Below are positions 1-64,000 of a stretch of 64,000 nucleotides of DNA, in pieces. Each line of letters starts with the position of its first letter. Positions within the stretch are counted from its first letter, which is position 1. Source of the stretch: a bacterium (lineage in GTDB: Bacteria; UBA8248; JACPRG01; G963555815); the NCBI GenBank assembly GCA_965218795.1, contig OZ244653.1, positions 4,288,001-4,352,000 of the forward strand, read 5' to 3'. A program made the translations under genes and the position numbers. Below the pieces are notes generated by a model. It had not been told where the DNA came from, did no database searches, and saw nothing but the letters and a program-made list of their open reading frames with translations.

Positions 1-196
1 GATCCATGACGCTCCGCATGGGAATGGGAATGAAGGGGATTCCGCGCCGGCGGGCTTCGCGTCCGATGCCGCTGTTCGACGGGCCGGCAATACGCACCCG
101 ATGCCCGCGGCGGCCGAGGTGTTCGGCCTCGAGGACCGTGCGGGCCTCCTGCCCTCCCCATCCGTCGGAGGATTCGGTATGGAGAATGTCAAGCAT
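1..196 (-). CDS. GT4-family glycosyltransferase, N-terminal part (runs off window start)
   Basis: Not in ORF track. Manual translation from ATG 196 gives MLDILHTESSDGWGGQEARTVLEAEHLGRRGHRV, a typical LPS GT4 N-terminus; it overlaps the upstream stop codon. Confidence 0.8.
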   Translation of the reverse strand, partial: MLDILHTESSDGWGGQEARTVLEAEHLGRRGHRVRIAGPSNSGIGREARRRGIPFIPIPMRSVMD

Positions 197-953
197 CCGG
201 TTTGTTCAACAGTTCGCGCAGGCGAGCGTACTTGGCAAAGACATAGAAAGCGTCGAGCCCGGCATAGATCAGGCCGTCCACACCATCCCGAAATCCGCCC
301 ACGGTCAAAAAGTTCCGGAGGAAACGCGCGGGTGGCCGCAAACAGAGATGGGTCCATCCCGGCCGGACGCCCTGCCGCTTCAGGTCGGCGGCGGCCAGAT
401 TCGCATACCGATCGAGCCTTCGAAGGAAGTCCCCCAGGTCGTCGTATGAATAATGCTCCAGCGCGCCCTGCAGGGTGCCCGTTCGCCCCTGGACCTCCAC
501 GGACTCATGGACGCTTCGGTCGTTGAACCGCCCGGCCCCCTTCCGGAAGAATCGCATTTGATGATCGGGATACCAGGACCGGCCCTTCATCCAGCGGCCG
601 CCGAAGATGTTTTTTCGGGGAATGAGGTAGCCGTCGCATTCCGGTCCCTGCGCGAGAAGGGCGCCGATTTCCTGCCGCAGCTCATCGGTGACGCGTTCAT
701 CGGCATCCAGGCTCAGCACCCAGCCGTGCGATGCGTGATCGATCGCATAGTTCTTCTGGACCGCAAAGCCCGGCCAGGAATTCTCCAGCACCCGCGCCCC
801 GCAGGCGCGGGCGATCTCCCGCGTATCGTCTGTGCTGCCGCCGTCCACCACGATGATTTCATCCACCCAGGAAAGGCTCTCCAGGCAGGGGCCGATGCGA
901 TGAGCCTCATCTTGCGCGATCACTGTAGCGGAGACCGGAGTGCCGTCATCCAT
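189..953 (-). CDS. GT2-family LPS glycosyltransferase (KdtX/WaaE-like beta-1,4-glucosyltransferase)
   Basis: VDEIIVVDGGSTD, WVLSLDADE and VHE motifs; start placed at ATG 953. Confidence 0.85.
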   Translation of the reverse strand: MDDGTPVSATVIAQDEAHRIGPCLESLSWVDEIIVVDGGSTDDTREIARACGARVLENSWPGFAVQKNYAIDHASHGWVLSLDADERVTDELRQEIGALLAQGPECDGYLIPRKNIFGGRWMKGRSWYPDHQMRFFRKGAGRFNDRSVHESVEVQGRTGTLQGALEHYSYDDLGDFLRRLDRYANLAAADLKRQGVRPGWTHLCLRPPARFLRNFLTVGGFRDGVDGLIYAGLDAFYVFAKYARLRELLNKPDA

Positions 954-1023
954 GGAACGCCGTCCAGGCCGGTGTTCGGCCGGAGATCTTCCGGCTGGTG
1001 ACCACCGGGTCGGAGAGCCGCCG

Positions 1024-1200
1024 CTAGCCCGCTTCGAGCGGCAGGGCCTCATCAATGAGCATGATGGGAATGTCGTCGCGGATGGGGTATTTCAGCTTGC
1101 AGGCATCGCAGATCAGGAAGCTCTCGTCGTCAAGCAGTCGAAGCTCCCCCTTGCACTTGGGACAAGCCAGAATCTCCAGCAGTTCCTTGTTGATTGCCAT
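1024..1200 (-). CDS. Trm112/YcaR-family small protein (58 aa)
   Basis: Missed by ORF track. Translation MAINKELLEILACPKCKGELRLLDDESFLICDACKLKYPIRDDIPIMLIDEALPLEAG; AAAGGAG RBS upstream. Confidence 0.9.
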   Translation of the reverse strand: MAINKELLEILACPKCKGELRLLDDESFLICDACKLKYPIRDDIPIMLIDEALPLEAG

Positions 1201-2164
1201 TCAATCGTCTCCTTTGTTGCCATTCGTATTGCTGTCGGATGCCGTCCATCAGTCCGACTTTCGGGCAAAATCCGAAATCCTTCGCCGCGCGGGAAATATC
1301 CGCCCAGGTATGACGAACGTCGCCCGCCTGCCGGTCCAGGAATTTTCTTCGCGCCTTGCGGCTGGAGACCTCCTCCAGGATATCCACCACCCGGTTGATG
1401 GAGGCCCGCTCGCCCCCACCGATATTGTAAACGCTTCCGTCCTTTCCTTCTTTCACCGCAGCCAGATTGGCATCGATCGCATCGCTGATGAAGGTGAAAT
1501 CCCGGGTCTGTTCCCCGTCCCCATAGATCTCGATTTCCCCATCGTCCAGAAGGGTCTCGATGAAGCGATTGAACGCCATGTCCGGCCGTTGCCGGGGGCC
1601 GTATACCGAAAAGTATCGGAGCGAAACGACCGGCAGGCCGAACTGTCTCCAGTAAAGATAGCCCAACTGCTCGCCGGCCAGTTTGGATACCCCATAAGGG
1701 GAAACCGGACAGGGCGTCGCATCCTCCGTCGTCTTTCCTTCCTCGGCCTCACCGTAAATCGAGGAAGAGGAGGCGTAGACAATCCGCTCCACGGAGCCCC
1801 CGCCGGAAGCGCCCAGCCCTCTGATCGTCTCCAGAAGGTGCTGGGTGCCGAGGATATTGTTGTCGGAATAGGTGCGGAAGAACTCGCCCCAACTGGCCCG
1901 CACACCGGCCTGGGCGGCCTGATGAAAGACCCAGCCCACATCCTTCAGGACCGGTTCGAGGACGATCCGGACCAGGTCGCCTTCGATGAATTCAAAACGG
2001 CTTTCCCCTCGAAGCCGATCCAGATTGGCTTCCTTGACGCCCCGGGCGTAGTAATCCGTAAAGCAGTCCAGTCCCCGAACCTCCAGACCGTCTTCGACAA
2101 GCCTTTGTGCGAGATTGGAGCCGATAAACCCTGCGACGCCGGTCACAAGGCAGCGTTTGTTCAA
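1130..2164 (-). CDS. NAD-dependent nucleotide-sugar epimerase/dehydratase (extended SDR)
   Basis: TGVAGFIG, HQAAQAGVR, YGVSK and YGPRQRPDM motifs; TTG start overlaps the waaC stop. Confidence 0.9.
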   Translation of the reverse strand: MNKRCLVTGVAGFIGSNLAQRLVEDGLEVRGLDCFTDYYARGVKEANLDRLRGESRFEFIEGDLVRIVLEPVLKDVGWVFHQAAQAGVRASWGEFFRTYSDNNILGTQHLLETIRGLGASGGGSVERIVYASSSSIYGEAEEGKTTEDATPCPVSPYGVSKLAGEQLGYLYWRQFGLPVVSLRYFSVYGPRQRPDMAFNRFIETLLDDGEIEIYGDGEQTRDFTFISDAIDANLAAVKEGKDGSVYNIGGGERASINRVVDILEEVSSRKARRKFLDRQAGDVRHTWADISRAAKDFGFCPKVGLMDGIRQQYEWQQRRRLNGNQQGTAGDSGLSQVQGGASTA

Positions 2165-3267
2165 GGCTGTTGATTCTCCCTTTGAGCAGCGACCGCACGG
2201 GGTCGGTTCCAGGAATCCAGAGCCGCGCCGGCGACCTCCTCGGGGCTCATCCCGGTCAGGCACCGCGTTCCGAATCCGGGGCAAACCCTCAGATAACAAT
2301 GGCTGCAGGAAAGCTCATGATGCACGATGGTCCCCCGAACGCCGCCCGGTCCCATCGGTCCGTTCCGCGCGGGGGTCGTCGGTCCCATGAGGGCAAGCGT
2401 CGGAACGCCCAGCGCGGCCGCCAGATGGAGCGGGCCCGTGTCTCCGCCGATGACGAGACCGCACCGCTCGAGGAAACCCGCCATCTCTCGAACCGTCGTC
2501 GGGGGGATGACCTCGGCGGAATCGTCCAACTCTTCGCACAGGGACGCGGCGAGCGATTCCTCTCCGGGACCCCAAATCACCAGGAGACGCGCTCCCGTTT
2601 CTCTGGCCAACGAAGTCCCCAATGCGGCGTAGCTTTCCACGCTCCAACGCTTGGTGGCCCAACCCGCCCCCGGATGAATGGCAATGGGCGGGAATTCCGC
2701 GTCTTCCCCCCGCTCGGCATAAAACCGGTCGGCGTTTTCCCGGTCCACGGCGGTGAGTCCGATGGGAAACTCGATGGGGGTGTCCCCCTTCAGTCCAAGG
2801 GGGCCCAGAAGCGAGAGGTTCCATTCGATAACGTGGGAATCTTTCGCGAAAAGCGGCACCCGTTCCGTATAAAAAGAGGCGGCCAGGGCTTCCCTGCAAT
2901 GGGGTGCATCGAACCCGATTCGTCTCCGGGCGCCTGTGATCCAGGATACCACGGCGCTTTTCAACAATCCTTGAAAATCGATTACGGCATCGTAGCGTCT
3001 GTCTCGGATCCGCCTGAATGCCTGGAGGGGGCCCGCAGTCCCTCGGTCGAGCCGGCGCCATTGCTTCGTGTCCACCGCCTGAACACCGTCCAGGCAGGGG
3101 TGGCCCTGCAAAAAGGGGATGTAAGCCGATTCCGTCAGCCAATCGATTCGGTTCGACGTAGCGGTTCCGTTCTCAATCTTGGGAAATGCGGCGCGCAGGG
3201 CTGATAACGCGGGGAGGGTATGGATGATGTCGCCCAGGGAGCCGAGGCGAATGATTCCGATATTCAA
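2161..3267 (-). CDS. waaC: Lipopolysaccharide heptosyltransferase I (GT9)
   Basis: RLGSLGDIIHTLP, DFQGLLKSA and DTGPLHLAAALG motifs. Confidence 0.85.
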   Translation of the reverse strand: MNIGIIRLGSLGDIIHTLPALSALRAAFPKIENGTATSNRIDWLTESAYIPFLQGHPCLDGVQAVDTKQWRRLDRGTAGPLQAFRRIRDRRYDAVIDFQGLLKSAVVSWITGARRRIGFDAPHCREALAASFYTERVPLFAKDSHVIEWNLSLLGPLGLKGDTPIEFPIGLTAVDRENADRFYAERGEDAEFPPIAIHPGAGWATKRWSVESYAALGTSLARETGARLLVIWGPGEESLAASLCEELDDSAEVIPPTTVREMAGFLERCGLVIGGDTGPLHLAAALGVPTLALMGPTTPARNGPMGPGGVRGTIVHHELSCSHCYLRVCPGFGTRCLTGMSPEEVAGAALDSWNRPRAVAAQRENQQP

Positions 3268-3279
3268 GGGCGGCGGTCC

Positions 3280-3786
3280 TTATTCCTTCACGTCCGGAGG
3301 CCCCGTTCGGGCGGCCAGTCGGTCGATCATCTCTGAGGAGGATCGCATCTTCGGGTCTCCGGTGATGGCGGTTTCGCCTCCGTATTCCAGGACGACATCG
3401 CGCTCCGGCACGGTATCGACCGTATAATCCGTGCCCTTGGCGTGCACATGCGGTTTGTAGAGCCTGAGCAGTCGGGCAACGTCCCGATCACCAAAAAGCA
3501 CAAGATAGTCCACGCAGAACAGGGAGGCCAGGATTTCCAGCCGGTCCTCCTCGTTCATCCACGGGCGGCCCTCGCCCTTGAGCATCTTGGCGGACTCGTC
3601 ATCGTTGACGGCGACGATGAGGACGTCCCCCAGAGAGCGGGCCTCGGTCAGGTAACGGACGTGCCCCACGTGGAGGAGGTCGAAGCAGCCGTTGGCGAAC
3701 ACGACCCGCCGCCCCTGGGCCTTCAGTTCTTTGACGATTTGCGCCAGGTCTTCCACGGAGAGGATCTTTGTCGTGTTCCGGGTCAC
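3280..3786 (-). CDS. rfaE2: D-glycero-beta-D-manno-heptose 1-phosphate adenylyltransferase (RfaE domain II)
   Basis: ANGCFDLLHVGHVRYL and KGTDY motifs. Confidence 0.9.
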   Translation of the reverse strand: MTRNTTKILSVEDLAQIVKELKAQGRRVVFANGCFDLLHVGHVRYLTEARSLGDVLIVAVNDDESAKMLKGEGRPWMNEEDRLEILASLFCVDYLVLFGDRDVARLLRLYKPHVHAKGTDYTVDTVPERDVVLEYGGETAITGDPKMRSSSEMIDRLAARTGPPDVKE

Positions 3787-4817
3787 AAGACCTCCAGCAT
3801 CTCACGGCGGGAAACGGTGGCCGTTCCGCGCTTCATCACGACCAGTCCTCCGGCAATGTTGGCCAGCTGGGCGGAAACCCACATCGAAGCACCGGCGGCG
3901 AGGGAGAGCGCGAACGCTCCGATGACCGTATCCCCCGCCCCGGTCACGTCGGCCACATCGTCCCCTCCGAAGACACTCAGCGCTTGTGGCGGGTTGTCCC
4001 CCTCGAACAGGACCATACCGTTTTTCCCGCGCGTGAGGAGAAGCCCGCCGAAGTCCTGCCGCTTTCGGACAGCCTCGGCTTCGCGGTACAGGTTTTCGTC
4101 ATCGAGTTCCTTTCCCCGATTCAAGGATTCGGGGACATGTTTTCCCACTTGGCCGATCGCTTCCCGCATCTCCCCTTCGTTGGGCGTTGCCGCAGTGATA
4201 CCCCGGAAGCCGGGCAGGCCAGACCGGGAATCCACCACCACGGGCAGTCCGCGGTCACGGGCGGCGCGGTCAGTGGCCAGGACGTTGACGGCCTCCACCA
4301 CCTTCGGGTGCACCACCCCCAGGCCGTAATCGGAGATCAGGACCGCGTCGGCCTCCTTGGCCATCTCATTCAACCGATCGATCAGGAGAGCGGTCACCTT
4401 GTCCGAAAGCCTTCCCTCCCACTCGCGATCGATTCGGATGACTTGCTGCATGGTGGTGTTGGATTGTCCGGCCAGGACGCGGGTCTTGACCGTTGTATCC
4501 ACGTCGGGGAGCTGCAAGACACCAGTGGTATCGATGCCGCGGCTTCTCGATAACTCCAGGATTTCTTCTCCGGGCGCGTCTTCGCCCAGGATGCCGATGG
4601 TCCGGACCTCGCCGCCCAGGTCCCGGACGTTGTTCGCCGCGTTGCCGCCGCCCCCGAGTCTCAGCTCCCGGTCGCGGTGTTTCAGGATCAGGACAGGCGC
4701 CTCGCGGGAGATCCGGTAGGTGGACCCGAAGATGTACTCGTCCGCAATGATATCGCCGAGCACGACGACGCGCCGTCCCCGCAAGGCTTCAACCCAACCA
4801 CGGAGAAGATCGCTCAT
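3783..4817 (-). CDS. rfaE1: D-glycero-beta-D-manno-heptose 7-phosphate kinase (RfaE domain I, PfkB family)
   Basis: RISREAPV, GGGGNAANN, SDYG and DVTGAGDTV motifs; ATGA overlap with the upstream gene. Confidence 0.9.
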   Translation of the reverse strand: MSDLLRGWVEALRGRRVVVLGDIIADEYIFGSTYRISREAPVLILKHRDRELRLGGGGNAANNVRDLGGEVRTIGILGEDAPGEEILELSRSRGIDTTGVLQLPDVDTTVKTRVLAGQSNTTMQQVIRIDREWEGRLSDKVTALLIDRLNEMAKEADAVLISDYGLGVVHPKVVEAVNVLATDRAARDRGLPVVVDSRSGLPGFRGITAATPNEGEMREAIGQVGKHVPESLNRGKELDDENLYREAEAVRKRQDFGGLLLTRGKNGMVLFEGDNPPQALSVFGGDDVADVTGAGDTVIGAFALSLAAGASMWVSAQLANIAGGLVVMKRGTATVSRREMLEVL

Positions 4818-5269
4818 CGGGAGGTCTCCAACTTCATGTCCCGGAGTATCCAGCGGGCGGCATCGTACAAATCCTCGACGACCGCGTCCGGGGCGTGCGT
4901 CCATTGAGGGGTGTTCCACTTCCATTCTCCCCGCCCGTAACCCGTCAGGACCAAGATCCCCCGGGCGCGGATTCGGGCCGCCAATTCAATGTCCACATAC
5001 TTGTCATCCACGACATAGCTGCGATGGAGCTCGAGCCGCAGGTCCTCTGCGGCCCGCTCGGCGAGCTTCGGCTCGGGTTTCCGACAGTCGCAGGCCCGAT
5101 GGAAGGACGCCACCCGGCCGTGCGGATGATGCGGGCAGTGATAATATGCGTCGATGCCGGCGCCGCGGGGAAGCAGGACGAGGCGGCTGATATGATTGAG
5201 ATATCCCATATCCTCGCAAATCGTTCCGTTGCGGTCGAGAAGGACGCCCGGCCTTCCTGAATTATCCAT
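4814..5269 (-). pseudogene. gmhB: GmhB-like heptose 1,7-bisphosphate phosphatase with internal deletion and catalytic-motif changes
   Basis: CPHHP...CDCRKP zinc motif present, but DRN replaces DRD, the TNQSG segment is missing, and the protein is only 151 aa. Confidence 0.65.
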
Positions 5270-6311
5270 GGGCCGGCTCGGTTTGGGCGCGGCTTGCGGA
5301 CCTCATATGCAGCTTCTCCCGGACCGCCTCAACCACTTCGTCTACGCCCATTTCCTCCATGCACTCATGGCCGTAGGGACATCGTTTCAGAAAGCAGGGG
5401 GAGCAGAACAAATCGCGGTGGAGAACCGTGTGAGAATCTCCCAGGGGTCCCGTGTGCCCCGGATCGGTCGGACCGAACAAAGCGACGACCGGCGTTCCGA
5501 CGGACGCGGCGGCGTGCATGGGGCCGGTATCGCCCGTCAAAAAGGCGTCGAGCCGCTTCAGGATCCCCGGCAGCACGGACAGGCTGTCGCGTCCCGCCAG
5601 ATTCACGGGCTCGGTTTTCGTCAGACCGGCGATCGATGTCGTCAACTGCGCCTCCTCGCGGCTTCCGAACAGGATGACCCGGGCGCCTTCGACTTCGGCC
5701 AGCCGATCGGCGACCGCCGCAAACCGATCCGCCGGCCAGAGCTTGGTGACGCCGAACCTGGCTCCCGGCTGGATGCCGACCACCGGTTCGTCATCCCGAA
5801 TGCCGTGCTCGTTCCAGAGCGCATCGGCGAAGCTGAGCGCTTCGCCCGAGATGCCGATCCTGGGTTCTCGGGTCATGATCGCCACACCTGCGTGCTCCAG
5901 CAACACAAGGTACTCGTCCATTTGATGCCGGGCTGCCCCGGAGCGGAAGGGAACGGGGTCTGTCAGAAGCAATGCGCGGCCGTCCCGGCTATAGCCGGTC
6001 CGGTTCCGCGCTCCGGATGCGTAGGCCAGCAGCGCGCCGCGAAACGAGTTGGATAGGACCAGCGCCCAGTCCATCTCTGTTCGACGGAATCGGGCCGCCT
6101 CCCGGATGTCTCGAACGGCGGCGCCCGTCCGGACAAGCAGTTCGTCAAGGTCGGGATGCCCGGCGAGAATCGCCGCGGCGCCGGGAGCGCCCAGATAATG
6201 GAGCCGGGCGGAAGGGAATGCCGCCCGGAGATTCGACAACACAGGGATCGACAGGATGGTATCGCCCAGCCAGGTCGGTCCGATGACGAGGATGTTGGCC
6301 GGAGGCTTCAT
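5262..6311 (-). CDS. waaF: Lipopolysaccharide heptosyltransferase II (GT9)
   Basis: GPTWLGDTILSIP and DTGPMHAAA motifs; start ATG 6311 overlaps the upstream stop. Confidence 0.88.
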   Translation of the reverse strand: MKPPANILVIGPTWLGDTILSIPVLSNLRAAFPSARLHYLGAPGAAAILAGHPDLDELLVRTGAAVRDIREAARFRRTEMDWALVLSNSFRGALLAYASGARNRTGYSRDGRALLLTDPVPFRSGAARHQMDEYLVLLEHAGVAIMTREPRIGISGEALSFADALWNEHGIRDDEPVVGIQPGARFGVTKLWPADRFAAVADRLAEVEGARVILFGSREEAQLTTSIAGLTKTEPVNLAGRDSLSVLPGILKRLDAFLTGDTGPMHAAASVGTPVVALFGPTDPGHTGPLGDSHTVLHRDLFCSPCFLKRCPYGHECMEEMGVDEVVEAVREKLHMRSASRAQTEPAHG

Positions 6312-7339
6312 GAGGCGCTCGTTTTGTGGGGAACGGAGGTCTTGGCAGACGCCTCGGCGGTCTGCACCCGGTCCAATGATCTCGGGCCGGGCGTCGGGAT
6401 GGGTTGGGTGCGCCAGCGCCGGTGCATCCAGAGCCAGTGATCGGGGCTCTGCCGGACGGCCTTCTCGATGGTCTGGTTGTATCGGCTCGTATTGGTCGCC
6501 AGGTCGGCCTGTACATCTCCCGTGCGGACGGTCGCAATCTCTTCTCCGAAAATGAACCGGTGATGGTACGGCGCATCCCGGAAAATGAAACCCGGAAAGA
6601 CGGCGGCTCCGGTCCGCTGGGCCAGCAGCGCGGGCAGAGGGGTCGTGCAGGCCGGCTTTCCGAAAAAGTCCACAAAGATTCCCTCGCGGTGGATCATGTT
6701 CTGGTCCATCAGGACGCCCAGCATTTCGCCCGCCCGCAGGCAGCGAATCGCATTTCGGATGGCGTCCTTGCGCGCCAGTACCCGGCATCCATACCGGCTG
6801 CGGAGGTGGTTGAGCGAACGGTCCAGCAACGGATTGTCGAGGGGGCGAACGATGAGGTTGAGCGGACCGTGACGCCGGGCCCAACACGGGGGCATCAACT
6901 CGAAGTGGCCGAAGTGGGCCGTAATGGTGATGACCCCCCGCCCTTGGGACAAGGTGTCCAGGATGGGCCGGTCCCCCAGCATCTCAACCCGGTCCAGGAC
7001 GCCTTCAACCCCACCTTGACCCGGGCGCCAGGTTCGGGCCCACTCGGCCAGCGTCAACCCCCATTGCCTGTAGGCGTTGCGGGCCAAGTCCTCAAGCAAT
7101 GCAGGCTCCATTTCAGGGCCAAAGGCGATTTCCAGATTCTTCCTGACCGTTGGGAGGCCAACGCCCGCCGCAAAGGCGGCCTTGGCCGCGGCTTGCGCAA
7201 TGGCCGCACCGCCTCTTTCTCCCGCCCCGTTCAGCAGTGAGACGAATGAGCGCAAGGCGGCCCACTCCAGAAGATTCCGGATCCCCGCCCCTATGCCTTT
7301 GTTTTTTCTGCGCCTTCTTCCCATAGCGGCGCGCACCAT
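6308..7339 (-). CDS. Lipid A late acyltransferase (LpxL/HtrB family)
   Basis: TAHFGHFE, LMDQN, FVDFFG and WLWMHRRW motifs. Confidence 0.88.
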   Translation of the reverse strand: MVRAAMGRRRRKNKGIGAGIRNLLEWAALRSFVSLLNGAGERGGAAIAQAAAKAAFAAGVGLPTVRKNLEIAFGPEMEPALLEDLARNAYRQWGLTLAEWARTWRPGQGGVEGVLDRVEMLGDRPILDTLSQGRGVITITAHFGHFELMPPCWARRHGPLNLIVRPLDNPLLDRSLNHLRSRYGCRVLARKDAIRNAIRCLRAGEMLGVLMDQNMIHREGIFVDFFGKPACTTPLPALLAQRTGAAVFPGFIFRDAPYHHRFIFGEEIATVRTGDVQADLATNTSRYNQTIEKAVRQSPDHWLWMHRRWRTQPIPTPGPRSLDRVQTAEASAKTSVPHKTSAS

Positions 7340-7524
7340 TTCGCAAATCGTTCGAAGAGGTCATTAAACCAGCCAGCCGCTCTTCATGTCAATATGGATA
7401 GGCCGGATTGAAAACGCAAAATGCATTTAAAATCAAATAGTTCACCCTGGCCTCCTCAGTGAATCGATGACTTTACTTCCGCGTGAACACTGGATTAACA
7501 TGCAGCGGATGAGGAGACACCAAC

Positions 7525-8742
7525 GTGCGGATTCTGACCCGGTACATCCTCAAAGAACTCGGTGCCTATCTTGGGATGGGCCTCCTTGTTTTCACGTTCG
7601 TTCTCTTCATGAACCAAATCCTTCACTTGACGGACCTCTTCATCAATAAGGGGATTCCCTTTGGGATGGTCTTCAGGATGATGTTGGTCGTCTCGCCCTC
7701 CATTCTCTTGGTGACCATCCCGATGGCCCTGTTGGTATCCACTGTGATGACCTTTGGGCGGATGTCGGCCGACAGCGAGAACGTCGCCATGCGCGCCACG
7801 GGCGTCAGTTTCTTCCGGCAGTTGGTCCCGGTGGGACTGCTCTCGCTCCTCTGCTATGCGGCTACCAATTATCTGGTGTTCTACGCACTGCCCTGGAGCG
7901 AGGCGCAGTTCAACGAGTTGAAGTTCAAGCTGGCGAGCTCGAGTGCGGCGACGACATCGATCAAGGAACGGGTGTTCAACGACGATTTCGACGGGTTGAT
8001 CGTTTACGTGAATGAGAAGCCCGCCGATGAGGAGATTTTGAAGGGGGTTTTGATCTACGACAGCCGCTCACAGGAAATTCCCCAGACGATTGCGGCCGAG
8101 GAAGGAGCCATGGTGACCCACCCGGAATCGCTGAGGGTATCGCTCCGGTTGCGGAACGGCTCCATCCATCAGGTCACGGAAGAAGACGAGAAGTACCAGG
8201 TGATCCGGTTTGCCACTTACGAGGTCAATCTTGACACCCGGTCTCTTTTGGGAGACGCCGGCAGACTGGAGCGGGCGGGGAAAAACCATTCTCTGTACGT
8301 CATCAAGGAAAAGCTGAAGCGGTACAAAAAGACCGACAAGCGCTACAACGACCTGCTGGTGGAGTATTACAAGAAGTTTTCGCTCCCTGTGGCTTGTCTC
8401 ATCATCGGTTTCGTCGGGGCCCCGTTGGGCGTTCAGAATCGACGATCCGGGAGATCGGGCGGCCTCGCTTTGAGCCTGATGATCATCATCATTTACTACA
8501 TTCTTCTCTCCATGGGGGAAGGGCTCGGTGACGGCGGCCACATCCCGCCAATGATTGCGATGTGGATCCCCAATCTCGCTCTGGCCGCGACCGGAGTGTA
8601 CCTGACCGTCAAAATTCATCGGGATTCGCCCTTCCGGCTGGCTGCCCTGGTCATTGAACGGATTCAGAGCATTCTCGAGAAGCTGCGGAATCGATTCCTC
8701 GCGCAGTGGATTGGGCCTGTGGGTGAGGGAGAGCAGGCGTGA
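7525..8742 (+). CDS. lptF: LPS export ABC permease LptF
   Basis: ILTRYILKE start, GRMSADSENVAMRATG, YjgP/YjgQ-type topology, paired with lptG. Confidence 0.9.
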   Translation: MRILTRYILKELGAYLGMGLLVFTFVLFMNQILHLTDLFINKGIPFGMVFRMMLVVSPSILLVTIPMALLVSTVMTFGRMSADSENVAMRATGVSFFRQLVPVGLLSLLCYAATNYLVFYALPWSEAQFNELKFKLASSSAATTSIKERVFNDDFDGLIVYVNEKPADEEILKGVLIYDSRSQEIPQTIAAEEGAMVTHPESLRVSLRLRNGSIHQVTEEDEKYQVIRFATYEVNLDTRSLLGDAGRLERAGKNHSLYVIKEKLKRYKKTDKRYNDLLVEYYKKFSLPVACLIIGFVGAPLGVQNRRSGRSGGLALSLMIIIIYYILLSMGEGLGDGGHIPPMIAMWIPNLALAATGVYLTVKIHRDSPFRLAALVIERIQSILEKLRNRFLAQWIGPVGEGEQA

Positions 8743-9821
8743 GATTGCTGACCCGATATGTGGGGATCCAGTTCCTTCGAATTTTTCTGGTCAGCCTGCT
8801 GGCTTTTCTAGCCATCTATCTGATCGTCGAATTCTTCGAGCGCGTCGATGATTTTTTGGAGAAGGGCACTCCGCTGAAACAGGCCGTCGGATATTTCGTC
8901 TACAAGACTCCTCAGATTCTCATGCAGGTGGGTCCGGCGGCCGTCCTCTTGGCCTCCGTGTTCTGTTTGTTGTTGCTGGGGCACAACAACGAGGTTACGG
9001 CGATGCGGGCCTGCGGACTCAGCCTGTATCGAATCTCCTATCCGATTTTAGTCTGGGGAGGCATTGGGAGCGTTGTCCTGTTCCTGGCGAGTGAGTATGT
9101 TCTCCCGGTGACCAACCGGAAGGTCAATCAGATTGTTCAGGTTTACATCAAGCGAAAGCCCCCGAAATGGGTGATCCGAAAAAACAATATCTGGTACCGC
9201 TCCGATAACCGGACCATCTGGCATATCCGGTCCTTGGATCCCGATCGGCAGATTCTCAAGGGGATCACGCTCTATCGCATCTCCCCGAAGGGAAAGGTGA
9301 TCGAGCGATTGGACGCCCAAACGGCGGGGTGGAACGGGAGCGTTTGGGTCTTCCGAAACGGGCATCATCGGAAGTTCCCTGAGAAAGGCGCGTTGGAGTC
9401 CCGGGCTTTCACGGAGGCCGAGGTCGCAGTCGTGGAGAAGCCAGCGGACTTCCTTCAGATCAAGAAAGAGCCGGGGGAGATGAATGTAGGCGAAATGAGG
9501 GATTACATTCGTGGGTTACGGGCCAATGGGGTGGACGATACGAAATACCGGGTGGACCTCAATGCCAAACTCGCCTATCCGATGGTGGGCATCATTATGG
9601 CGCTGGTCGGGATCCCGTTTTCTCTTCGGACCGAAAGAAGCGGGGGGTTGGCGCGTAGTATCCTGCTCACCCTGCTCATTGGCTTCAGCTATTTCATTCT
9701 TTTTTATGCGGGGATTTCACTCGGGCACGCCGGCAAGCTCCCTCCCTTCATTGCCGCCTGGTCGACGAATATCATTTTTGTGGCCACAGGTGTTTATATG
9801 ATGGCCACCGTTCGGGGGTGA
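8739..9821 (+). CDS. lptG: LPS export ABC permease LptG
   Basis: NNEVTAMRACGLS and PPFIAAW motifs; GTGA overlap with lptF. Confidence 0.9.
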   Translation: MRLLTRYVGIQFLRIFLVSLLAFLAIYLIVEFFERVDDFLEKGTPLKQAVGYFVYKTPQILMQVGPAAVLLASVFCLLLLGHNNEVTAMRACGLSLYRISYPILVWGGIGSVVLFLASEYVLPVTNRKVNQIVQVYIKRKPPKWVIRKNNIWYRSDNRTIWHIRSLDPDRQILKGITLYRISPKGKVIERLDAQTAGWNGSVWVFRNGHHRKFPEKGALESRAFTEAEVAVVEKPADFLQIKKEPGEMNVGEMRDYIRGLRANGVDDTKYRVDLNAKLAYPMVGIIMALVGIPFSLRTERSGGLARSILLTLLIGFSYFILFYAGISLGHAGKLPPFIAAWSTNIIFVATGVYMMATVRG

Positions 9822-9830
9822 ACCCCTTAC

Positions 9831-10955
9831 CTATCCGGTCGATGAAGTCTTGCCGGGGTCGGGCGGACGCTTCCACGTCTCCCAATGGGAGCTGCCCGAG
9901 AGGATTTCCAGGCCGAGACGAAGCGCACGGCAGGAAAGCCCGCCCCTCCAAACCGATCGCAGCTTGACCCCATCCTTCTCCGTCGTCAGAATTCCCCCGG
10001 CGCCGGCCGCGCGCGCCCGGGAGTGAATTTCCTCCACGTCACCGGACGTGTACCGGTGGTGATCGGGAAAGACCATGCGTCCCGCCTCCTGAATTCCGAA
10101 ATCTGAGGCCAGACGGAAGAAATCAGCCGGCCGCGCGATCCCGCAAACCCAAAAGGTCGGGTGTTCATCGAGTGGAACAGGCTCACCGGACTCCACATCC
10201 ACCGCCGCCTCGGGGACGAATCGGCTCACTGTCACGGGGAGGGAAGGGTGCTCCGCCCGAAGGCGTTCGGCGGCCTCCGGGTTCGGAGACTCCGCCCGGG
10301 TGAGCAGGATTCCTTCCGCACGCCGTACGGCGCCGGGCGGCTCGCGCAGTGTCCCGCGCGGCAGCAGAAAACCATTCCCGAAAGGTCTCTCAGCGTCCAG
10401 GAGGAGGAGATTTCTGTCTCGCGCCAACTGAACGTGCTGGTAGCCGTCGTCCAGGATTACGCCTTCAACGCCGAATTCCTTGATCGCGTGCAGCCCCAGG
10501 GTGTACCGATCCGGGCCGGTCAGCACCGGGATCCCGGGCAGCCGCGAAGCCAACAGACAGGCTTCGTCGGCGGCATCCGGAGGATGGATACGAAGCCCGG
10601 TTCCGTCAGAGACAATCGTCACGGGCCCTTTGGCCAAGCCCCCATACCCGCGGCTCAGGACGGCGATTGTATGGCCCTGCTCCGAGAGGGTCCGGGCGAG
10701 TGCAAGGGCGACCGGGGTTTTTCCCGTCCCCCCGGCCGTCAGGTTTCCCACGCTCACTGTCCAGCAGGGGAGACTCCGGGTCTTGACAAGTCCGGTTCGG
10801 TAAGCGGCCATCCGGGAAAGATGTCCGGCGCCGTAAAAGCCTGAAGCGGCCAGCAGCATGCACTTCACGAGGTTTCCCCAGGCGCCGCCTGGAAGGTCGT
10901 CGTCCTGGAGAAGCAGGCCCGTCCGGCCGATCTGATTTCCGGTGGAGGGCTTCAA
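9831..10955 (-). CDS. lpxK: Tetraacyldisaccharide 4'-kinase
   Basis: SVGNLTAGGTGKTP, SRGYG, DDGYQH and TTEKD motifs. Confidence 0.95.
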   Translation of the reverse strand: MKPSTGNQIGRTGLLLQDDDLPGGAWGNLVKCMLLAASGFYGAGHLSRMAAYRTGLVKTRSLPCWTVSVGNLTAGGTGKTPVALALARTLSEQGHTIAVLSRGYGGLAKGPVTIVSDGTGLRIHPPDAADEACLLASRLPGIPVLTGPDRYTLGLHAIKEFGVEGVILDDGYQHVQLARDRNLLLLDAERPFGNGFLLPRGTLREPPGAVRRAEGILLTRAESPNPEAAERLRAEHPSLPVTVSRFVPEAAVDVESGEPVPLDEHPTFWVCGIARPADFFRLASDFGIQEAGRMVFPDHHRYTSGDVEEIHSRARAAGAGGILTTEKDGVKLRSVWRGGLSCRALRLGLEILSGSSHWETWKRPPDPGKTSSTG

Positions 10956-12289
10956 GCTTCCCTCCCGTCAGCCAAGCCGGCCACCCATTCGGCGTAGCGG
11001 CGGGAGGCCCCGGCCTGGGCTTCCACGACGGCCCGGCCCCGTTCTCCCATGGCTCTGGCATCGGTCGGGGAATCAAGCATTTGGGCGGCTGCGGCCGCCA
11101 GCCGTTTGCCTGCGTCCTCTAAGGGGCCATCGATCCAGAAGGCGGCCGATACCTGATCGCCATCCGGCTCCGTTAAGGCGCGTCCGGCCTCTTCAAAGTT
11201 GTGCATATGGCGGCCGAACAGAACCGGGAGCCCCAATCCGGCCGGTTCAAGCGGGTTCTGTCCGCCCCACGGAAAAAGACTTCCGCCCACAAAGGCGATA
11301 TCCCCCGCGCGATAGGCCCTGCCGAGCTCACCCAGGGTGTTCAGAATGAGGACCGCCGGCTTCCCGGGGCGGTCTGTCGTTTCGCGCGGACCATCCGTCC
11401 GCAGGTGGAAGGCGATCTTCCGGGTGCGCAGATCCCCCACCAGTCTAACGGCACGGTCGGGGTGCCTCGGCGCCAGGATCAGCTGAAGCGTCGGATGGGA
11501 GGCCAGAAGCTGCTCATAGGCGTCCAAGACGGCCCCTCCTTCCTCGGGGTGGATGCTGCCCGCAACCAGAACGGAGGCCTCCTCGGATAGGCCCAAATCC
11601 TTCCGAATGTCCCGTTTCTCCCGGGTGTCCGGCGGATCACTGGCGGCGGCCCCGTCAAACTTGAGATTTCCGCCCACCCGGACGCGGTGCGGCGGGGCCC
11701 CCAATGCCCGGATCCGCTCCGCATCGGACTCAGACTGCATGCCAAACCCCGTCACCCTCTCCAGGGCGCATTTCATCAGCGGTCGGATTCGGTGGTAGCG
11801 CCTGAACGACCCCGGGGAGATCCGCCCGTTGATCAGGACCGATGGAACCTTTAACTGATCGAGGGCGCGGATGAAGTTCGGCCAGATCTCCGTCTCCAGG
11901 ATAACCGCCATTTGGGGCCGGACCCGCGAGATCGACCGGCGGACAGACCCCGGGAAGTCCAGCGGAAAATAGAACCGCCCATCCGCCTCGGGGATTTGGC
12001 GGATACCGGCTTCCCTTCCGGTTACGGTCACCGTGGACAGGACGAGACGCCAGCCCGGAAGAAGGTGTTTCAACTCCCGAACCAGCGGTGCCGCGGCGTG
12101 GATCTCTCCCACAGAGACCGCGTGGACCCATAAGGTGGGAAGATTGCGGGAGTTGTCGGGAAGGCGCGGAAACCCCATCCGTTCGGCCAGACCCCGGCGG
12201 ACTTTTCCCCGGAAGAGCGCCTGGAACCCCCAATAGAGCGCGAGAAAGGGGGCACCGGCAAAAAGGATGGCGTTGTAGAGGGCGTACAA
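10952..12289 (-). CDS. waaA: Kdo transferase
   Basis: WVHAVSVGE, ETEIWPN, GNLKFD and GGQNPLEPA motifs. Confidence 0.95.
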   Translation of the reverse strand: MYALYNAILFAGAPFLALYWGFQALFRGKVRRGLAERMGFPRLPDNSRNLPTLWVHAVSVGEIHAAAPLVRELKHLLPGWRLVLSTVTVTGREAGIRQIPEADGRFYFPLDFPGSVRRSISRVRPQMAVILETEIWPNFIRALDQLKVPSVLINGRISPGSFRRYHRIRPLMKCALERVTGFGMQSESDAERIRALGAPPHRVRVGGNLKFDGAAASDPPDTREKRDIRKDLGLSEEASVLVAGSIHPEEGGAVLDAYEQLLASHPTLQLILAPRHPDRAVRLVGDLRTRKIAFHLRTDGPRETTDRPGKPAVLILNTLGELGRAYRAGDIAFVGGSLFPWGGQNPLEPAGLGLPVLFGRHMHNFEEAGRALTEPDGDQVSAAFWIDGPLEDAGKRLAAAAAQMLDSPTDARAMGERGRAVVEAQAGASRRYAEWVAGLADGREA

Positions 12290-12310
12290 GTTCGAAGGCC
12301 TCTTCAGCGG

Positions 12311-13039
12311 TCATTCATCGCGTGGCGGCTCAGGGGGAGCAAAGCGTCCCTGAACTGCGGCGTCGGCCGCGGCTTGCGCCCAGAGCATTTCCGCTTCCAG
12401 CTCCAGCCGTTTTTTCTCCATGCGCCGCTTGTCGGTGTCGCGCGCGACCCGCACGGGGCGGCCGAAGACGACCGCCACGCGCGTGAAGGGCAGAGGCAGA
12501 CAGAGACGGTCCCAACTATCGAACATTTTGACGTGTGCGGCGCCGAAGACGATCGGGAGGATGGGCGCGCCGGTCCGGGAAGCGAGCTGGAGGATTCCCG
12601 GCTGTACCTGGTTTGCGGGCCCCCGGGGGCCATCCGATGCAATGCCGATATCCTGTCCATCGCGCAGGGTGCGGATCAATCGCCGCAACGCGGGACCGCC
12701 CCCGCGGGATGTGGATCCCCGGACGGTCCGGTAACCCAGCGTCCCCAGCACTCCGGCAAGGATTTCCCCATCCCGGCTGAGGCTCACAAGGACGGCTGCG
12801 TTCAGTTTCCTCCGGAAGAATGCGGGGTAGAGCATCCGGCCGTGCCACAGGGAATAGATCCGTCCCGGCGCCCTCTCCCGGCGGGGCACTTCCCGCTCCG
12901 GATAGAGGATGCGTGCCCGCAGCGTTGCAGCCAGCCCGTAAATCGCCAAACCGAGAAGCCGGCCCGCCCACCGGGAGACCCGGTGAGAAGATTCCTCGGA
13001 ACTTCGGAAGTCCTGTACGGGTTCATCCGAGCTTTCCAT
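12311..13039 (-). CDS. DUF374 lysophospholipid acyltransferase-family protein (LpxJ-like)
   Basis: WHGR, SRDGE, RGSTSRGG, DGPRGP and SWDR..LPLPF motifs; lies between lpxB and waaA. Confidence 0.8.
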   Translation of the reverse strand: MESSDEPVQDFRSSEESSHRVSRWAGRLLGLAIYGLAATLRARILYPEREVPRRERAPGRIYSLWHGRMLYPAFFRRKLNAAVLVSLSRDGEILAGVLGTLGYRTVRGSTSRGGGPALRRLIRTLRDGQDIGIASDGPRGPANQVQPGILQLASRTGAPILPIVFGAAHVKMFDSWDRLCLPLPFTRVAVVFGRPVRVARDTDKRRMEKKRLELEAEMLWAQAAADAAVQGRFAPPEPPRDE

Positions 13040-14280
13040 CAGCCGAAGGCCAAATCCAGGATCTCTCTCGCCGCACGGTCAAAGCAGCTTCGCTCTTTCC
13101 CCGGAAGTCTCCCGCCGCGCGTTTCTTCAGCGGAGTCGTCTTCCAGAGAACGGCGGATATCCTTCAGTCTTCGTTTCACATAGGCGCGCCGTTTTTCGTC
13201 GTCCGTCAATCGACGCGCCTCCAAAGATAGATTTTGTCCGTTGACCTCTTGCTGCAGAAGCTCCGGGAAGATTTCCTCAGCCGCCAGGATGTTGACCAGA
13301 CCGAGGAAGTAACGCTCGGGCGGCAGGCTCGACATCCACAGGGCGATGGCGAAGGTCAACGGGTTGAATCGGTAAGCGATCACGCTGGGCGTCCCCAACA
13401 GGGCCGCCTCCAGTGTGGCCGTGCCGGAGGCGATAAGGGCCGCATCAGCGGCTCGCAGGACGTCTCGGGCGCCCCGGACCGGCACGGCTCCCGCCTCCAT
13501 CGCCTGCCCGGCTATCGGTTCCCAGGGCAGGGTTTCCGCAACGGGCAGAAGAAATTGCGTTTCGGGCCGGGAGCTTTGCAGGATCCGCATCGCTTCAAGC
13601 ATCGGAGGGAGGAGCGCGGCCAGCTCGCTCTCCCGGCTCCCCGGGAGCAGACCGATCACCGGCCCTTCCCCGACGACGCCCAACCGTTCTCTGGCCGCCC
13701 GCCGCCGTTCGCGGGGGTCCGAATCGTCCGAATCGGGCTGGATGGATTCGAGGAGGGGGTGGCCGACAAATACGGCCGGAATCCCCAAGCTCCTGAAATA
13801 CTCCACCTCGAACGGGAAGATGACCAACAGCTTGTCGATGCATCGCGCGATGCGCCACGCCCGCCACTGTCCCCAACCCCAAAGCTGCGGCGCGACGAAC
13901 TGCACGGTCCGAACGCCGCGGGCATGAAGCTTCCCGGCCATGTACAGGTTGAATCCCGGATAGTCTATGAGCACGGCGACCCGGACCCCCCCAGACTGAA
14001 CGGCCTGAAGAATCCGCCGCTCCATTCGGCGCAGGGCGGGCAGCAGCCGCGTCACTTCGAGGACTCCGACGGCCGCGATCTCTCCCGCGTCACCCCAGAC
14101 GTCCACGCCCGCCGCCCGCATGGCCGGCCCTCCGACTCCCCCAATGCGAAGATCGGGACGACGCACCCGCAGAGCCTCGGCGAGGGGACCCCCCAGGGCG
14201 TCGCCCGAAGCCTCACCCGCGACCATCAGGATTTCAATCGCCGGTCTCCTCTTGCACGGGGTCCTGAGCGACCACGGCAA
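13039..14280 (-). CDS. lpxB: Lipid-A-disaccharide synthase
   Basis: AGEASGD, IDYPGFN, FVGHPL, LLPGSR and SGTATLE motifs; exact start uncertain. Confidence 0.95.
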   Translation of the reverse strand: MPWSLRTPCKRRPAIEILMVAGEASGDALGGPLAEALRVRRPDLRIGGVGGPAMRAAGVDVWGDAGEIAAVGVLEVTRLLPALRRMERRILQAVQSGGVRVAVLIDYPGFNLYMAGKLHARGVRTVQFVAPQLWGWGQWRAWRIARCIDKLLVIFPFEVEYFRSLGIPAVFVGHPLLESIQPDSDDSDPRERRRAARERLGVVGEGPVIGLLPGSRESELAALLPPMLEAMRILQSSRPETQFLLPVAETLPWEPIAGQAMEAGAVPVRGARDVLRAADAALIASGTATLEAALLGTPSVIAYRFNPLTFAIALWMSSLPPERYFLGLVNILAAEEIFPELLQQEVNGQNLSLEARRLTDDEKRRAYVKRRLKDIRRSLEDDSAEETRGGRLPGKERSCFDRAAREILDLAFG

Positions 14281-15124
14281 TTTTCCACTGATTCGCTGCT
14301 TCCAGGAATGGCCGGGTGGCGACGATCATCGTTCGCTCCGCCTCGATGCCCAGCGCCGTGCCGCGCCCGTCTTTCAGGACGCGAAGTGTGTCCTCGCCGA
14401 CGACGGGAACGTCGAATCGAGGGTCCTGCCGGGGCTTCGCCACCTTCACGGCCACTGCCCCACGCCCGGATATCGCACAACCGCGCTGTACGGTTTCGTC
14501 CGTTCCTTCGATGGTTTCGACCGCGACGACCGCCTGGTTCCGAACCACGACCGTCTGGCCGAGATCCAAAGCGGCAATCCCTTTGGCCATGCGGAACCCG
14601 AATTCCAGATCCTCGCGTTCCCTTTGGGTGGGCGGGCGCCGGGAGAGCACTCCCGGCGCTGGAAACAGTTCGCCCAGGAACTCCCTCTGCGGGAGGACCC
14701 GGAACCCTTCGCTCTCGAATGCTTCGATGATGGCCAGCATCAGTGAGTCGTCGCGTCTGTCCTTGAGACGGCGGAGGATCTTGATGGCCCGAAGGTCGAG
14801 CATCGGATTCCGATACATCAGCCGCTTGTCCATCTTCCCCACAAAGACCAAATCGCGGGCACCCTCGTCTCTGAGGAATTGCCCGATCTTCGTGGCCTGG
14901 CCAACGCCGCACTGAATCAGGGACGCCGAAAGGGGCTCCAGGGTTTTTCGCGTTTGAGGAGAGAAGGTTACCGTGACGGGATCGATGCCGCGGGACCGGA
15001 CGTTCTCGGCCACCAGCGCGGGGAGGGCTCCTTCTCCGGCGATGATCCCGACCCGTTTGACATTTTGGAGAGGGCTGGGCTCCGGAGAACCCTCCTCATC
15101 CAGCCGGCTGTTCAGATTGGCCAT
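14234..15124 (-). CDS. lpxI: UDP-2,3-diacylglucosamine diphosphatase LpxI
   Basis: GIIAGEG.LP, DLGQTVVV, EGTD and QDPRFDVPVVG motifs. Confidence 0.9.
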   Translation of the reverse strand: MANLNSRLDEEGSPEPSPLQNVKRVGIIAGEGALPALVAENVRSRGIDPVTVTFSPQTRKTLEPLSASLIQCGVGQATKIGQFLRDEGARDLVFVGKMDKRLMYRNPMLDLRAIKILRRLKDRRDDSLMLAIIEAFESEGFRVLPQREFLGELFPAPGVLSRRPPTQREREDLEFGFRMAKGIAALDLGQTVVVRNQAVVAVETIEGTDETVQRGCAISGRGAVAVKVAKPRQDPRFDVPVVGEDTLRVLKDGRGTALGIEAERTMIVATRPFLEAANQWKIAVVAQDPVQEETGD

Positions 15125-16097
15125 GAATCTGCGAGATGATTTGAAGCGCCAGACGAAGGGATTGGAGCTCCTTTTCCGCGGTGCTCACGCCCGGGGGTCC
15201 CAATCCATTGCCGGCCATGTGGAGGAGGGTGCGGATTTCCAGCTTCAGCGGATTGTCCTTATGGACGAAGATTCGCTCAATGAAGGCCTCCTGCCGGTAA
15301 CGCAACTCTTCCTGGGTGAGCGTGTGCTCCGATGCCGCCCGCCGGTAGACGTGGATGTCCTGGTCGGCGTAGTCGAGAAAGATGTAGGTATCCCGCTGCG
15401 TGACGGCCAGGGTGCGCACCTTGTTCTGGGTGGCCCGGCTGGCGGTCAGGTTGGCGACGCAGCCGTTCTTGAAAGTCAGCGACACGTTGGCGATGTCTTC
15501 ATGGGCGGAGTGCACGCTTGTGCCGATGGCGTAACAGGTCTCAATGGGTGAATCGATAAGACGCAGGACAATATCCAGGTCGTGAATCATCAAATCAAGG
15601 ACCACGCCGTCCTCCTGGACCCTCGACTGGAAAGGGCCCATCCGGCGGCACTCGATGAGGAGCGGGTCTTTGACGATCTTCTGCAGTTCCTGCACGGCTC
15701 CGTTGAATCGTTCCACGTGACCGATTTGCAGCACGCATCCCTGTTCTTCGGCAATCCGGAAAAGTTCCTTCGCCTCTTTCAGCGTAGAGGCGATCGGCTT
15801 CTCGACCAGGACGTGGACACCCGCGTTCAGGAATTCGCGCGCGACCGGATAGTGCTGGCTGGTCGGAACCACGATGCTGACGGCGTCCACCAGACCGATC
15901 ATGTCCCGATAGTCTTGCAGCGGACGGGTATCAGACTGCTTGGCGATGGATTGAGCCCGGTCCAGGTCGACATCGGCAACCGCCACGAGGTCCACCTCAC
16001 CCAGAGCGTGATAAACCCCGGCGTGGTAGCGGCCCATGTGGCCGACCCCGACGACCCCCGCGCGGATTTTGCCATTGGAAGAATTCGGCTTTGTCAT
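15096..16097 (-). CDS. Gfo/Idh/MocA oxidoreductase (GnnA-like UDP-GlcNAc 3-dehydrogenase)
   Basis: VGVGHMG, VEKP, GHVERFN and DLMIHDLD motifs; sits directly downstream of lpxA. Confidence 0.8.
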   Translation of the reverse strand: MTKPNSSNGKIRAGVVGVGHMGRYHAGVYHALGEVDLVAVADVDLDRAQSIAKQSDTRPLQDYRDMIGLVDAVSIVVPTSQHYPVAREFLNAGVHVLVEKPIASTLKEAKELFRIAEEQGCVLQIGHVERFNGAVQELQKIVKDPLLIECRRMGPFQSRVQEDGVVLDLMIHDLDIVLRLIDSPIETCYAIGTSVHSAHEDIANVSLTFKNGCVANLTASRATQNKVRTLAVTQRDTYIFLDYADQDIHVYRRAASEHTLTQEELRYRQEAFIERIFVHKDNPLKLEIRTLLHMAGNGLGPPGVSTAEKELQSLRLALQIISQIHGQSEQPAG

Positions 16098-16113
16098 GAC
16101 GCCCGCTTTCCGC

Positions 16114-16890
16114 TCATCGATAAAAGCCCCGTTCGGAGGATGCCGCAAAATCAGCAAAGTGGAGAACCTCCGGAAACTCGCCGTACGTCTCCTTCATCTT
16201 GTTCACCGCGTCCACGGTCCGCCCCGCTTCGTCGAGGAGGATATTCAGCGCATGCTTCAAGGCGCTTCGATTCTCGGCGGGGATCTGGGCTCGCCTCAGT
16301 CCTTCGACATTCAGGCCCCGGACCCGCGGAGGGTGTCCTTCAACAATCGCGTAAGGAAGGACATCCTTCCGGATCGGGGACAATGTGGCCGTCAGGCACA
16401 TTGTCCCCACACGGACGAACTGATGAATGGGGACTAAAGCGGAAATGAAGGCTCCCGCTTCGACCGTGACGTAACCGCCTAGATGCGCGGCGTTTACGAT
16501 GACGACCTTGTCCTCGATTCGGCAGTCGTGACCCAAGTGGCTGTAGGCCATCAGATAGCAGTTATTCCCGACGGATGTGACGCCCTCCGCCTCTTTGCTT
16601 CGGTTGATGGTCGCATACTCTCGGATGACGGTTCGGTCGCCGATTCGGACAAAGGACCGATGGCCCGTATAGCCCACATCCTGCGGGGCGCCCCCAATGA
16701 CCGCACCGGTCCCAATGGTACACCCTTCTCCCAAGGTGGTCCAGTTCTCGATGACCGCGTGAGGACCAATCTGTGTCCCCCGACCCAGGGAGACCTCCTC
16801 CCCAATGACCGCGTAAGGGCCGATCTCCACCTCCTCTTCGACGGATGCATCCGGGGCGATGACCGCGGTCGGATGGATCACCTCGCTCAA
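16114..16890 (-). CDS. lpxA: Acyl-ACP--UDP-N-acetylglucosamine O-acyltransferase
   Basis: Hexapeptide repeats, MAYSHLGHDC, HQFVRVG and GLNVEGLRR. Confidence 0.95.
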   Translation of the reverse strand: MSEVIHPTAVIAPDASVEEEVEIGPYAVIGEEVSLGRGTQIGPHAVIENWTTLGEGCTIGTGAVIGGAPQDVGYTGHRSFVRIGDRTVIREYATINRSKEAEGVTSVGNNCYLMAYSHLGHDCRIEDKVVIVNAAHLGGYVTVEAGAFISALVPIHQFVRVGTMCLTATLSPIRKDVLPYAIVEGHPPRVRGLNVEGLRRAQIPAENRSALKHALNILLDEAGRTVDAVNKMKETYGEFPEVLHFADFAASSERGFYR

Positions 16891-17354
16891 TCTTTGTGAT
16901 TTTCCATAGCGGCCTGAAACTCGCCTCCGGCCGCCAGATCGCCGTTCACGTAAGCCTCACCCCGGAACCACCAGATGCGGCGTCGGTTGCGCATAACCTC
17001 CACCTTCATCAAGAGCACGTCTCCGGGAACCACCGGGCGACGAAACCGCACTTTATCGATGCGCGTAAAGAAGGGGACGATTTCGGACTCCTCGGACAAC
17101 GTATCCAGAGCGATCAAACCGCCCGTCTGAATCATGGCCTCAATGATCAAGACCCCGGGCATGACCGGATGGTCTGGGAAGTGTCCCTCGAAAAACGGTT
17201 CATTATGCGTCACGGCCTTGATGCCGACGATCCGCTCTCCAGGCTCATACTCCTCCACCCGGTCCACGAAGAGGAAGGGGTAGCGGTGGGGCAGAAGATC
17301 GATCAGCCCTCTTGATGTTTCGGGATCAATTTTCGGCTTGGTCATGGAATTCAC
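16887..17354 (-). CDS. fabZ: 3-hydroxyacyl-ACP dehydratase
   Basis: LPHRYPFLFVD and GHFP..PVMPGVLIIEA motifs. Confidence 0.97.
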   Translation of the reverse strand: MNSMTKPKIDPETSRGLIDLLPHRYPFLFVDRVEEYEPGERIVGIKAVTHNEPFFEGHFPDHPVMPGVLIIEAMIQTGGLIALDTLSEESEIVPFFTRIDKVRFRRPVVPGDVLLMKVEVMRNRRRIWWFRGEAYVNGDLAAGGEFQAAMENHKD

Positions 17355-18405
17355 CGATCATCTTTCCTTCCAAGTCCGTTAGCCGCTTTTCCAAAGCGTC
17401 CAGGGTTTTCAACGCCTGAGGAACCTTTCTGAGACTGATCTCCAGCCTGATATGTTCCACGACGGGACGCGGGATCCGGGCGGCAGCCCACAGGGATCCC
17501 GGCTGAACGTCACGATTCACGACGGTCAATGCCGTGAGGATGGCCCGGTCCCCAACGTGGACGTGGTCGCCGACACCCGAGCGTGCCGCGACGGTGACCC
17601 CCTCACCGAGCGATGAGCTCCCAGCCATGCCGGCTTGACCGAGCAGCAGGCAGTTTTCTCCGATTTTTGCGTTGTGCGCCACCTGAACAAGGTTGTCGAT
17701 TTTCGTTCCTTGGCCGATTCGTGTCTCTTCGAGCGTTGCTCGATCGATCGCCGAGAGCGCTCCGATTTCTACATCATCTTCGACGACGACGCGGCCCGTG
17801 TGGGGCATCTTCTCGTGACTGCCGTCCTCCCTCCGGGCGTATCCGTAACCATCGCTACCCAGAACGCTTCCGCTGTGGATGATGACTCGGTCGCCGACCT
17901 CCACGTCATGATAGATGGAAACATTCGCGTAGAACACGCATTCGGACCCGACTCGACAGTTCCGTCCGACGTACACTTGGGGGTACAAGACGGTCCGATC
18001 TCCCACCTCAACACCGTCATCCAAGACGACGCCTGCATGAACCGCCACATCCCTCCCCAGGCGGACGTCCCGGCCAATGACCGCACTTGGGTGAATCCCC
18101 GGCTGGGGGTGCTCATTCGTATAGAACAAGCCGAGAAGGGCCGCCAGCGCCAGTCGGGCGTTTGGGACCCGGACGGCCGATTTTCCTTCAAACCCGCGTT
18201 CCAACTCGGAAACGACCGCACCCGCACGAGAGGCTTCAACCTCGGAAAGGCGCCGCTTGTCGGAGAGGGCGATAATCTGATCGGGAACCGCTCTTGAGGG
18301 CTCGGCCACACCCCGGATGATCAGTTCCGGATCCCCGATGAGTGAACCGCCCAATCGATCCGAAATGTCCTCCAGCCGAAGAGCGGGGGGGGAGGCACGA
18401 TTCAT
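17326..18405 (-). CDS. lpxD: UDP-3-O-acylglucosamine N-acyltransferase
   Basis: GSDGYGY, DDVEIGA and TKIDNLVQVAHN motifs. Confidence 0.95.
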   Translation of the reverse strand: MNRASPPALRLEDISDRLGGSLIGDPELIIRGVAEPSRAVPDQIIALSDKRRLSEVEASRAGAVVSELERGFEGKSAVRVPNARLALAALLGLFYTNEHPQPGIHPSAVIGRDVRLGRDVAVHAGVVLDDGVEVGDRTVLYPQVYVGRNCRVGSECVFYANVSIYHDVEVGDRVIIHSGSVLGSDGYGYARREDGSHEKMPHTGRVVVEDDVEIGALSAIDRATLEETRIGQGTKIDNLVQVAHNAKIGENCLLLGQAGMAGSSSLGEGVTVAARSGVGDHVHVGDRAILTALTVVNRDVQPGSLWAAARIPRPVVEHIRLEISLRKVPQALKTLDALEKRLTDLEGKMIGEFHDQAEN

Positions 18406-19004
18406 TGTTTGGCCTGATCGTACGCCTTGATGATTCTGTCCGTCAGATCGATTCTCTGGCTGTCGAAATAGAGGAGAAGGTTGTTTCGCTCGATGACCAG
18501 GGTGAATTTGTCGCTCTTGCCAATCCGGACCACGACGTCCCGGATTTCCCGCCGAATCTTCTGCGTGCTCCGGGCGCGTTCCCGGTTGAAATCGTCTTCT
18601 GCCTCCCGCCGAAACCGAACCAGCCCCTCTCGGCCTCGCGTGAACTTCCTTTGCTTCTGAAGGAGTTCATCCTCCTTCTGACGCCGAACGTCTTCGCTGA
18701 ACAGGAGACTCTTCTGCCGAAGCTCGGCCTGCATTTTTCTCAAGTTTTGTTCGGAGCGTTGAAGGGCCTGGGCCCTGGAGTTCAGCTCGTCTTGAAGCCG
18801 CTTGGTGGATTCCTGAAGCTTGGCCAGCGTCTTTTTTCCTTCTTTTGATTCTTGCATGACGCGCTGAATGTCCACGAGGCCGATCTTGTTCTGCGCCGAT
18901 GCGAAGCCCGTCAGGGTTAAGCCCAACCATCCCGTCATCAGAACAAAGACCGCCAGACACCTCAGTGGTGACGCTCGTCCGCTCATGTGCCTTACCGCCT
19001 CCAA
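18402..19004 (-). CDS. skp: OmpH/Skp periplasmic chaperone
   Basis: Signal peptide, KIGLVDIQRV, long coiled coil, DLTD..IK; lies between bamA and lpxD. Confidence 0.88.
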   Translation of the reverse strand: MEAVRHMSGRASPLRCLAVFVLMTGWLGLTLTGFASAQNKIGLVDIQRVMQESKEGKKTLAKLQESTKRLQDELNSRAQALQRSEQNLRKMQAELRQKSLLFSEDVRRQKEDELLQKQRKFTRGREGLVRFRREAEDDFNRERARSTQKIRREIRDVVVRIGKSDKFTLVIERNNLLLYFDSQRIDLTDRIIKAYDQAKQ

Positions 19005-19073
19005 ATAGGGGGTTTGTTCACGGGTTCAATGCTGCATGCCGCAAGGAGGAATCCCATCCGGAGCATCCCGGCA

Positions 19074-21368
19074 CTAGAAGGTTCTCCCGATGCCGAAATG
19101 GAATTCACTGCGCGACTCATCGTCCCGTTTGTCGAGTTTCACGCCCCAGTCCAACGAAATGGGACCCAACGGGGAGAGAATCCGAAGCCCCGCGCCCGCG
19201 CTGGAACGCAACTCGCCCAAATCATATAGATTGCGGTCTTCCTTCAGGTAAACCTGGCCGGCATCGAAGAAAATGACCGCCCGCAATCCCGCGATGAACG
19301 GGAAGTGGACCTCGGCATTGAAAAGCAGGGACGCCTCGCCGCCGATCGGGTCTTCGTTGGCGTCTTGAGGCCCGATTTCTCGGAAAGCAAAGCCTCGAAC
19401 GGTCCGCGCCCCACCCATATAAGCCCGCTCGAACACAGGCAACTCCTTTCCGCCATAGCCGTCGGCCCAGGTCATCCGTCCCCGTCCCATCAGGATGACT
19501 CGTTTGTTGAAGAAGGGGTAATAATGCCTGTGTTCCGCCCCGATGGAGTAAAAGTCATTCTCCCCCCCCAGGATCCCGCCGGCGACACGGCTGGTGAGCC
19601 GGCTCAACCCGCCCTTGCTGGGCCGGAGGCGGTCATCCAGATTGTCACGTGTCAGTGTAGGAATAATGCTGCTTGTGGTGGATCGGCCTTTCTGTTTTTT
19701 GACGAAGGAAGTCGCCGTGTCCTTCACCTTAAACACGGTGTTCTCTTCGTACTGATACATCACACGGCCGATCAGTCTCTCGGCCAGGATGCGGCCGGTC
19801 CCGATGTTTCCGCCCTTCCTGTCGCGCTCAAAGGTGTCAAATTCGTCGTTTTGGAAGAAAACAGCGCTGCTCAGAGAAAAGTTGGTATCCAGAAAATAAG
19901 GTTCCAAGAAGCTGATCGTTCCCGTTGTGTCCAGGTTGGACCGTCGGATCTTCAACGAAAGTTCCTGCCCACGCCCAAAGAGGTTGTTCTCGCGGACTTC
20001 GCCGAAGAGAAGGAACCCCGACCGGTTGCTGAAACCGGTGCCGCCGCTGATCACGCCGGTCGGCCTCTCTTTCAGATCGATTTCGACATCCAGCAGGTCG
20101 GGTTTCTCACCTCGTTTGGTTTCTATCTTCACGTCTTCGAAGAAGCCGAGGCGTCGCAGCCGACGCCGCGTCAGCTTGAGTTTCTCGCCGTCGAAGAGAG
20201 AGCCCTCCAACAGCGCAACCTGGCGCCGGATGACCTTGTCTCGGGTGAAATCGTTGCCCTTGATGATGATCCGACCGATGAAGGCGCGGCGCCCCTTCTG
20301 CGGCGTGATCTTCAGATCGACGATCTGCTTGTCATCGTTGATATTGGTTTGCGGAATGATGTCCGCGAAGGCGTGACCCTTTTGCGCGTAAGATTCGGTG
20401 ATTCTGACGATGTCCGAGTTCAGCCGGGACCGGTTGTAGACATCCCCCTTCTTGAGATTGATGTGCTTGCGTAGATCGGCGGCGGTGAATACGTTGTCTC
20501 CTTCCACCTCCACCTTGCCCACACGGTATTGCTTGCCCTCGATAACGGGGATGACGAGGGACAGGGTGTTATCCTCCCGGTTCTCGGTAATTTTCGGCTC
20601 ATTCACTTCGCCCCTGATGTAGCCGTTGTTCTGGTAGAAGATCTGGATCCGTACGAGATCGGTCCGGATTTGATCCTCTTTATAGATGTCTCCCCCCGTG
20701 AGCCAGGAAAATATCCACTTCTGTTGGGTCTGCATGATCTTCCGAAGCGCTTTGTCGGAGAAGGCCTGATTTCCTTCGAAAGAGATTTTTCGAATGCTGA
20801 CTTTCTTCCCTTCGGTAATTCGAAATTCCACATTGACCTGATTGGCGCCCGCCTCCTCCACGATCGAATCCACACGGGCGAAGTAATATCCTTCTTCCTG
20901 ATAAAGGGAGCGGACCGCCTCCACGCTCTCCCGAACCGTTCCCTGGCTCAGGATGGATTGCGCGGTGACAGTGATCTTCTCAAGGATGTCCTCCTGATCG
21001 ACCTTCTTGTTCCCCACGACCCGGACGTTGGAGACCGACGGCTTCTCCTCCACCATGAAGATGACGCGCAGACCCCCCTCAAAGGGGCTCACGTCCACCT
21101 TGACGTCACGAAAGAACCCCAGGTCGTAGATTTTCTTGATGTCTCTGCGGAGCTTGGAAACGGAGAAGCGATCGCCTGCGCGGGTCGCGATATAGAAGCG
21201 GATGGTGCTTTCTTCGACCCGACGGTTGCCGCGGACTTCAATGGACTTGACCGGAAGGGGAGGGGTCTGAGCGGCCGCCCCGTCGGGCCAAAGAAGGAAA
21301 TAAACCATCAGGACCCATCCGATGCTCCACCGGATTGTGGAAACAGGATTGTGAAGACTTGCGTTCAA
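19074..21368 (-). CDS. bamA: Outer membrane protein assembly factor BamA
   Basis: POTRA repeats (GN motifs), VRGF motif and C-terminal Phe. Confidence 0.95.
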   Translation of the reverse strand: MNASLHNPVSTIRWSIGWVLMVYFLLWPDGAAAQTPPLPVKSIEVRGNRRVEESTIRFYIATRAGDRFSVSKLRRDIKKIYDLGFFRDVKVDVSPFEGGLRVIFMVEEKPSVSNVRVVGNKKVDQEDILEKITVTAQSILSQGTVRESVEAVRSLYQEEGYYFARVDSIVEEAGANQVNVEFRITEGKKVSIRKISFEGNQAFSDKALRKIMQTQQKWIFSWLTGGDIYKEDQIRTDLVRIQIFYQNNGYIRGEVNEPKITENREDNTLSLVIPVIEGKQYRVGKVEVEGDNVFTAADLRKHINLKKGDVYNRSRLNSDIVRITESYAQKGHAFADIIPQTNINDDKQIVDLKITPQKGRRAFIGRIIIKGNDFTRDKVIRRQVALLEGSLFDGEKLKLTRRRLRRLGFFEDVKIETKRGEKPDLLDVEIDLKERPTGVISGGTGFSNRSGFLLFGEVRENNLFGRGQELSLKIRRSNLDTTGTISFLEPYFLDTNFSLSSAVFFQNDEFDTFERDRKGGNIGTGRILAERLIGRVMYQYEENTVFKVKDTATSFVKKQKGRSTTSSIIPTLTRDNLDDRLRPSKGGLSRLTSRVAGGILGGENDFYSIGAEHRHYYPFFNKRVILMGRGRMTWADGYGGKELPVFERAYMGGARTVRGFAFREIGPQDANEDPIGGEASLLFNAEVHFPFIAGLRAVIFFDAGQVYLKEDRNLYDLGELRSSAGAGLRILSPLGPISLDWGVKLDKRDDESRSEFHFGIGRTF

Positions 21369-21473
21369 AAACGATAGGTCCTTACGTTTTCCTGAGTATC
21401 ACGGGTACAATCCGTCAGCCCACGAGAATTTTGATGCTCGACGATGTGCTCCTATCGTCAAACAGAATACGCA

Positions 21474-21518
21474 AAGAATCCCCCCATCCAGGGTGCATCC
21501 CGGTAGGGGGGGCTTTCC
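21474..21518 (-). terminator. Possible intrinsic terminator hairpin between clpC and bamA
   Basis: Imperfect GC-rich stem (C-run/G-run arms) followed on the minus strand by ATTCTTT. Confidence 0.4.
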
Positions 21519-21551
21519 TTCGGCACTGCATATGGGCGTGCGGCGCAACCC

Positions 21552-24002
21552 CTAGGCTTCCTGTAAGCCGCTGACGACCAGTTCTTTCTCTTCGAAGACG
21601 AACGAATCGTTTTCCAGTTTCACCCGAATGTGACCAGCCTCCACGAAACGTCCCTTCAAAACCTCTTCGGACAACGGATCCTCGATGTTGCTTTGAATGG
21701 TCCGCTTGAGTTCCCGCGCACCGAACTTCGGGTCATAGCCGAGAGCGGCCAGCCTTTCCTTCGCCTCGTTCTCCAGCTCGATGGTGAATCCCCGCTCAAT
21801 CAACTGTTTGTTCAGCCGGTCCACCATCAGATCGACGATTTGCAGGATATGATCGCGCGAGAGCGGATGGAAAATGACCTCCGAGTCCAGGCGGTTCAGG
21901 AATTCCGGGTTAAAGGTCCGCCGCGTTTCGGTACGCATGACGCCCTTGAGACGTTCGGTCCTCGCCTCCGAGTCGCCCTCCTCCTCCTTGTGGAAGCCCA
22001 TAGAGGTCGCACGTTCGATGTCCCGACTGCTCAGGTTGGATGTCATCACCAGGACCACGTTTCGGAAGTCCACATGACGGCCGAAACTGTCGGTGAGCTG
22101 CCCCTCGTCCATCACCTGCAGCATGAGATGGAAAACGTCGGGGTGAGCCTTTTCGATCTCATCCAAAAGGACGACGGCGTAAGGTCGCCGGCGGACCCGC
22201 TCGGTCAGCTGACCTCCTTCCTCATACCCTACATATCCGGGAGGCGCTCCCGTCAGGCGGGAGATATTGAATCGCTCCATATATTCGGACATGTCCACGC
22301 GGATCAAGGCCTGATCGTCGCCGAAGAGAAATTCGGCCAAGGCCCGGCAAACCTCCGTTTTCCCCACCCCGGTCGGGCCGAGGAGGAGGAATGAACCAAT
22401 GGGCCGTTTGGGGGATTTCAGACCGGCCCGTGAACGCCGAATGGCCTTGGTGATGACCGAAATGGCCTCGTCCTGGCCGACGATGCGCTTGTGCAGCTCT
22501 TCCTCCATCCGAAGCAACCGCGCGCTTTCGCCTTCTTCGATCTTGGAGAGCGGTATCCCGGTCATCCGAGAGACCACAAAGGCCACATCCTCATCGTCGA
22601 CAACCGTTTCGTCATCCGTCTGCGATTGCTCCCAGGCCTGCTTTTGCTCGTTGAGCTGTTCGCGGATTTCTTCCTCCATGTCGCGGAGCTTGACGGCGTC
22701 TTCAAAGTTTTGCTCTTCAATGTGCGCACGCTTCTCGCGAACCACTTCTTCCACCCGGCGCTGGAGGTCGCGGACATCCCTCGGATAGGTGACCTTCGCG
22801 AGGCGGACCCGGGAGCCTGCTTCGTCGAGAACGTCGATGGCCTTGTCGGGCAGGTAGCGGTCGGAGATATACCGGTCCGACAGCCGGACCGACTCGACGA
22901 TGGCCTTTTCCGTGAACTTGGCCCGATGGTGGTGTTCGTATTTATGCTTGAGGCCCCGAAGGATCAGGATGGTTTCGTCCACGGTCGGCGGGTTCACCGT
23001 GATGGGCTGGAAACGTCGTTCCAGGGCTCCGTTCTTCTCGATGTATTTCCGGTACTCGTCCAGGGTGGTCGCCCCGATGCACTGAAGCTCACCGCGGGAC
23101 AGGGCGGGCTTGAGCATATTCGAGGCGTCGATGGACCCTTCGGCCGCCCCCGCGCCCACGAGGGTATGGAGCTCGTCGATAAAGATGATGACGTTTTCCG
23201 ACTGGGTGATCTCCTTCATGATGGCCTTCAGTCGCGCCTCGAACTGTCCCCGGTACTTCGTTCCGGCGACCAACGCGCCCAGGTCGAGAGAGACAACCCG
23301 CTTGTCATACAGCACTTGGGGAACTTCATGCGCGACGATGCGTTGCGCCAGCCCCTCGACAATCGCCGTCTTCCCCACGCCCGGTTCCCCGATCAGGACC
23401 GGGTTGTTCTTGGTCCGCCGGCTGAGGATCTGGATGACCCGATCGATCTCGCTGTCGCGTCCGATGACGGGATCCAGCTTGTCTTCAAAGGCCAGATCCG
23501 TCAGATCCCGCCCGAACTCATCGAGCGACGGGGTCTTGCTCTTTTCTTTGGGCCGACGGGAGGTCGGCTCGCGCAACAGGTTCAGCGTCTGCTCCCGGGT
23601 TTGCTGGAGCTTGATGCCGAGGTTGGACAGGATCTTGGCGGCCAAGCCGTCCTTCTCCCGGATCAGTCCCAGCAGGAGGTGCTCGGTGCCGATGTAGTTA
23701 TGGCCCATCAACCGCGCCTCTTCCACGGCGTATTCGAGAACCTTCTTGGCTTTCGGAGTGAAGGGAATATCGCCTTCGACCGAACTGGTCAGGCTCTTGG
23801 GCAGATTTCGTTCCACTTCCATGCGGATCTGCTTGTTGTCCTGACCAATCTTTTGAAGCACGGCAATGGCGATGCCGCCCCCATCCTTCAGGATTCCCAG
23901 CAGGATGTGCTCCGTTCCGAGGTATTCATGATGATAGCGTTCGGCTTCCTCTCGGGCGAGAATGATGACTTTTCGAGCGCGTTCAGTAAACCGTTTAAAC
24001 AT
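21552..24002 (-). CDS. clpC: ATP-dependent Clp protease ATPase subunit ClpC
   Basis: Clp-N repeats, two AAA+ modules ([16 protein letters not shown]), short UVR-type middle domain and MGF ClpP-binding loop. Confidence 0.93.
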
Positions 24003-24022
24003 GCGATAAGCCCTCGCTCAGG

Positions 24023-24724
24023 TTACCCTTCCATACGCCCTTCGGAGATGCGCAGCACGCGCCCCAGTCGGCGCGCGAAGCGATCATTATGGGTTGCGAC
24101 CAAAAAACTTGCTCCCAGTTCTTTATTGATCCGGTCAAGAAGCTCATGAATTTCTTCGCCCGTCCGTTCATCCAGGTTTCCGGTGGGTTCATCCGCCAAA
24201 ATGACATCCGGCTGATTCACAAGAGCTCGCGCAACGGCCACCCGCTGCTGTTCACCGCCGGACAATTCGCCCGGCTTGTGATTCAATCTGTCGCCGAGCC
24301 CCACTTTCTGCAACAAGTCAGCCGTTCGGTTGCGGGCCTCCGCCTTCAGAGCTCCCCCGACGAGGGCCGGCATCATCGCGTTTTCAAGGGCCGTGAACTC
24401 GGCGAGCAAGTGATGAAACTGGAAGACAAAACCGACGGTTTGGCTCCGCAGTCTCGCCAAGGACGCCTTATCCAGCGCATAGACATCCCTCTCGCCGTAC
24501 TTTACCCGGCCTCCGGTCGGCCGGTCAAGCCCTCCAAGTACCTGAAGAAGCGTGGTTTTCCCCACGCCCGACGCACCCATGATTCCGACCATCTCACCCG
24601 GGTGGATTTTCAGGTCAATTCCTCGAAGGACCGAGATGGTCTTTTGACCGCTTCGAAAGTCCTTTCGCAGCTCTTCCGCCGACAACACGGGCGGTTCCTC
24701 AGTACCTCGAAGCCCCTCATTCAT
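24023..24724 (-). CDS. lolD: Lipoprotein-releasing ABC ATPase LolD
   Basis: GASGVGKT, GFVFQFHHLL, LSGGEQQR and DEPTGNLD motifs. Confidence 0.92.
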   Translation of the reverse strand: MNEGLRGTEEPPVLSAEELRKDFRSGQKTISVLRGIDLKIHPGEMVGIMGASGVGKTTLLQVLGGLDRPTGGRVKYGERDVYALDKASLARLRSQTVGFVFQFHHLLAEFTALENAMMPALVGGALKAEARNRTADLLQKVGLGDRLNHKPGELSGGEQQRVAVARALVNQPDVILADEPTGNLDERTGEEIHELLDRINKELGASFLVATHNDRFARRLGRVLRISEGRMEG

Positions 24725-25982
24725 ACCGCAGGGTCTCTGCCGGGTCAACCCGCGATGCTTTCCAGGCGGGATACAGGGTTGCCAAAGAACAAAGGGCGAA
24801 TGCGATTCCCACAATCAGGGCCACATCTCCACTTTGCACGTCGACGGGAAGTCGATCGATAAGATAGACGCTGCCCTGGAAAATTTCAAGGTCAAACGAG
24901 CTTTCCAACCACTCCGCAATGTCCGGTAAGGTCAGGGCCAGAGCGATTCCTCCCACCATTCCCAGGATGGTTCCCACCGCACCGACGATCATGCCCTCCA
25001 CCATGAAAATTTTGAGAACGCTGCCGTCTGTGGCCCCCATGGATTTGAGGATCGCAATGTCCCGCGCTTTTTCTTTCACCACCATGACCAGGGTAGCGAT
25101 AATGCTGAACGTGGCGACCAGGGTGATGAGCACCAGGATGATGAACATAACGGCTTTTTCCGTCCGCAACGCGGCAAACAGGCTGGCGTGCATCTGCATC
25201 CAGTCGCGGGTCCAGAACGGAAGACCCAGACGCTTCCGAATCCTGTCCGATACCCTTCTCGCCTCATAAAGCTCGTCGACCCGGACCTCGATGGCCGAAG
25301 CCGTATCCCCCATCTCAAAAAACTTCTGAGCCTGATGAATCGAGATCAAAGCCAGGCCGTTGTCGTAGAGGTAATAGCCGGAATCGAAGATCCCGGCGAC
25401 CCGGAACCTCCGGGCTTTGGGAATCAGCCCTGCAGCCGTCATCCGGCCCATCGGCGAAACCACCAACACCTCGCTTCCGAATTGAAGGGCCAGAGACCGT
25501 GCCAGGTGGCGTCCAAGGATGATGGCGGGCTGGCGCGTCTGATTGGGTCCGGGATAAGTCTTGTTCAGGTCTTGCAGGCTGCCCTGGGTCAAACGCAGCG
25601 AGAGATCCGTCACCTTCGGTTCCAAGGCGGGGTCCACGCCCCTGAGCACGACGCCCGTTACGTTGTCTCCCGAGCGCAACAGTACCTGATTGACCACATA
25701 GGGGGCCGCGGAGGTCACCCCCTTCACCCGGCTCACTTGGGAGGCAACCTTCCGGTAATCGCGGATCGGGCCTTGGAACCTTTGAATCAGGATATGCGCC
25801 TGCCCGCTCAGAATTTTGTCCTGAAGGGAGTGCTGAAATCCTGTCATGACCCCGAGCACGCAAATCAGCGTGGCGACGCCCAGCATGACGCCAAGCGCTG
25901 AAATCCAGGTTCCGACCGAGATCAGGCGGCTCGTCCGCTTCGATCGAAGGTAGCGAAGGCCGACCCAAAGCTCATACCCCAA
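24717..25982 (-). CDS. Lipoprotein-releasing ABC permease (single LolC/E-type subunit)
   Basis: LRYLRSKR, GVMLGVA, IAILKSMGA and PAETLRYE motifs. Confidence 0.9.
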   Translation of the reverse strand: MGYELWVGLRYLRSKRTSRLISVGTWISALGVMLGVATLICVLGVMTGFQHSLQDKILSGQAHILIQRFQGPIRDYRKVASQVSRVKGVTSAAPYVVNQVLLRSGDNVTGVVLRGVDPALEPKVTDLSLRLTQGSLQDLNKTYPGPNQTRQPAIILGRHLARSLALQFGSEVLVVSPMGRMTAAGLIPKARRFRVAGIFDSGYYLYDNGLALISIHQAQKFFEMGDTASAIEVRVDELYEARRVSDRIRKRLGLPFWTRDWMQMHASLFAALRTEKAVMFIILVLITLVATFSIIATLVMVVKEKARDIAILKSMGATDGSVLKIFMVEGMIVGAVGTILGMVGGIALALTLPDIAEWLESSFDLEIFQGSVYLIDRLPVDVQSGDVALIVGIAFALCSLATLYPAWKASRVDPAETLRYE

Positions 25983-27543
25983 GGGGATTCTCTCCGGATT
26001 CGGTTCCCTCCGACGCCCCGCTCTCGGATTCCCCGGCCTGCGGGTCTGCCTCCGGTTCTTCGTCGAATATTTCCCGGCGGAGTTGGGGAAAGAGGATCAC
26101 ATCACGGATGGACGGCTGGCGGGTCAGCAGCATAACCAGCCGGTCGATGCCGATCCCGCACCCGGCCGTTGGGGGCATGCCGTATTCCAGGGCGCGAAGG
26201 TAATCGTAATCCATCATCTGGGCCTCTTCGTCTCCCATCTCGCGCTGTCGAACCTGATCCTCGAAAAGCTTCCGCTGGACATCGGGATCATTGAGCTCGG
26301 AGTATGCGTTGCCGATTTCCCGCCCACCGATAAAGAGCTCGAAGCGCTCGGCGATCTCCGGATCGTCCTCGCGCTGCTTGGCCAGCGGAGAAACGTCTCG
26401 AGGATAATCGAAGAGAAAGGTCGGCTGGACCAGTTCCGGCTCCACCGCGAATTCGAGGATCTTGTTGAGGACCTTGCCGTATCCGTGGTGGTGTGAGACG
26501 TCGATGTCCTTCTTGTCCGCCCAGGCGCGAGCCGAGGATTCATCGGCCAGGTCGGTATCCGTCATGCCCGCCCCATGAAGGGCCTCCCGGAGTGTCAGCC
26601 GCCGCCAGGGCGGCGACAGGTCCACCGCATGACCGTCCCACTCCACCTTCCGCGCGCCCAGAATCTCATCCGTCACAGCGACGAGAATCGTCTCCACCAA
26701 GTCCATCATGTCGGAATAGTCGGCGTAGGCCATATAAAATTCGAGCATGGTGAACTCGGGATTGTGCTCGGTTGAGATCCCCTCGTTGCGGAAATTACGG
26801 TTGATCTCGAACACCCGGTCGATTCCGCCCACCACCAGGCGCTTGAGATAGAGTTCCGGCGCCACCCGCAGGTAGAGGGTCATGTCCAGGGCGTTGTGCC
26901 GGGTGACGAAAGGCCGCGCCGTTGCGCCCCCTACGATGGGCTGCATCATGGGCGTTTCCACTTCGACGAAACCTCTTTGGGTGAGCTGCTCGCGAAGGCT
27001 CTGAATGATCAGGGAGCGCCACCGAAAGACCTCGCGGACTTCGGGATTCATCAGCAGGTCGACGTACCGCTGCCGATACCGGGTTTCGACATCCTGGAGA
27101 CCATGCCATTTTTCAGGCAGCGGCCGTAAGGACTTGGTCAGCAGTGATACTTCATCGGCGGCGATGGAAAGCTCGCCGCGGCGGGTCTTGGTGATCGTAC
27201 CGCGAATGCCGACGAAATCCCCGATATCCAGGGATTGCAGGAATTCGTAACCCTCCTCCCCGAGGTGGTTCTTCTCGGCCAAGAGCTGGATCTTCGCCGT
27301 CCCGTCGCGGATATCACAGAAGGTCAGCTTGCCCTGTTTTCGTTTCGCCATCAGCCGGCCGCCCAGCGTGCGGACCCGGGGTTCGGAATCCAGGGCCTCC
27401 CGTTCCAGATCCCCGAAGGTCTCCACCACGTCCCCGATCCGGTCCGTGACGACGAACCGGTTAACGAAGGGATTGATTCCATCCCGGCGGAGTTGTTCGA
27501 GTTTCTGGCGACGCTGCGCCCGAAGCGGATGGGCTTCATCCAT
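25972..27543 (-). CDS. lysS: Lysine--tRNA ligase (class II)
   Basis: PEKWHGL, RYRQRY, FRNEG and YGMPPTAGCGIGIDRL motifs. Confidence 0.97.
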   Translation of the reverse strand: MDEAHPLRAQRRQKLEQLRRDGINPFVNRFVVTDRIGDVVETFGDLEREALDSEPRVRTLGGRLMAKRKQGKLTFCDIRDGTAKIQLLAEKNHLGEEGYEFLQSLDIGDFVGIRGTITKTRRGELSIAADEVSLLTKSLRPLPEKWHGLQDVETRYRQRYVDLLMNPEVREVFRWRSLIIQSLREQLTQRGFVEVETPMMQPIVGGATARPFVTRHNALDMTLYLRVAPELYLKRLVVGGIDRVFEINRNFRNEGISTEHNPEFTMLEFYMAYADYSDMMDLVETILVAVTDEILGARKVEWDGHAVDLSPPWRRLTLREALHGAGMTDTDLADESSARAWADKKDIDVSHHHGYGKVLNKILEFAVEPELVQPTFLFDYPRDVSPLAKQREDDPEIAERFELFIGGREIGNAYSELNDPDVQRKLFEDQVRQREMGDEEAQMMDYDYLRALEYGMPPTAGCGIGIDRLVMLLTRQPSIRDVILFPQLRREIFDEEPEADPQAGESESGASEGTESGENPLGV

Positions 27544-27668
27544 GATGCGAATCCTTCTTGAGACTAACCTCGGTGAAAGGAGACCCGGACCGCCTCAAGA
27601 TCACGACGCCGGCATTCCATCCCGTATCCTTCGGCGGGGAATTCTCCGAATCGGAGCGCTCCATGATT

Positions 27669-28779
27669 TTATTCATCGCTCTCCTGATATTCCATCAGGA
27701 AGGCTTCCATGAGCTTGTCCAGGTCGCCATCCAAAACGGCGTCCACGTTGCCGACTTCGGTGTTCGTCCGGTGGTCCTTGACCATCCGGTAAGGGTGAAG
27801 GACGTAGGATCGAATCTGACTGCCGAAGGCGATTTGCTTCTTCCCGCTGTGGATCACTTCGAGCTCTTCTTCCTTTTTTTGCCGCTCCAGATCGAACAGC
27901 CTGACGCGGAGCACCTTCATCGCCATCGATTTGTTTTTGTGCTGGGACCGTTCGTTCTGACAGGAGACGACGATTCCGGAGGGGAGGTGCGTGATGCGTA
28001 CGGCCGAATCGGTGACGTTGACGTGCTGGCCGCCGGCGCCGCTGCTTCGGTAGGTGTCGATCTTCAGATCCGTTTCGTTGATATCGATTTTGATATCGTC
28101 GGAGACCTCGGGGTAGACGAACACCGAAGCGAAGGAGGTGTGCCTTCGACTGGATGCATCAAAGGGCGAGATGCGGACCAAGCGGTGAACGCCGATCTCC
28201 GAGCGAAGGTAGCCGTACGCGTAAGCGCCGTTGACCTCGAAGGTCGCGCTCTTGATACCGGCTTCCTCGGCCGTCAGCAGATCCAGGGTTTCAGACTTGA
28301 AGTTCCGGCGCTCGGCCCATCGCAGGTACATCCGCATGAGCATCTGCGCCCAGTCCTGGGATTCGGTGCCGCCCGCTCCGGCGTTGATGTGAACGATGGC
28401 GTTGCCCTCATCGTGTTCCCCGCTCAACATCAGGCGAAATTCGATTTTCACGAGGTCTTCGGCGAGGGATTCCACCTCCTTTTCGATCTCGGCTATCTCG
28501 TTGGAAGCGTCCTCTTCCTCCGCCAAGATTTCCACCAGCTCCCCCGCGTCGGTCAGACGCTGGCTGAGAGATTTCCATTCGTCGATTCCACCCGCCACCG
28601 TGGCGCGGCGTTGGAGGGACCGTTGGGCCGAATCCGGGTCGTCCCAAAATCCCTCCTGGCTGATTTGCTTGTTCAGCTTCTCGAGCTCTTGTTCTTTGGA
28701 GGCCAGGTCAAAGACGACCTCGAACGGCTTGGAGGCGGCTGGCGATGTCTTCCAGTTGGGTCTTGATCTCGACGATCAT
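27669..28779 (-). CDS. prfB: Peptide chain release factor 2 (programmed +1 frameshift)
   Basis: SPF and GGQ motifs. Upstream ORF MIVEIKTQLEDIASRLQAVRGRL (ATG 28779, GGAGG RBS) ends in CTT-TGA-C. Confidence 0.96.
28707..28721 (-). promoter_or_regulatory. prfB +1 ribosomal frameshift site
   Basis: Minus strand reads GAGGT-CGT-CTTTGAC: internal Shine-Dalgarno followed by the slippery CTT TGA. Confidence 0.93.
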
Positions 28780-28836
28780 GATGGATCCTCCAAATGAACG
28801 GCAGTTCCTGCTTTCAAAAATGATGGCCGGATGATC

Positions 28837-30492
28837 TCATCCGGTATTCGGTCGGCCACCGGTCCTCCCGTGGGTCCTCCACCTCCAGCCCAACCCCAGA
28901 AGGGTAACGGCCGCGCAGAGAAATGCGAAGATGTCCCCGTACCGTGCATAAAAAGAAAGTCCCTTCAATCCGGGGGCGCCGGGTTGGACCGCGGTCACCA
29001 CGCCGGTCCGGACAAACAGCACCGTCGCGTCCCGGATCCGTCCGGTTGCCTCGACCACCCCCGTAATTCCCGTATTCGCGGCCCGGATCAACGGAACACG
29101 ATTTTCCACCGCGCGGACGGCCGCAATGGCCATGTGCTGAAACGGCGCCGCGCTGCGGCCAAACCAGGCGTCGTTGGTGATGTTGACCAGCATACGCGCC
29201 CCGTCCCGGACGAACCGGCGCACCTCCTCCGCAAAAATCACCTCATAACAAATCAGAACGCTGAAGGGCGCCTTGGCGTGGCGAAACACTGTCAGGCGGT
29301 CCCCGGCCTCGAAGTCGCCGATGCCCGAGACCATCTTTCGGATGAACGGGAAAAACCGCTTGAGCGGAACAAACTCCCCGTACGGCACAAGATGCATCTT
29401 GTCATATCGGCCGTCCACCTTCTTTTCCGGGGTCACCTGAAAGGCGCTGTTCTGGAGACGATATTCCCGGTCGCGGACCACAGTCGAAAGGACCCCCACG
29501 AGCAAAGGGGCCTTCACGTCCGCCGATAGGTCCAGGAGCATCTGCCGGTAGGCCCTGTCCCGGAAGAAGAAGAACGGGGCCGCGGTCTCCGGCCAAACGA
29601 TCAGGTCCGGCTTCTTCCGCGCGGTTCGATAGGTCAGAGCCCGGTACACGTCGAGCGTCTTGCGTCTGAACGATTCGTCCCACTTCTGATCCTGAGGGAT
29701 GTTGCCCTGGAGCAAAGCCACCCGAACGGCCCGCTCCGGATTGTCTTCCGCGAATGAACTGAAGGTTTCGAGACGAGCGCGCCCGTACAGCAGAACCGCG
29801 GCCATGAGAACGGCGGTCCCGATGAGCGCCCAGCGGGAGAGCCGGGTGTCCGATTTCGAACCGCCGGGGAGATATCTGCGAAGGACGGCCCAGAGCGTCG
29901 CGTTCACCAGAACCACCAGAAAGCTCACACCGTAGAATCCCGTTATGTCCGAGATCTGAAGCACCGAAAGCCAGCGGTATTGCGAATACCCCAGGGAGGC
30001 CCAGGGGAAGCCCGTGAACAGATACGAGCGCCCAAGCTCCAGGGCGACCCAGAGGAACGGCGCCGCGACCCATCGAAGGCCGGCATCCTTTCGGCCAATA
30101 TGGCAGATCAGCGCGCAAAAGGCCCCGACAAAAAGACTCATGTAGGCGGCCAGCATGAGCATCACGAGCGAAGCGACAGGGATCGGCAGACCCCCGAACC
30201 GCGTCATGGTGATCGTGACCCAGGAGAGAATGCCCGCGTACCCGATCAGCCCGCATAGCTCCCCCAGCCAGAAGGCGCGCCTTGGGGAAGCGCCCTCTAT
30301 CGCCGCCAGTAGGGGGATCAGGGCGACCCAGGCGAGGGCCGTCAGGTCGAATCTGGGGAAACAGAAGATCAGGAGAATTCCGGAGAGGACGGCCGAGACG
30401 ACCCTCCGCCGCCGCCGGACACCGCGGATCAAACCGACCCGGCGGTCCTTGGAATCGGGCGCCTTGACTGCGGGGTTTGCCGATGGACTCAT
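28837..30492 (-). CDS. lnt: Apolipoprotein N-acyltransferase
   Basis: GFPW, QGNIPQ, WPETA, YDKMHLVPYGE and ICYE (E-K-C catalytic triad). Confidence 0.95.
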   Translation of the reverse strand: MSPSANPAVKAPDSKDRRVGLIRGVRRRRRVVSAVLSGILLIFCFPRFDLTALAWVALIPLLAAIEGASPRRAFWLGELCGLIGYAGILSWVTITMTRFGGLPIPVASLVMLMLAAYMSLFVGAFCALICHIGRKDAGLRWVAAPFLWVALELGRSYLFTGFPWASLGYSQYRWLSVLQISDITGFYGVSFLVVLVNATLWAVLRRYLPGGSKSDTRLSRWALIGTAVLMAAVLLYGRARLETFSSFAEDNPERAVRVALLQGNIPQDQKWDESFRRKTLDVYRALTYRTARKKPDLIVWPETAAPFFFFRDRAYRQMLLDLSADVKAPLLVGVLSTVVRDREYRLQNSAFQVTPEKKVDGRYDKMHLVPYGEFVPLKRFFPFIRKMVSGIGDFEAGDRLTVFRHAKAPFSVLICYEVIFAEEVRRFVRDGARMLVNITNDAWFGRSAAPFQHMAIAAVRAVENRVPLIRAANTGITGVVEATGRIRDATVLFVRTGVVTAVQPGAPGLKGLSFYARYGDIFAFLCAAVTLLGLGWRWRTHGRTGGRPNTG

Positions 30493-32564
30493 TCAGGACG
30501 ACGGCCTTCCGATTCCACCGGTTCATCCGCCTCGATCGGAGGTTCCACGGCGGCCGAATCCGACTCCGGGGAGGGCAGGTTGTCCATCGCCCTTTCTTTG
30601 ACCGACCGGGCCAGCGTCTCGTTCATGTGCGGAATTCCCGCGAGCTGCTCGATACCGGCTTCACGAATCTGGTCGATACTCCCGAAGTAGCGCAGGAGGG
30701 AGCGCCGCCGGGCCGGGCCGATCCCTTCGACTTCGTCGAGGATGGAGCGCAGGCGCTCTTTGCCGCGCCGCTTCCGGTGAAACTGGATGGCGAAGCGATG
30801 GGTCTCGTCCCGGACGCGTTGGAGGAGATACCGGACGGGGGAGTCCGGCAGAAGCGGAATGGGGTCCGGGTGATCAGGGAGGAATATCATGTCGTTTCGA
30901 CCCCGCCGATCGCCTCCCTTGGCCATCGCGATGACCGGCAGCCGCTGAAGGGCCAGTTCCTCCAGCACCCGGAGCGCCACGTTCAGCTGGCCTTTCCCTC
31001 CATCCACCAGGATGAGGCTCGGCCACGGTCCGCCTTCGGCCAGAGCCCGGCGGAACCTCCGTTCCAGGACTTCGGCCATCATGGCGTAATCGTCCGGGGC
31101 GTTTTGGCTCTGAATGATGTAACGCCGGTATTCGTCTTTCTCGGGCTTTCCATCGCGGAAGACCACCATGCACGCGACCGCGTCCGTGCCCTGCAGGTTG
31201 GAAATATCAAACGCCTCGATGCGGCGCGGGAGCTCCGCAAGGCGGAGGACGTCCCGAAGCTCGCTCAGCAATTCCTCACCCGCCGGACCCTCCACTTCGG
31301 GATTTTCGAGAAAGTGCCGGGCGTTGTCCGAGGCCATGCGGACAAGACGGGCCTTGTCCCCCCGCTGCGGAACAGTCAGAACCACCCGCTTGCCGCGGAG
31401 GGTCGTCAGCCAATCGCCGATGAGGCCCGAATCCTCGATGGGGAACGGCAACAGAACCTCCCGGGGAATAAAGGCGCCCCGGGCGTAATATTGCTTGAGA
31501 AAGGATTCCACCAGGTCCGCGTCCGGCTCCGGGGCGGGGAACTTGAAGTCATACCCCTTGTCGCCCAGAACCTTTCCTCCGCGAACAAAGAAGACGTGGA
31601 TCCGCGCGCGGTCTCCGAACCGGTGGAGCCCGATCACGTCCTGGTCTCCCAGATCCGTCGATACGATCCGCTGCCGCTGGAGGCTCCGCTCCACAGAACG
31701 GATCTGGTCCCGGTACATCGCGGCCTGCTCGTAGCGAAGCTCCTCCGAAGCGGATCGCATTCTCTCTTCCAGGTTGTGGACCAGCTCCTGGTCGCGGCCT
31801 TTCAGGAACAGGCCCACGCGCTCCACCAGGGCGTCATACTCCCCGGAGGTACAGTAGCCGACACACGGCGCGATGCAGCGCTTCATCTCGTATTCCAGGC
31901 ATGGGCGGTCGCGCCGGCCGTCCATCGGCTCCTCGCAGGAACGGATGGGAAAGACCTTATGGATCGTCCGCAGGGTCCGCCGAATGGATTTGGCCGAAAC
32001 GTAGGGACCGAAGTAGGAGGCTCCATCCTTCCCGACCCGCCGGACGATCTCCAGGCGCGGATAATCTTCATGCGTCGTGAAGCGCAGGTAAGGGAAGTGC
32101 TTATCGTCGCGGAGGACGACGTTGTACTTGGGCCGGTGACGCTTGATGTAATTGCTTTCGAGGATGAGGGCCTCCACCTCGCTGGCCGTGACGATGTAGT
32201 CCAGGGACTGGATCTGTTCGACCAGTTTTTGAATGCGCGGGGAGAGATGGGCGGAGGGCGCGAAGTAGGAGCGGACGCGATGCCTGAGGGACTTGGCCTT
32301 CCCGACATAGAGGACCTTCTGCTTATCGTTGCGCATCATATAGATGCCGGGAGAGGCGGGCAGCCCTTCGCCCAGGCGGTCCCGCCCGGCCACCTGCGTC
32401 CCGACTGTTTTCGATTCGACCTTCTTGGCGCTCACGGCACTCAACCTGCCGTTCGGGTTCGCTGACTGCGGCGTGTCAAGACCCGTCCCCGGGTCGCTCT
32501 CGATTCGTATCGAGCCATCACACGGTCCGGATGCCCCGGGCGGACCGGCCGGCCCGTCTCGCAT
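30489..32564 (-). CDS. uvrC: Excinuclease ABC subunit C
   Basis: GIY..YVGKAK, FDISN, DGGKGQL, RDETHRFA and HhH motifs; true start probably about 130 nt downstream of the ORF start. Confidence 0.95.
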   Translation of the reverse strand: MRDGPAGPPGASGPCDGSIRIESDPGTGLDTPQSANPNGRLSAVSAKKVESKTVGTQVAGRDRLGEGLPASPGIYMMRNDKQKVLYVGKAKSLRHRVRSYFAPSAHLSPRIQKLVEQIQSLDYIVTASEVEALILESNYIKRHRPKYNVVLRDDKHFPYLRFTTHEDYPRLEIVRRVGKDGASYFGPYVSAKSIRRTLRTIHKVFPIRSCEEPMDGRRDRPCLEYEMKRCIAPCVGYCTSGEYDALVERVGLFLKGRDQELVHNLEERMRSASEELRYEQAAMYRDQIRSVERSLQRQRIVSTDLGDQDVIGLHRFGDRARIHVFFVRGGKVLGDKGYDFKFPAPEPDADLVESFLKQYYARGAFIPREVLLPFPIEDSGLIGDWLTTLRGKRVVLTVPQRGDKARLVRMASDNARHFLENPEVEGPAGEELLSELRDVLRLAELPRRIEAFDISNLQGTDAVACMVVFRDGKPEKDEYRRYIIQSQNAPDDYAMMAEVLERRFRRALAEGGPWPSLILVDGGKGQLNVALRVLEELALQRLPVIAMAKGGDRRGRNDMIFLPDHPDPIPLLPDSPVRYLLQRVRDETHRFAIQFHRKRRGKERLRSILDEVEGIGPARRRSLLRYFGSIDQIREAGIEQLAGIPHMNETLARSVKERAMDNLPSPESDSAAVEPPIEADEPVESEGRRPE

Positions 32565-32576
32565 AACCTTTCTGAC

Positions 32577-34583
32577 CTAAACGGTAACCCCCAACTCACG
32601 CTTTTCAAGTACGGCGATTCGGTCCCGAAGCTCGGCGGCCTTTTCGAACTCCAGTCGTTGGGCCGCGGCGAGCATCTCCTCCCGAAGCTTCGCAATCCGA
32701 TTTTCGACGGCCTCGGGAGATGTGGAAGCGTAGTAAGGGGCCTCCTCCTCGGCGGCCCGGGAAGCGGACAGGTAGTCCCGCTGGGACACATCGCCCAAGA
32801 CCTCGTTGATGTTTCGGACGATGGTCCGCGGGGTGATGCCATGCTCCCGGTTGTAGACCTCCTGGATTTCCCGCCTCCGGCGGGTTTCCGAAATCGCGGC
32901 CTCCATGGAACGGGTCATTTGATCGGCGTACAGGATGACCGTCCCATGGACGTTCCGCGCCGCGCGTCCGCTCGTCTGGATGAGCGAGGTTTCCGACCGC
33001 AGATATCCTTCCTTGTCGGCGTCCAGAACGGCCACCAGCGAAACCTCGGGAATGTCCAACCCCTCGCGGAGCAGGTTGATACCGATCAAGACGTCGAACT
33101 CACCCAGCCGGAGCTCCCGGATGATGGCCACACGTTCCAGCGTATCGATATCCGAATGCAAATAGCGCACCCGCACACCGGCCTCCTGGTAGAACTCCGC
33201 CAACTCTTCGGCGAACCGCTTGGTGAGCGTCGTCACGAGCACCCGCTCGCCGGTCTCGGCCCTTTCCCGGATGGCGCCCAACAGGTCGTCCACCTGCCCG
33301 CGAACGGGGCGGATCTCCATGATCGGGTCCATCAGGCCGGTCGGCCGGATGATTTGCTCGGTGACGAGCCCGCCGCTGATCTGAAGCTCGTACGGGCCGG
33401 GCGTCGCCGAGACGTAAATCGCATGAGGAATTCTCGCTTCGAATTCGTCATAGCTGAGCGGGCGGTTGTCCAGGGCGGAAGGGAGGCGGAATCCGTGAGC
33501 CACCAGGGTTTCCTTGCGCGAGCGGTCGCCGGCGTACATGCCCCGGAACTGTGGAACGGTTACATGGCCCTCATCGATAATGTAGAGCGATTCCGGCGGA
33601 AAATAATCCAGGAGGGTATGGGGCGGCTCGCCGGCCTGGCGACCCTCCAAGTGGCGGGAGTAATTCTCGACGCCGTTGCAATAGCCCACCTCGCGAAACA
33701 TTTCCAGATCGAACTTGGTCCGTTGCTCCAGGCGCTGGGCCTCCAGGTACTTGTCCTCCCGCTTGAGCTCCGCCAGACGTTCGTCCATTTCTTCTTCGAT
33801 GCCGATCAGTGCGCGCTCCAGGCGATCTTCGGGTGTGACGTAATGGCTGCTTGGGTAGATATCGACTGATTTCCGCTTGCGAACGGTCGTCCCGCGGAGG
33901 GGATCGATATCGCTGATCGCTTCAATCTCATCGCCGAAGAACTCGATCCGGAGTGCGTCCTCCGTCTCATAGGCGGGGATGATCTCGACCACGTCTCCCC
34001 GCACCCGAAAGGTGCCGCGCTTGAACTCGATATCGTTCCGTTGGTACTGGATCTGCACCAAGCGGGTCAGGATTTCGTCGCGATCGATTCGTTGCCCGCT
34101 CTCCAGGTAGATGTGCATGCCGTGGTAGGTCTCCGGCGATCCCAGTCCATAGATGCAGGAGACGCTCGCCACCATGATGACATCGCGCCGGGTCAGGAGC
34201 GAGAAGGTGGCGGAGTGCCTGAGCTTGTCCAGCTCATCGTTGATGGAAGCGTCCTTGTCGATGTAGGTGTCCGTGCTCGGCACGTACGCCTCGGGCTGGT
34301 AGTAGTCGTAATAGCTGACGAAGTACTCCACGGCGTTGTGGGGGAAGAAGGTCCGGAACTCGTTGTAGAGCTGGGCGGCCAGGGTTTTGTTGGGCGCGAC
34401 CACAAGGGCCGGTTTGCCCAAGGCGGCGATGACGTTCGCCATGGTGAACGTCTTGCCGGATCCGGTGACCCCCAGGAGGACCTGGTGACGCACGCCCTCC
34501 TCCAGGTTGCGGAGGAGGCTCTCGATGGCCTGCGGCTGATCGCCGGTGGGCTCGAAGTCGGAGACGAGTTGAAATTCATTCAT
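32577..34583 (-). CDS. uvrB: Excinuclease ABC subunit B
   Basis: [22 protein letters not shown] and C-terminal UVR domain. Confidence 0.97.
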
Positions 34584-34652
34584 GGCAGAAGGAATTGCCG
34601 AGGAGAAGGAAACGCCGTTGGACAAAGCCGCACGGGGACGCAGTTTCCCCGC

Positions 34653-35207
34653 TTACTTGGCCTGGGGGCGATACGGCTCGATGTACTTTTTCCAGGTATC
34701 GAGGGTCGATGACTGGATTGCGCTGGCCACGTACTGGTGAAACAGGAAGAAGGGCCGATGCGGATTGCGGAGCAACCGCATCCCGCTGTCCTGGACCGTT
34801 CGGTTTCCCTTCTCGGAGTTACAGGGCTGACAGGCAGCGACGACGTTCTCCCAGTTCGTATGTCCGCCCCGGGACCGGGGGACGATATGATCGATGGTCA
34901 GCCCCTTGCCGCGCTTGCCGCAGTACTGACAGGTGAAGTGATCCCGGCGGAAGACGTTCCGCTTGCTGAAGGTGACCTCTCCCCGACGAGGGATGCGCAC
35001 GAATCGTTGAAGACGGATGACGCTCGGCAGGGGAAGGGAAAGACGGTAGGAACGGATCAAAAAGCCATCCTCCTCCACCGTCTCGGCCCGGCCACCGAGA
35101 ATCATTGTAACGGCGCGGCGTCCCGAGCAAATGTGGAGCGGCTCATAGCTCCGATTCAGTACCAATACCCAAAGAGAATTGAGATCCGGTGTTGTCACGT
35201 GAACCAA
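34653..35207 (-). CDS. HNH endonuclease (McrA-like)
   Basis: VLVLNRSYEP, CQYCG, TIDHIVPRSRGG and WENVVAAC..CN motifs. Confidence 0.9.
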   Translation of the reverse strand: MVHVTTPDLNSLWVLVLNRSYEPLHICSGRRAVTMILGGRAETVEEDGFLIRSYRLSLPLPSVIRLQRFVRIPRRGEVTFSKRNVFRRDHFTCQYCGKRGKGLTIDHIVPRSRGGHTNWENVVAACQPCNSEKGNRTVQDSGMRLLRNPHRPFFLFHQYVASAIQSSTLDTWKKYIEPYRPQAK

Positions 35208-35369
35208 TCCGGTGCAAATTCATCCTAACGATAAGGCCCGGATCGGGCGGTGTCAACGCGGCGACCGCACGGGCCATTCAGGCGGGATTCAGCCGCCCCT
35301 TTCTGAATCCGGGGGGCGGATCGAGGTTGACGGCATTCAACGCCGGGTGATTGGGCGCGTCGTCGCGGG

Positions 35370-37583
35370 ATGCGGGAGGCCCATCGTTTGAAAATCCGGT
35401 TCCGGTTTCTTTTCTTCCTGCCCCTGGTGATCGCCGTCGGCGTCGGCACCACCATCGGACTCTTGTTTGCCCAGTTCGAAGGCCTTCCCGATGTCCAGGA
35501 CCTGGAGCGGTACCGCCCGAGCACCATCACCAGGATCTACGATCGGAGCGAAAACCTTCTGGCCGAATTCTATATCGAGCGACGCATTGTCGTCCCCCTC
35601 CACCGGATTCCCAAGCACCTTGTGGAAGCCACCTTGGCGATCGAGGACAGTCATTTCTATAACCACATGGGAATCGACTTCAAGGGGATCATCCGGGCCT
35701 TTTACCGTAATCTCCGGGCCGGCCGTATCGTCCAGGGAGGAAGCACGATCACGCAACAGCTGGCCAAGGTTCTGTTCCTGACGCCCCAGCGAAGTCTGAC
35801 CCGGAAGATCAAGGAGGCCCTGCTGGCACTGCGGATTGAACGGGCGTACAGCAAAGAGGAGATCCTCGCGCTGTATTTCAATCAGATTTATCTGGGGAGC
35901 GGGGCGTACGGTGTGGAAGCCGCCGCACGGACGTATTTCGACAAAGGGGTGGAAAACGTTTCGCTGGGCGAGGCAGCGCTTCTGGCCGCTTTGCCGAAGG
36001 CCCCCTCCTCCCTGTCCCCGATCCGGTATCCGGAACGCGCCCTGCGGAGGCGAAACATCGTCCTGGAGCGGATGCACAAGCTCGGATTCATCTCCGAAGA
36101 GCAGGCGCAGGAGGCTATCAAGGCCTCCCTTCTGATCGTCCCTGAAAAGCCGACCGAGACGTCCGGGCCCCATTTCGTAGAGCACGTTCGCCGCGAACTC
36201 CAGGAAATGTTCGGGAACCGGGATTTGTACCGGAAGGGTTTGAGGGTCTATACGACGCTGGATCTGAACCTGCAGCGGGCCGCCCGCGCGGCCATGCTGA
36301 AGGGCCTGACGGAAGTCGACCGCCGCCGGGGGTTTATGAAGCGTCCCGCTCCGCCTGCGGCCGGTCCCCTGGCGCCCCTGCCTGCGAAGGGCGCCCGGAT
36401 TATGGGCACCGTCACCCGGATTGACGGGAAGCGTGTCTCGGGAACCTTCGGGGGCCTCTCCGCGGGCATTACACCGCCGAACCCGAAATGGGCCGAAAAT
36501 CTTTCCGTCGGGGATCCGCTTCTCGTTCAGGTTGAATCCGTTGATGTGGAGAAACGCAAGGTCGAATTGAGGCCGGTCGGCCGAACGGAGGGCGCCCTGA
36601 TCGCATTGGATGTCAAAACCGGAGCCATCCGGGCCATGGTGGGCGGCCGGGATTTCGAAAAGAGCGAATTCAACCGCGCCATCCAGGCCCAACGCCAGCC
36701 GGGATCCTCCTTCAAGCCCTTTATCTATGCGGCCGCTTTGCAAAAAGGCTCTCGACCCAACGACATTGTGGTCGATGCTCCCGTTTCCTATTGGGATCCC
36801 GTGCGAAAGAAGATGTGGAAGCCCACGAATTATGAGAAGCGGTTTTTCGGGCGAGTGACCCTTCAGCGATCGCTGGAGCATTCCATCAACGTCGCGACCA
36901 TCCGATTGCTGGACCAAGTGGGCACCCGAAGGGTCGCCGCGTTCGTGAAGCGTCTCGGTATTCGAAGCCCTGTTGAGCCCTACCTGTCCATAGCTCTGGG
37001 GACATCGGTCGTCACCGTGCAGGAAATGGTCTCAGCCTACGCCACCCTCGCCAACTCCGGACTCCGGACGGAACCCCATACGATCCAACGTGTGGAGACG
37101 GCCGATGGCCGCACATTGTTCGAGCGGGAAGCGCGCTTCTCGCGCGCCATGGATGCCGAGAACGCTTATCTGATGACTCATATGATGCGAGGGGTCATTC
37201 AGCGGGGGACGGGACGGAAGGCGAAGGTTCTCAAGGCGGCCCTCGCCGGAAAGACCGGCACGACCGATGAATTCAAAGACGCTTGGTTTATCGGGTTCTC
37301 TCCGAGCCTGGCCCTCGGTGTGTGGGTGGGCGTGGATACCAACGAATCCCTGGGGCACGGTGAAACCGGCGCGCGGGCCGCGCTTCCCATATGGATTGAC
37401 ACCATGAGGATCTGGACGCAGGAACACCCGGATGAGCAATTCCCCGTACCCGCGGATATTCGCCTCGTCGATGTGGACAGCCGGACAGGTCTGCTGGCGG
37501 CAGCCCCCTGCAGGCGGTTTGCCATCCGGATTGCCTTGAAGAAAGGGACCGAGCCAGTACGCCCCTGCGGCTCTCCTCCGTGA
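35370..37583 (+). CDS. mrcA: Class A penicillin-binding protein (PBP1A)
   Basis: EDSHF..H.G and GGSTITQQL (glycosyltransferase); SSFK, SIN and KTG (transpeptidase). Confidence 0.9.
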   Translation: MREAHRLKIRFRFLFFLPLVIAVGVGTTIGLLFAQFEGLPDVQDLERYRPSTITRIYDRSENLLAEFYIERRIVVPLHRIPKHLVEATLAIEDSHFYNHMGIDFKGIIRAFYRNLRAGRIVQGGSTITQQLAKVLFLTPQRSLTRKIKEALLALRIERAYSKEEILALYFNQIYLGSGAYGVEAAARTYFDKGVENVSLGEAALLAALPKAPSSLSPIRYPERALRRRNIVLERMHKLGFISEEQAQEAIKASLLIVPEKPTETSGPHFVEHVRRELQEMFGNRDLYRKGLRVYTTLDLNLQRAARAAMLKGLTEVDRRRGFMKRPAPPAAGPLAPLPAKGARIMGTVTRIDGKRVSGTFGGLSAGITPPNPKWAENLSVGDPLLVQVESVDVEKRKVELRPVGRTEGALIALDVKTGAIRAMVGGRDFEKSEFNRAIQAQRQPGSSFKPFIYAAALQKGSRPNDIVVDAPVSYWDPVRKKMWKPTNYEKRFFGRVTLQRSLEHSINVATIRLLDQVGTRRVAAFVKRLGIRSPVEPYLSIALGTSVVTVQEMVSAYATLANSGLRTEPHTIQRVETADGRTLFEREARFSRAMDAENAYLMTHMMRGVIQRGTGRKAKVLKAALAGKTGTTDEFKDAWFIGFSPSLALGVWVGVDTNESLGHGETGARAALPIWIDTMRIWTQEHPDEQFPVPADIRLVDVDSRTGLLAAAPCRRFAIRIALKKGTEPVRPCGSPP

Positions 37584-37910
37584 TCCCGGTTCTCTTGCCG
37601 ACGGAATTCGTCCCTCGAAAGGGGCAATCAAAGGGTGGAATCCCATCGGATCAGAGATGCCGAGGGATCATTTTTTTGTTCAGATTCGCTGAAAATCGTG
37701 TAAAATTTCATTCAAGCCCAAAGGAAAAAGGGCAGAACCCATTCTCCTGTCCTGTGGCCTTGATTAAGATACTGGATTCCCTTGAGAAAGAAGGGGAAAT
37801 CCGGAAGCCTGCGGCGAAAAAAAATCTTGTCAGCCGCCTTCGGATGTACTAGTTAGGATAGACAAAGTTAAACACTGCCTTAACGGACTTGAAGATCCGT
37901 TTGTGATGGT

Positions 37911-38339
37911 TTGGCCGTAAGAATCGAGGATATACCCGTGCGCGAATCCGGATCAGCTCGAATCCTTATCCTTGAGCAATCCTCGAGGTCACGCGAAGCC
38001 ATTCGCTCAATCCTCAGGCAAGAATCTTATGAGGCCGATACCGCGGTGACGGCCCAAGACGCTCTGGATATGATTGCCGGCGAACAATACGATGTGCTCG
38101 TGACGGATATGCCGCTTTCTTCGATGGGACGTTCGGGGTGGCTCCACAGCGGCCCGACCGAGGCTGCCGAAATTCCCGTGGTGGCTATTGTCGGAGCCCA
38201 GGACCGGGGCAACGAACCGGATCCTTTGCCGGATCAGGTCAAGGTGGTCTTGAGCACCCCGGTTCGGAAGGGAGAGCTGCTTGCGGCGGTCCGGGAAGCT
38301 CTCTGTATCGGACCCGAGCACAGCCTGTTTTCCCGATAG
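37911..38339 (+). CDS. Stand-alone response-regulator receiver domain, atypical
   Basis: CheY-like pattern RILILE..., YDVLVTD, PVVAI, P....EL. Confidence 0.65.
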   Translation: MAVRIEDIPVRESGSARILILEQSSRSREAIRSILRQESYEADTAVTAQDALDMIAGEQYDVLVTDMPLSSMGRSGWLHSGPTEAAEIPVVAIVGAQDRGNEPDPLPDQVKVVLSTPVRKGELLAAVREALCIGPEHSLFSR

Positions 38340-38508
38340 GGCCGGCCCCGGCCCCGGATCGACAGCCTGCATCAAAGAAGCCGGGCCAGGAGCCCCGCTT
38401 CTCCAGTCTTCTTGTTTCAACCCGGATCAATGACCCTGGGCCTCCGAATCGTCGTGGTGGTGCAAGTGTAGGGGCCGTGAAGCCTGTCAGGGGGAAGGGA
38501 GTCTGGCG

Positions 38509-39696
38509 GTGGACAAGGCGGTTATCGTTGAGGCTGTGAGGACTCCAATCGGTCGCGACCGGGGCTCCCTGAAAGGCTTCGATGTGGACGAGCTGGCCTC
38601 GCTGGTGTTGTCCGAAGTCGTCCGGCGGGCGGATTTTGATCCGTCGGCGCTTGACGACGTCATGGTCGGCGTCTCGAATCAGGCGGCGCGCGCCAAGAAC
38701 ATCGCCCGGGTGGCGCTGCTCCGCGCCGGGTTTCCCGCCTCCATCCCCGGAACCACGATCACGCGGCTCTGCGGTTCGGGTCTGCAAGCCATTCATTTCG
38801 CCGCCATGGCGATCGAAACCGATCAAGCCGAGGCCATCGTGGCCGGGGGTGCCGAGAGCATGACCCGAACACCTTATATCCTCGAGAAAATTCCTTCGTC
38901 CTACGCGCGCGGGGACCGGACCCTGATGGACGCCTTCACGGGAACGGTGACCGCACCCGACGGGATGCACGTGGCCAACGGGATCACCGCGGAAAAAGTA
39001 GCCCGCCAGTACGGCGTGAGCCGCGAGGACCAGGACCGGTACGCCTATCACTCGCACATGCGGGCCAAATCCGCCATCGAAGACGGCCGGTTCCAAGAGG
39101 AGATCGTCCCGGTCGAAGTGCCGCCTGAGACGAAGCGCGGAGAAGCGGTTCGTTTTGAGACGGATGAGCACGTCCGGTTCGACACGACCCTGGAAAAACT
39201 GGCGTCGCTCCGTCCCGCCTTCGAGGAAGGCGGGACCGTGACCGCCGGGAACTCCTCGGGCATCAACGACGGCGCGGCGGCCGTTCTGATCATGAGCGCC
39301 GACCGGGCCAAGGCGGAGGGCTATGAACCCCTGGCGCGGGTCCGCGGGACCGGTGTGGCGGGCACCGACCCGGATATCATGGGGATGGGCCCTATCCATT
39401 CGACGCCCAAGGCCCTCCGGGCGGCGGAAGTTGAGATGGGCGACATCGACCTGGTGGAATTGAACGAAGCGTTCGCCTCCCAGGTGCTGGCCTGCGCGCG
39501 GGTCCTGGAAATTGATCCGGAAGATATGAACGTCAATGGCGGAGGCATATCGATCGGGCACCCCCTGGGCGCAACGGGGGCGCGGATGATGGCCACCCTC
39601 CTCCATGAGATGAAGCGGCGGGACGTGAATCTCGGTCTTGCCACGATGTGCATCGGCGGCGGACAGGGGATCACAAGCGTCGTCGAAAGGGCCTGA
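38509..39696 (+). CDS. Acetyl-CoA C-acyltransferase (thiolase)
   Basis: RLCGSG, NEAFA, GHPLGATG and CIGGGQG motifs. Confidence 0.95.
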   Translation: MDKAVIVEAVRTPIGRDRGSLKGFDVDELASLVLSEVVRRADFDPSALDDVMVGVSNQAARAKNIARVALLRAGFPASIPGTTITRLCGSGLQAIHFAAMAIETDQAEAIVAGGAESMTRTPYILEKIPSSYARGDRTLMDAFTGTVTAPDGMHVANGITAEKVARQYGVSREDQDRYAYHSHMRAKSAIEDGRFQEEIVPVEVPPETKRGEAVRFETDEHVRFDTTLEKLASLRPAFEEGGTVTAGNSSGINDGAAAVLIMSADRAKAEGYEPLARVRGTGVAGTDPDIMGMGPIHSTPKALRAAEVEMGDIDLVELNEAFASQVLACARVLEIDPEDMNVNGGGISIGHPLGATGARMMATLLHEMKRRDVNLGLATMCIGGGQGITSVVERA

Positions 39697-39851
39697 ACCT
39701 TCCGCATCTCCTGTGGTCTCCAGTCGAAGCCCTCTGCGCGCTCCCATCGAATTTCGGTTGAATCCGCGGCTTCAACGGCCTAACATAAGCCTCCAGGCCG
39801 AGATCGTACCCCCCTGCCAATCCCGTATGGATCCCTTGGGAGTTCAAAGCA

Positions 39852-40433
39852 ATGGACTGGTCTCTTTTCAGGAGTATTCTGGAAGCCGTCATGATCCTGG
39901 CGGTCCTTCCCGCCGCCGCCGTCTACCTGCTCAGAATCCAGAAGCGTAATGTGGAAGTCCAGCGACGCCTTCTGGAGGAAAAGGATGCCGCCCTCAAGAC
40001 GGCTGAATCATCGTTACGGGAGACCGAGAACGAACTGGCGGCGCTCCAGGACCGGTTTCACGCCTTCACGGAGGAAGTCGCCGCGCGCAACCGCCAGGCA
40101 TGGGCCCGGTTTCTGGAAGAGGAGTCCGCCGTCGTGAAGGCCTCCCATCAGCGGGGCGGCGGCGTCCTGAGGGAGCGATTCGAGGGGTTCAGTGAGCGAC
40201 TGACTTCGGTCCAGCGGGAGCTTGACGGCTTTCGCAGTGACCTGTTGGTGACCTATGACGGCTTTTTCCAAGAGCGGGAGAAATCCCTCGAAGCGAGGGG
40301 CATGCCACCGTTTGTCCAGGCGGAATGGATGTCCGAGATGGAAACCGAGTATCGCGAAGGAACGTCCGGCGAGGTGATCCCGTTCCCGCCCAAGGGGAAT
40401 GGCCCGTCGGATGATGAGGACACCCGGCCGTAA
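39852..40433 (+). CDS. Hypothetical membrane-anchored coiled-coil protein
   Basis: Hydrophobic N-terminal helix followed by a heptad-rich charged region; GGAG RBS. Confidence 0.65.
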   Translation: MDWSLFRSILEAVMILAVLPAAAVYLLRIQKRNVEVQRRLLEEKDAALKTAESSLRETENELAALQDRFHAFTEEVAARNRQAWARFLEEESAVVKASHQRGGGVLRERFEGFSERLTSVQRELDGFRSDLLVTYDGFFQEREKSLEARGMPPFVQAEWMSEMETEYREGTSGEVIPFPPKGNGPSDDEDTRP

Positions 40434-40595
40434 TATCGGTTGTCCGAGAAGGGCAGGTGGTTCAATCTTTCATGGATGGTTCCGGGTCCCGTCCGCCTCC
40501 GAACAGGCTCCGCGTGGGTCCTGCCGCCGTGGACAACCCAATTGAATGACAGGTAACTTCGCAAAAAGGCGACATGTCCGAGAAGGGTCTGCCGC

Positions 40596-41555
40596 ATGGT
40601 ACTGGAGCGGGCGAAAAAGGTATTGGAGGCCGAGGCGCGTGCCATTACGGACCTGATTCCGCGGCTGGATGAATCGTTCTCGCAGGCGATCGATCTGATC
40701 CTCGATTGTCGGGGCCGGGTCGTCATCAGCGGGATGGGGAAGTCAGGCATCGTGGGTCGGAAGATCGCTTCCACGCTGGCCAGCATCGGGATTCCCTCGC
40801 TCTTCCTTCACCCTGCCGAAGGCGCCCACGGCGACGCCGGGATGATGGCCGGGGGAGACGTGGTCATGGCTCTCTCCAATAGCGGGGAAACGAAAGAACT
40901 GGTGAATCTCCTCTCTTCCATCCGCGCGCTGAAGGTCCCGCTCATTTGCCTGACCGGCAATGCCCAATCCTCCTTGGCCCGGCACAGCGATGTCGTCCTG
41001 AATGTCGGCGTTGAGGAAGAAGCCTGCCCCCTCAATCTCGTGCCCACTTCCAGCACGGCCGCGGCGATGGCCATGGGGGATGCCCTGGCAATGACGCTGC
41101 TGGAGCGGAAAGGACTGGGCCCGGAAGAATACGCCCTCCACCATCCGGGAGGCAGCCTGGGCAACCGGCTGATCCTGCAGGTGAAGGATCTCCTTCGCAC
41201 CGGCGATGAGGTTCCGGTGGTTCAAGTCGAAACGCCGTTCAAGGATGTTATCTACGAAATTTCCTCCAAGCGGCTCGGGGTGACCACGGTGGCGGACAAA
41301 AGCGGCGGGCTCGCAGGAATCATCACGGATGGCGACGTCCGGCGGGCCTTGGAGCGCCATCAGAACGTTCTTGGAACCCGGGCGGAAGAAATCATGTCGA
41401 AGAAGCCGAAGAGTATCGACCCAACGGCCTTGGCCATTGAAGCCCTGCGGCTGATGGAACAGCACAGCATCACCTCATTGTTGACGTTGGATGAAGACCG
41501 AAGAACGACGGGCATCATTCATTTGCATGACATTCTGAAAGCGGGGATTCTCTGA
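40596..41555 (+). CDS. kdsD: Arabinose-5-phosphate isomerase (KpsF/GutQ family)
   Basis: GMGKSG, HPAEGAHGD, PTSST, HPGGSLG and a CBS pair. Confidence 0.93.
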   Translation: MVLERAKKVLEAEARAITDLIPRLDESFSQAIDLILDCRGRVVISGMGKSGIVGRKIASTLASIGIPSLFLHPAEGAHGDAGMMAGGDVVMALSNSGETKELVNLLSSIRALKVPLICLTGNAQSSLARHSDVVLNVGVEEEACPLNLVPTSSTAAAMAMGDALAMTLLERKGLGPEEYALHHPGGSLGNRLILQVKDLLRTGDEVPVVQVETPFKDVIYEISSKRLGVTTVADKSGGLAGIITDGDVRRALERHQNVLGTRAEEIMSKKPKSIDPTALAIEALRLMEQHSITSLLTLDEDRRTTGIIHLHDILKAGIL

Positions 41556-42104
41556 ATGGAGCTGCTCCCGCAGGAACGCGCGCGGAAAATCCGGCTCTTG
41601 ATACTGGATGTGGACGGCGTCCAGACGGACCGGGGTCTTTCCTACGGTGAGGACGGCGGCCCGGTGCGACGGTTCGATGTCCGCGACGGAACGGGAATCG
41701 TCCTGGCCCAGCAGGCGGGCATCGTCGTGGCCTTCGTCAGCGGAAAGGGTGCGCCCTCGATCCGCGCACGGGCTGACGAGCTGGAGGTGAAGGATGTCTA
41801 TGAAAACCTCCACGACAAGGTGAAGGCCTACGAAGAATTAAAGGTGAAGTACGGTGTCACCGACGAGGAGGTCGCTTACGTCGCGGACGATGTGATCGAT
41901 CTGGCCGTCTTGCAGAAAGTGGGGCTGCCCATCGCGGTTGCGGATGCGGCGGCCGAGGTCCTTGCGGTCGCCGCTCGGGTGACCATCCGTCCGGGAGGTC
42001 ACGGGGCCGTTCGGGAGGCCGTGGAATTCATCCTGCGCGCCCAGGAGAAATGGGGCGAAGCACTCAAGTTGCGATTCGGAGCGGAGCCGCTCCCCGGGGG
42101 ATGA
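41556..42104 (+). CDS. kdsC: KDO 8-phosphate phosphatase
   Basis: LDVDGV.TD, FDVRDG and GG.GAVRE motifs. Confidence 0.92.
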
Positions 42105-43810
42105 GAGAGTCGGGGCCGATGGGACAAAAAAACTCGGACCTGTCCGATGCGCGAAAACGATGGGAAGAGCACGTCCTGAGCCGGACGCTGGAGCGGTACC
42201 CGGAGTCCCGCGAGGCCTTTCAGACGGAATCGCAGATCCCGATGGAGCGCCTCTACACTCCCGAACATCTCACCGGCGGAGACTACCTTGAGGACTCGGG
42301 CTTCCCTGGCGAAGCCCCTTTTACCCGCGGCATCCAGCCGACCATGTACCGCGGCCGTCTCTGGACGATGCGCCAATACGCCGGGTATGCCTCGGCGGAG
42401 GAATCCAACAAGCGGTACAAGTATCTTCTCGATCAGGGAAATACGGGGCTGAGCGTCGCGTTCGACCTGCCGACGCAGATCGGGTACGACTCCGATCATC
42501 CGTTGGCCGAGGGCGAGGTGGGCCGGGTCGGGGTGGCCATTGACAGTCTTCGGGACATGGAGGCGCTGTTCGACGGCATCCCCCTGGACCGGGTCAGCAC
42601 CTCGATGACCATCAACGCCACGGCCTCCATCCTGATGGCCCTGTACATCGCGGTCGGCGAGAAGCAGGGGGTTCCCCCGGCGAATCTCAGAGGAACGGTC
42701 CAGAACGACATCCTGAAGGAATACATCGCCCGGGGAACCTACATCTACCCGCCCGAGCCTTCTCTTCGTATCATCACCGACATGTTCTCGTATTGCGGGG
42801 AGCACCTGCCCCAATGGAATGCGATCAGCATCAGCGGCTATCACATGCGGGAGGCCGGCTGCACGGCGGTTCAGGAGGTGGCCTTCACCCTGGCCGACGG
42901 TATCGCCTATGTCGAAGCGGCCCGACGGGCGGACCTGGAACCGGATGATCTGGGAAAAAATCTATCGTTCTTCTTCTCCGCCCACAACCATCTCCTGGAA
43001 GAGGTGGCCAAATTCCGCGCGGCGCGGCGTCTTTGGGCGATGATCATGGCCGACCGGTTCGGCGCCAAGTCCGACCGCGCCCGTATGCTCCGCTTCCACA
43101 CCCAGACCGCCGGCGTAACGCTCACCGCCCAACAGCCCCTGACCAACGTGATCCGCGTGGCGGTGCAGGCCCTTTCGGCCGTGCTGGGTGGAACCCAGTC
43201 CCTGCACACGAATTCGTTCGATGAGGCGCTGGCTCTCCCCTCCGAGGAGGCCGTCCGTCTGGCCCTCCGCACTCAGCAAATCCTGGGCTACGAGTCGGGG
43301 GTGACCGAGACCGTCGACCCCTTGGCGGGAAGTTACGCGGTGGAGAGCCTGACGCGGGAAATCGAGACCCGCGCCATGGACTACATCCGCCGGATCGATG
43401 ACATGGGGGGAATGCTGAAGGCCATTGAGCGGGGGTGGGTGCAACGGGAGATTCATGAAGCGGCCTACCGGCGCCAGCGCTCGGTCGAGGATGGCGAGTC
43501 CATTGTGGTCGGGCTCAACGCCCACCGGGAGGAGGAAGGATCCGTGAGCACGAATGGGTCCGAGTCCGATCTCTTGCACATCGACCCGGCTGTAGAATCC
43601 GCGCAGAAGGAAAAGTTGGCTGAATTGAGGCGGGAGAGGGATGGCCAAGCCGTTCAGAAATGTCTGGCCGGGGTGGAGAAGGCGGCGAAGGACTCCTCCA
43701 ATTTGATGCCGCCGATTCTGGACGCCGTACGCGCCTATGCGACGGTCGGCGAGATTGCCGATGCGATGCGAAGGGCGTTCGGCGAGTACGAGCAGTCCGG
43801 CATCGATTGA
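42101..43810 (+). CDS. Methylmalonyl-CoA mutase, substrate-binding (large) subunit without B12-binding domain
   Basis: [27 protein letters not shown] and [10 protein letters not shown] motifs; no DxHxxG motif. Confidence 0.9.
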
Positions 43811-43945
43811 CGCCCCGGCTTTACGGCCGACGAATCGCCGGAGAAGCTGGGCTCCAGGCTGATCCTGCCGGACGAATCAAAAATTCGAGGATGATGGAGC
43901 GCCAAGAAAGCCCAGGGAGGGGTGATCGAGTCCTCCCGCGGGTTC

Positions 43946-45097
43946 TTATCCCTGCTTTGAGACATCCTCGAAAAGATAGCCGCAACGGTAGATGGGAACG
44001 CCTTTGCCGCCCCGGAAGTGAATCCGCTCGTCGATGATTTGCGCGGCGATGCCCACCACGCGCGACCACCCGAACAGCAGCGAATAATATTCAGAGTGGG
44101 TCAGGCCGGCCGCATTCAACAACGAGCCGGTGATGGCGTCCACGTTCGGGTAGGGGTTCTGAATTTTCCCGGTTTCTTTCAGGATGTCGGGGGCGACTTC
44201 GCGTAGGGTCAGCGCAATTTGAATGTTCTCGTCATCCGGGAAGTGCTTTTTCCCAACTTCATATCCGATGGTCGCCCGGGCGTCTTCCGCCCGAAGGACC
44301 GCATGGCCGAACCCGAAGACCAGCTTCTTCGTTTTCAGACAATCCTCGATAAATTGATGGACGTGATCCGGATCGGGGTCGCCGACCTCACGGATGAAGT
44401 TCAGCGCGTCCTGGTTGGCTCGGCCGTGGCGGGGGCCGTAGAGCCCCGCCATGGCGGCGGCCATCGACGCGAAGATGTCGGCCAGTCCCGAGGCGACGGC
44501 CTTGCCCGTGAGGGTGCTCAGGTTTCCGCCGCCGTGATCATAGTGCATGATGTGGAACAGGCGCAGGACGCGCTCGAGTTCGGGATGGGCGTCGGGAACC
44601 CCCAACATGTGAACAAAGTTCTCCGTATATCCCAATTCGGGGTTGCTGGGTATCGGATCGCCCCAACCCTCGCGTATCCGGAAGATCGCGGCGACGACCT
44701 CGTTGACCCAGGCGATCAGATTCAGGCCGTCCTCCAGGTAATCCTCCCGCTTTCCCAGCATGCCCAGGGAGAGGAGGCCGGAGATGAACCATTCCATCGG
44801 ATGACCTTTTCGGGGGAGCGCCTTCAGCAGGTCAATGGCCTGTGCGGGACAGCTCTTGGCGCGTTCCACCATATCCGCCTTGAAGGCCGCGGCTTCGTCG
44901 GGGGATGGATCCCGCTTGTTCAGGAGGAGGTACATCACCTGCTCCGGCTCGTGGTCGGCAAGCTCGGAGACCGGACGGCCGACGTAATGGACGCCTTTTA
45001 TAGGGTCCACCCGGCTCGTCCGGACGCGCCCAACAGGAATCCCGCGCAATCCGGTATCCAAGTGGTCTTCCGTCACTTCGAACAATACTTTGCTCAT
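43946..45097 (-). CDS. Citrate synthase
   Basis: DHGGGNLS, GPRHGRAN, GFGHAVLR and PNVD motifs. Confidence 0.9.
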   Translation of the reverse strand: MSKVLFEVTEDHLDTGLRGIPVGRVRTSRVDPIKGVHYVGRPVSELADHEPEQVMYLLLNKRDPSPDEAAAFKADMVERAKSCPAQAIDLLKALPRKGHPMEWFISGLLSLGMLGKREDYLEDGLNLIAWVNEVVAAIFRIREGWGDPIPSNPELGYTENFVHMLGVPDAHPELERVLRLFHIMHYDHGGGNLSTLTGKAVASGLADIFASMAAAMAGLYGPRHGRANQDALNFIREVGDPDPDHVHQFIEDCLKTKKLVFGFGHAVLRAEDARATIGYEVGKKHFPDDENIQIALTLREVAPDILKETGKIQNPYPNVDAITGSLLNAAGLTHSEYYSLLFGWSRVVGIAAQIIDERIHFRGGKGVPIYRCGYLFEDVSKQG

Positions 45098-45397
45098 CGA
45101 TTCGGTCTCCAAACAGTACAGCCGGTCATCTCCCCATCCGGATAACCGCGAGCCGGCTCAGGACGAGAACCTGGGAAGAAGCCTGCTCCGGCACCGGGTC
45201 CGCGCGTTCGCGCACTTCCCGTGGGCCGTCACACACCGTCGCTTCCACCCGTAGACTGATTTTTCCAATTAAGGAACAAGACTCAAATCCGATTCCATGA
45301 TAGCAAAACCGCCCGGGGATGGGTAGGGGCCCGGGGATGATGTCCCGGCGGCGTCTTCTTGGCATGGGCGTTCGGGCCGCCTGGTTTTCGTCCCCCC

Positions 45398-46735
45398 TTA
45401 AATAGGGGATTTGTACTTGAATCCGCGGGTCTTCTCCCCGAATTCCTTTCGCACGCTGCGGAGCGTTGCGGGCCGGGAAATAAGGTCCAGGGCCGTGCAG
45501 GCCAAGACCTTGGCGGCGACGTGCATCCCCTTCCAGCCGATGCCCGAAGCGGCCTGGGCCGTCAACAGCCAGTGATGTTGCGGGGTTCCGAGGGCGCGTG
45601 TGCTGGTCCGAAACATGCCGCACGGGGCGATCCAGCTGACGTTGCCGATGTCGTTCGTTACGGGCATGATGTAATCCTTGCGGACCGGCTCGACGGTCTC
45701 GACCAGGGGATCGTGGAACCCGAGCTTGCGAGCGTATGCCTTGTCCGATCGGCTGAATTGCGGCGCGCCCACCAACCGCAGGTTCTGATCGATCAGTTCG
45801 CCCAGCGTAACGTTGGGGAGCCGGTGATACGTGCCGGTGAACAGATCCATTTTGACCCGGGTCCCCGTGGCCCGGGCGGCCCCCCTGGCGATCCGCTTCA
45901 CTTCGCCGGTGACCTCTTCGGTCTGGCGTCGGGTGGGCGTCCAGATCCAATACCAGGATTTTGCATAGGGGAGGATCACGCCGGGTACCTTGCCGCCGTC
46001 GCTGATGACGTAGTGAATCCCCGTCCCCTCCGGAGTCTGACCTCGCAGCCGGTTGACCCCCTCGTTCATCAACTCCAATGCCCCGAGGGCGCTCCGCGCC
46101 TTCTTCGGGTCGATCATTGCGTGGGCGCTCTCCCCGGTGAACTCGAACGTGATCGAGTCCAGCGCCATGAATGAGCCATAATCTGCGTGGGTGCTGTCGC
46201 CCGGGTGCCAGCTCAGCACGGCGTCGAAGCCGTCAAATACGCCTTCGCGGACCATGACGACCTTGCCCAGGACCATCTCCTCCGCCGGGGTTCCGATGAC
46301 CTGAACGGTCCCCTTCACGCCGCTGCCCTCCAGGGCCTGTTTGAGGGCGATGCCCGCGGTGACGCTGGCCGTACCGAACAGATTGTGGCCGCAGCCGTGG
46401 CCGTCATCGGTCTTCTTCCGCCCGCAGTTGGGGACGGCGTCGTACTCGGCGATGACGGCGATGTTCGGGCGGCCTTTCCCCCATTTTGCGACGAAGGCGG
46501 TCGGCATGCCGGAGACGCCGGTCTCGACCTCAAACCCGGCGGACCGGAGCTCATCGACCAACATCCCGGCCGACTTGTGCTCTTCCAGCCCCATCTCCGG
46601 GGTGTCCCAGATTCTCTGAGCCAGGTCGTTCATGTGGGCGGCCCGCTGATCGATGAACTGGACGGCCTTGCGCTTCAGGGGAGACCAGTCGGCCTTTCCG
46701 GTCTTTTGCGATGTGCTTTTGTGGCGCGTCGCCAT
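45398..46735 (-). CDS. M20 amidohydrolase (AbgB-like)
   Basis: EYDAVP, GHGCGHNL, PAEE, WHP and D.GNVSW motifs. Confidence 0.85.
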   Translation of the reverse strand: MATRHKSTSQKTGKADWSPLKRKAVQFIDQRAAHMNDLAQRIWDTPEMGLEEHKSAGMLVDELRSAGFEVETGVSGMPTAFVAKWGKGRPNIAVIAEYDAVPNCGRKKTDDGHGCGHNLFGTASVTAGIALKQALEGSGVKGTVQVIGTPAEEMVLGKVVMVREGVFDGFDAVLSWHPGDSTHADYGSFMALDSITFEFTGESAHAMIDPKKARSALGALELMNEGVNRLRGQTPEGTGIHYVISDGGKVPGVILPYAKSWYWIWTPTRRQTEEVTGEVKRIARGAARATGTRVKMDLFTGTYHRLPNVTLGELIDQNLRLVGAPQFSRSDKAYARKLGFHDPLVETVEPVRKDYIMPVTNDIGNVSWIAPCGMFRTSTRALGTPQHHWLLTAQAASGIGWKGMHVAAKVLACTALDLISRPATLRSVRKEFGEKTRGFKYKSPI

Positions 46736-46880
46736 CGTGAAACTCCTCCAAAGCTCCTGCGGGAAGGGGTTTTCACAAAACGAGAAGACGGGGACCCCGC
46801 CGGGGGGACTCCGTCCACGAGTTGCTCGTCTCCCAGGCGTCGGAAGCGAAAGTCCGGCCCGCCGCCAAGGGTGCTGTTCC

Positions 46881-47978
46881 TTACCCGAACGGCTTTTCCT
46901 CTTTCAGCCGCTTCGCCGCTTCCTCGACGATGCTGGTGTCGACGATTCGATCGATGGGGGCCTTTTCCTTGACGTAGCCCCGGTAGTCGACCCAGTGCGA
47001 CTGCATTTTGGCGATGGTTTGCTTGTTGGGCTTGCCGTTCGGCACCGTCCACGCCCAGTGAGGCGCGATAGCCTTGAGGATCCCCTTGCCCTTATCTCCC
47101 TTGAACACGGTCAGGTTGGAGAGGATCTCCACGATGTCGGCGTGGGGGGGCTTGGCGCCGGCGGCGGCGTTGAACAGTTTGACCCCCTGGAGCCAGGCCA
47201 TGGCGTAACGCACGAACTTCTCCCTGCCGATGGAGGCCATCTTTTTCTTCGAATACGTGGCGCACGTGATGATCGCGCCAGAGGCGGTCTCGGCGGCCGT
47301 GTCGATGATTTGCCCCTTCTTGGCCTTCTGGAGGAAGAACCCGAAGTGGTAGCCGAGGTTGGAGACGTTGACGCCGCCCTTCATCATCAGCTGCATCGCC
47401 TTGGGCTGGGGGAGTCCGAACTTGATCTGCAGCTTCCGCGGGTCCACGCCGGCGGCCATGTAGGAGTGATCGAGATGATAGTGATTGATGCTGCCCTTGT
47501 CCGAAACGTGAACCGGAAGGTCGGCGATCTTCTTCAGGTCCTTGGCGGTCCGGATGCCCTGGTCGTAGAGCTTCTGGTTGGCGACGGTGACGACGTAGGA
47601 CCGATCCTTTTTGGACTCGGTCCCTCCGTCCAGGAACATCGTCAAGTCCCCGCCCCGCGCCACCGCGTTGAAGAAGCCGGCGGACACGGTCAGACTGCAT
47701 AGATCCAGTTCCCCCGCCAGCAGGGGCGCGACCATCAGGGCGCCGTCGAAAAACCACTTGAATTTCAGGTCGATCCCCATCTTCTTGTAGTAGCCCTTGG
47801 CGAAGGCGACCATGTTGGGGCCTTTGCTGACAAACGGACCTTCGCCGTACACCCATTGCGTCATCTTGGCGGATCGGGACACCCGCGGATTGATGTAGAC
47901 GGGCAGGCTGGCGGCTGCGGCTCCGGCGCCGACCGTCGTGATGAACGTCCGCCGCGTCAATCCCTTTTTCTCGCTCAT
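46881..47978 (-). CDS. ABC substrate-binding protein (NitT/TauT family) with Tat signal
   Basis: TRRTFI twin-arginine leader; KGYY..MGID; in an operon with permease and ATPase. Confidence 0.85.
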   Translation of the reverse strand: MSEKKGLTRRTFITTVGAGAAAASLPVYINPRVSRSAKMTQWVYGEGPFVSKGPNMVAFAKGYYKKMGIDLKFKWFFDGALMVAPLLAGELDLCSLTVSAGFFNAVARGGDLTMFLDGGTESKKDRSYVVTVANQKLYDQGIRTAKDLKKIADLPVHVSDKGSINHYHLDHSYMAAGVDPRKLQIKFGLPQPKAMQLMMKGGVNVSNLGYHFGFFLQKAKKGQIIDTAAETASGAIITCATYSKKKMASIGREKFVRYAMAWLQGVKLFNAAAGAKPPHADIVEILSNLTVFKGDKGKGILKAIAPHWAWTVPNGKPNKQTIAKMQSHWVDYRGYVKEKAPIDRIVDTSIVEEAAKRLKEEKPFG

Positions 47979-48026
47979 CCAATTCCCTCCGTTCCGGTGA
48001 TGGGAGTCCGGCCGGCGGCCGGCGCT

Positions 48027-48872
48027 TCAACGCTCCCGCGAATCAAAAGCCCAATTGGCAAACCGGTTGTCCACCCAGTCCTGGGCTTTGGTAACGACGA
48101 TTCCCAGAATCGCCATGACAAACAGCGTTGCAAAGATTTTTTCGGTCTCCAGGATCGACCCCGCCTCGATCAGTATCCGCCCCAGACCGTTTTGGCTCGC
48201 GATCATCTCCGAAGCGACCGTGAGGATGATGGCCACGCCCATCCCCAGCCGGAATCCCGCAAAGATGCTGGGCACGGCGGCGGGGATCATGACTTCCATC
48301 TGGATCCTGCGCTCGTCGGCCCCGAGGTCCCGCGCGGCCTTGACCAGGCCCTCGTCGACCTGCCGGAGGCCCGCATAGGTGTTGATCACGATGGGGAAAA
48401 ACGCCGCCAGGCCGCTGACCACGAGCTTGTACGCCTCACCCGACCCCAGCCAGATGATGAGCAGGGGGATCAGGGTGATCTTCGGCAGGGGGTACATGGC
48501 CGCGATCAAAGGGTCGCACACATTCTGAAAGGTCTTGGACATCCCCATCCCGATGCCGATGGCGACGCCGCAGATGGCCGCCCCGAGAAACCCGGAGAGG
48601 ATGCGCAGGACTGTCATCAGCGTGTTCCAGGGAAGCGTGCCGTCCAGAATCATGCTCCAGAAGGTCTGGAGGATGAAAGAAACCGACGGCAGGAAGATCG
48701 GCTCGATCCCCATCCCCCGTACGATGGCCTCCCAGACGATCAGAACGCCCACGATCGTCGCAATCTGGATAACCCGGGAGCGCCGCTGAACCCGCTTGGC
48801 CCCTCCCGCGGCGGTTTCCTCGCCTGAGATGCGCCGCTCGCGCTCTTGCTGCGGAATGGTTTCGGTGGTCAC
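48027..48872 (-). CDS. ABC permease (NitT/TauT family)
   Basis: [13 protein letters not shown]-like AARDLGA and E(M)IAS..GLG motifs. Confidence 0.9.
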
Positions 48873-49669
48873 GTCGCCAGCGCCTCTCCTGCCATGCTCT
48901 TCTCCACCTCTTCCTTGATGAGGTAGTAAATCCGGTTGAACAGATCTCCGAATGCGTGGGAGTTGACGTCATCCAGCGACCGCGGCCGGGGCAGATCGAT
49001 GGGCACGACGGCTTTGATCCGGCCCGGCCGGGCGGTCATCACAACGACCTCATCCGCGAGGAGGATCGATTCCTCGATGGCATGGGTGACGAAGATGACC
49101 GTCTTGTTCGTCTGAAGGTAGAGCCGCTGGACCTCCTCCTGCATGACGATCTTGGTCTGGGCGTCCAGGGCGCCGAACGGCTCGTCCATCAACAGGATAT
49201 CGGGGTCCTTGATGAGGGCCCTCGCCAGACCGACCCGCTGTTTCATCCCGCCGGAAAGCTGTTTGGGCAGCTTGCTCTCGAACCCTTTCAAACCCACGAA
49301 GTCGACGTACTCCTGCGCCCGGCCGTATCGGCTCGCTCTGTCCATCCCGTCCATTTTGAGGCCGAAGGCGATGTTGTCGATGACGTTCAGCCAGGGGAAC
49401 AGGTTGAAGTTCTGCCAGACCATCGTGGAATCGTCGCCCAGACCGGCCGCCCGTCCGGTTTCCGGGTCTACGACGTCGATGGTTCCTCCCGTCCGGGAGC
49501 TCAATCCCGCGATGATTTGCAGCAGGCTGCTCTTGCCGCACCCGGAGGGGCCGAGGAGGCAGGTGAACCGGTGGGACGCGAATGTGTGAGTCACGGACTC
49601 CAGCGCCGCGACCGGTTCATCCGTCTCGATACCCCAAACCTTTGAAACACTCTTGACCTGAACTTCCAT
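48869..49669 (-). CDS. ABC ATPase (NitT/TauT family)
   Basis: [16 protein letters not shown] and [12 protein letters not shown] motifs. Confidence 0.93.
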
Positions 49670-49826
49670 CGGCCTTTCTTAAGGATTAACCGGAGAGGCG
49701 CAAGGACCAGCCGACATCGAGCGCAATCTGCCATGTCTGTTTCGGTGGAACATCAAATCATATCAAATTCGCCAAGTCCCGAAAACCGGCAATACATTGA
49801 TCTTGGGCGGAAACCGGGATTACGCC

Positions 49827-51239
49827 TCACTTCCTGTTCGACCAGTTGGGCCGGCTTCGGACCGAATGTCCCGTCTTCTCGGCGATGGTCCGGCCCCGCC
49901 GGGTAGCCTCCTGAATCACCTCGTCCACGTCCGTGAACTCGGTAAACCGCCCTTCCCGCAGGACGGGCCTCCCGTCGATCAAGACCGTGTGGGCATCCGA
50001 GCCGTGCCCGCAGCAAATAAAGTTGGAAATCGGTTTGTGAACCACCTGGACGTGCGGACCGGTCATGTCGAAAACAGCGACATCCGCCCGCTTGCCCGGT
50101 TCCAGCGAGCCGATCTCACCCTCCATCCCCAATGCCGCGGCGCCGTTGATGGTGGCCATCTCCAGCGACTCCTCCAGCGGCATCAGGCCGGGATCCAAGT
50201 GACGGATGTGCTGAAACATGGTGCATGCCTTCATCTGCTCCACCATGTCCACGGAATAATCCACCATCGGGCCATCCGTCCCCAGACAGACGTTGACCCC
50301 GGCCTCCGCGGCCCGGGCCGCGGGAACGATTCCCCCGCCCCGCATGGACTCGCTCGTGGGCGTGTAGACGAGGGGGGAGCCGGCTTCCTTCATCATGGCG
50401 ATGTCGGTTTCGCTGATGTGTATCCCGTGGATCATGAGCCAGTGGTCGTCCAGGCAGCCACTCTCCATCAGATAAGCGACGTCGGTGCGGCCGGTCTCAC
50501 GAAGGTATTTCAGGTACCCCATCTCCATGGAGAGGCTCCCGCCCGAGACGTGGTCGCTGATCTTGAGGTCCTTCTCCCTGGCCATGCGGTAGCCGGTCTC
50601 GATAAGCTCCGCGGAGCTCATCCCCGCGGCCACCCAGTGGGCGTTGGACTCAATGACGAGCGCCATGCGGATGAGTCCGTCCCTCGCCCCGTCCCAACGG
50701 TCCACCAGCTCGCCGATGTACTGCTCGGCATCTTCCAGCGAGTGGTGATGGTCCGGGTTTCCGGGCGTCCGGCAGCGGAAGTCCTTGGCGAACACCTGGC
50801 GGAATCCCACTTCGGCCATGGGCTCGACCGTGGCCGCCGTTTCCTCTTCCATGGTCGAGGTGATCGAGTGATTGAGGCAGCAGGTCGTCCCCGTGCGAAC
50901 CATCTCCAGGGCGGACAGGTAGGCCGAGGCCCGGAGGTCTTCGGCGGTCAGAAGCTGGACGACCGGCAGGACGAAGCTGAACACCCACGGTTCGAGGATC
51001 ATGCCGTCGCACAGCCCCTTGAACAGATTGTACCAGTGGTGCTGATGCATATTGATCAAGCCCGGCAGCACGATCATGCCTTGGGCGTCCAAGGTGTCCT
51101 CATAAGGGCTTTCGGGCAGATCCGAGGCCGGGCCCACGGCCTCGATTTTCCCGTCCGCAACGGCGACGAACCCGTCGTCAAATACCTCCCGGTCGGCATT
51201 CATCGTGACGACGTACCCGTTCTTGATCAGAAAGCTCAT
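49827..51239 (-). CDS. Metal-dependent amidohydrolase (MtaD/SsnA/Atz-like)
   Basis: PGLINMHQH, IHG.H, LGTDG, ATINGA and GSLEPGKRAD motifs; GGAGG RBS before ATG 51239. Confidence 0.88.
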   Translation of the reverse strand: MSFLIKNGYVVTMNADREVFDDGFVAVADGKIEAVGPASDLPESPYEDTLDAQGMIVLPGLINMHQHHWYNLFKGLCDGMILEPWVFSFVLPVVQLLTAEDLRASAYLSALEMVRTGTTCCLNHSITSTMEEETAATVEPMAEVGFRQVFAKDFRCRTPGNPDHHHSLEDAEQYIGELVDRWDGARDGLIRMALVIESNAHWVAAGMSSAELIETGYRMAREKDLKISDHVSGGSLSMEMGYLKYLRETGRTDVAYLMESGCLDDHWLMIHGIHISETDIAMMKEAGSPLVYTPTSESMRGGGIVPAARAAEAGVNVCLGTDGPMVDYSVDMVEQMKACTMFQHIRHLDPGLMPLEESLEMATINGAAALGMEGEIGSLEPGKRADVAVFDMTGPHVQVVHKPISNFICCGHGSDAHTVLIDGRPVLREGRFTEFTDVDEVIQEATRRGRTIAEKTGHSVRSRPNWSNRK

Positions 51240-51746
51240 CGTTCCTCCATTCTTTTTGAGGGGACATTTTGGAGGCAACGCGCCTCTGCGATTTCGCGGC
51301 GCCCGCAAGGCGCCGCAGCCGGGCTGGATGAGGGAACCGGATTTGATTCAACCCGAGTGCCCGGCGAAACCGGAGCAGGCCGTGCCTGCCCCCATTTGGC
51401 AAAGGAGACGTTTTGAGCGGATTCTCGATGCGTCTCATTCGTGATCCTTACCCGACTCGGGCCTCACTGAGCAAGAGATGTCGTCATTCACTGGGAACCT
51501 GGAATCTGCGAAATCCGTGGATCCAATTTTTTGCTCTGAATTCTCGCCCAAAGCCAAAAGCCAAATAGAAAGTCCTTGCCCAGCAAGGAAAATTTGGGTT
51601 TGTTTGGTCCTTTTTTAATGTTGAGCGCATGAATTCCGCCTTCGAGGCAAGGAGGCGGAGGGTGACGGCAGGGAGTCCTCTGGCCCCCTCAGTCGATTCC
51701 CGATGATTCTTCCCGAAATGATCTTCATACGTATTGTCCAATCTGG

Positions 51747-52284
51747 GGCCTGTTAGCACTAATGGGTGGGGTTATGTTATCCTTTGCGGATGGAGATCAC
51801 CCAAGCTCAGTACGAACGCATTGCACCCTCCCTGCCGGTGCAACGCGGCAACGTCAGCGTGTCGAACCTGCAAGTGCTCAACGCCATCCTGTACGTCGCC
51901 GAGCATGGCTGCAAGTGGCGGGGGCTGCCGACCCGGTTCGGCAACTGACACACCATCTACACCCGGATGAACCGCTGGTCCAAAAACGGGGTGATCGACC
52001 GGGTCTTCGAGCAGCTGCAGCGGGAACGGATCATGCGCATCAAGCTCGAGGCGGTGTCGCTGGACAGCACCATCGTCAAGGTCCATCCCGATGGAACGGG
52101 CGCGCTACAAAAAACGGCCCTGACGTTCTCGCTGTCGCCCGGACAGGCCCACGATGCGTCGGAAGGGCGCAAGCTGCTGAACCGCTTGGGTCGGCGGTCG
52201 GGCAACCCGTCCCTGGTGATGGATCGCGCATACGAGGGCAGCGAGACACGCCAACTGGCCTTGGCGCTGGGGTACACGCCCTAG
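51747..52284 (+). mobile_element. IS5-family (IS427-like) transposase pseudogene
   Basis: GCKWRGLP..FGN*HTIYTR with in-frame TGA at 51946-51948; SLDSTIVKVH; A7 frameshift run followed by an internal deletion; truncated after MDRAYEG. Probable left end GGCCTGTTAGCACTA. Confidence 0.88.
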
Positions 52285-52289
52285 TCGTG

Positions 52290-52326
52290 CGCAAGAGGCC
52301 GGCGCAGAAAGCGCCGGCCTCTTGCG
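52290..52326. repeat. Perfect 16-bp hairpin (terminator or REP-like)
   Basis: CGCAAGAGGCCGGCGC-AGAAA-GCGCCGGCCTCTTGCG. Confidence 0.7.
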
Positions 52327-52404
52327 GAATTGAAAGTTTTCGAGGGGGGTTTGGGGGGCAGTTTTCAAAATGCCCCCCAAAAAAAGAGACTCAATCGAAT
52401 CTTT

Positions 52405-53439
52405 TTACTGCGTCTTGGGTTTTATCGGTTGCGCGGCCGGCTTGGCCGAGGCGTTGCCCGAGGAATTCCGGCCGACGGATCTTTTCGGCAGCGGGGTCAG
52501 GACGATCTCGATCCGCCGGTTTTTCCTCCGGCCCTCGGGCGTTGTGTTGGAGGCGATGGGCTGAAAGGGGCCGTGGCCGACGGCGGAAAGGAGCGCCGGA
52601 TCCACGCCCCCGGCCGTCTGAAGGTATCGGACGACTGCGGCTGCGCGAAGGGTCGAGAGCTCCCAGTTGTTACGGTACCGGCGGTCGGCCCTCGGGCGGA
52701 CGGGCAGGTTGTCGGTATGTCCTTCGACCTGGATGCGCTTGCCGCTGAGACCTTTGAGCAGGTCGGCGAGTTTCTTGAGCACCTTTCGCCCTTCGGGGTT
52801 GATTTCAACACCGCCCGGGTCGAATACGATCTTGTCGATGACGCTCACCGTCAATCGTCCTTCCACCTCTTGGAGCTTCAGCTTGCCCTGATCGACCTCG
52901 GTCTCCAGATTCCTGACCATCCGCGCGTAGACCTTGCTCTTGCGCTGCAATCTCTGCTCGCGGAGAACAGCCTTCTGGTATCGCTGTTTGTAGACGTTGT
53001 ACCAGTTGCGAAACGCATTCCGGTCCTGTTCCAGCGTCTGGTTCTTGTTCTCGAGCGTCGCGATATCGTCTTCATATCGTTGCAGCCGCGCCCTGAGGCT
53101 TGCGAGCTCTTCTTTGGTCACGGTCGGGATGACGAGGGGCCCGGGCGCGGAAAGTTTGTTCACCTGCGCCTGCAGGGCGTTGTGGGCCCGGATCCACTGA
53201 TCGAGGACATCCCGGAGTCTCTTGTTCTCCTTTTCCAGAGCACGGGCGCTCTTTCTCCACAGGTCGCGGTCCGACGCGGCCTGCGTGAACTCCTCTTGCG
53301 GGACGCATCCGGCCAGCGCGGTCGTCAGGGCGAGGGGGAGAACGGCCGCCCGAATGGCCCGGGCGGGCTCGCGAAGGGAACGCCCGCATCGTTGACTGGG
53401 AACCGACGGGGTGGGGAATCGAGGGGCGGCTGAACGCAA
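52405..53439 (-). CDS. OmpA/MotB-family peptidoglycan-binding lipoprotein with coiled coil
   Basis: LAGC lipobox, coiled coil, VEGHTDN, NWELSTLRA and NRRIEI motifs; start uncertain. Confidence 0.85.
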   Translation of the reverse strand: MRSAAPRFPTPSVPSQRCGRSLREPARAIRAAVLPLALTTALAGCVPQEEFTQAASDRDLWRKSARALEKENKRLRDVLDQWIRAHNALQAQVNKLSAPGPLVIPTVTKEELASLRARLQRYEDDIATLENKNQTLEQDRNAFRNWYNVYKQRYQKAVLREQRLQRKSKVYARMVRNLETEVDQGKLKLQEVEGRLTVSVIDKIVFDPGGVEINPEGRKVLKKLADLLKGLSGKRIQVEGHTDNLPVRPRADRRYRNNWELSTLRAAAVVRYLQTAGGVDPALLSAVGHGPFQPIASNTTPEGRRKNRRIEIVLTPLPKRSVGRNSSGNASAKPAAQPIKPKTQ

Positions 53440-53649
53440 AATGTGATCTCCCGAGAGAAGGATGAACGGTTACAGTCCCATCGGATCTTACCACGGAGTC
53501 GCGGGTCATGGATGCCTTTACGTTCTGGAAAATTCGGAGCTGCTGATGCGGATAGCCGCGGAGGGTGGCGCGACAGCTTTGCGCCGCTATGGTTTCGAGG
53601 AGGTGTTTTGACAATCCGCGGGCGTGCAGTGGACGAGCATGGCCAACCC

Positions 53650-53800
53650 CGCCCCCGTGCGCTCTCAATATCTCGATTGTTTTCTGAAACGGCTCGATGG
53701 ATTTCTCGGTCTCGTTCATGGCACGACGCATCCAATCAATCGGCGTGAATCCGTTCTTGGCCTTCGTGTCGGCATCCGCCCCGGTGTCCGGGATGGTCTT
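53650..53800 (-). pseudogene. Possible ankyrin-repeat gene remnant
   Basis: DTGADADTKAKNGFTPID...IEILRAHGG resembles a terminal ankyrin repeat; no intact gene around it. Confidence 0.5.
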
Positions 53801-53921
53801 TCCTTCACAGCATTCATGCGGACCGTCTGCGGAGCATCCCACCATGCCCTCCAGCTTGACCGGAACCCTTCGCCCGCCTATGTTCCCCCAGCGTCTGCGA
53901 TCGAACTTCCACAGGAGCCCC

Positions 53922-55109
53922 ATGAACCCTCTTCCATGCAATCAGGTTGCTGTTTCCTTCGTCCTTCGCGGTTTTTATTTTCTCACCTTCTTCGGACTGG
54001 GCGTTTACGCTCCGTACCTGAGTATTTTCCTTCAGTCAAAAGGACTCGGCGGTGCGGAAGTGGGAACCCTCTGGTCACTCCTCCCCCTGGGAGCCGTTGT
54101 CGCGCCCCCTTTGTCGGGGATAGTCGCCGACAAGTTCCGAAACCGGCGCATCCTGGTCGTCGGCCTCACCTTTATGAGCGGCTGCTTTTTCGCGGGATTG
54201 CTGATAGCAGAGGAGTTCATGGCCTTTGCCGCCGTCCTGTTCTTCTTCTCGGCGTTTCGAGCTTCGACGCTTCCCCTGGTCGAAAGTACGACCTTGGAAC
54301 ATCTGGCAAAGGCCGGTCAGAAGGGGGTGGCGGCCTACGGGGAGATTCGGCTGTGGGGCGGTATCGGGTTCATTGTCGCAAGCCTGCTGATTGGGTATCT
54401 GGTGGATCTCTTCTCGATCCAGGCGATTGTCTATGTTTTTCTGATCGGAGCCCTCTTCCGTATGCTCTTGGCCGTGGGCCTTCCCCCGGAAGGGGGGAGC
54501 GCCCGGCAGCGGCTTGGGCCGGATATCGCCGCCCTGCTCGGGCGGACGGATTTCGTCGCATTCCTCCTCGCGGGGTTTCTCTTGCGGATGAGCCACGGAC
54601 CCATGTGGACCTTCCTTCCCGTGCACATGCAAGAGCTCGGACTTTCCAGTTGGGTCATCGGGTGGTCGTTCTCCATAGGGGTGGCCGCTGAAGTCATTTT
54701 CTTCGTGTTCTCGCGCCGGCTCCTGACCCGCTGGAGCATTCGGTTCCTGTTAATGGCCGCGGCTGGCGGGGCCGCTTTGCGATGGTGGCTTTACGCGCTG
54801 GCCCAAGAGCCTTGGGCCTTTTTGATCATCTCGCTTCTTCACGCCTTGACCTTTGCCGCCTTTCATCTCGCCAGCGTGAGTTTCGTGGATCGAAACACCC
54901 CCCTCACGCTCAAGAGCAGCGGACAGGCATTTTTCTCTGCATCGACCTACGGCGCGGGCGGGATCGCCGGGGCGCTTCTCTCCGGCGCGTTCGTTGAGCC
55001 CTTGGGCATTCAGGGGCTTCTCCATACGTCCTCGATCGTGGCTTTATTGTCCTGCGCGATTTATGGGATCGCCATTCAGCGCGGTGACGTTGGAAGACCC
55101 ACGGGGTAG
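53922..55109 (+). CDS. MFS transporter
   Basis: About 12 hydrophobic segments, G.VADKF and [10 protein letters not shown] motifs; AGGAG RBS. Confidence 0.88.
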
Positions 55110-55173
55110 AATGATTTCCGAACGGGAGGCTGCCGAAAGCCGCCCGCTGGCTGGAAGAGGAGAGGGGGAATGC

Positions 55174-55992
55174 TTGAAAATCGTTGACGTCGGAAACGTC
55201 CGGGTTGGCGGGGGGGCGTTTTCTCTGATCGCGGGGCCCTGTGTCATCGAGTCGGAGGAAAAGGCTCTTGCGGCCGCCTCCCGATTAAGCGGTATCTGTA
55301 TCGAGATCGGGTGTCCTCTCATATACAAATCGTCCTTTGACAAGGCCAACCGATCTTCCATCCACTCGTTCCGGGGACCGGGCAGGAAGGAGGGCTTGAG
55401 AATATTGGCCAAAGTCAAAAGCGATGTCGGCCTCCCGGTGCTCTCCGACGTACATTCCGTGGATGACGTAAAAGCAGCAGCGGAGGTCCTGGACGTTCTT
55501 CAGGTCCCCGCCTTCCTCTCCCGGCAGACGGACCTCCTGTCCGCGGCGGCGGAGACGGGCAGGCCCGTCAACGTAAAAAAAGGGCAGTTCCTCGCGCCCT
55601 GGGACCTTCATCACGTCGTCGAGAAGCTGGAGTCGGCCGGGGCGAAGGGGATCCTCCTGACCGAGAGGGGAACCACCTTCGGCTACAACAACTTGGTCGC
55701 GGATATGCGGTCGCTCGTCATTCTCCGGCGCTCCGGCTGGCCGGTGGTGTTTGACGTCTCCCACAGCGTCCAGCTTCCGGGGGGGCAGGGAGACGCATCG
55801 GGCGGAGACCGGGAGTTCATCCCCTATCTGGCCCGGTCGGCCGCGGCCGTCGGCATCGACGCCCTCTTCATCGAGTGTCATGAAGATCCCGACAGCGCCC
55901 CTTGCGACGGCCCGAACATGGTTTCCCTGGATGACCTCCCGGACCTTCTGAAGTCGGTCAAGGCAATCGACGAGCAGGTCCCGAAGGACTGA
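55174..55992 (+). CDS. kdsA: KDO 8-phosphate synthase
   Basis: [38 protein letters not shown] and CDGPN motifs; Cys indicates the metal-dependent class. Confidence 0.96.
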
Positions 55993-56126
55993 CAGAGCCC
56001 CTTCCCGGCCCCCGGGGCCGGTCCCGCGGATCAAAAAATCATTGTGTATGCCTGCCGACACTGGCAAAGCAGGCGCAGAGCGGTGGGCTTGCCTCGCCTG
56101 CTTCAGCAGACGGGTTGCGCGGGGTG

Positions 56127-56277
56127 TGGATTCCCGCTTCCGCGGGAATGACAGTTTGAGCCGATGCCCTGGATTCCCGCTGGGCCTGCCCCCGTGTCTG
56201 CATTCGGCAGGGGCGGAAATGACGGTCAGAGTCACGCCGCCCTCCCAACCCGTCATTCCCGCGGAAGCGGGAATCCA
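56127..56277. repeat. Inverted pair of 26-bp dRS3/RPE-like palindromic repeats with a third, interrupted copy between them
   Basis: TGGATTCCCGCTTCCGCGGGAATGAC (56127-56152) and its exact reverse complement (56252-56277); core ATTCCC-N8-GGGAAT. Confidence 0.85.
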
Positions 56278-56537
56278 GAACCCAGGGGCAGGCGGCGCGG
56301 GCGCGAGAACGAGGCACCCCCCCTTCCCCCCTGACAGGGGGGCTGAAGCGGCGTATCCGCTCACGCCGTAGATGCGTCGGGTGCGAGGAATCGCCGACCG
56401 GCGTCCGCATCGTCCTTCCGCTTCACTCAAAGGCGCGGACGGCGGCGGAACGCGGGCATTCGGAGGCATTTCGGATCGGGCGACGCCACGAGCGTAGACA
56501 ATACAACCGGGCAGGATGATAGGAGTCTGAGAGGCGC

Positions 56538-57104
56538 ATGGAGGCACCGCTTACGATGGATCCAATATCCAAAGACATTGCAGACAAATTTTGTGAGCTG
56601 TGCAACTGGGTATACGAGAGCTGGGTGACGCATAAGTTACTATTTGATGAGAATGAAAATAAGGAAAACAATATCGGAAAGTGTAAATATATCACCAGCC
56701 GTTTGTCCATCATTACTCAGGAATATTGCTTACTGCAAATAGCCAAGCTGCATGACCCCGCGCTACAGGGAAACTCTCGGAATCTCACGGTCGATTACAT
56801 GGTGCGATCCGGAGAGTGGGGCGAACGAAAGAACGAAATAGACAGGATTCACGCCAAACTTCTGGAATTGTGGAACTGTATCAAGCCTGCACGCAATAAG
56901 ATCTTGACCCACAATGATTTGGAGACGTACAGGGCTGACGAGGCCCTCGGGTCTTTTCCTGAGGGCGCGGACGATGAGTACTTTGAGGCCCTTCAAGACT
57001 TGGTGAACGAAGTGCACGAGAAATGGGTCGGCGGCCCTTATCCTTTCAACGATCTTGCCCAAAACGATGTTTTAAAGTTTCTCGCCTTGCTTGAACGGGT
57101 CTGA
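56538..57104 (+). CDS. HEPN-domain protein (AbiU2-like), putative RNase
   Basis: LLQIAKLHDP...NLT and RNKILTH (Rx5H) motifs; alpha-helical; lower GC than the core genes. Confidence 0.65.
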   Translation: MEAPLTMDPISKDIADKFCELCNWVYESWVTHKLLFDENENKENNIGKCKYITSRLSIITQEYCLLQIAKLHDPALQGNSRNLTVDYMVRSGEWGERKNEIDRIHAKLLELWNCIKPARNKILTHNDLETYRADEALGSFPEGADDEYFEALQDLVNEVHEKWVGGPYPFNDLAQNDVLKFLALLERV

Positions 57105-57152
57105 GGCCTCGGCGGAGCAGGGGTTGCAAAAACTCGACAACCGGCAAGACGT

Positions 57153-57300
57153 ATGACGCCGCTTGACGGAATCCACCCTTGAGCAGGTCGCGCGGGTTCT
57201 CGCCGGGTGCACATCTCATCTCAAGGGCCGCCTACAAATGCGGTCCGACCTCTGCCCCGAGACCACGCACGATGAGCATGGCGAATACTCTGGAGAAACG
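57153..57300 (+). pseudogene. Possible eroded 5' fragment of type I restriction subunit hsdR
   Basis: Frameshifted pieces read LTESTLEQVA and YKCGP-DLCPETTHDEHGEY, resembling the HsdR N-terminus. Confidence 0.4.
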
Positions 57301-57314
57301 AAAGGCCCCGCGAA

Positions 57315-57902
57315 ATGGCTCGTCCGAGGATGAGGACGCTCGATATTAAAGCCCTCAAAGAAGCTCTCGAAGATGAAGAAATCGTATTTCGCCAGATTGA
57401 GTTTGCAATCAAGCTCCTTTTTTACTGCGAGCTAGGGAAAATTTGTCCCTCCGAGTTTGATGGCTATGATTGTGTCGTTTCCCTGGAACAGGGAACCATT
57501 GGATTTTCGCCAGGGAACTTCAGCGATGCGGATAAAATCAACAAGGCGGCCGCAATTTCGGTCTTGCTAGCTTTCGCTGGATCCGCTCTTGGCCTTGACC
57601 AAGCCTGTGAAGCTGCCGGCATCAAACCATGCCCTGAATCCAGATGTCAGAGGACAAAACTCCGCACGCTCGTTTATATGATCCGGTGCGCGTTTGCCTA
57701 CTCGCTAGCCGCTCCAAAGTGGGAGATCAAGGGAAAATACAAGGTCGAGATGACATTTGAACTTGCCCGCGAGAAAATCACAATTGATCTGGGTAAGCTA
57801 GATGGTGAGCATTTCGATTTCCCCCAGATTGGGGGTCATCATATTTGGTTTGAAATTCGACACTATCTGGTTTTAGAGTTGCGTAAAATTGCAAATAATT
57901 AG
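57315..57902 (+). CDS. Hypothetical protein, HEPN-like with degenerate motif
   Basis: 195-aa ORF; LVYMIRCAFAY where a HEPN domain would have R-x-A-F-A-H. Confidence 0.55.
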   Translation: MARPRMRTLDIKALKEALEDEEIVFRQIEFAIKLLFYCELGKICPSEFDGYDCVVSLEQGTIGFSPGNFSDADKINKAAAISVLLAFAGSALGLDQACEAAGIKPCPESRCQRTKLRTLVYMIRCAFAYSLAAPKWEIKGKYKVEMTFELAREKITIDLGKLDGEHFDFPQIGGHHIWFEIRHYLVLELRKIANN

Positions 57903-58147
57903 ACACTTTCCCAAAAAGACCGGGCAGGCTTGCCATTCTCGCCCTAGTCATGGATTCTCCCCAAAATTCAGAATGCCTCTTGGAGTAAAAACGAATATCT
58001 GAACCAAAGAGCGTTTCTATCGAAAGGGCGCGGGGGTCCGGCTTAATGCCCTGAACATCTTCGTCCTGGAGCCTCCCGATATCGAGGGCCTCATCATCGT
58101 GGACTCTCCGCTCAAGACCACCATAGGAGAACAAAAATAATTAAAAA

Positions 58148-59233
58148 CTAGTACCTTGTAACAGAGACTTTGCTAGTGGTGATTCGCCGTGAGCCATCAG
58201 TATAGCTCCACTTGATGGGTTTGGGTTTCTTGTTGCACTGTCGAATATAGCGCATCAGTTTTCGAGCCAAATCAGGAACCGAAGTGAAGACGCCGCGGGC
58301 AATGACGTCGCGTTGGATTTTTGCGAACCAGATTTCGACCTGATTCAACCAAGAGGAATAAGTTGGGGTGAAATGCAAATGCACGCGCGGGTGAGCGTCA
58401 AGAAACTGTCGCACGCGGCGGCTCTTATGAGCCGACAGATTGTCTGCGATGATGTGAATTTCACGCCGCTTGGGTTGTCTGGCCACGATGCCAGAAAGGA
58501 AAGCCACAAAGGCCTCGCTGGTGTGCCTCGCTGCGGTCTTGCCGATGACCTCGCCGGTCTTTGTATTCAGGGCCGCATACAGCGAGAGCGTTCCGTGCCG
58601 GTAATACTCGAAACCGTGACGCTCGGCGCGACCCGGAGAAAGCGGCAACACGGGATCGAATCGGTCCAAGGCCTGAATGGCGGTTTTTTCATCCACACAG
58701 AAAACGGCGGCGTGTTGCGGCGGGTTGACATAGAGGCCAATGATATCGGCCGCCTTCTTCTCAAAGTCCGGATCATTCGATGCCATGTAACGTTGAATGC
58801 GGTGGGGTTGCAGACCCGCACGTTTCCAAACCCGGGCCACCATCATGTGGTGGGTGCCCAACTGCCGCGCCAGCTTGCGACTACTCCAGTGCGTCGATCC
58901 GTCCGGTGGTCGGCGCCTGGTCCAGTCCAGAATCCGAGCCTCCAGCCGGGGGGTGCGCTTGTGAACCGCTCGACCGCAATGTCTGGAATACAAGCCGGCC
59001 AGTCCCTCTTGTTGGAACCGGGTCTTCCATCGGCTCACATACCGGGCATCGCAGCCCACGGCGCGCTGGATCCTCAAATAAGACTCCCCGGCATCGAGCA
59101 TCAGAATGACTTGGGCTCGTCGGACGTCTTCGGACCGCAGCACGCGCGAACGGGATCGCCGTTGCAGTTCTTCTCTTTCATCGGAAGTCAGCTGAATGGG
59201 GGTGTTTGGCATGCATGATACTGTACCAAACAT
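58148..59233 (-). CDS. IS630 transposase
   Basis: HTH region, THWS, CVDEK, YYRHGT, IADN..H and SWLNQVE (DDE intact). Confidence 0.93.
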   Translation of the reverse strand: MFGTVSCMPNTPIQLTSDEREELQRRSRSRVLRSEDVRRAQVILMLDAGESYLRIQRAVGCDARYVSRWKTRFQQEGLAGLYSRHCGRAVHKRTPRLEARILDWTRRRPPDGSTHWSSRKLARQLGTHHMMVARVWKRAGLQPHRIQRYMASNDPDFEKKAADIIGLYVNPPQHAAVFCVDEKTAIQALDRFDPVLPLSPGRAERHGFEYYRHGTLSLYAALNTKTGEVIGKTAARHTSEAFVAFLSGIVARQPKRREIHIIADNLSAHKSRRVRQFLDAHPRVHLHFTPTYSSWLNQVEIWFAKIQRDVIARGVFTSVPDLARKLMRYIRQCNKKPKPIKWSYTDGSRRITTSKVSVTRY

Positions 59234-59264
59234 TACTGGCTATCTCAATGTTACAGTCCACTAG
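58148..59264 (-). mobile_element. IS630-family insertion sequence, apparently complete
   Basis: Imperfect terminal inverted repeats CTAGT-N4-TGTAACA at both ends; CTAG (TA core) at both junctions. Confidence 0.88.
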
Positions 59265-59468
59265 TACGAAAATAAGAGGCACACAGGGGTGACTGGATGA
59301 GCCTGCCCCCGGAGGCTTTAGTCGGGGGTGATTCACTCCGTCTGGAGCGTGGCTTCATCCCCGCGGAGAGGGTCTCCTGTCGTGATTTCATGTGGGCGTT
59401 CGCGTGAGCGGTCCTCCGCAGGCGAGACCCGCAGTTGTTTCATTTCCTCATTCCGCCCGGGTTCGGGA

Positions 59469-59513
59469 TTGACTCATACGCCTATCCATGATATATACCT
59501 TTCGAACATATCA
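59469..59513 (+). promoter_or_regulatory. Sigma70 promoter and probable autoregulatory operator of vapBC
   Basis: TTGACT-17 nt-TATATA, overlapped by inverted repeat TGATAT...ATATCA; AGGAGG RBS follows. Confidence 0.7.
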
Positions 59514-59525
59514 GGAGGTGCCACC

Positions 59526-59771
59526 ATGCGGAAGGTCGCCAAGGTATTCATGACGGGCCGCTCACAGGCCGTTCGCTTGCCGAAAGAGTTCCGGTTCAAG
59601 TGCGATGAGGTGCGGATCAGGAAAGAGGGCGACGCTGTCATCCTCGAGCCCCTGTCGGGGGATTGGTCATGGCTCGATGCCATAGAGCGTCCGATTGATG
59701 AGGATTTCTTGAAAGCCGTGGCCGAGAAGCCCGGCGACCAATCCCGCCCGGAGCTGGACTTCTTCGAGTGA
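59526..59771 (+). CDS. vapB: VapB antitoxin (AbrB/SpoVT fold)
   Basis: AKVFMTGRSQAVRLPKEFRF motif; GTGA overlap with vapC. Confidence 0.92.
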   Translation: MRKVAKVFMTGRSQAVRLPKEFRFKCDEVRIRKEGDAVILEPLSGDWSWLDAIERPIDEDFLKAVAEKPGDQSRPELDFFE

Positions 59772-60160
59772 AATTCCTGCTGGACACGAATGCCCTGATC
59801 GCGTTGCTCAAAGGTGATCAAACGTTCATCGACCGCCTTCGCGCCCATCAGCCGTCCGACTTCGGCATGTCCTCGATCACGCATCACGAACTGTGCTTCG
59901 GCGCATACAAGAGCAGGCGGGCAGAAGCCAACTTGCGCAACATCCGCTCCCTGGAATTCGAGGTGCTGCCGATTTCCAAAACCGACGCCGAACGTGCGGG
60001 AGAAATCCGCGCCGCGTTGGGGGTCAAGGGAACACCCATCGGCCCCTATGACGTGCTGGTCGCGGGGCAGGCAGTCGCCCGCTCCCTTACATTGATCACG
60101 CACAACGTCGGCGAGTTTGCGCGGGTGGAGGGTCTGGCGTTCGAGGACTGGCTGGCGTGA
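59768..60160 (+). CDS. vapC: VapC PIN-domain toxin
   Basis: FLLDTN, EL..G, IGPYD..VAG.A and THNVGEF.RV.GL motifs. Confidence 0.93.
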   Translation: MKFLLDTNALIALLKGDQTFIDRLRAHQPSDFGMSSITHHELCFGAYKSRRAEANLRNIRSLEFEVLPISKTDAERAGEIRAALGVKGTPIGPYDVLVAGQAVARSLTLITHNVGEFARVEGLAFEDWLA

Positions 60161-60304
60161 GGGTATGTCACGCAGAGAGGTAAATACACAAAGTTCAATA
60201 AGAAATTTCTTTATTGAAAGTTAGCGCGTAAATGTGAATGAGGATGTTGGGGGGACCGCATCTGGGGGTACCGGGGGACGAGTGTATTGAGAGCGGGGCG
60301 GCCT

Positions 60305-60313
60305 TGGTATAAT
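60305..60313 (+). promoter_or_regulatory. Consensus extended -10 promoter upstream of the acidic protein gene
   Basis: TG-G-TATAAT about 35 nt before ATG 60349; AGGAG RBS. Confidence 0.6.
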
Positions 60314-60348
60314 ATTCCGTCTCTCTCATAATGTGTAGGAGCAATGGA

Positions 60349-61461
60349 ATGGCTAGAGAGAAATATACTCGGCATGTTATCCCCGAGGTTGCCGCTCCTG
60401 ATTCAAGTTGGCTACTTTCAGATCATCATGATACTGAAGTCGAGGATGAAGTAGCCGCTGATCCCTGGAATATCAATATCGCGGACAAAGAAAAATCAAA
60501 CGGAACCACAGACGATACTTCGGATGCGTCCAATCATACACAGACAGCGGATACCACTAGTGGCAATCTTCAATTTGGAACCATATTGCCGGGGCTTGGC
60601 GGCCAGATCAATCTTTTCTCCAGCGACGACATAGGTCTCCAGATGGGTCTTTTTCCCGATGCGGAGAAATGGCCGCCGGACGACCCGATTGATGCTACCG
60701 ATCAGGACTGGCTGCATGGAGAATTTCTCGATGAGACAGTCGATACAGTCAATGACGGATTCGAAGGGTTCGTGCTTGACGAGTCTCCAGACGAAAAGTT
60801 CGAAGACGACTTCGATATCGTCGAGTTCGACGAGGGCGCCCAACAGCCACCTTGGGAAATTGAACCCGAGGAAGAAGCCCAAGAGTTACGCCGTGCTCGC
60901 GAGAAGGCGGCGACCATTGCACTCCTGCTTGATTTCAGAAACACCCGCGAGCGAGATAACGCCATATCGTATTTGGAGGAATTGTTCGGGCAGATGACAC
61001 ATTCGGCGACATTCCGGGCAATTGAGAGGGTGGCGGAGGGGATAGACCTCGACACGCTGAAAGCCATGGTAGAAGTGCGGCGGATCTGGATGCGGCGAAC
61101 GGACTGGTGGTGGGGAATACTCTACGAACCAGGTATCTTCAGACGTGGCAACTTGGCGTTTACATGGGCCACCACGCGCCTCGTGTGTCTTGCACGAAGG
61201 GATCATCCTCCAGAGTCAATGATCGATGAAGAGTGGTTCGACGAATGGTTGCGGTTGCCATATGGCGCTCCCAACTACAGCAGCTTTGCCTCATACATTG
61301 AAGAGAAGATCCTTTCCCATGACGCCGAACTTCTTAACGAGGGACTAAGGCATTACGAACGCGGCGATGGCTATGTGGAAACAGGTGATGGCTTCGACTG
61401 GTACCGCCGCATCCCAGACCCCGAGGCGGTGAAAAGTATAAGACAACTCCCGCATCATTAA
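60349..61461 (+). CDS. Hypothetical protein: acidic low-complexity N-half, Trp-rich helical C-half
   Basis: Long ORF with promoter and RBS; no family recognised. Confidence 0.75.
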   Translation: MAREKYTRHVIPEVAAPDSSWLLSDHHDTEVEDEVAADPWNINIADKEKSNGTTDDTSDASNHTQTADTTSGNLQFGTILPGLGGQINLFSSDDIGLQMGLFPDAEKWPPDDPIDATDQDWLHGEFLDETVDTVNDGFEGFVLDESPDEKFEDDFDIVEFDEGAQQPPWEIEPEEEAQELRRAREKAATIALLLDFRNTRERDNAISYLEELFGQMTHSATFRAIERVAEGIDLDTLKAMVEVRRIWMRRTDWWWGILYEPGIFRRGNLAFTWATTRLVCLARRDHPPESMIDEEWFDEWLRLPYGAPNYSSFASYIEEKILSHDAELLNEGLRHYERGDGYVETGDGFDWYRRIPDPEAVKSIRQLPHH

Positions 61462-61572
61462 CGCCCTATGGTGATCGGCCCAGCGTTATCACTAGCAGGA
61501 ATTTCGACTCGATAACATGGTTTAACTACTGGATAGACAAATATCAGAAGCTTGAAGGAAAAGGACGAAAAG

Positions 61573-64000
61573 ATGTCAAGTGAGGTTCTATTTCCAGTCA
61601 CAGGATGCTGGGTTAAGCGTCGCTGCACCAAGGGGCCATTGGGGCGGGTAGAAGAAGTGCACCGCAACGAATCAGCATCAAATCAGGTAAAGGTAAATTG
61701 GGGACAAGGCGAGCCTGAATGGTTGGTTGTCGATGAATTGGAGCCGGGATTTCAGCGCAAATGGACCGTTCAGGACGTGCCGGTCTCCGCAACGCGTAAG
61801 TCCCTGGGGCAAGGTCGCGTCGTAGGCAAACGCGAATTGGGCGGCCGCCACCAGCTTCTCGTGCAACTCGACGATAACGGACGCTCGGTCTGGCTGCCCT
61901 ACGAAAACCTGCGCCGGATTAAAGATGTGCGCATGCGCTATCAACGCACGGAGACAGGTACCGATAACCATGCCGAAAGGTTCCGCCTTCGTCTGCTGGC
62001 GCACGCTCTCGAAAACTGGAACCACCTCACCGGCTCGCTAGATCGGCTTGAGGTCGATCCGTTGCCGCATCAAATCCAGCTCGTCCACCGGATACTGAGT
62101 TCCGGTAACTACAATTGGCTGATTGCCGATGACGTTGGGTTGGGCAAGACCATCGAAGTCGGGCTGTTGCTTGCGGCTCTCAAGCGCAAGGGACAGGCGC
62201 GGCGCGTATTGATAGTTTCACCCGCCGGTCTCGTGCGTCAATGGCAAGATGAACTCTCCTACAAGTTCGCTCAAGAAGCCCAAATCTACGGGCGCGATTT
62301 CACCATCAACAAGCCGGAGCACTGGAAGTTATACGACCAAGTCATCGTCTCCATCGATCTCGCCAAGCGAGAGAACCACATGCAGGCGTTCCGAGAAGCG
62401 GGAGGATGGGACATCATCGTGTTTGATGAGGGGCACAAACTTACGCGACATGCGAGCGGAGAACGGGCGGATCGATACAAACTGGCGGAAATGCTAAGGT
62501 CGATGGCGGACGCATTTCTCCTCCTCAGCGGCACCCCGCACCAAGGCTATACGGATCGTTTCATCGCGATTCTTGAACTCGTGCGGCCTGATCTAAGCCC
62601 GAGAATACACACTCTCGAGGCCAACCCTGAAATTGTCGGCGATATGATTTTGCGGAACCGCAAGAGCGAGGTCACCGACGCCGACGGAGGGTTTATCTTC
62701 AAGGGGCAGCAAATCCATAGAGTTGCAGTGGAACCATCCGATCAAACGAAAGAATTCCAACGGCGTTTGAACAAGTACCTAAGGCACGGCTACCGGGCGG
62801 GAGAGCAAATGGGGGACGCTGGGCGCGCCATTGGTTTCGTCATGACAACCTACAGGAAGCTCTCCTCATCAAGCATCGCGGCGATCGATCGCGGGCTTAG
62901 GCTTCGTCTTGATCGCCTATTGCAGAGCGTGAATGGACACGACGAGAACGATCTGGCAGTTGATCTGACGTTCGGTGATGATGAACTTACCGAAGGCGGG
63001 GACGATCAGGACGATCTGGCATCGAGTTCGACGAGAGCGACGGAATTTTTTGATCATGAAAAAGAGGTGATCGAAGGTCTGCTTGCGGACGCGAAGGCCG
63101 TACGGGATAACGACGAGAAACTACGGATATTTCTTGACCAGGTCGTGGCCCCGATCGTGAGCGAAGGCAAAAACCTTCTGGTCTTCACCGAATACCGGGC
63201 AACGCAATCCTACCTTAAGGAGGCGCTCGAAGAGCGATTCTCCGATATTGGTGAAGTCGTGCTGATAAATGGTTCGATGAAGCTGGAGGAGAAGCTGGAG
63301 GCAATCGAAGCATTCAACCAACCCGCGCGATTCATGATTTCGACGGAGGCCGGTGGCGAGGGAATCAACCTTCACGAGTCATGTCACGTGATGGTGAACT
63401 ACGACCTGCCATGGAACCCGGCGCGGCTGGTCCAGCGTATCGGAAGGCTATACCGCTACGGGCAGAGCGAAACCGTCGTCGTGTTCAATCTCCACGCCCG
63501 CGATAGCTTCGATAACAAGGCCATTGATTTGATGATGGATCGCGTCATCCAGATCGCGCGGGACATGGCGCCCGTGGGCGCAGAGTACAATGATCGGCTT
63601 CATGCCGAAATTCTCGGCGAGGTGCTGGATAATCTCGATTTCGCATCCATCCTCCAATCGGCAACCGCGATGCAAATCGAATATACACATGAGCAAATTG
63701 ATGAAGCGTTAGCACGGGCGGAACGTGCGAAGCTCTTGCAGGATGAGATTTTCACGCACGTGGCTGGTTACGACCCGAATGCTCTGAGCGGCACCCTCGG
63801 TTTCACCATGCAACACGTCGACGTGTTCATCCGCGGAATGTTGCCAACTGTCGGGATCAAACTTGAAACGACTTTATACGACGGCGCGGTTAAGGAAATC
63901 CGGCTGCCCGAAACGCTTCGGGGCCAGTTCCCGGAGTTTGGGCAACGGACCGTGGTGAGGGTTACGACAGACCGCCGCCTCGCGCAGCGTCTTCGTGATG
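61573..64000 (+). CDS. SNF2/RapA-like SF2 helicase (partial, runs off window end)
   Basis: Not in ORF track. Open frame from ATG 61573 with DPLPHQ, IADDVGLGKT, DEGH, LSGTPHQG, STEAGGEGINL and YDLPWNPARLVQRIGR. Confidence 0.92.
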   Translation, partial: MSSEVLFPVTGCWVKRRCTKGPLGRVEEVHRNESASNQVKVNWGQGEPEWLVVDELEPGFQRKWTVQDVPVSATRKSLGQGRVVGKRELGGRHQLLVQLDDNGRSVWLPYENLRRIKDVRMRYQRTETGTDNHAERFRLRLLAHALENWNHLTGSLDRLEVDPLPHQIQLVHRILSSGNYNWLIADDVGLGKTIEVGLLLAALKRKGQARRVLIVSPAGLVRQWQDELSYKFAQEAQIYGRDFTINKPEHWKLYDQVIVSIDLAKRENHMQAFREAGGWDIIVFDEGHKLTRHASGERADRYKLAEMLRSMADAFLLLSGTPHQGYTDRFIAILELVRPDLSPRIHTLEANPEIVGDMILRNRKSEVTDADGGFIFKGQQIHRVAVEPSDQTKEFQRRLNKYLRHGYRAGEQMGDAGRAIGFVMTTYRKLSSSSIAAIDRGLRLRLDRLLQSVNGHDENDLAVDLTFGDDELTEGGDDQDDLASSSTRATEFFDHEKEVIEGLLADAKAVRDNDEKLRIFLDQVVAPIVSEGKNLLVFTEYRATQSYLKEALEERFSDIGEVVLINGSMKLEEKLEAIEAFNQPARFMISTEAGGEGINLHESCHVMVNYDLPWNPARLVQRIGRLYRYGQSETVVVFNLHARDSFDNKAIDLMMDRVIQIARDMAPVGAEYNDRLHAEILGEVLDNLDFASILQSATAMQIEYTHEQIDEALARAERAKLLQDEIFTHVAGYDPNALSGTLGFTMQHVDVFIRGMLPTVGIKLETTLYDGAVKEIRLPETLRGQFPEFGQRTVVRVTTDRRLAQRLRD

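Follow-up and report, generated by a model that had tools for sequence, protein, structure and literature searches.

A fixed gene pair of a small, mostly acidic partner and a RapA-shaped SNF2 ATPase: a possible nuclease-free defence module

SNF2-family motors serve both housekeeping and anti-phage functions. At the end of the window, as we call the whole 64,000-nucleotide stretch of bacterial DNA analysed here, a gene for an acidic protein of no family is followed by a gene for a motor of this kind. The question raised by this locus is whether the two genes belong to a named defence system, represent a form of the housekeeping factor RapA, or make up a unit of their own.

The two-gene unit and its partner protein

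The features of the locus, all on the forward (+) strand, are as follows.

60305..60313, +: perfect extended -10 motif TGnTATAAT, ending 35 nt 5' of the start codon; putative promoter, from sequence
60337..60341, +: Shine-Dalgarno-like AGGAG, 7 nt ahead of the ATG at 60349
60349..61461, +: partner gene, 370 aa, without a family in family searches; 269 clusters of relatives (50% identity, E<=0.001)
60349..60828, +: acidic region of the partner, predicted disordered, about residues 1-160 (composition, AlphaFold, alignment)
60823..61359, +: motif DFDxxAxQxPW (residues 159-169) and predicted all-helical Trp-rich core (about 175-337) of the partner (alignment, AlphaFold)
61573..64000, continuing to the window-equivalent of 64407 (G000:C1:4352407), +: SNF2-family ATPase gene, 944 aa (open reading frame beyond the window; profile matches)
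61609..61917, +: two predicted beta-barrels of the helicase, residues 13-58 and 65-115, whose position and secondary structure resemble those of Tudor/SH3 domains
62125..62151, +: Walker A, ADDVGLGKT, residues 185-193, invariant in 73/73 relatives
62425..62436, +: Walker B, DEGH, residues 285-288 (motif check)
63433..63462, +: helicase motif VI, QRIGRLYRYG, residues 621-630 (motif check)

The host genome is 5.17 Mb in size with a GC content of 60.5%, and the pair has a lower GC content of 52-56%. The extended -10 element that an earlier note on this DNA had placed ahead of the acidic-protein gene reads TGgTATAAT, and it is a candidate for a dedicated promoter. Only 25 copies of TGnTATAAT occur in the genome, so 0.0005 would be expected in the 188-nt gap; a consensus promoter scanner did not list this copy. 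An alternative in-frame ATG is present at 60331, and the spacing of the AGGAG points at the ATG at 60349. The distance from the partner stop to the helicase ATG is exactly the 111 nt given earlier. The helicase gene ends 407 nt beyond the window and the next genes are convergent. The unit is therefore one of two genes, about 4.1 kb with its own promoter motif, and not the start of a larger operon as the earlier note had supposed; the HEPN and toxin-antitoxin genes cited there as operon context are not conserved neighbours at other loci.

The partner has a pI of 4.36. Its residues 1-177 are 26.6% D/E with 7 K/R, rising to 35% D/E over residues 90-177, and AlphaFold pLDDT is mostly below 50 over about the first 160 residues and lies at 85-96 across most of residues 175-300. 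A D/E-rich, disordered N-terminus of about 190 aa had been proposed; its acidity and predicted disorder are borne out, and its length comes to about 160-175 aa instead. Short conserved motifs (W21, D25, DPW38-40) lie inside the acidic region, the length of which differs between relatives; a contig from a related strain carries about 72 extra nt there, in frame. Both RRIWMRRTDWWW and DEEWFDEWL, quoted earlier as signs of a Trp-rich C-terminal half, are found in the 370-aa protein. The helical core is the portion conserved across all linked partners and opens with a basic helix (mean 2.9 K/R per 8 residues). It has no conserved catalytic residues and no clear structural match to its fold. Against sigma-70 region 2 (AbiRa-like), hhalign gave a probability of 0.15%, which is inside the range of column-shuffled controls and comes from a shallow profile of 8 sequences. 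As already suspected, the protein could be assigned to no family in Pfam, NCBIfam, PADLOC or PHROGs, and its own family is unannotated.

The acidic tail is common among partners but not universal. Of 114 close members, 112 have a pre-core region with a net acidic charge, and three Gammaproteobacterial partners carry 33-37 D/E among their last 100 pre-core residues. In Deinococcus partners the tail is absent, and a Pro/Ala-rich linker stands in its place. Because of these forms, the tail cannot be an essential sensor in every member, and the suggestion that it senses a phage protein cannot hold for the whole family.

The motor beside RapA and the named defence helicases

The helicase, first described as an SNF2 protein of more than 800 aa with all motor motifs, is 944 aa long, and all motifs checked are present (Q, Walker A, Ia, Walker B, III, IV, V, Va and VI). 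The predicted domain order is two N-terminal barrels, the SNF2 core, a spacer and two alpha+beta C-terminal domains. No nuclease domain was matched in Pfam, and neither gene of the pair encodes a nuclease or other known effector.

RapA is the RNA-polymerase-recycling Swi2/Snf2 ATPase of E. coli. RapA (HepA; PDB 6BOG, 8T0L) is also the top structural match of the helicase model, with a similar length (968 aa against 944) and a matching predicted layout of N-terminal domain, SNF2 core, spacer and C-terminal domain. The second barrel aligns structurally to the RapA N-terminal domain (model 64-944 against chain 53-964 of 8t0l_F). In sequence, the N- and C-terminal domains of RapA have no match in the helicase; of the tandem Tudor arrangement, two barrels are predicted, with no match to Pfam Tudor_RapA and an hhalign probability of 0.8%. 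The score of 162.6 bits is below the RapA equivalog cut-off of 576 bits (NF003426, NCBIfam), and in the motor-core trees (FastTree on 90 rows, quick IQ-TREE on 37 rows) the helicase clade is separate from RapA, with support of 99-100. The possibility that the motor would cluster with housekeeping RapA, raised beforehand as a ground for rejection, thus did not materialise. Furthermore, unlike RapA, the helicase is scattered in its distribution and is tied to one partner gene. Among the RapA-RNA polymerase contacts given in passages of PMC8501970, E14 and D744 could not be mapped; of the 11 mappable residues none is identical, and only L229 (to I) and I540 (to L) are replaced conservatively. The four contact arginines are all E in the window helicase and mostly non-basic across the family.

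The nearest motors in PADLOC and NCBIfam are the defence helicases BrxHII, DrmD and HmaA, with PADLOC scores of 338 bits (BrxHI|BrxHII), 287 (DrmD) and 260 (HmaA). The motor core is closest by profile to BrxHII of BREX type 3 and the DUF499-system helicases, which have a RapA-like layout without an active nuclease; it shares 38% identity with BrxHII, at an hhalign score of 529 compared with 217 for RapA, and the clade groups loosely with BrxHII (SH-aLRT 84). A class 1 DISARM operon consists of DrmD with DrmA/DrmB, a methyltransferase and DrmC. None of these accompanying genes is in the two-gene unit or conserved at 15 sites, and the helicase, at 315.8 bits, misses the DrmD cut-off of 610 bits (NF038317). 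BrxHII has a single N-terminal Tudor domain (PMC12839542, which also covers BREX-related DUF499 systems with helicases), against two predicted barrels here. It acts alongside BrxC, a methyltransferase and PglZ; the partner in the present pair is unrelated. None of the BREX-3 genes (BrxC ATPase, BrxXI methyltransferase, PglZ) is linked to the pair, a true BREX-3 locus (L223) serving as comparison. In HmaA, the Snf2 helicase is joined to a C-terminal PD-(D/E)xK nuclease, and the gene belongs to a three-gene hmaABC operon. The pair has neither: the match to the 1176-position HmaA profile ends at 701, no nuclease is matched in Pfam and there are only two genes. An ARMADA system, as described in passages of PMC12458937, was not found in the window or in the neighbourhoods of relatives. 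The pair therefore completes none of DISARM, BREX, Hma or ARMADA; completion of a named system, the other ground for rejection raised beforehand, did not come about either. DrmD (DISARM class 1), ArmA (ARMADA), HmaA (Hma) and IetH (ietHAS) are anti-phage SNF2 motors of the same subfamily. Their associates are methyltransferases, YprA helicases, a nuclease fused to the motor (HmaA) or a protease-ATPase pair, whereas here there is one small, apparently non-enzymatic partner.

Pairing and distribution

The partner and the helicase form a fixed pair. Searching from the helicase, the partner domain was found in the directly upstream open reading frame at 12/12 loci, in 10 of them by a profile built without their sequences; at the two Deinococcus loci the link is transitive, with the Nitrosococcus partner as intermediate (E 7e-15 and 4e-14). 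The domain was absent from all 78 other SNF2 loci, and the expected tie between homologues of the acidic protein and this helicase clade is thus confirmed. Searching from the partner, the helicase is next to 16 of 19 intact cores. The three orphans (L024-L026, in three Gammaproteobacterial genomes) are tail-less cores with no helicase match genome-wide, and a fourth genome (L028) holds only a partner fragment. In a set of 72,556 plasmids, full-length helicase relatives turned up in 3 records, and the partner domain in exactly those 3. Partner and helicase distances co-vary (Mantel r 0.92 over 22 loci, 0.81 over 14 close loci), and in 2000 permutations the observed value was never reached; the two trees have 7 of 19 splits in common, the partner alignment being short. 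The genes overlap or abut at four loci (L003, L018, L019, L030), and in one lineage (L006-L010) they are fused in frame. The junction is identical across all five contigs, which indicates one event, and the fusion may be a chance deletion.

The pair is scattered across at least five bacterial phyla. A search around the host, covering 61 genomes, located the partner in 2; the helicase is present in 2/401 Gammaproteobacteria, 4/401 Alphaproteobacteria, 3/351 Acidobacteriota and 6/168 Latescibacterota-group genomes. Evidence from defence neighbourhoods is moderate: by a strict count, defence context was seen at 6/15 pair sites versus 1/11 controls, a difference that is not significant (p=0.093) and depends on the analyst's choice of open reading frames to scan. 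RM genes adjoin the pair at four sites, and none is conserved with it. Among its neighbours are a Type ISP RM gene (L018), methylase and Res genes like those of type III RM systems (L056, L057), DUF1156 and DUF499 genes (L051), Dsr1 and HNH (L029) and, in the window, an AbiU2 HEPN gene. Plasmid-borne pairs adjoin replication-initiator and transposase genes (L030, L031), and an integrase is near L051. At several sites the pair is a bare insertion among metabolic genes (L021, between NADH-dehydrogenase subunit genes; L050; L058). It was not found in phage records, and no clade member is among the 80 viral loci kept.

Possible function and competing readings

We tentatively read the pair as a nuclease-free, two-gene anti-phage or anti-plasmid module in which the partner gates or targets the motor, and give this a probability of roughly 45%. 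Such a two-part module would be an undescribed one. The reading draws on the strict pairing, the accessory and mobile distribution with its low GC, the defence-type neighbours, the nearness of the motor to defence helicases, and the acidic pre-core region ahead of a basic helix. Against it stand the non-significant defence enrichment, the bare insertions among metabolic genes, the lack of an encoded effector, the partner cores without a helicase, the few splits in common between the two trees, a fusion that is a single event, and the tail-less Deinococcus forms. Both proteins would be co-expressed from the extended -10 promoter. The motor is predicted to translocate on double-stranded DNA, and the helical partner likely binds and gates it. 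The Trp-rich core, which lacks conserved catalytic residues, may be an adaptor or loader and not an enzyme. The acidic tail could act as a polyanionic DNA mimic that covers either the basic first helix of the partner or the groove in which the motor binds DNA. It would stay in place until displaced by a basic protein of the invader or by the DNA of the invader. The freed motor would then use ATP to clear the incoming DNA of proteins, for example transcription complexes, replication complexes or a protective protein coat, and this DNA would be stalled or laid open to co-resident restriction enzymes. Since Deinococcus forms carry a coiled-coil and Pro-rich region instead, the tail would be a tunable add-on.

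A quite different role is suggested by B. subtilis delta (RpoE) and HelD (PMC7749165), where a folded domain with an acidic disordered tail is paired with an NTPase. This is a functional analogy only: homology is not shown, the partner's tail is N-terminal and the motor is SNF2 instead of HelD. On this model the pair would clear and recycle RNA polymerase with a RapA-type motor, the tail displacing nucleic acid from the trapped enzyme and the motor removing it, for a stress or housekeeping benefit and not defence. We consider it unlikely, given the loss of the mappable RapA contacts, a motor core much nearer BrxHII in a clade apart from RapA, and an occurrence in 0.5-4% of genomes per group, which is unlike a core transcription factor. 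That the helicase simply comes from a named system (DISARM, BREX-3, BR/DUF499, Hma or ARMADA), with the acidic gene as a passenger, draws on the PADLOC scores and the BrxHII grouping. It is largely refuted, and highly improbable, by the DrmD shortfall, the well-supported separate clade, the strict linkage of the partner and the lack of any conserved methyltransferase, PglZ, YprA/DrmAB or ATPase gene beside the helicase.

Two further explanations take the company of the pair, or its asymmetry, as their starting point. The plasmid, integrase and RM neighbours, together with the lack of an effector domain, would suit a mobile-element maintenance module or an RM-assisting translocase, which remodels protein-DNA complexes for its carrier island or plasmid, or boosts neighbouring restriction systems, and has no independent anti-phage activity. 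However, neither RM genes nor mobility genes are conserved alongside the pair, which stands alone at several chromosomal sites and is missing from phage records, so that this too appears improbable. A toxin-antitoxin or abortive-infection pair would have a toxic motor, stripping proteins from host DNA, and a labile acidic partner that neutralises it until infection removes the partner. The helicase always has its partner while the partner occurs without the helicase, as expected of toxin and antitoxin, and the upstream product is acidic and disordered; yet the orphan cores are tail-less and an in-frame fusion occurs, and we regard this reading as very unlikely.

Within the preferred reading of a gated defence module, a bolder version is conceivable but doubtful, namely a new class of bacterial immunity that works without a nuclease. 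Here a RapA-shaped SNF2 remodeller, armed by an acidic cofactor that mimics DNA and has a new helical fold, would evict proteins from the DNA of invaders, perhaps RNA polymerase or the proteins with which phages coat their DNA. If true, this would be the minimal two-gene system for showing what the RapA-like helicases of DISARM, BREX-3, ARMADA and Hma do. Such motors recur in anti-phage operons of three to six genes, in which their role is hard to isolate. With one small partner, its own promoter motif and a length of about 4.1 kb, the pair is an unusually simple construct for the role of the motor without nuclease or methyltransferase. It also allows the gating of a motor by a tail to be asked about, and supplies a testable role for an unannotated partner family of about 270 clusters.

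Anatomy of the locus

The module, at the end of the window (G000:C1:4288001-4352000) and just past it, consists of two genes on the same strand, listed here with the nearby features.

56538-57104, + strand, AbiU2-type HEPN protein (Pfam PF18734, E 8.6e-11; GC 47%)
60305-60313, + strand, putative extended -10 motif TGgTATAAT (sequence match)
60349-61461, + strand, gene of the acidic partner protein (ORF, 370 aa)
61573 to window-equivalent 64407 (numbering continued past the window edge), + strand, SNF2-family helicase gene (ORF, 944 aa, full length read from the genome)

The earlier note had described a 370-aa protein of no recognisable family, 111 nt ahead of an SNF2 helicase of more than 800 aa; the lengths are 370 and 944 aa, the gap is 111 nt, and the partner has no match in Pfam, NCBIfam, PADLOC or PHROGs. 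The TGgTATAAT motif has 25 copies genome-wide, with 0.0005 expected in the 188-nt gap that holds it. GC content is 52% and 56% in the two genes, against 60.5% for the genome. The pair had also been taken for the 5' part of a multi-gene operon, a reading that falls: because the helicase ends at 64407 and the next real genes (convergent, presumably lspA and ileS by their sequences) lie on the opposite strand, the module is limited to two genes rather than opening a longer operon.

Directly upstream lies a VapBC-type pair (59526-60160, +; MazE-like antitoxin and PIN toxin), preceded by a DDE_3 transposase (58148-59233, -), presumably of IS630 type; six further genome copies are 99.7-100% identical, so it was recently active. 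Beyond it, adjoining the HEPN gene, a 195-aa ORF (57315-57902, +; GC 47%) of no known family, without a match in Pfam, NCBIfam, PADLOC or PHROG, is possibly a small defence gene. Short palindromic repeats at 56039-56444 have copies elsewhere in the genome, and short contig matches accumulate there in the thousands. The earlier note had cited the neighbouring HEPN gene in favour of a defence operon. Two related-strain runs cover the module and leave the AbiU2 region uncovered; these contigs are weakly in line with a HEPN gene outside the module.

The partner and its motor

Relatives of the partner number 21 proteins by word-based search and 269 clusters (E<=0.001) by profile search. AlphaFold (21-row alignment, mean pLDDT 61) predicts a disordered stretch up to about residue 160 and, from 175 to 337, a helical core, so that the disorder proposed for the acidic N-terminal ~190 aa stands, at a shorter extent. 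Counting members with an N-terminal part of 80 aa or more (range 80-506 aa), this part has a net acidic composition in 112 of 114 (median 24% D/E); a basic helix comes next (mean 2.9 K/R within residues 180-187). Three Gammaproteobacterial partners carry 33-37 acidic residues among the 100 preceding the core, one of them with a weak N-terminal TPR match; in the two Deinococcus partners, of 1300-1315 aa, the acidic tail gives way to a region that is coiled-coil-like and rich in Pro; and a related-strain contig has a ~72-nt in-frame insertion within the N-terminal region. Hydrophobic or small residues prevail at the best-kept positions of 124 aligned members (A187, F213, A224, L237, L243, W247, W273, W296, W300, F313), and a DPW motif occurs in 74 of them. 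Fold searches gave no clear match. Only seven columns (A, A, E, R, G, W, F) are invariant among the six most distant partners, which points to an adaptor rather than an enzyme.

As first noticed, the helicase has every SNF2 motif checked, with Walker A invariant in 73/73 relatives. The predicted structure (pLDDT 78) comprises two N-terminal beta-barrels, in the region where a likeness to the tandem Tudor/SH3 domains of RapA had been suggested, followed by the motor and a pair of alpha+beta domains at the C-terminus; RapA entries rank first among its structural matches, with alignments that run to the C-terminus. No nuclease domain was detected in it. Invariant polar motifs in the C-terminal domain (residues 856-933; L001:4138-4371, past the window edge), namely Q857-x-D859-Q860 and K930-H931-P932-N933, are kept in 72-73 of 73 relatives and are a possible ligand or partner site.

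The best PADLOC scores are to defence helicases (BrxHI|BrxHII 338 bits, DrmD 287, HmaA 260), and curated cut-offs are missed for DrmD (315.8 of 610) and RapA (162.6 of 576). PMC12839542 describes the same layout in RapA, where two Tudor domains are present, and in BrxHII, which has a single Tudor domain plus an REase-like domain that is inactive. The motor core is much nearer a BREX-3 BrxHII (profile score 529) than RapA (217). Two motor-core trees (FastTree, 90 rows; quick IQ-TREE, 37 of those) place the partner-linked helicases in a single clade (support 1.0 and 99), distinct from RapA, DrmD and BrxHII and loosely near BrxHII (84); clustering with housekeeping RapA is seen in neither tree. 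Two further RapA-like SNF2 paralogues of the host genome (G000:C1:4658347-4660146 and 2614516-2616471; open frames 1210 and 1062 aa) fall outside this clade. Its sister in both trees is the helicase of a Deinococcus plasmid (L224:1-8664), overlapping a giant upstream hypothetical gene (~2,460 aa); judged by sequence, the two make up a further RapA-like two-gene module whose partner differs.

Pairing and spread

The earlier note had asked whether partner homologues consistently adjoin this helicase clade, and for the most part they do. Among 12 helicase-first loci, found without using the partner, the ORF just upstream holds a partner domain in all 12, in 10 of them by a profile not containing those sequences; the two Deinococcus partners are linked via a Nitrosococcus partner, which matches those plasmids alone among 72,556. 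Two of the 12 are not independent, because their insertion site is common to other Latescibacterota loci, and a contig-end locus (L037) stands outside the count. The partner adjoins 0 of 78 other SNF2 loci (flanks of at least 1.5 kb); a 79th, belonging to the partner-linked clade, was not counted.

From the partner side, the helicase lies directly downstream in 17 of 26 loci; when the core is intact it does so in 16 of 19, a figure in which one fusion accounts for five contigs and which also counts L027, whose helicase reading frame meets a stop after its first 78 residues, close to the end of the contig. Six partner fragments lack a helicase (L012-L014, L016, L017, L028). Three tail-less cores in Gammaproteobacterial genomes without a match to the helicase N-terminal profile (L024:10001-10594, L025:10001-10582, L026:10001-10582), two of them with a short-chain dehydrogenase-like gene immediately downstream, are read as a remnant or domesticated form. 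Pairwise identities of partner and helicase co-vary (Mantel r 0.92 over 22 loci, 0.81 over 14 close loci), although their trees have only 7 of 19 splits in common. In five metagenome contigs (L006-L010; L007:4275-8132) the two are fused in frame into 1285 aa; the junction connects partner residue ~333 with helicase residue ~38 and is identical in all five, so the fusion is one event.

The spread is patchy: the partner is found in 2 of 61 genomes around the host, and the helicase in 0.5-4% of genomes in four other groups, with centre genomes counted in and a first-look filter that may miss some. Several sites are bare insertions. In one of these (L021:8791-15166) the module sits within a respiratory operon, flanked by the genes for the NADH-dehydrogenase 49-kDa subunit and the NADHdh subunit.

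Proposed role

Within ~5.5 kb each side, restriction or named anti-phage genes flank the module at 6 of 15 independent sites, against 1 of 11 control regions (one-sided Fisher p=0.093). The six are the window (AbiU2), L018 (Type ISP), L051 (DUF1156, DUF499), L056 and L057 (methylase + ResIII) and L029 (Dsr1, HNH); the one control region with such genes has Druantia. Adding PIN toxins gives 8/15 and adding AAA_14-DUF4143 genes 10/15, p=0.011 having been computed for 9/15 only. The scan covered 88 of 166 called non-helicase ORFs at module sites, picked by eye, excluding partners and any repeat occurrence of the shared site, and 89 of 119 in controls (two regions dropped, one in part). The Druantia-like control cluster (L065:2763-13487) has a DruA match and a large DEAD/MZB helicase. 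At the two type III RM-like loci, downstream of the module comes a related helicase of UvrD-like type whose N-terminus is similar (L056:11300-13435, L057:5996-8074).

SNF2 translocases use ATP to evict proteins from their substrates. Partner and helicase would be co-expressed; the partner core, presumably non-catalytic, would dock on or load the motor, the acidic tail just ahead of the basic helix would act as DNA mimic and gate, and the ATP-driven motor would evict proteins from invader DNA. We give this mechanism as a whole a probability of about 0.45.

A polymerase-clearing role like that of delta/HelD (PMC7749165) is unlikely. Of 13 RapA residues that the accessible part of PMC8501970 reports to touch RNA polymerase, 11 could be mapped onto the window helicase by alignment: no residue is retained, two changes are conservative, and the four contact arginines align with E, which argues against RapA's mode of binding, not against all binding. 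A helper role for MGE or RM is about equally doubtful, and a toxin-antitoxin arrangement is improbable. Membership of a named system is very improbable; ARMADA, BREX/BR, Hma, AbiR, ietHAS and SMRD all need further enzymes, as far as the accessible parts of their sources describe them (PMC12458937, PMC12839542, PMC7159879, PMC13064643, PMC13069673, 10.1101/2024.12.27.630466, PMC11232893), and the literature searched yielded no published description of this partner-helicase pair.

The module's anatomy, pairing, co-divergence and distinct clade are matters of observation, and the eviction of proteins from invader DNA is the role proposed for it from sequence. Partner and helicase are a real, conserved and apparently undescribed two-gene module on a known kind of motor.
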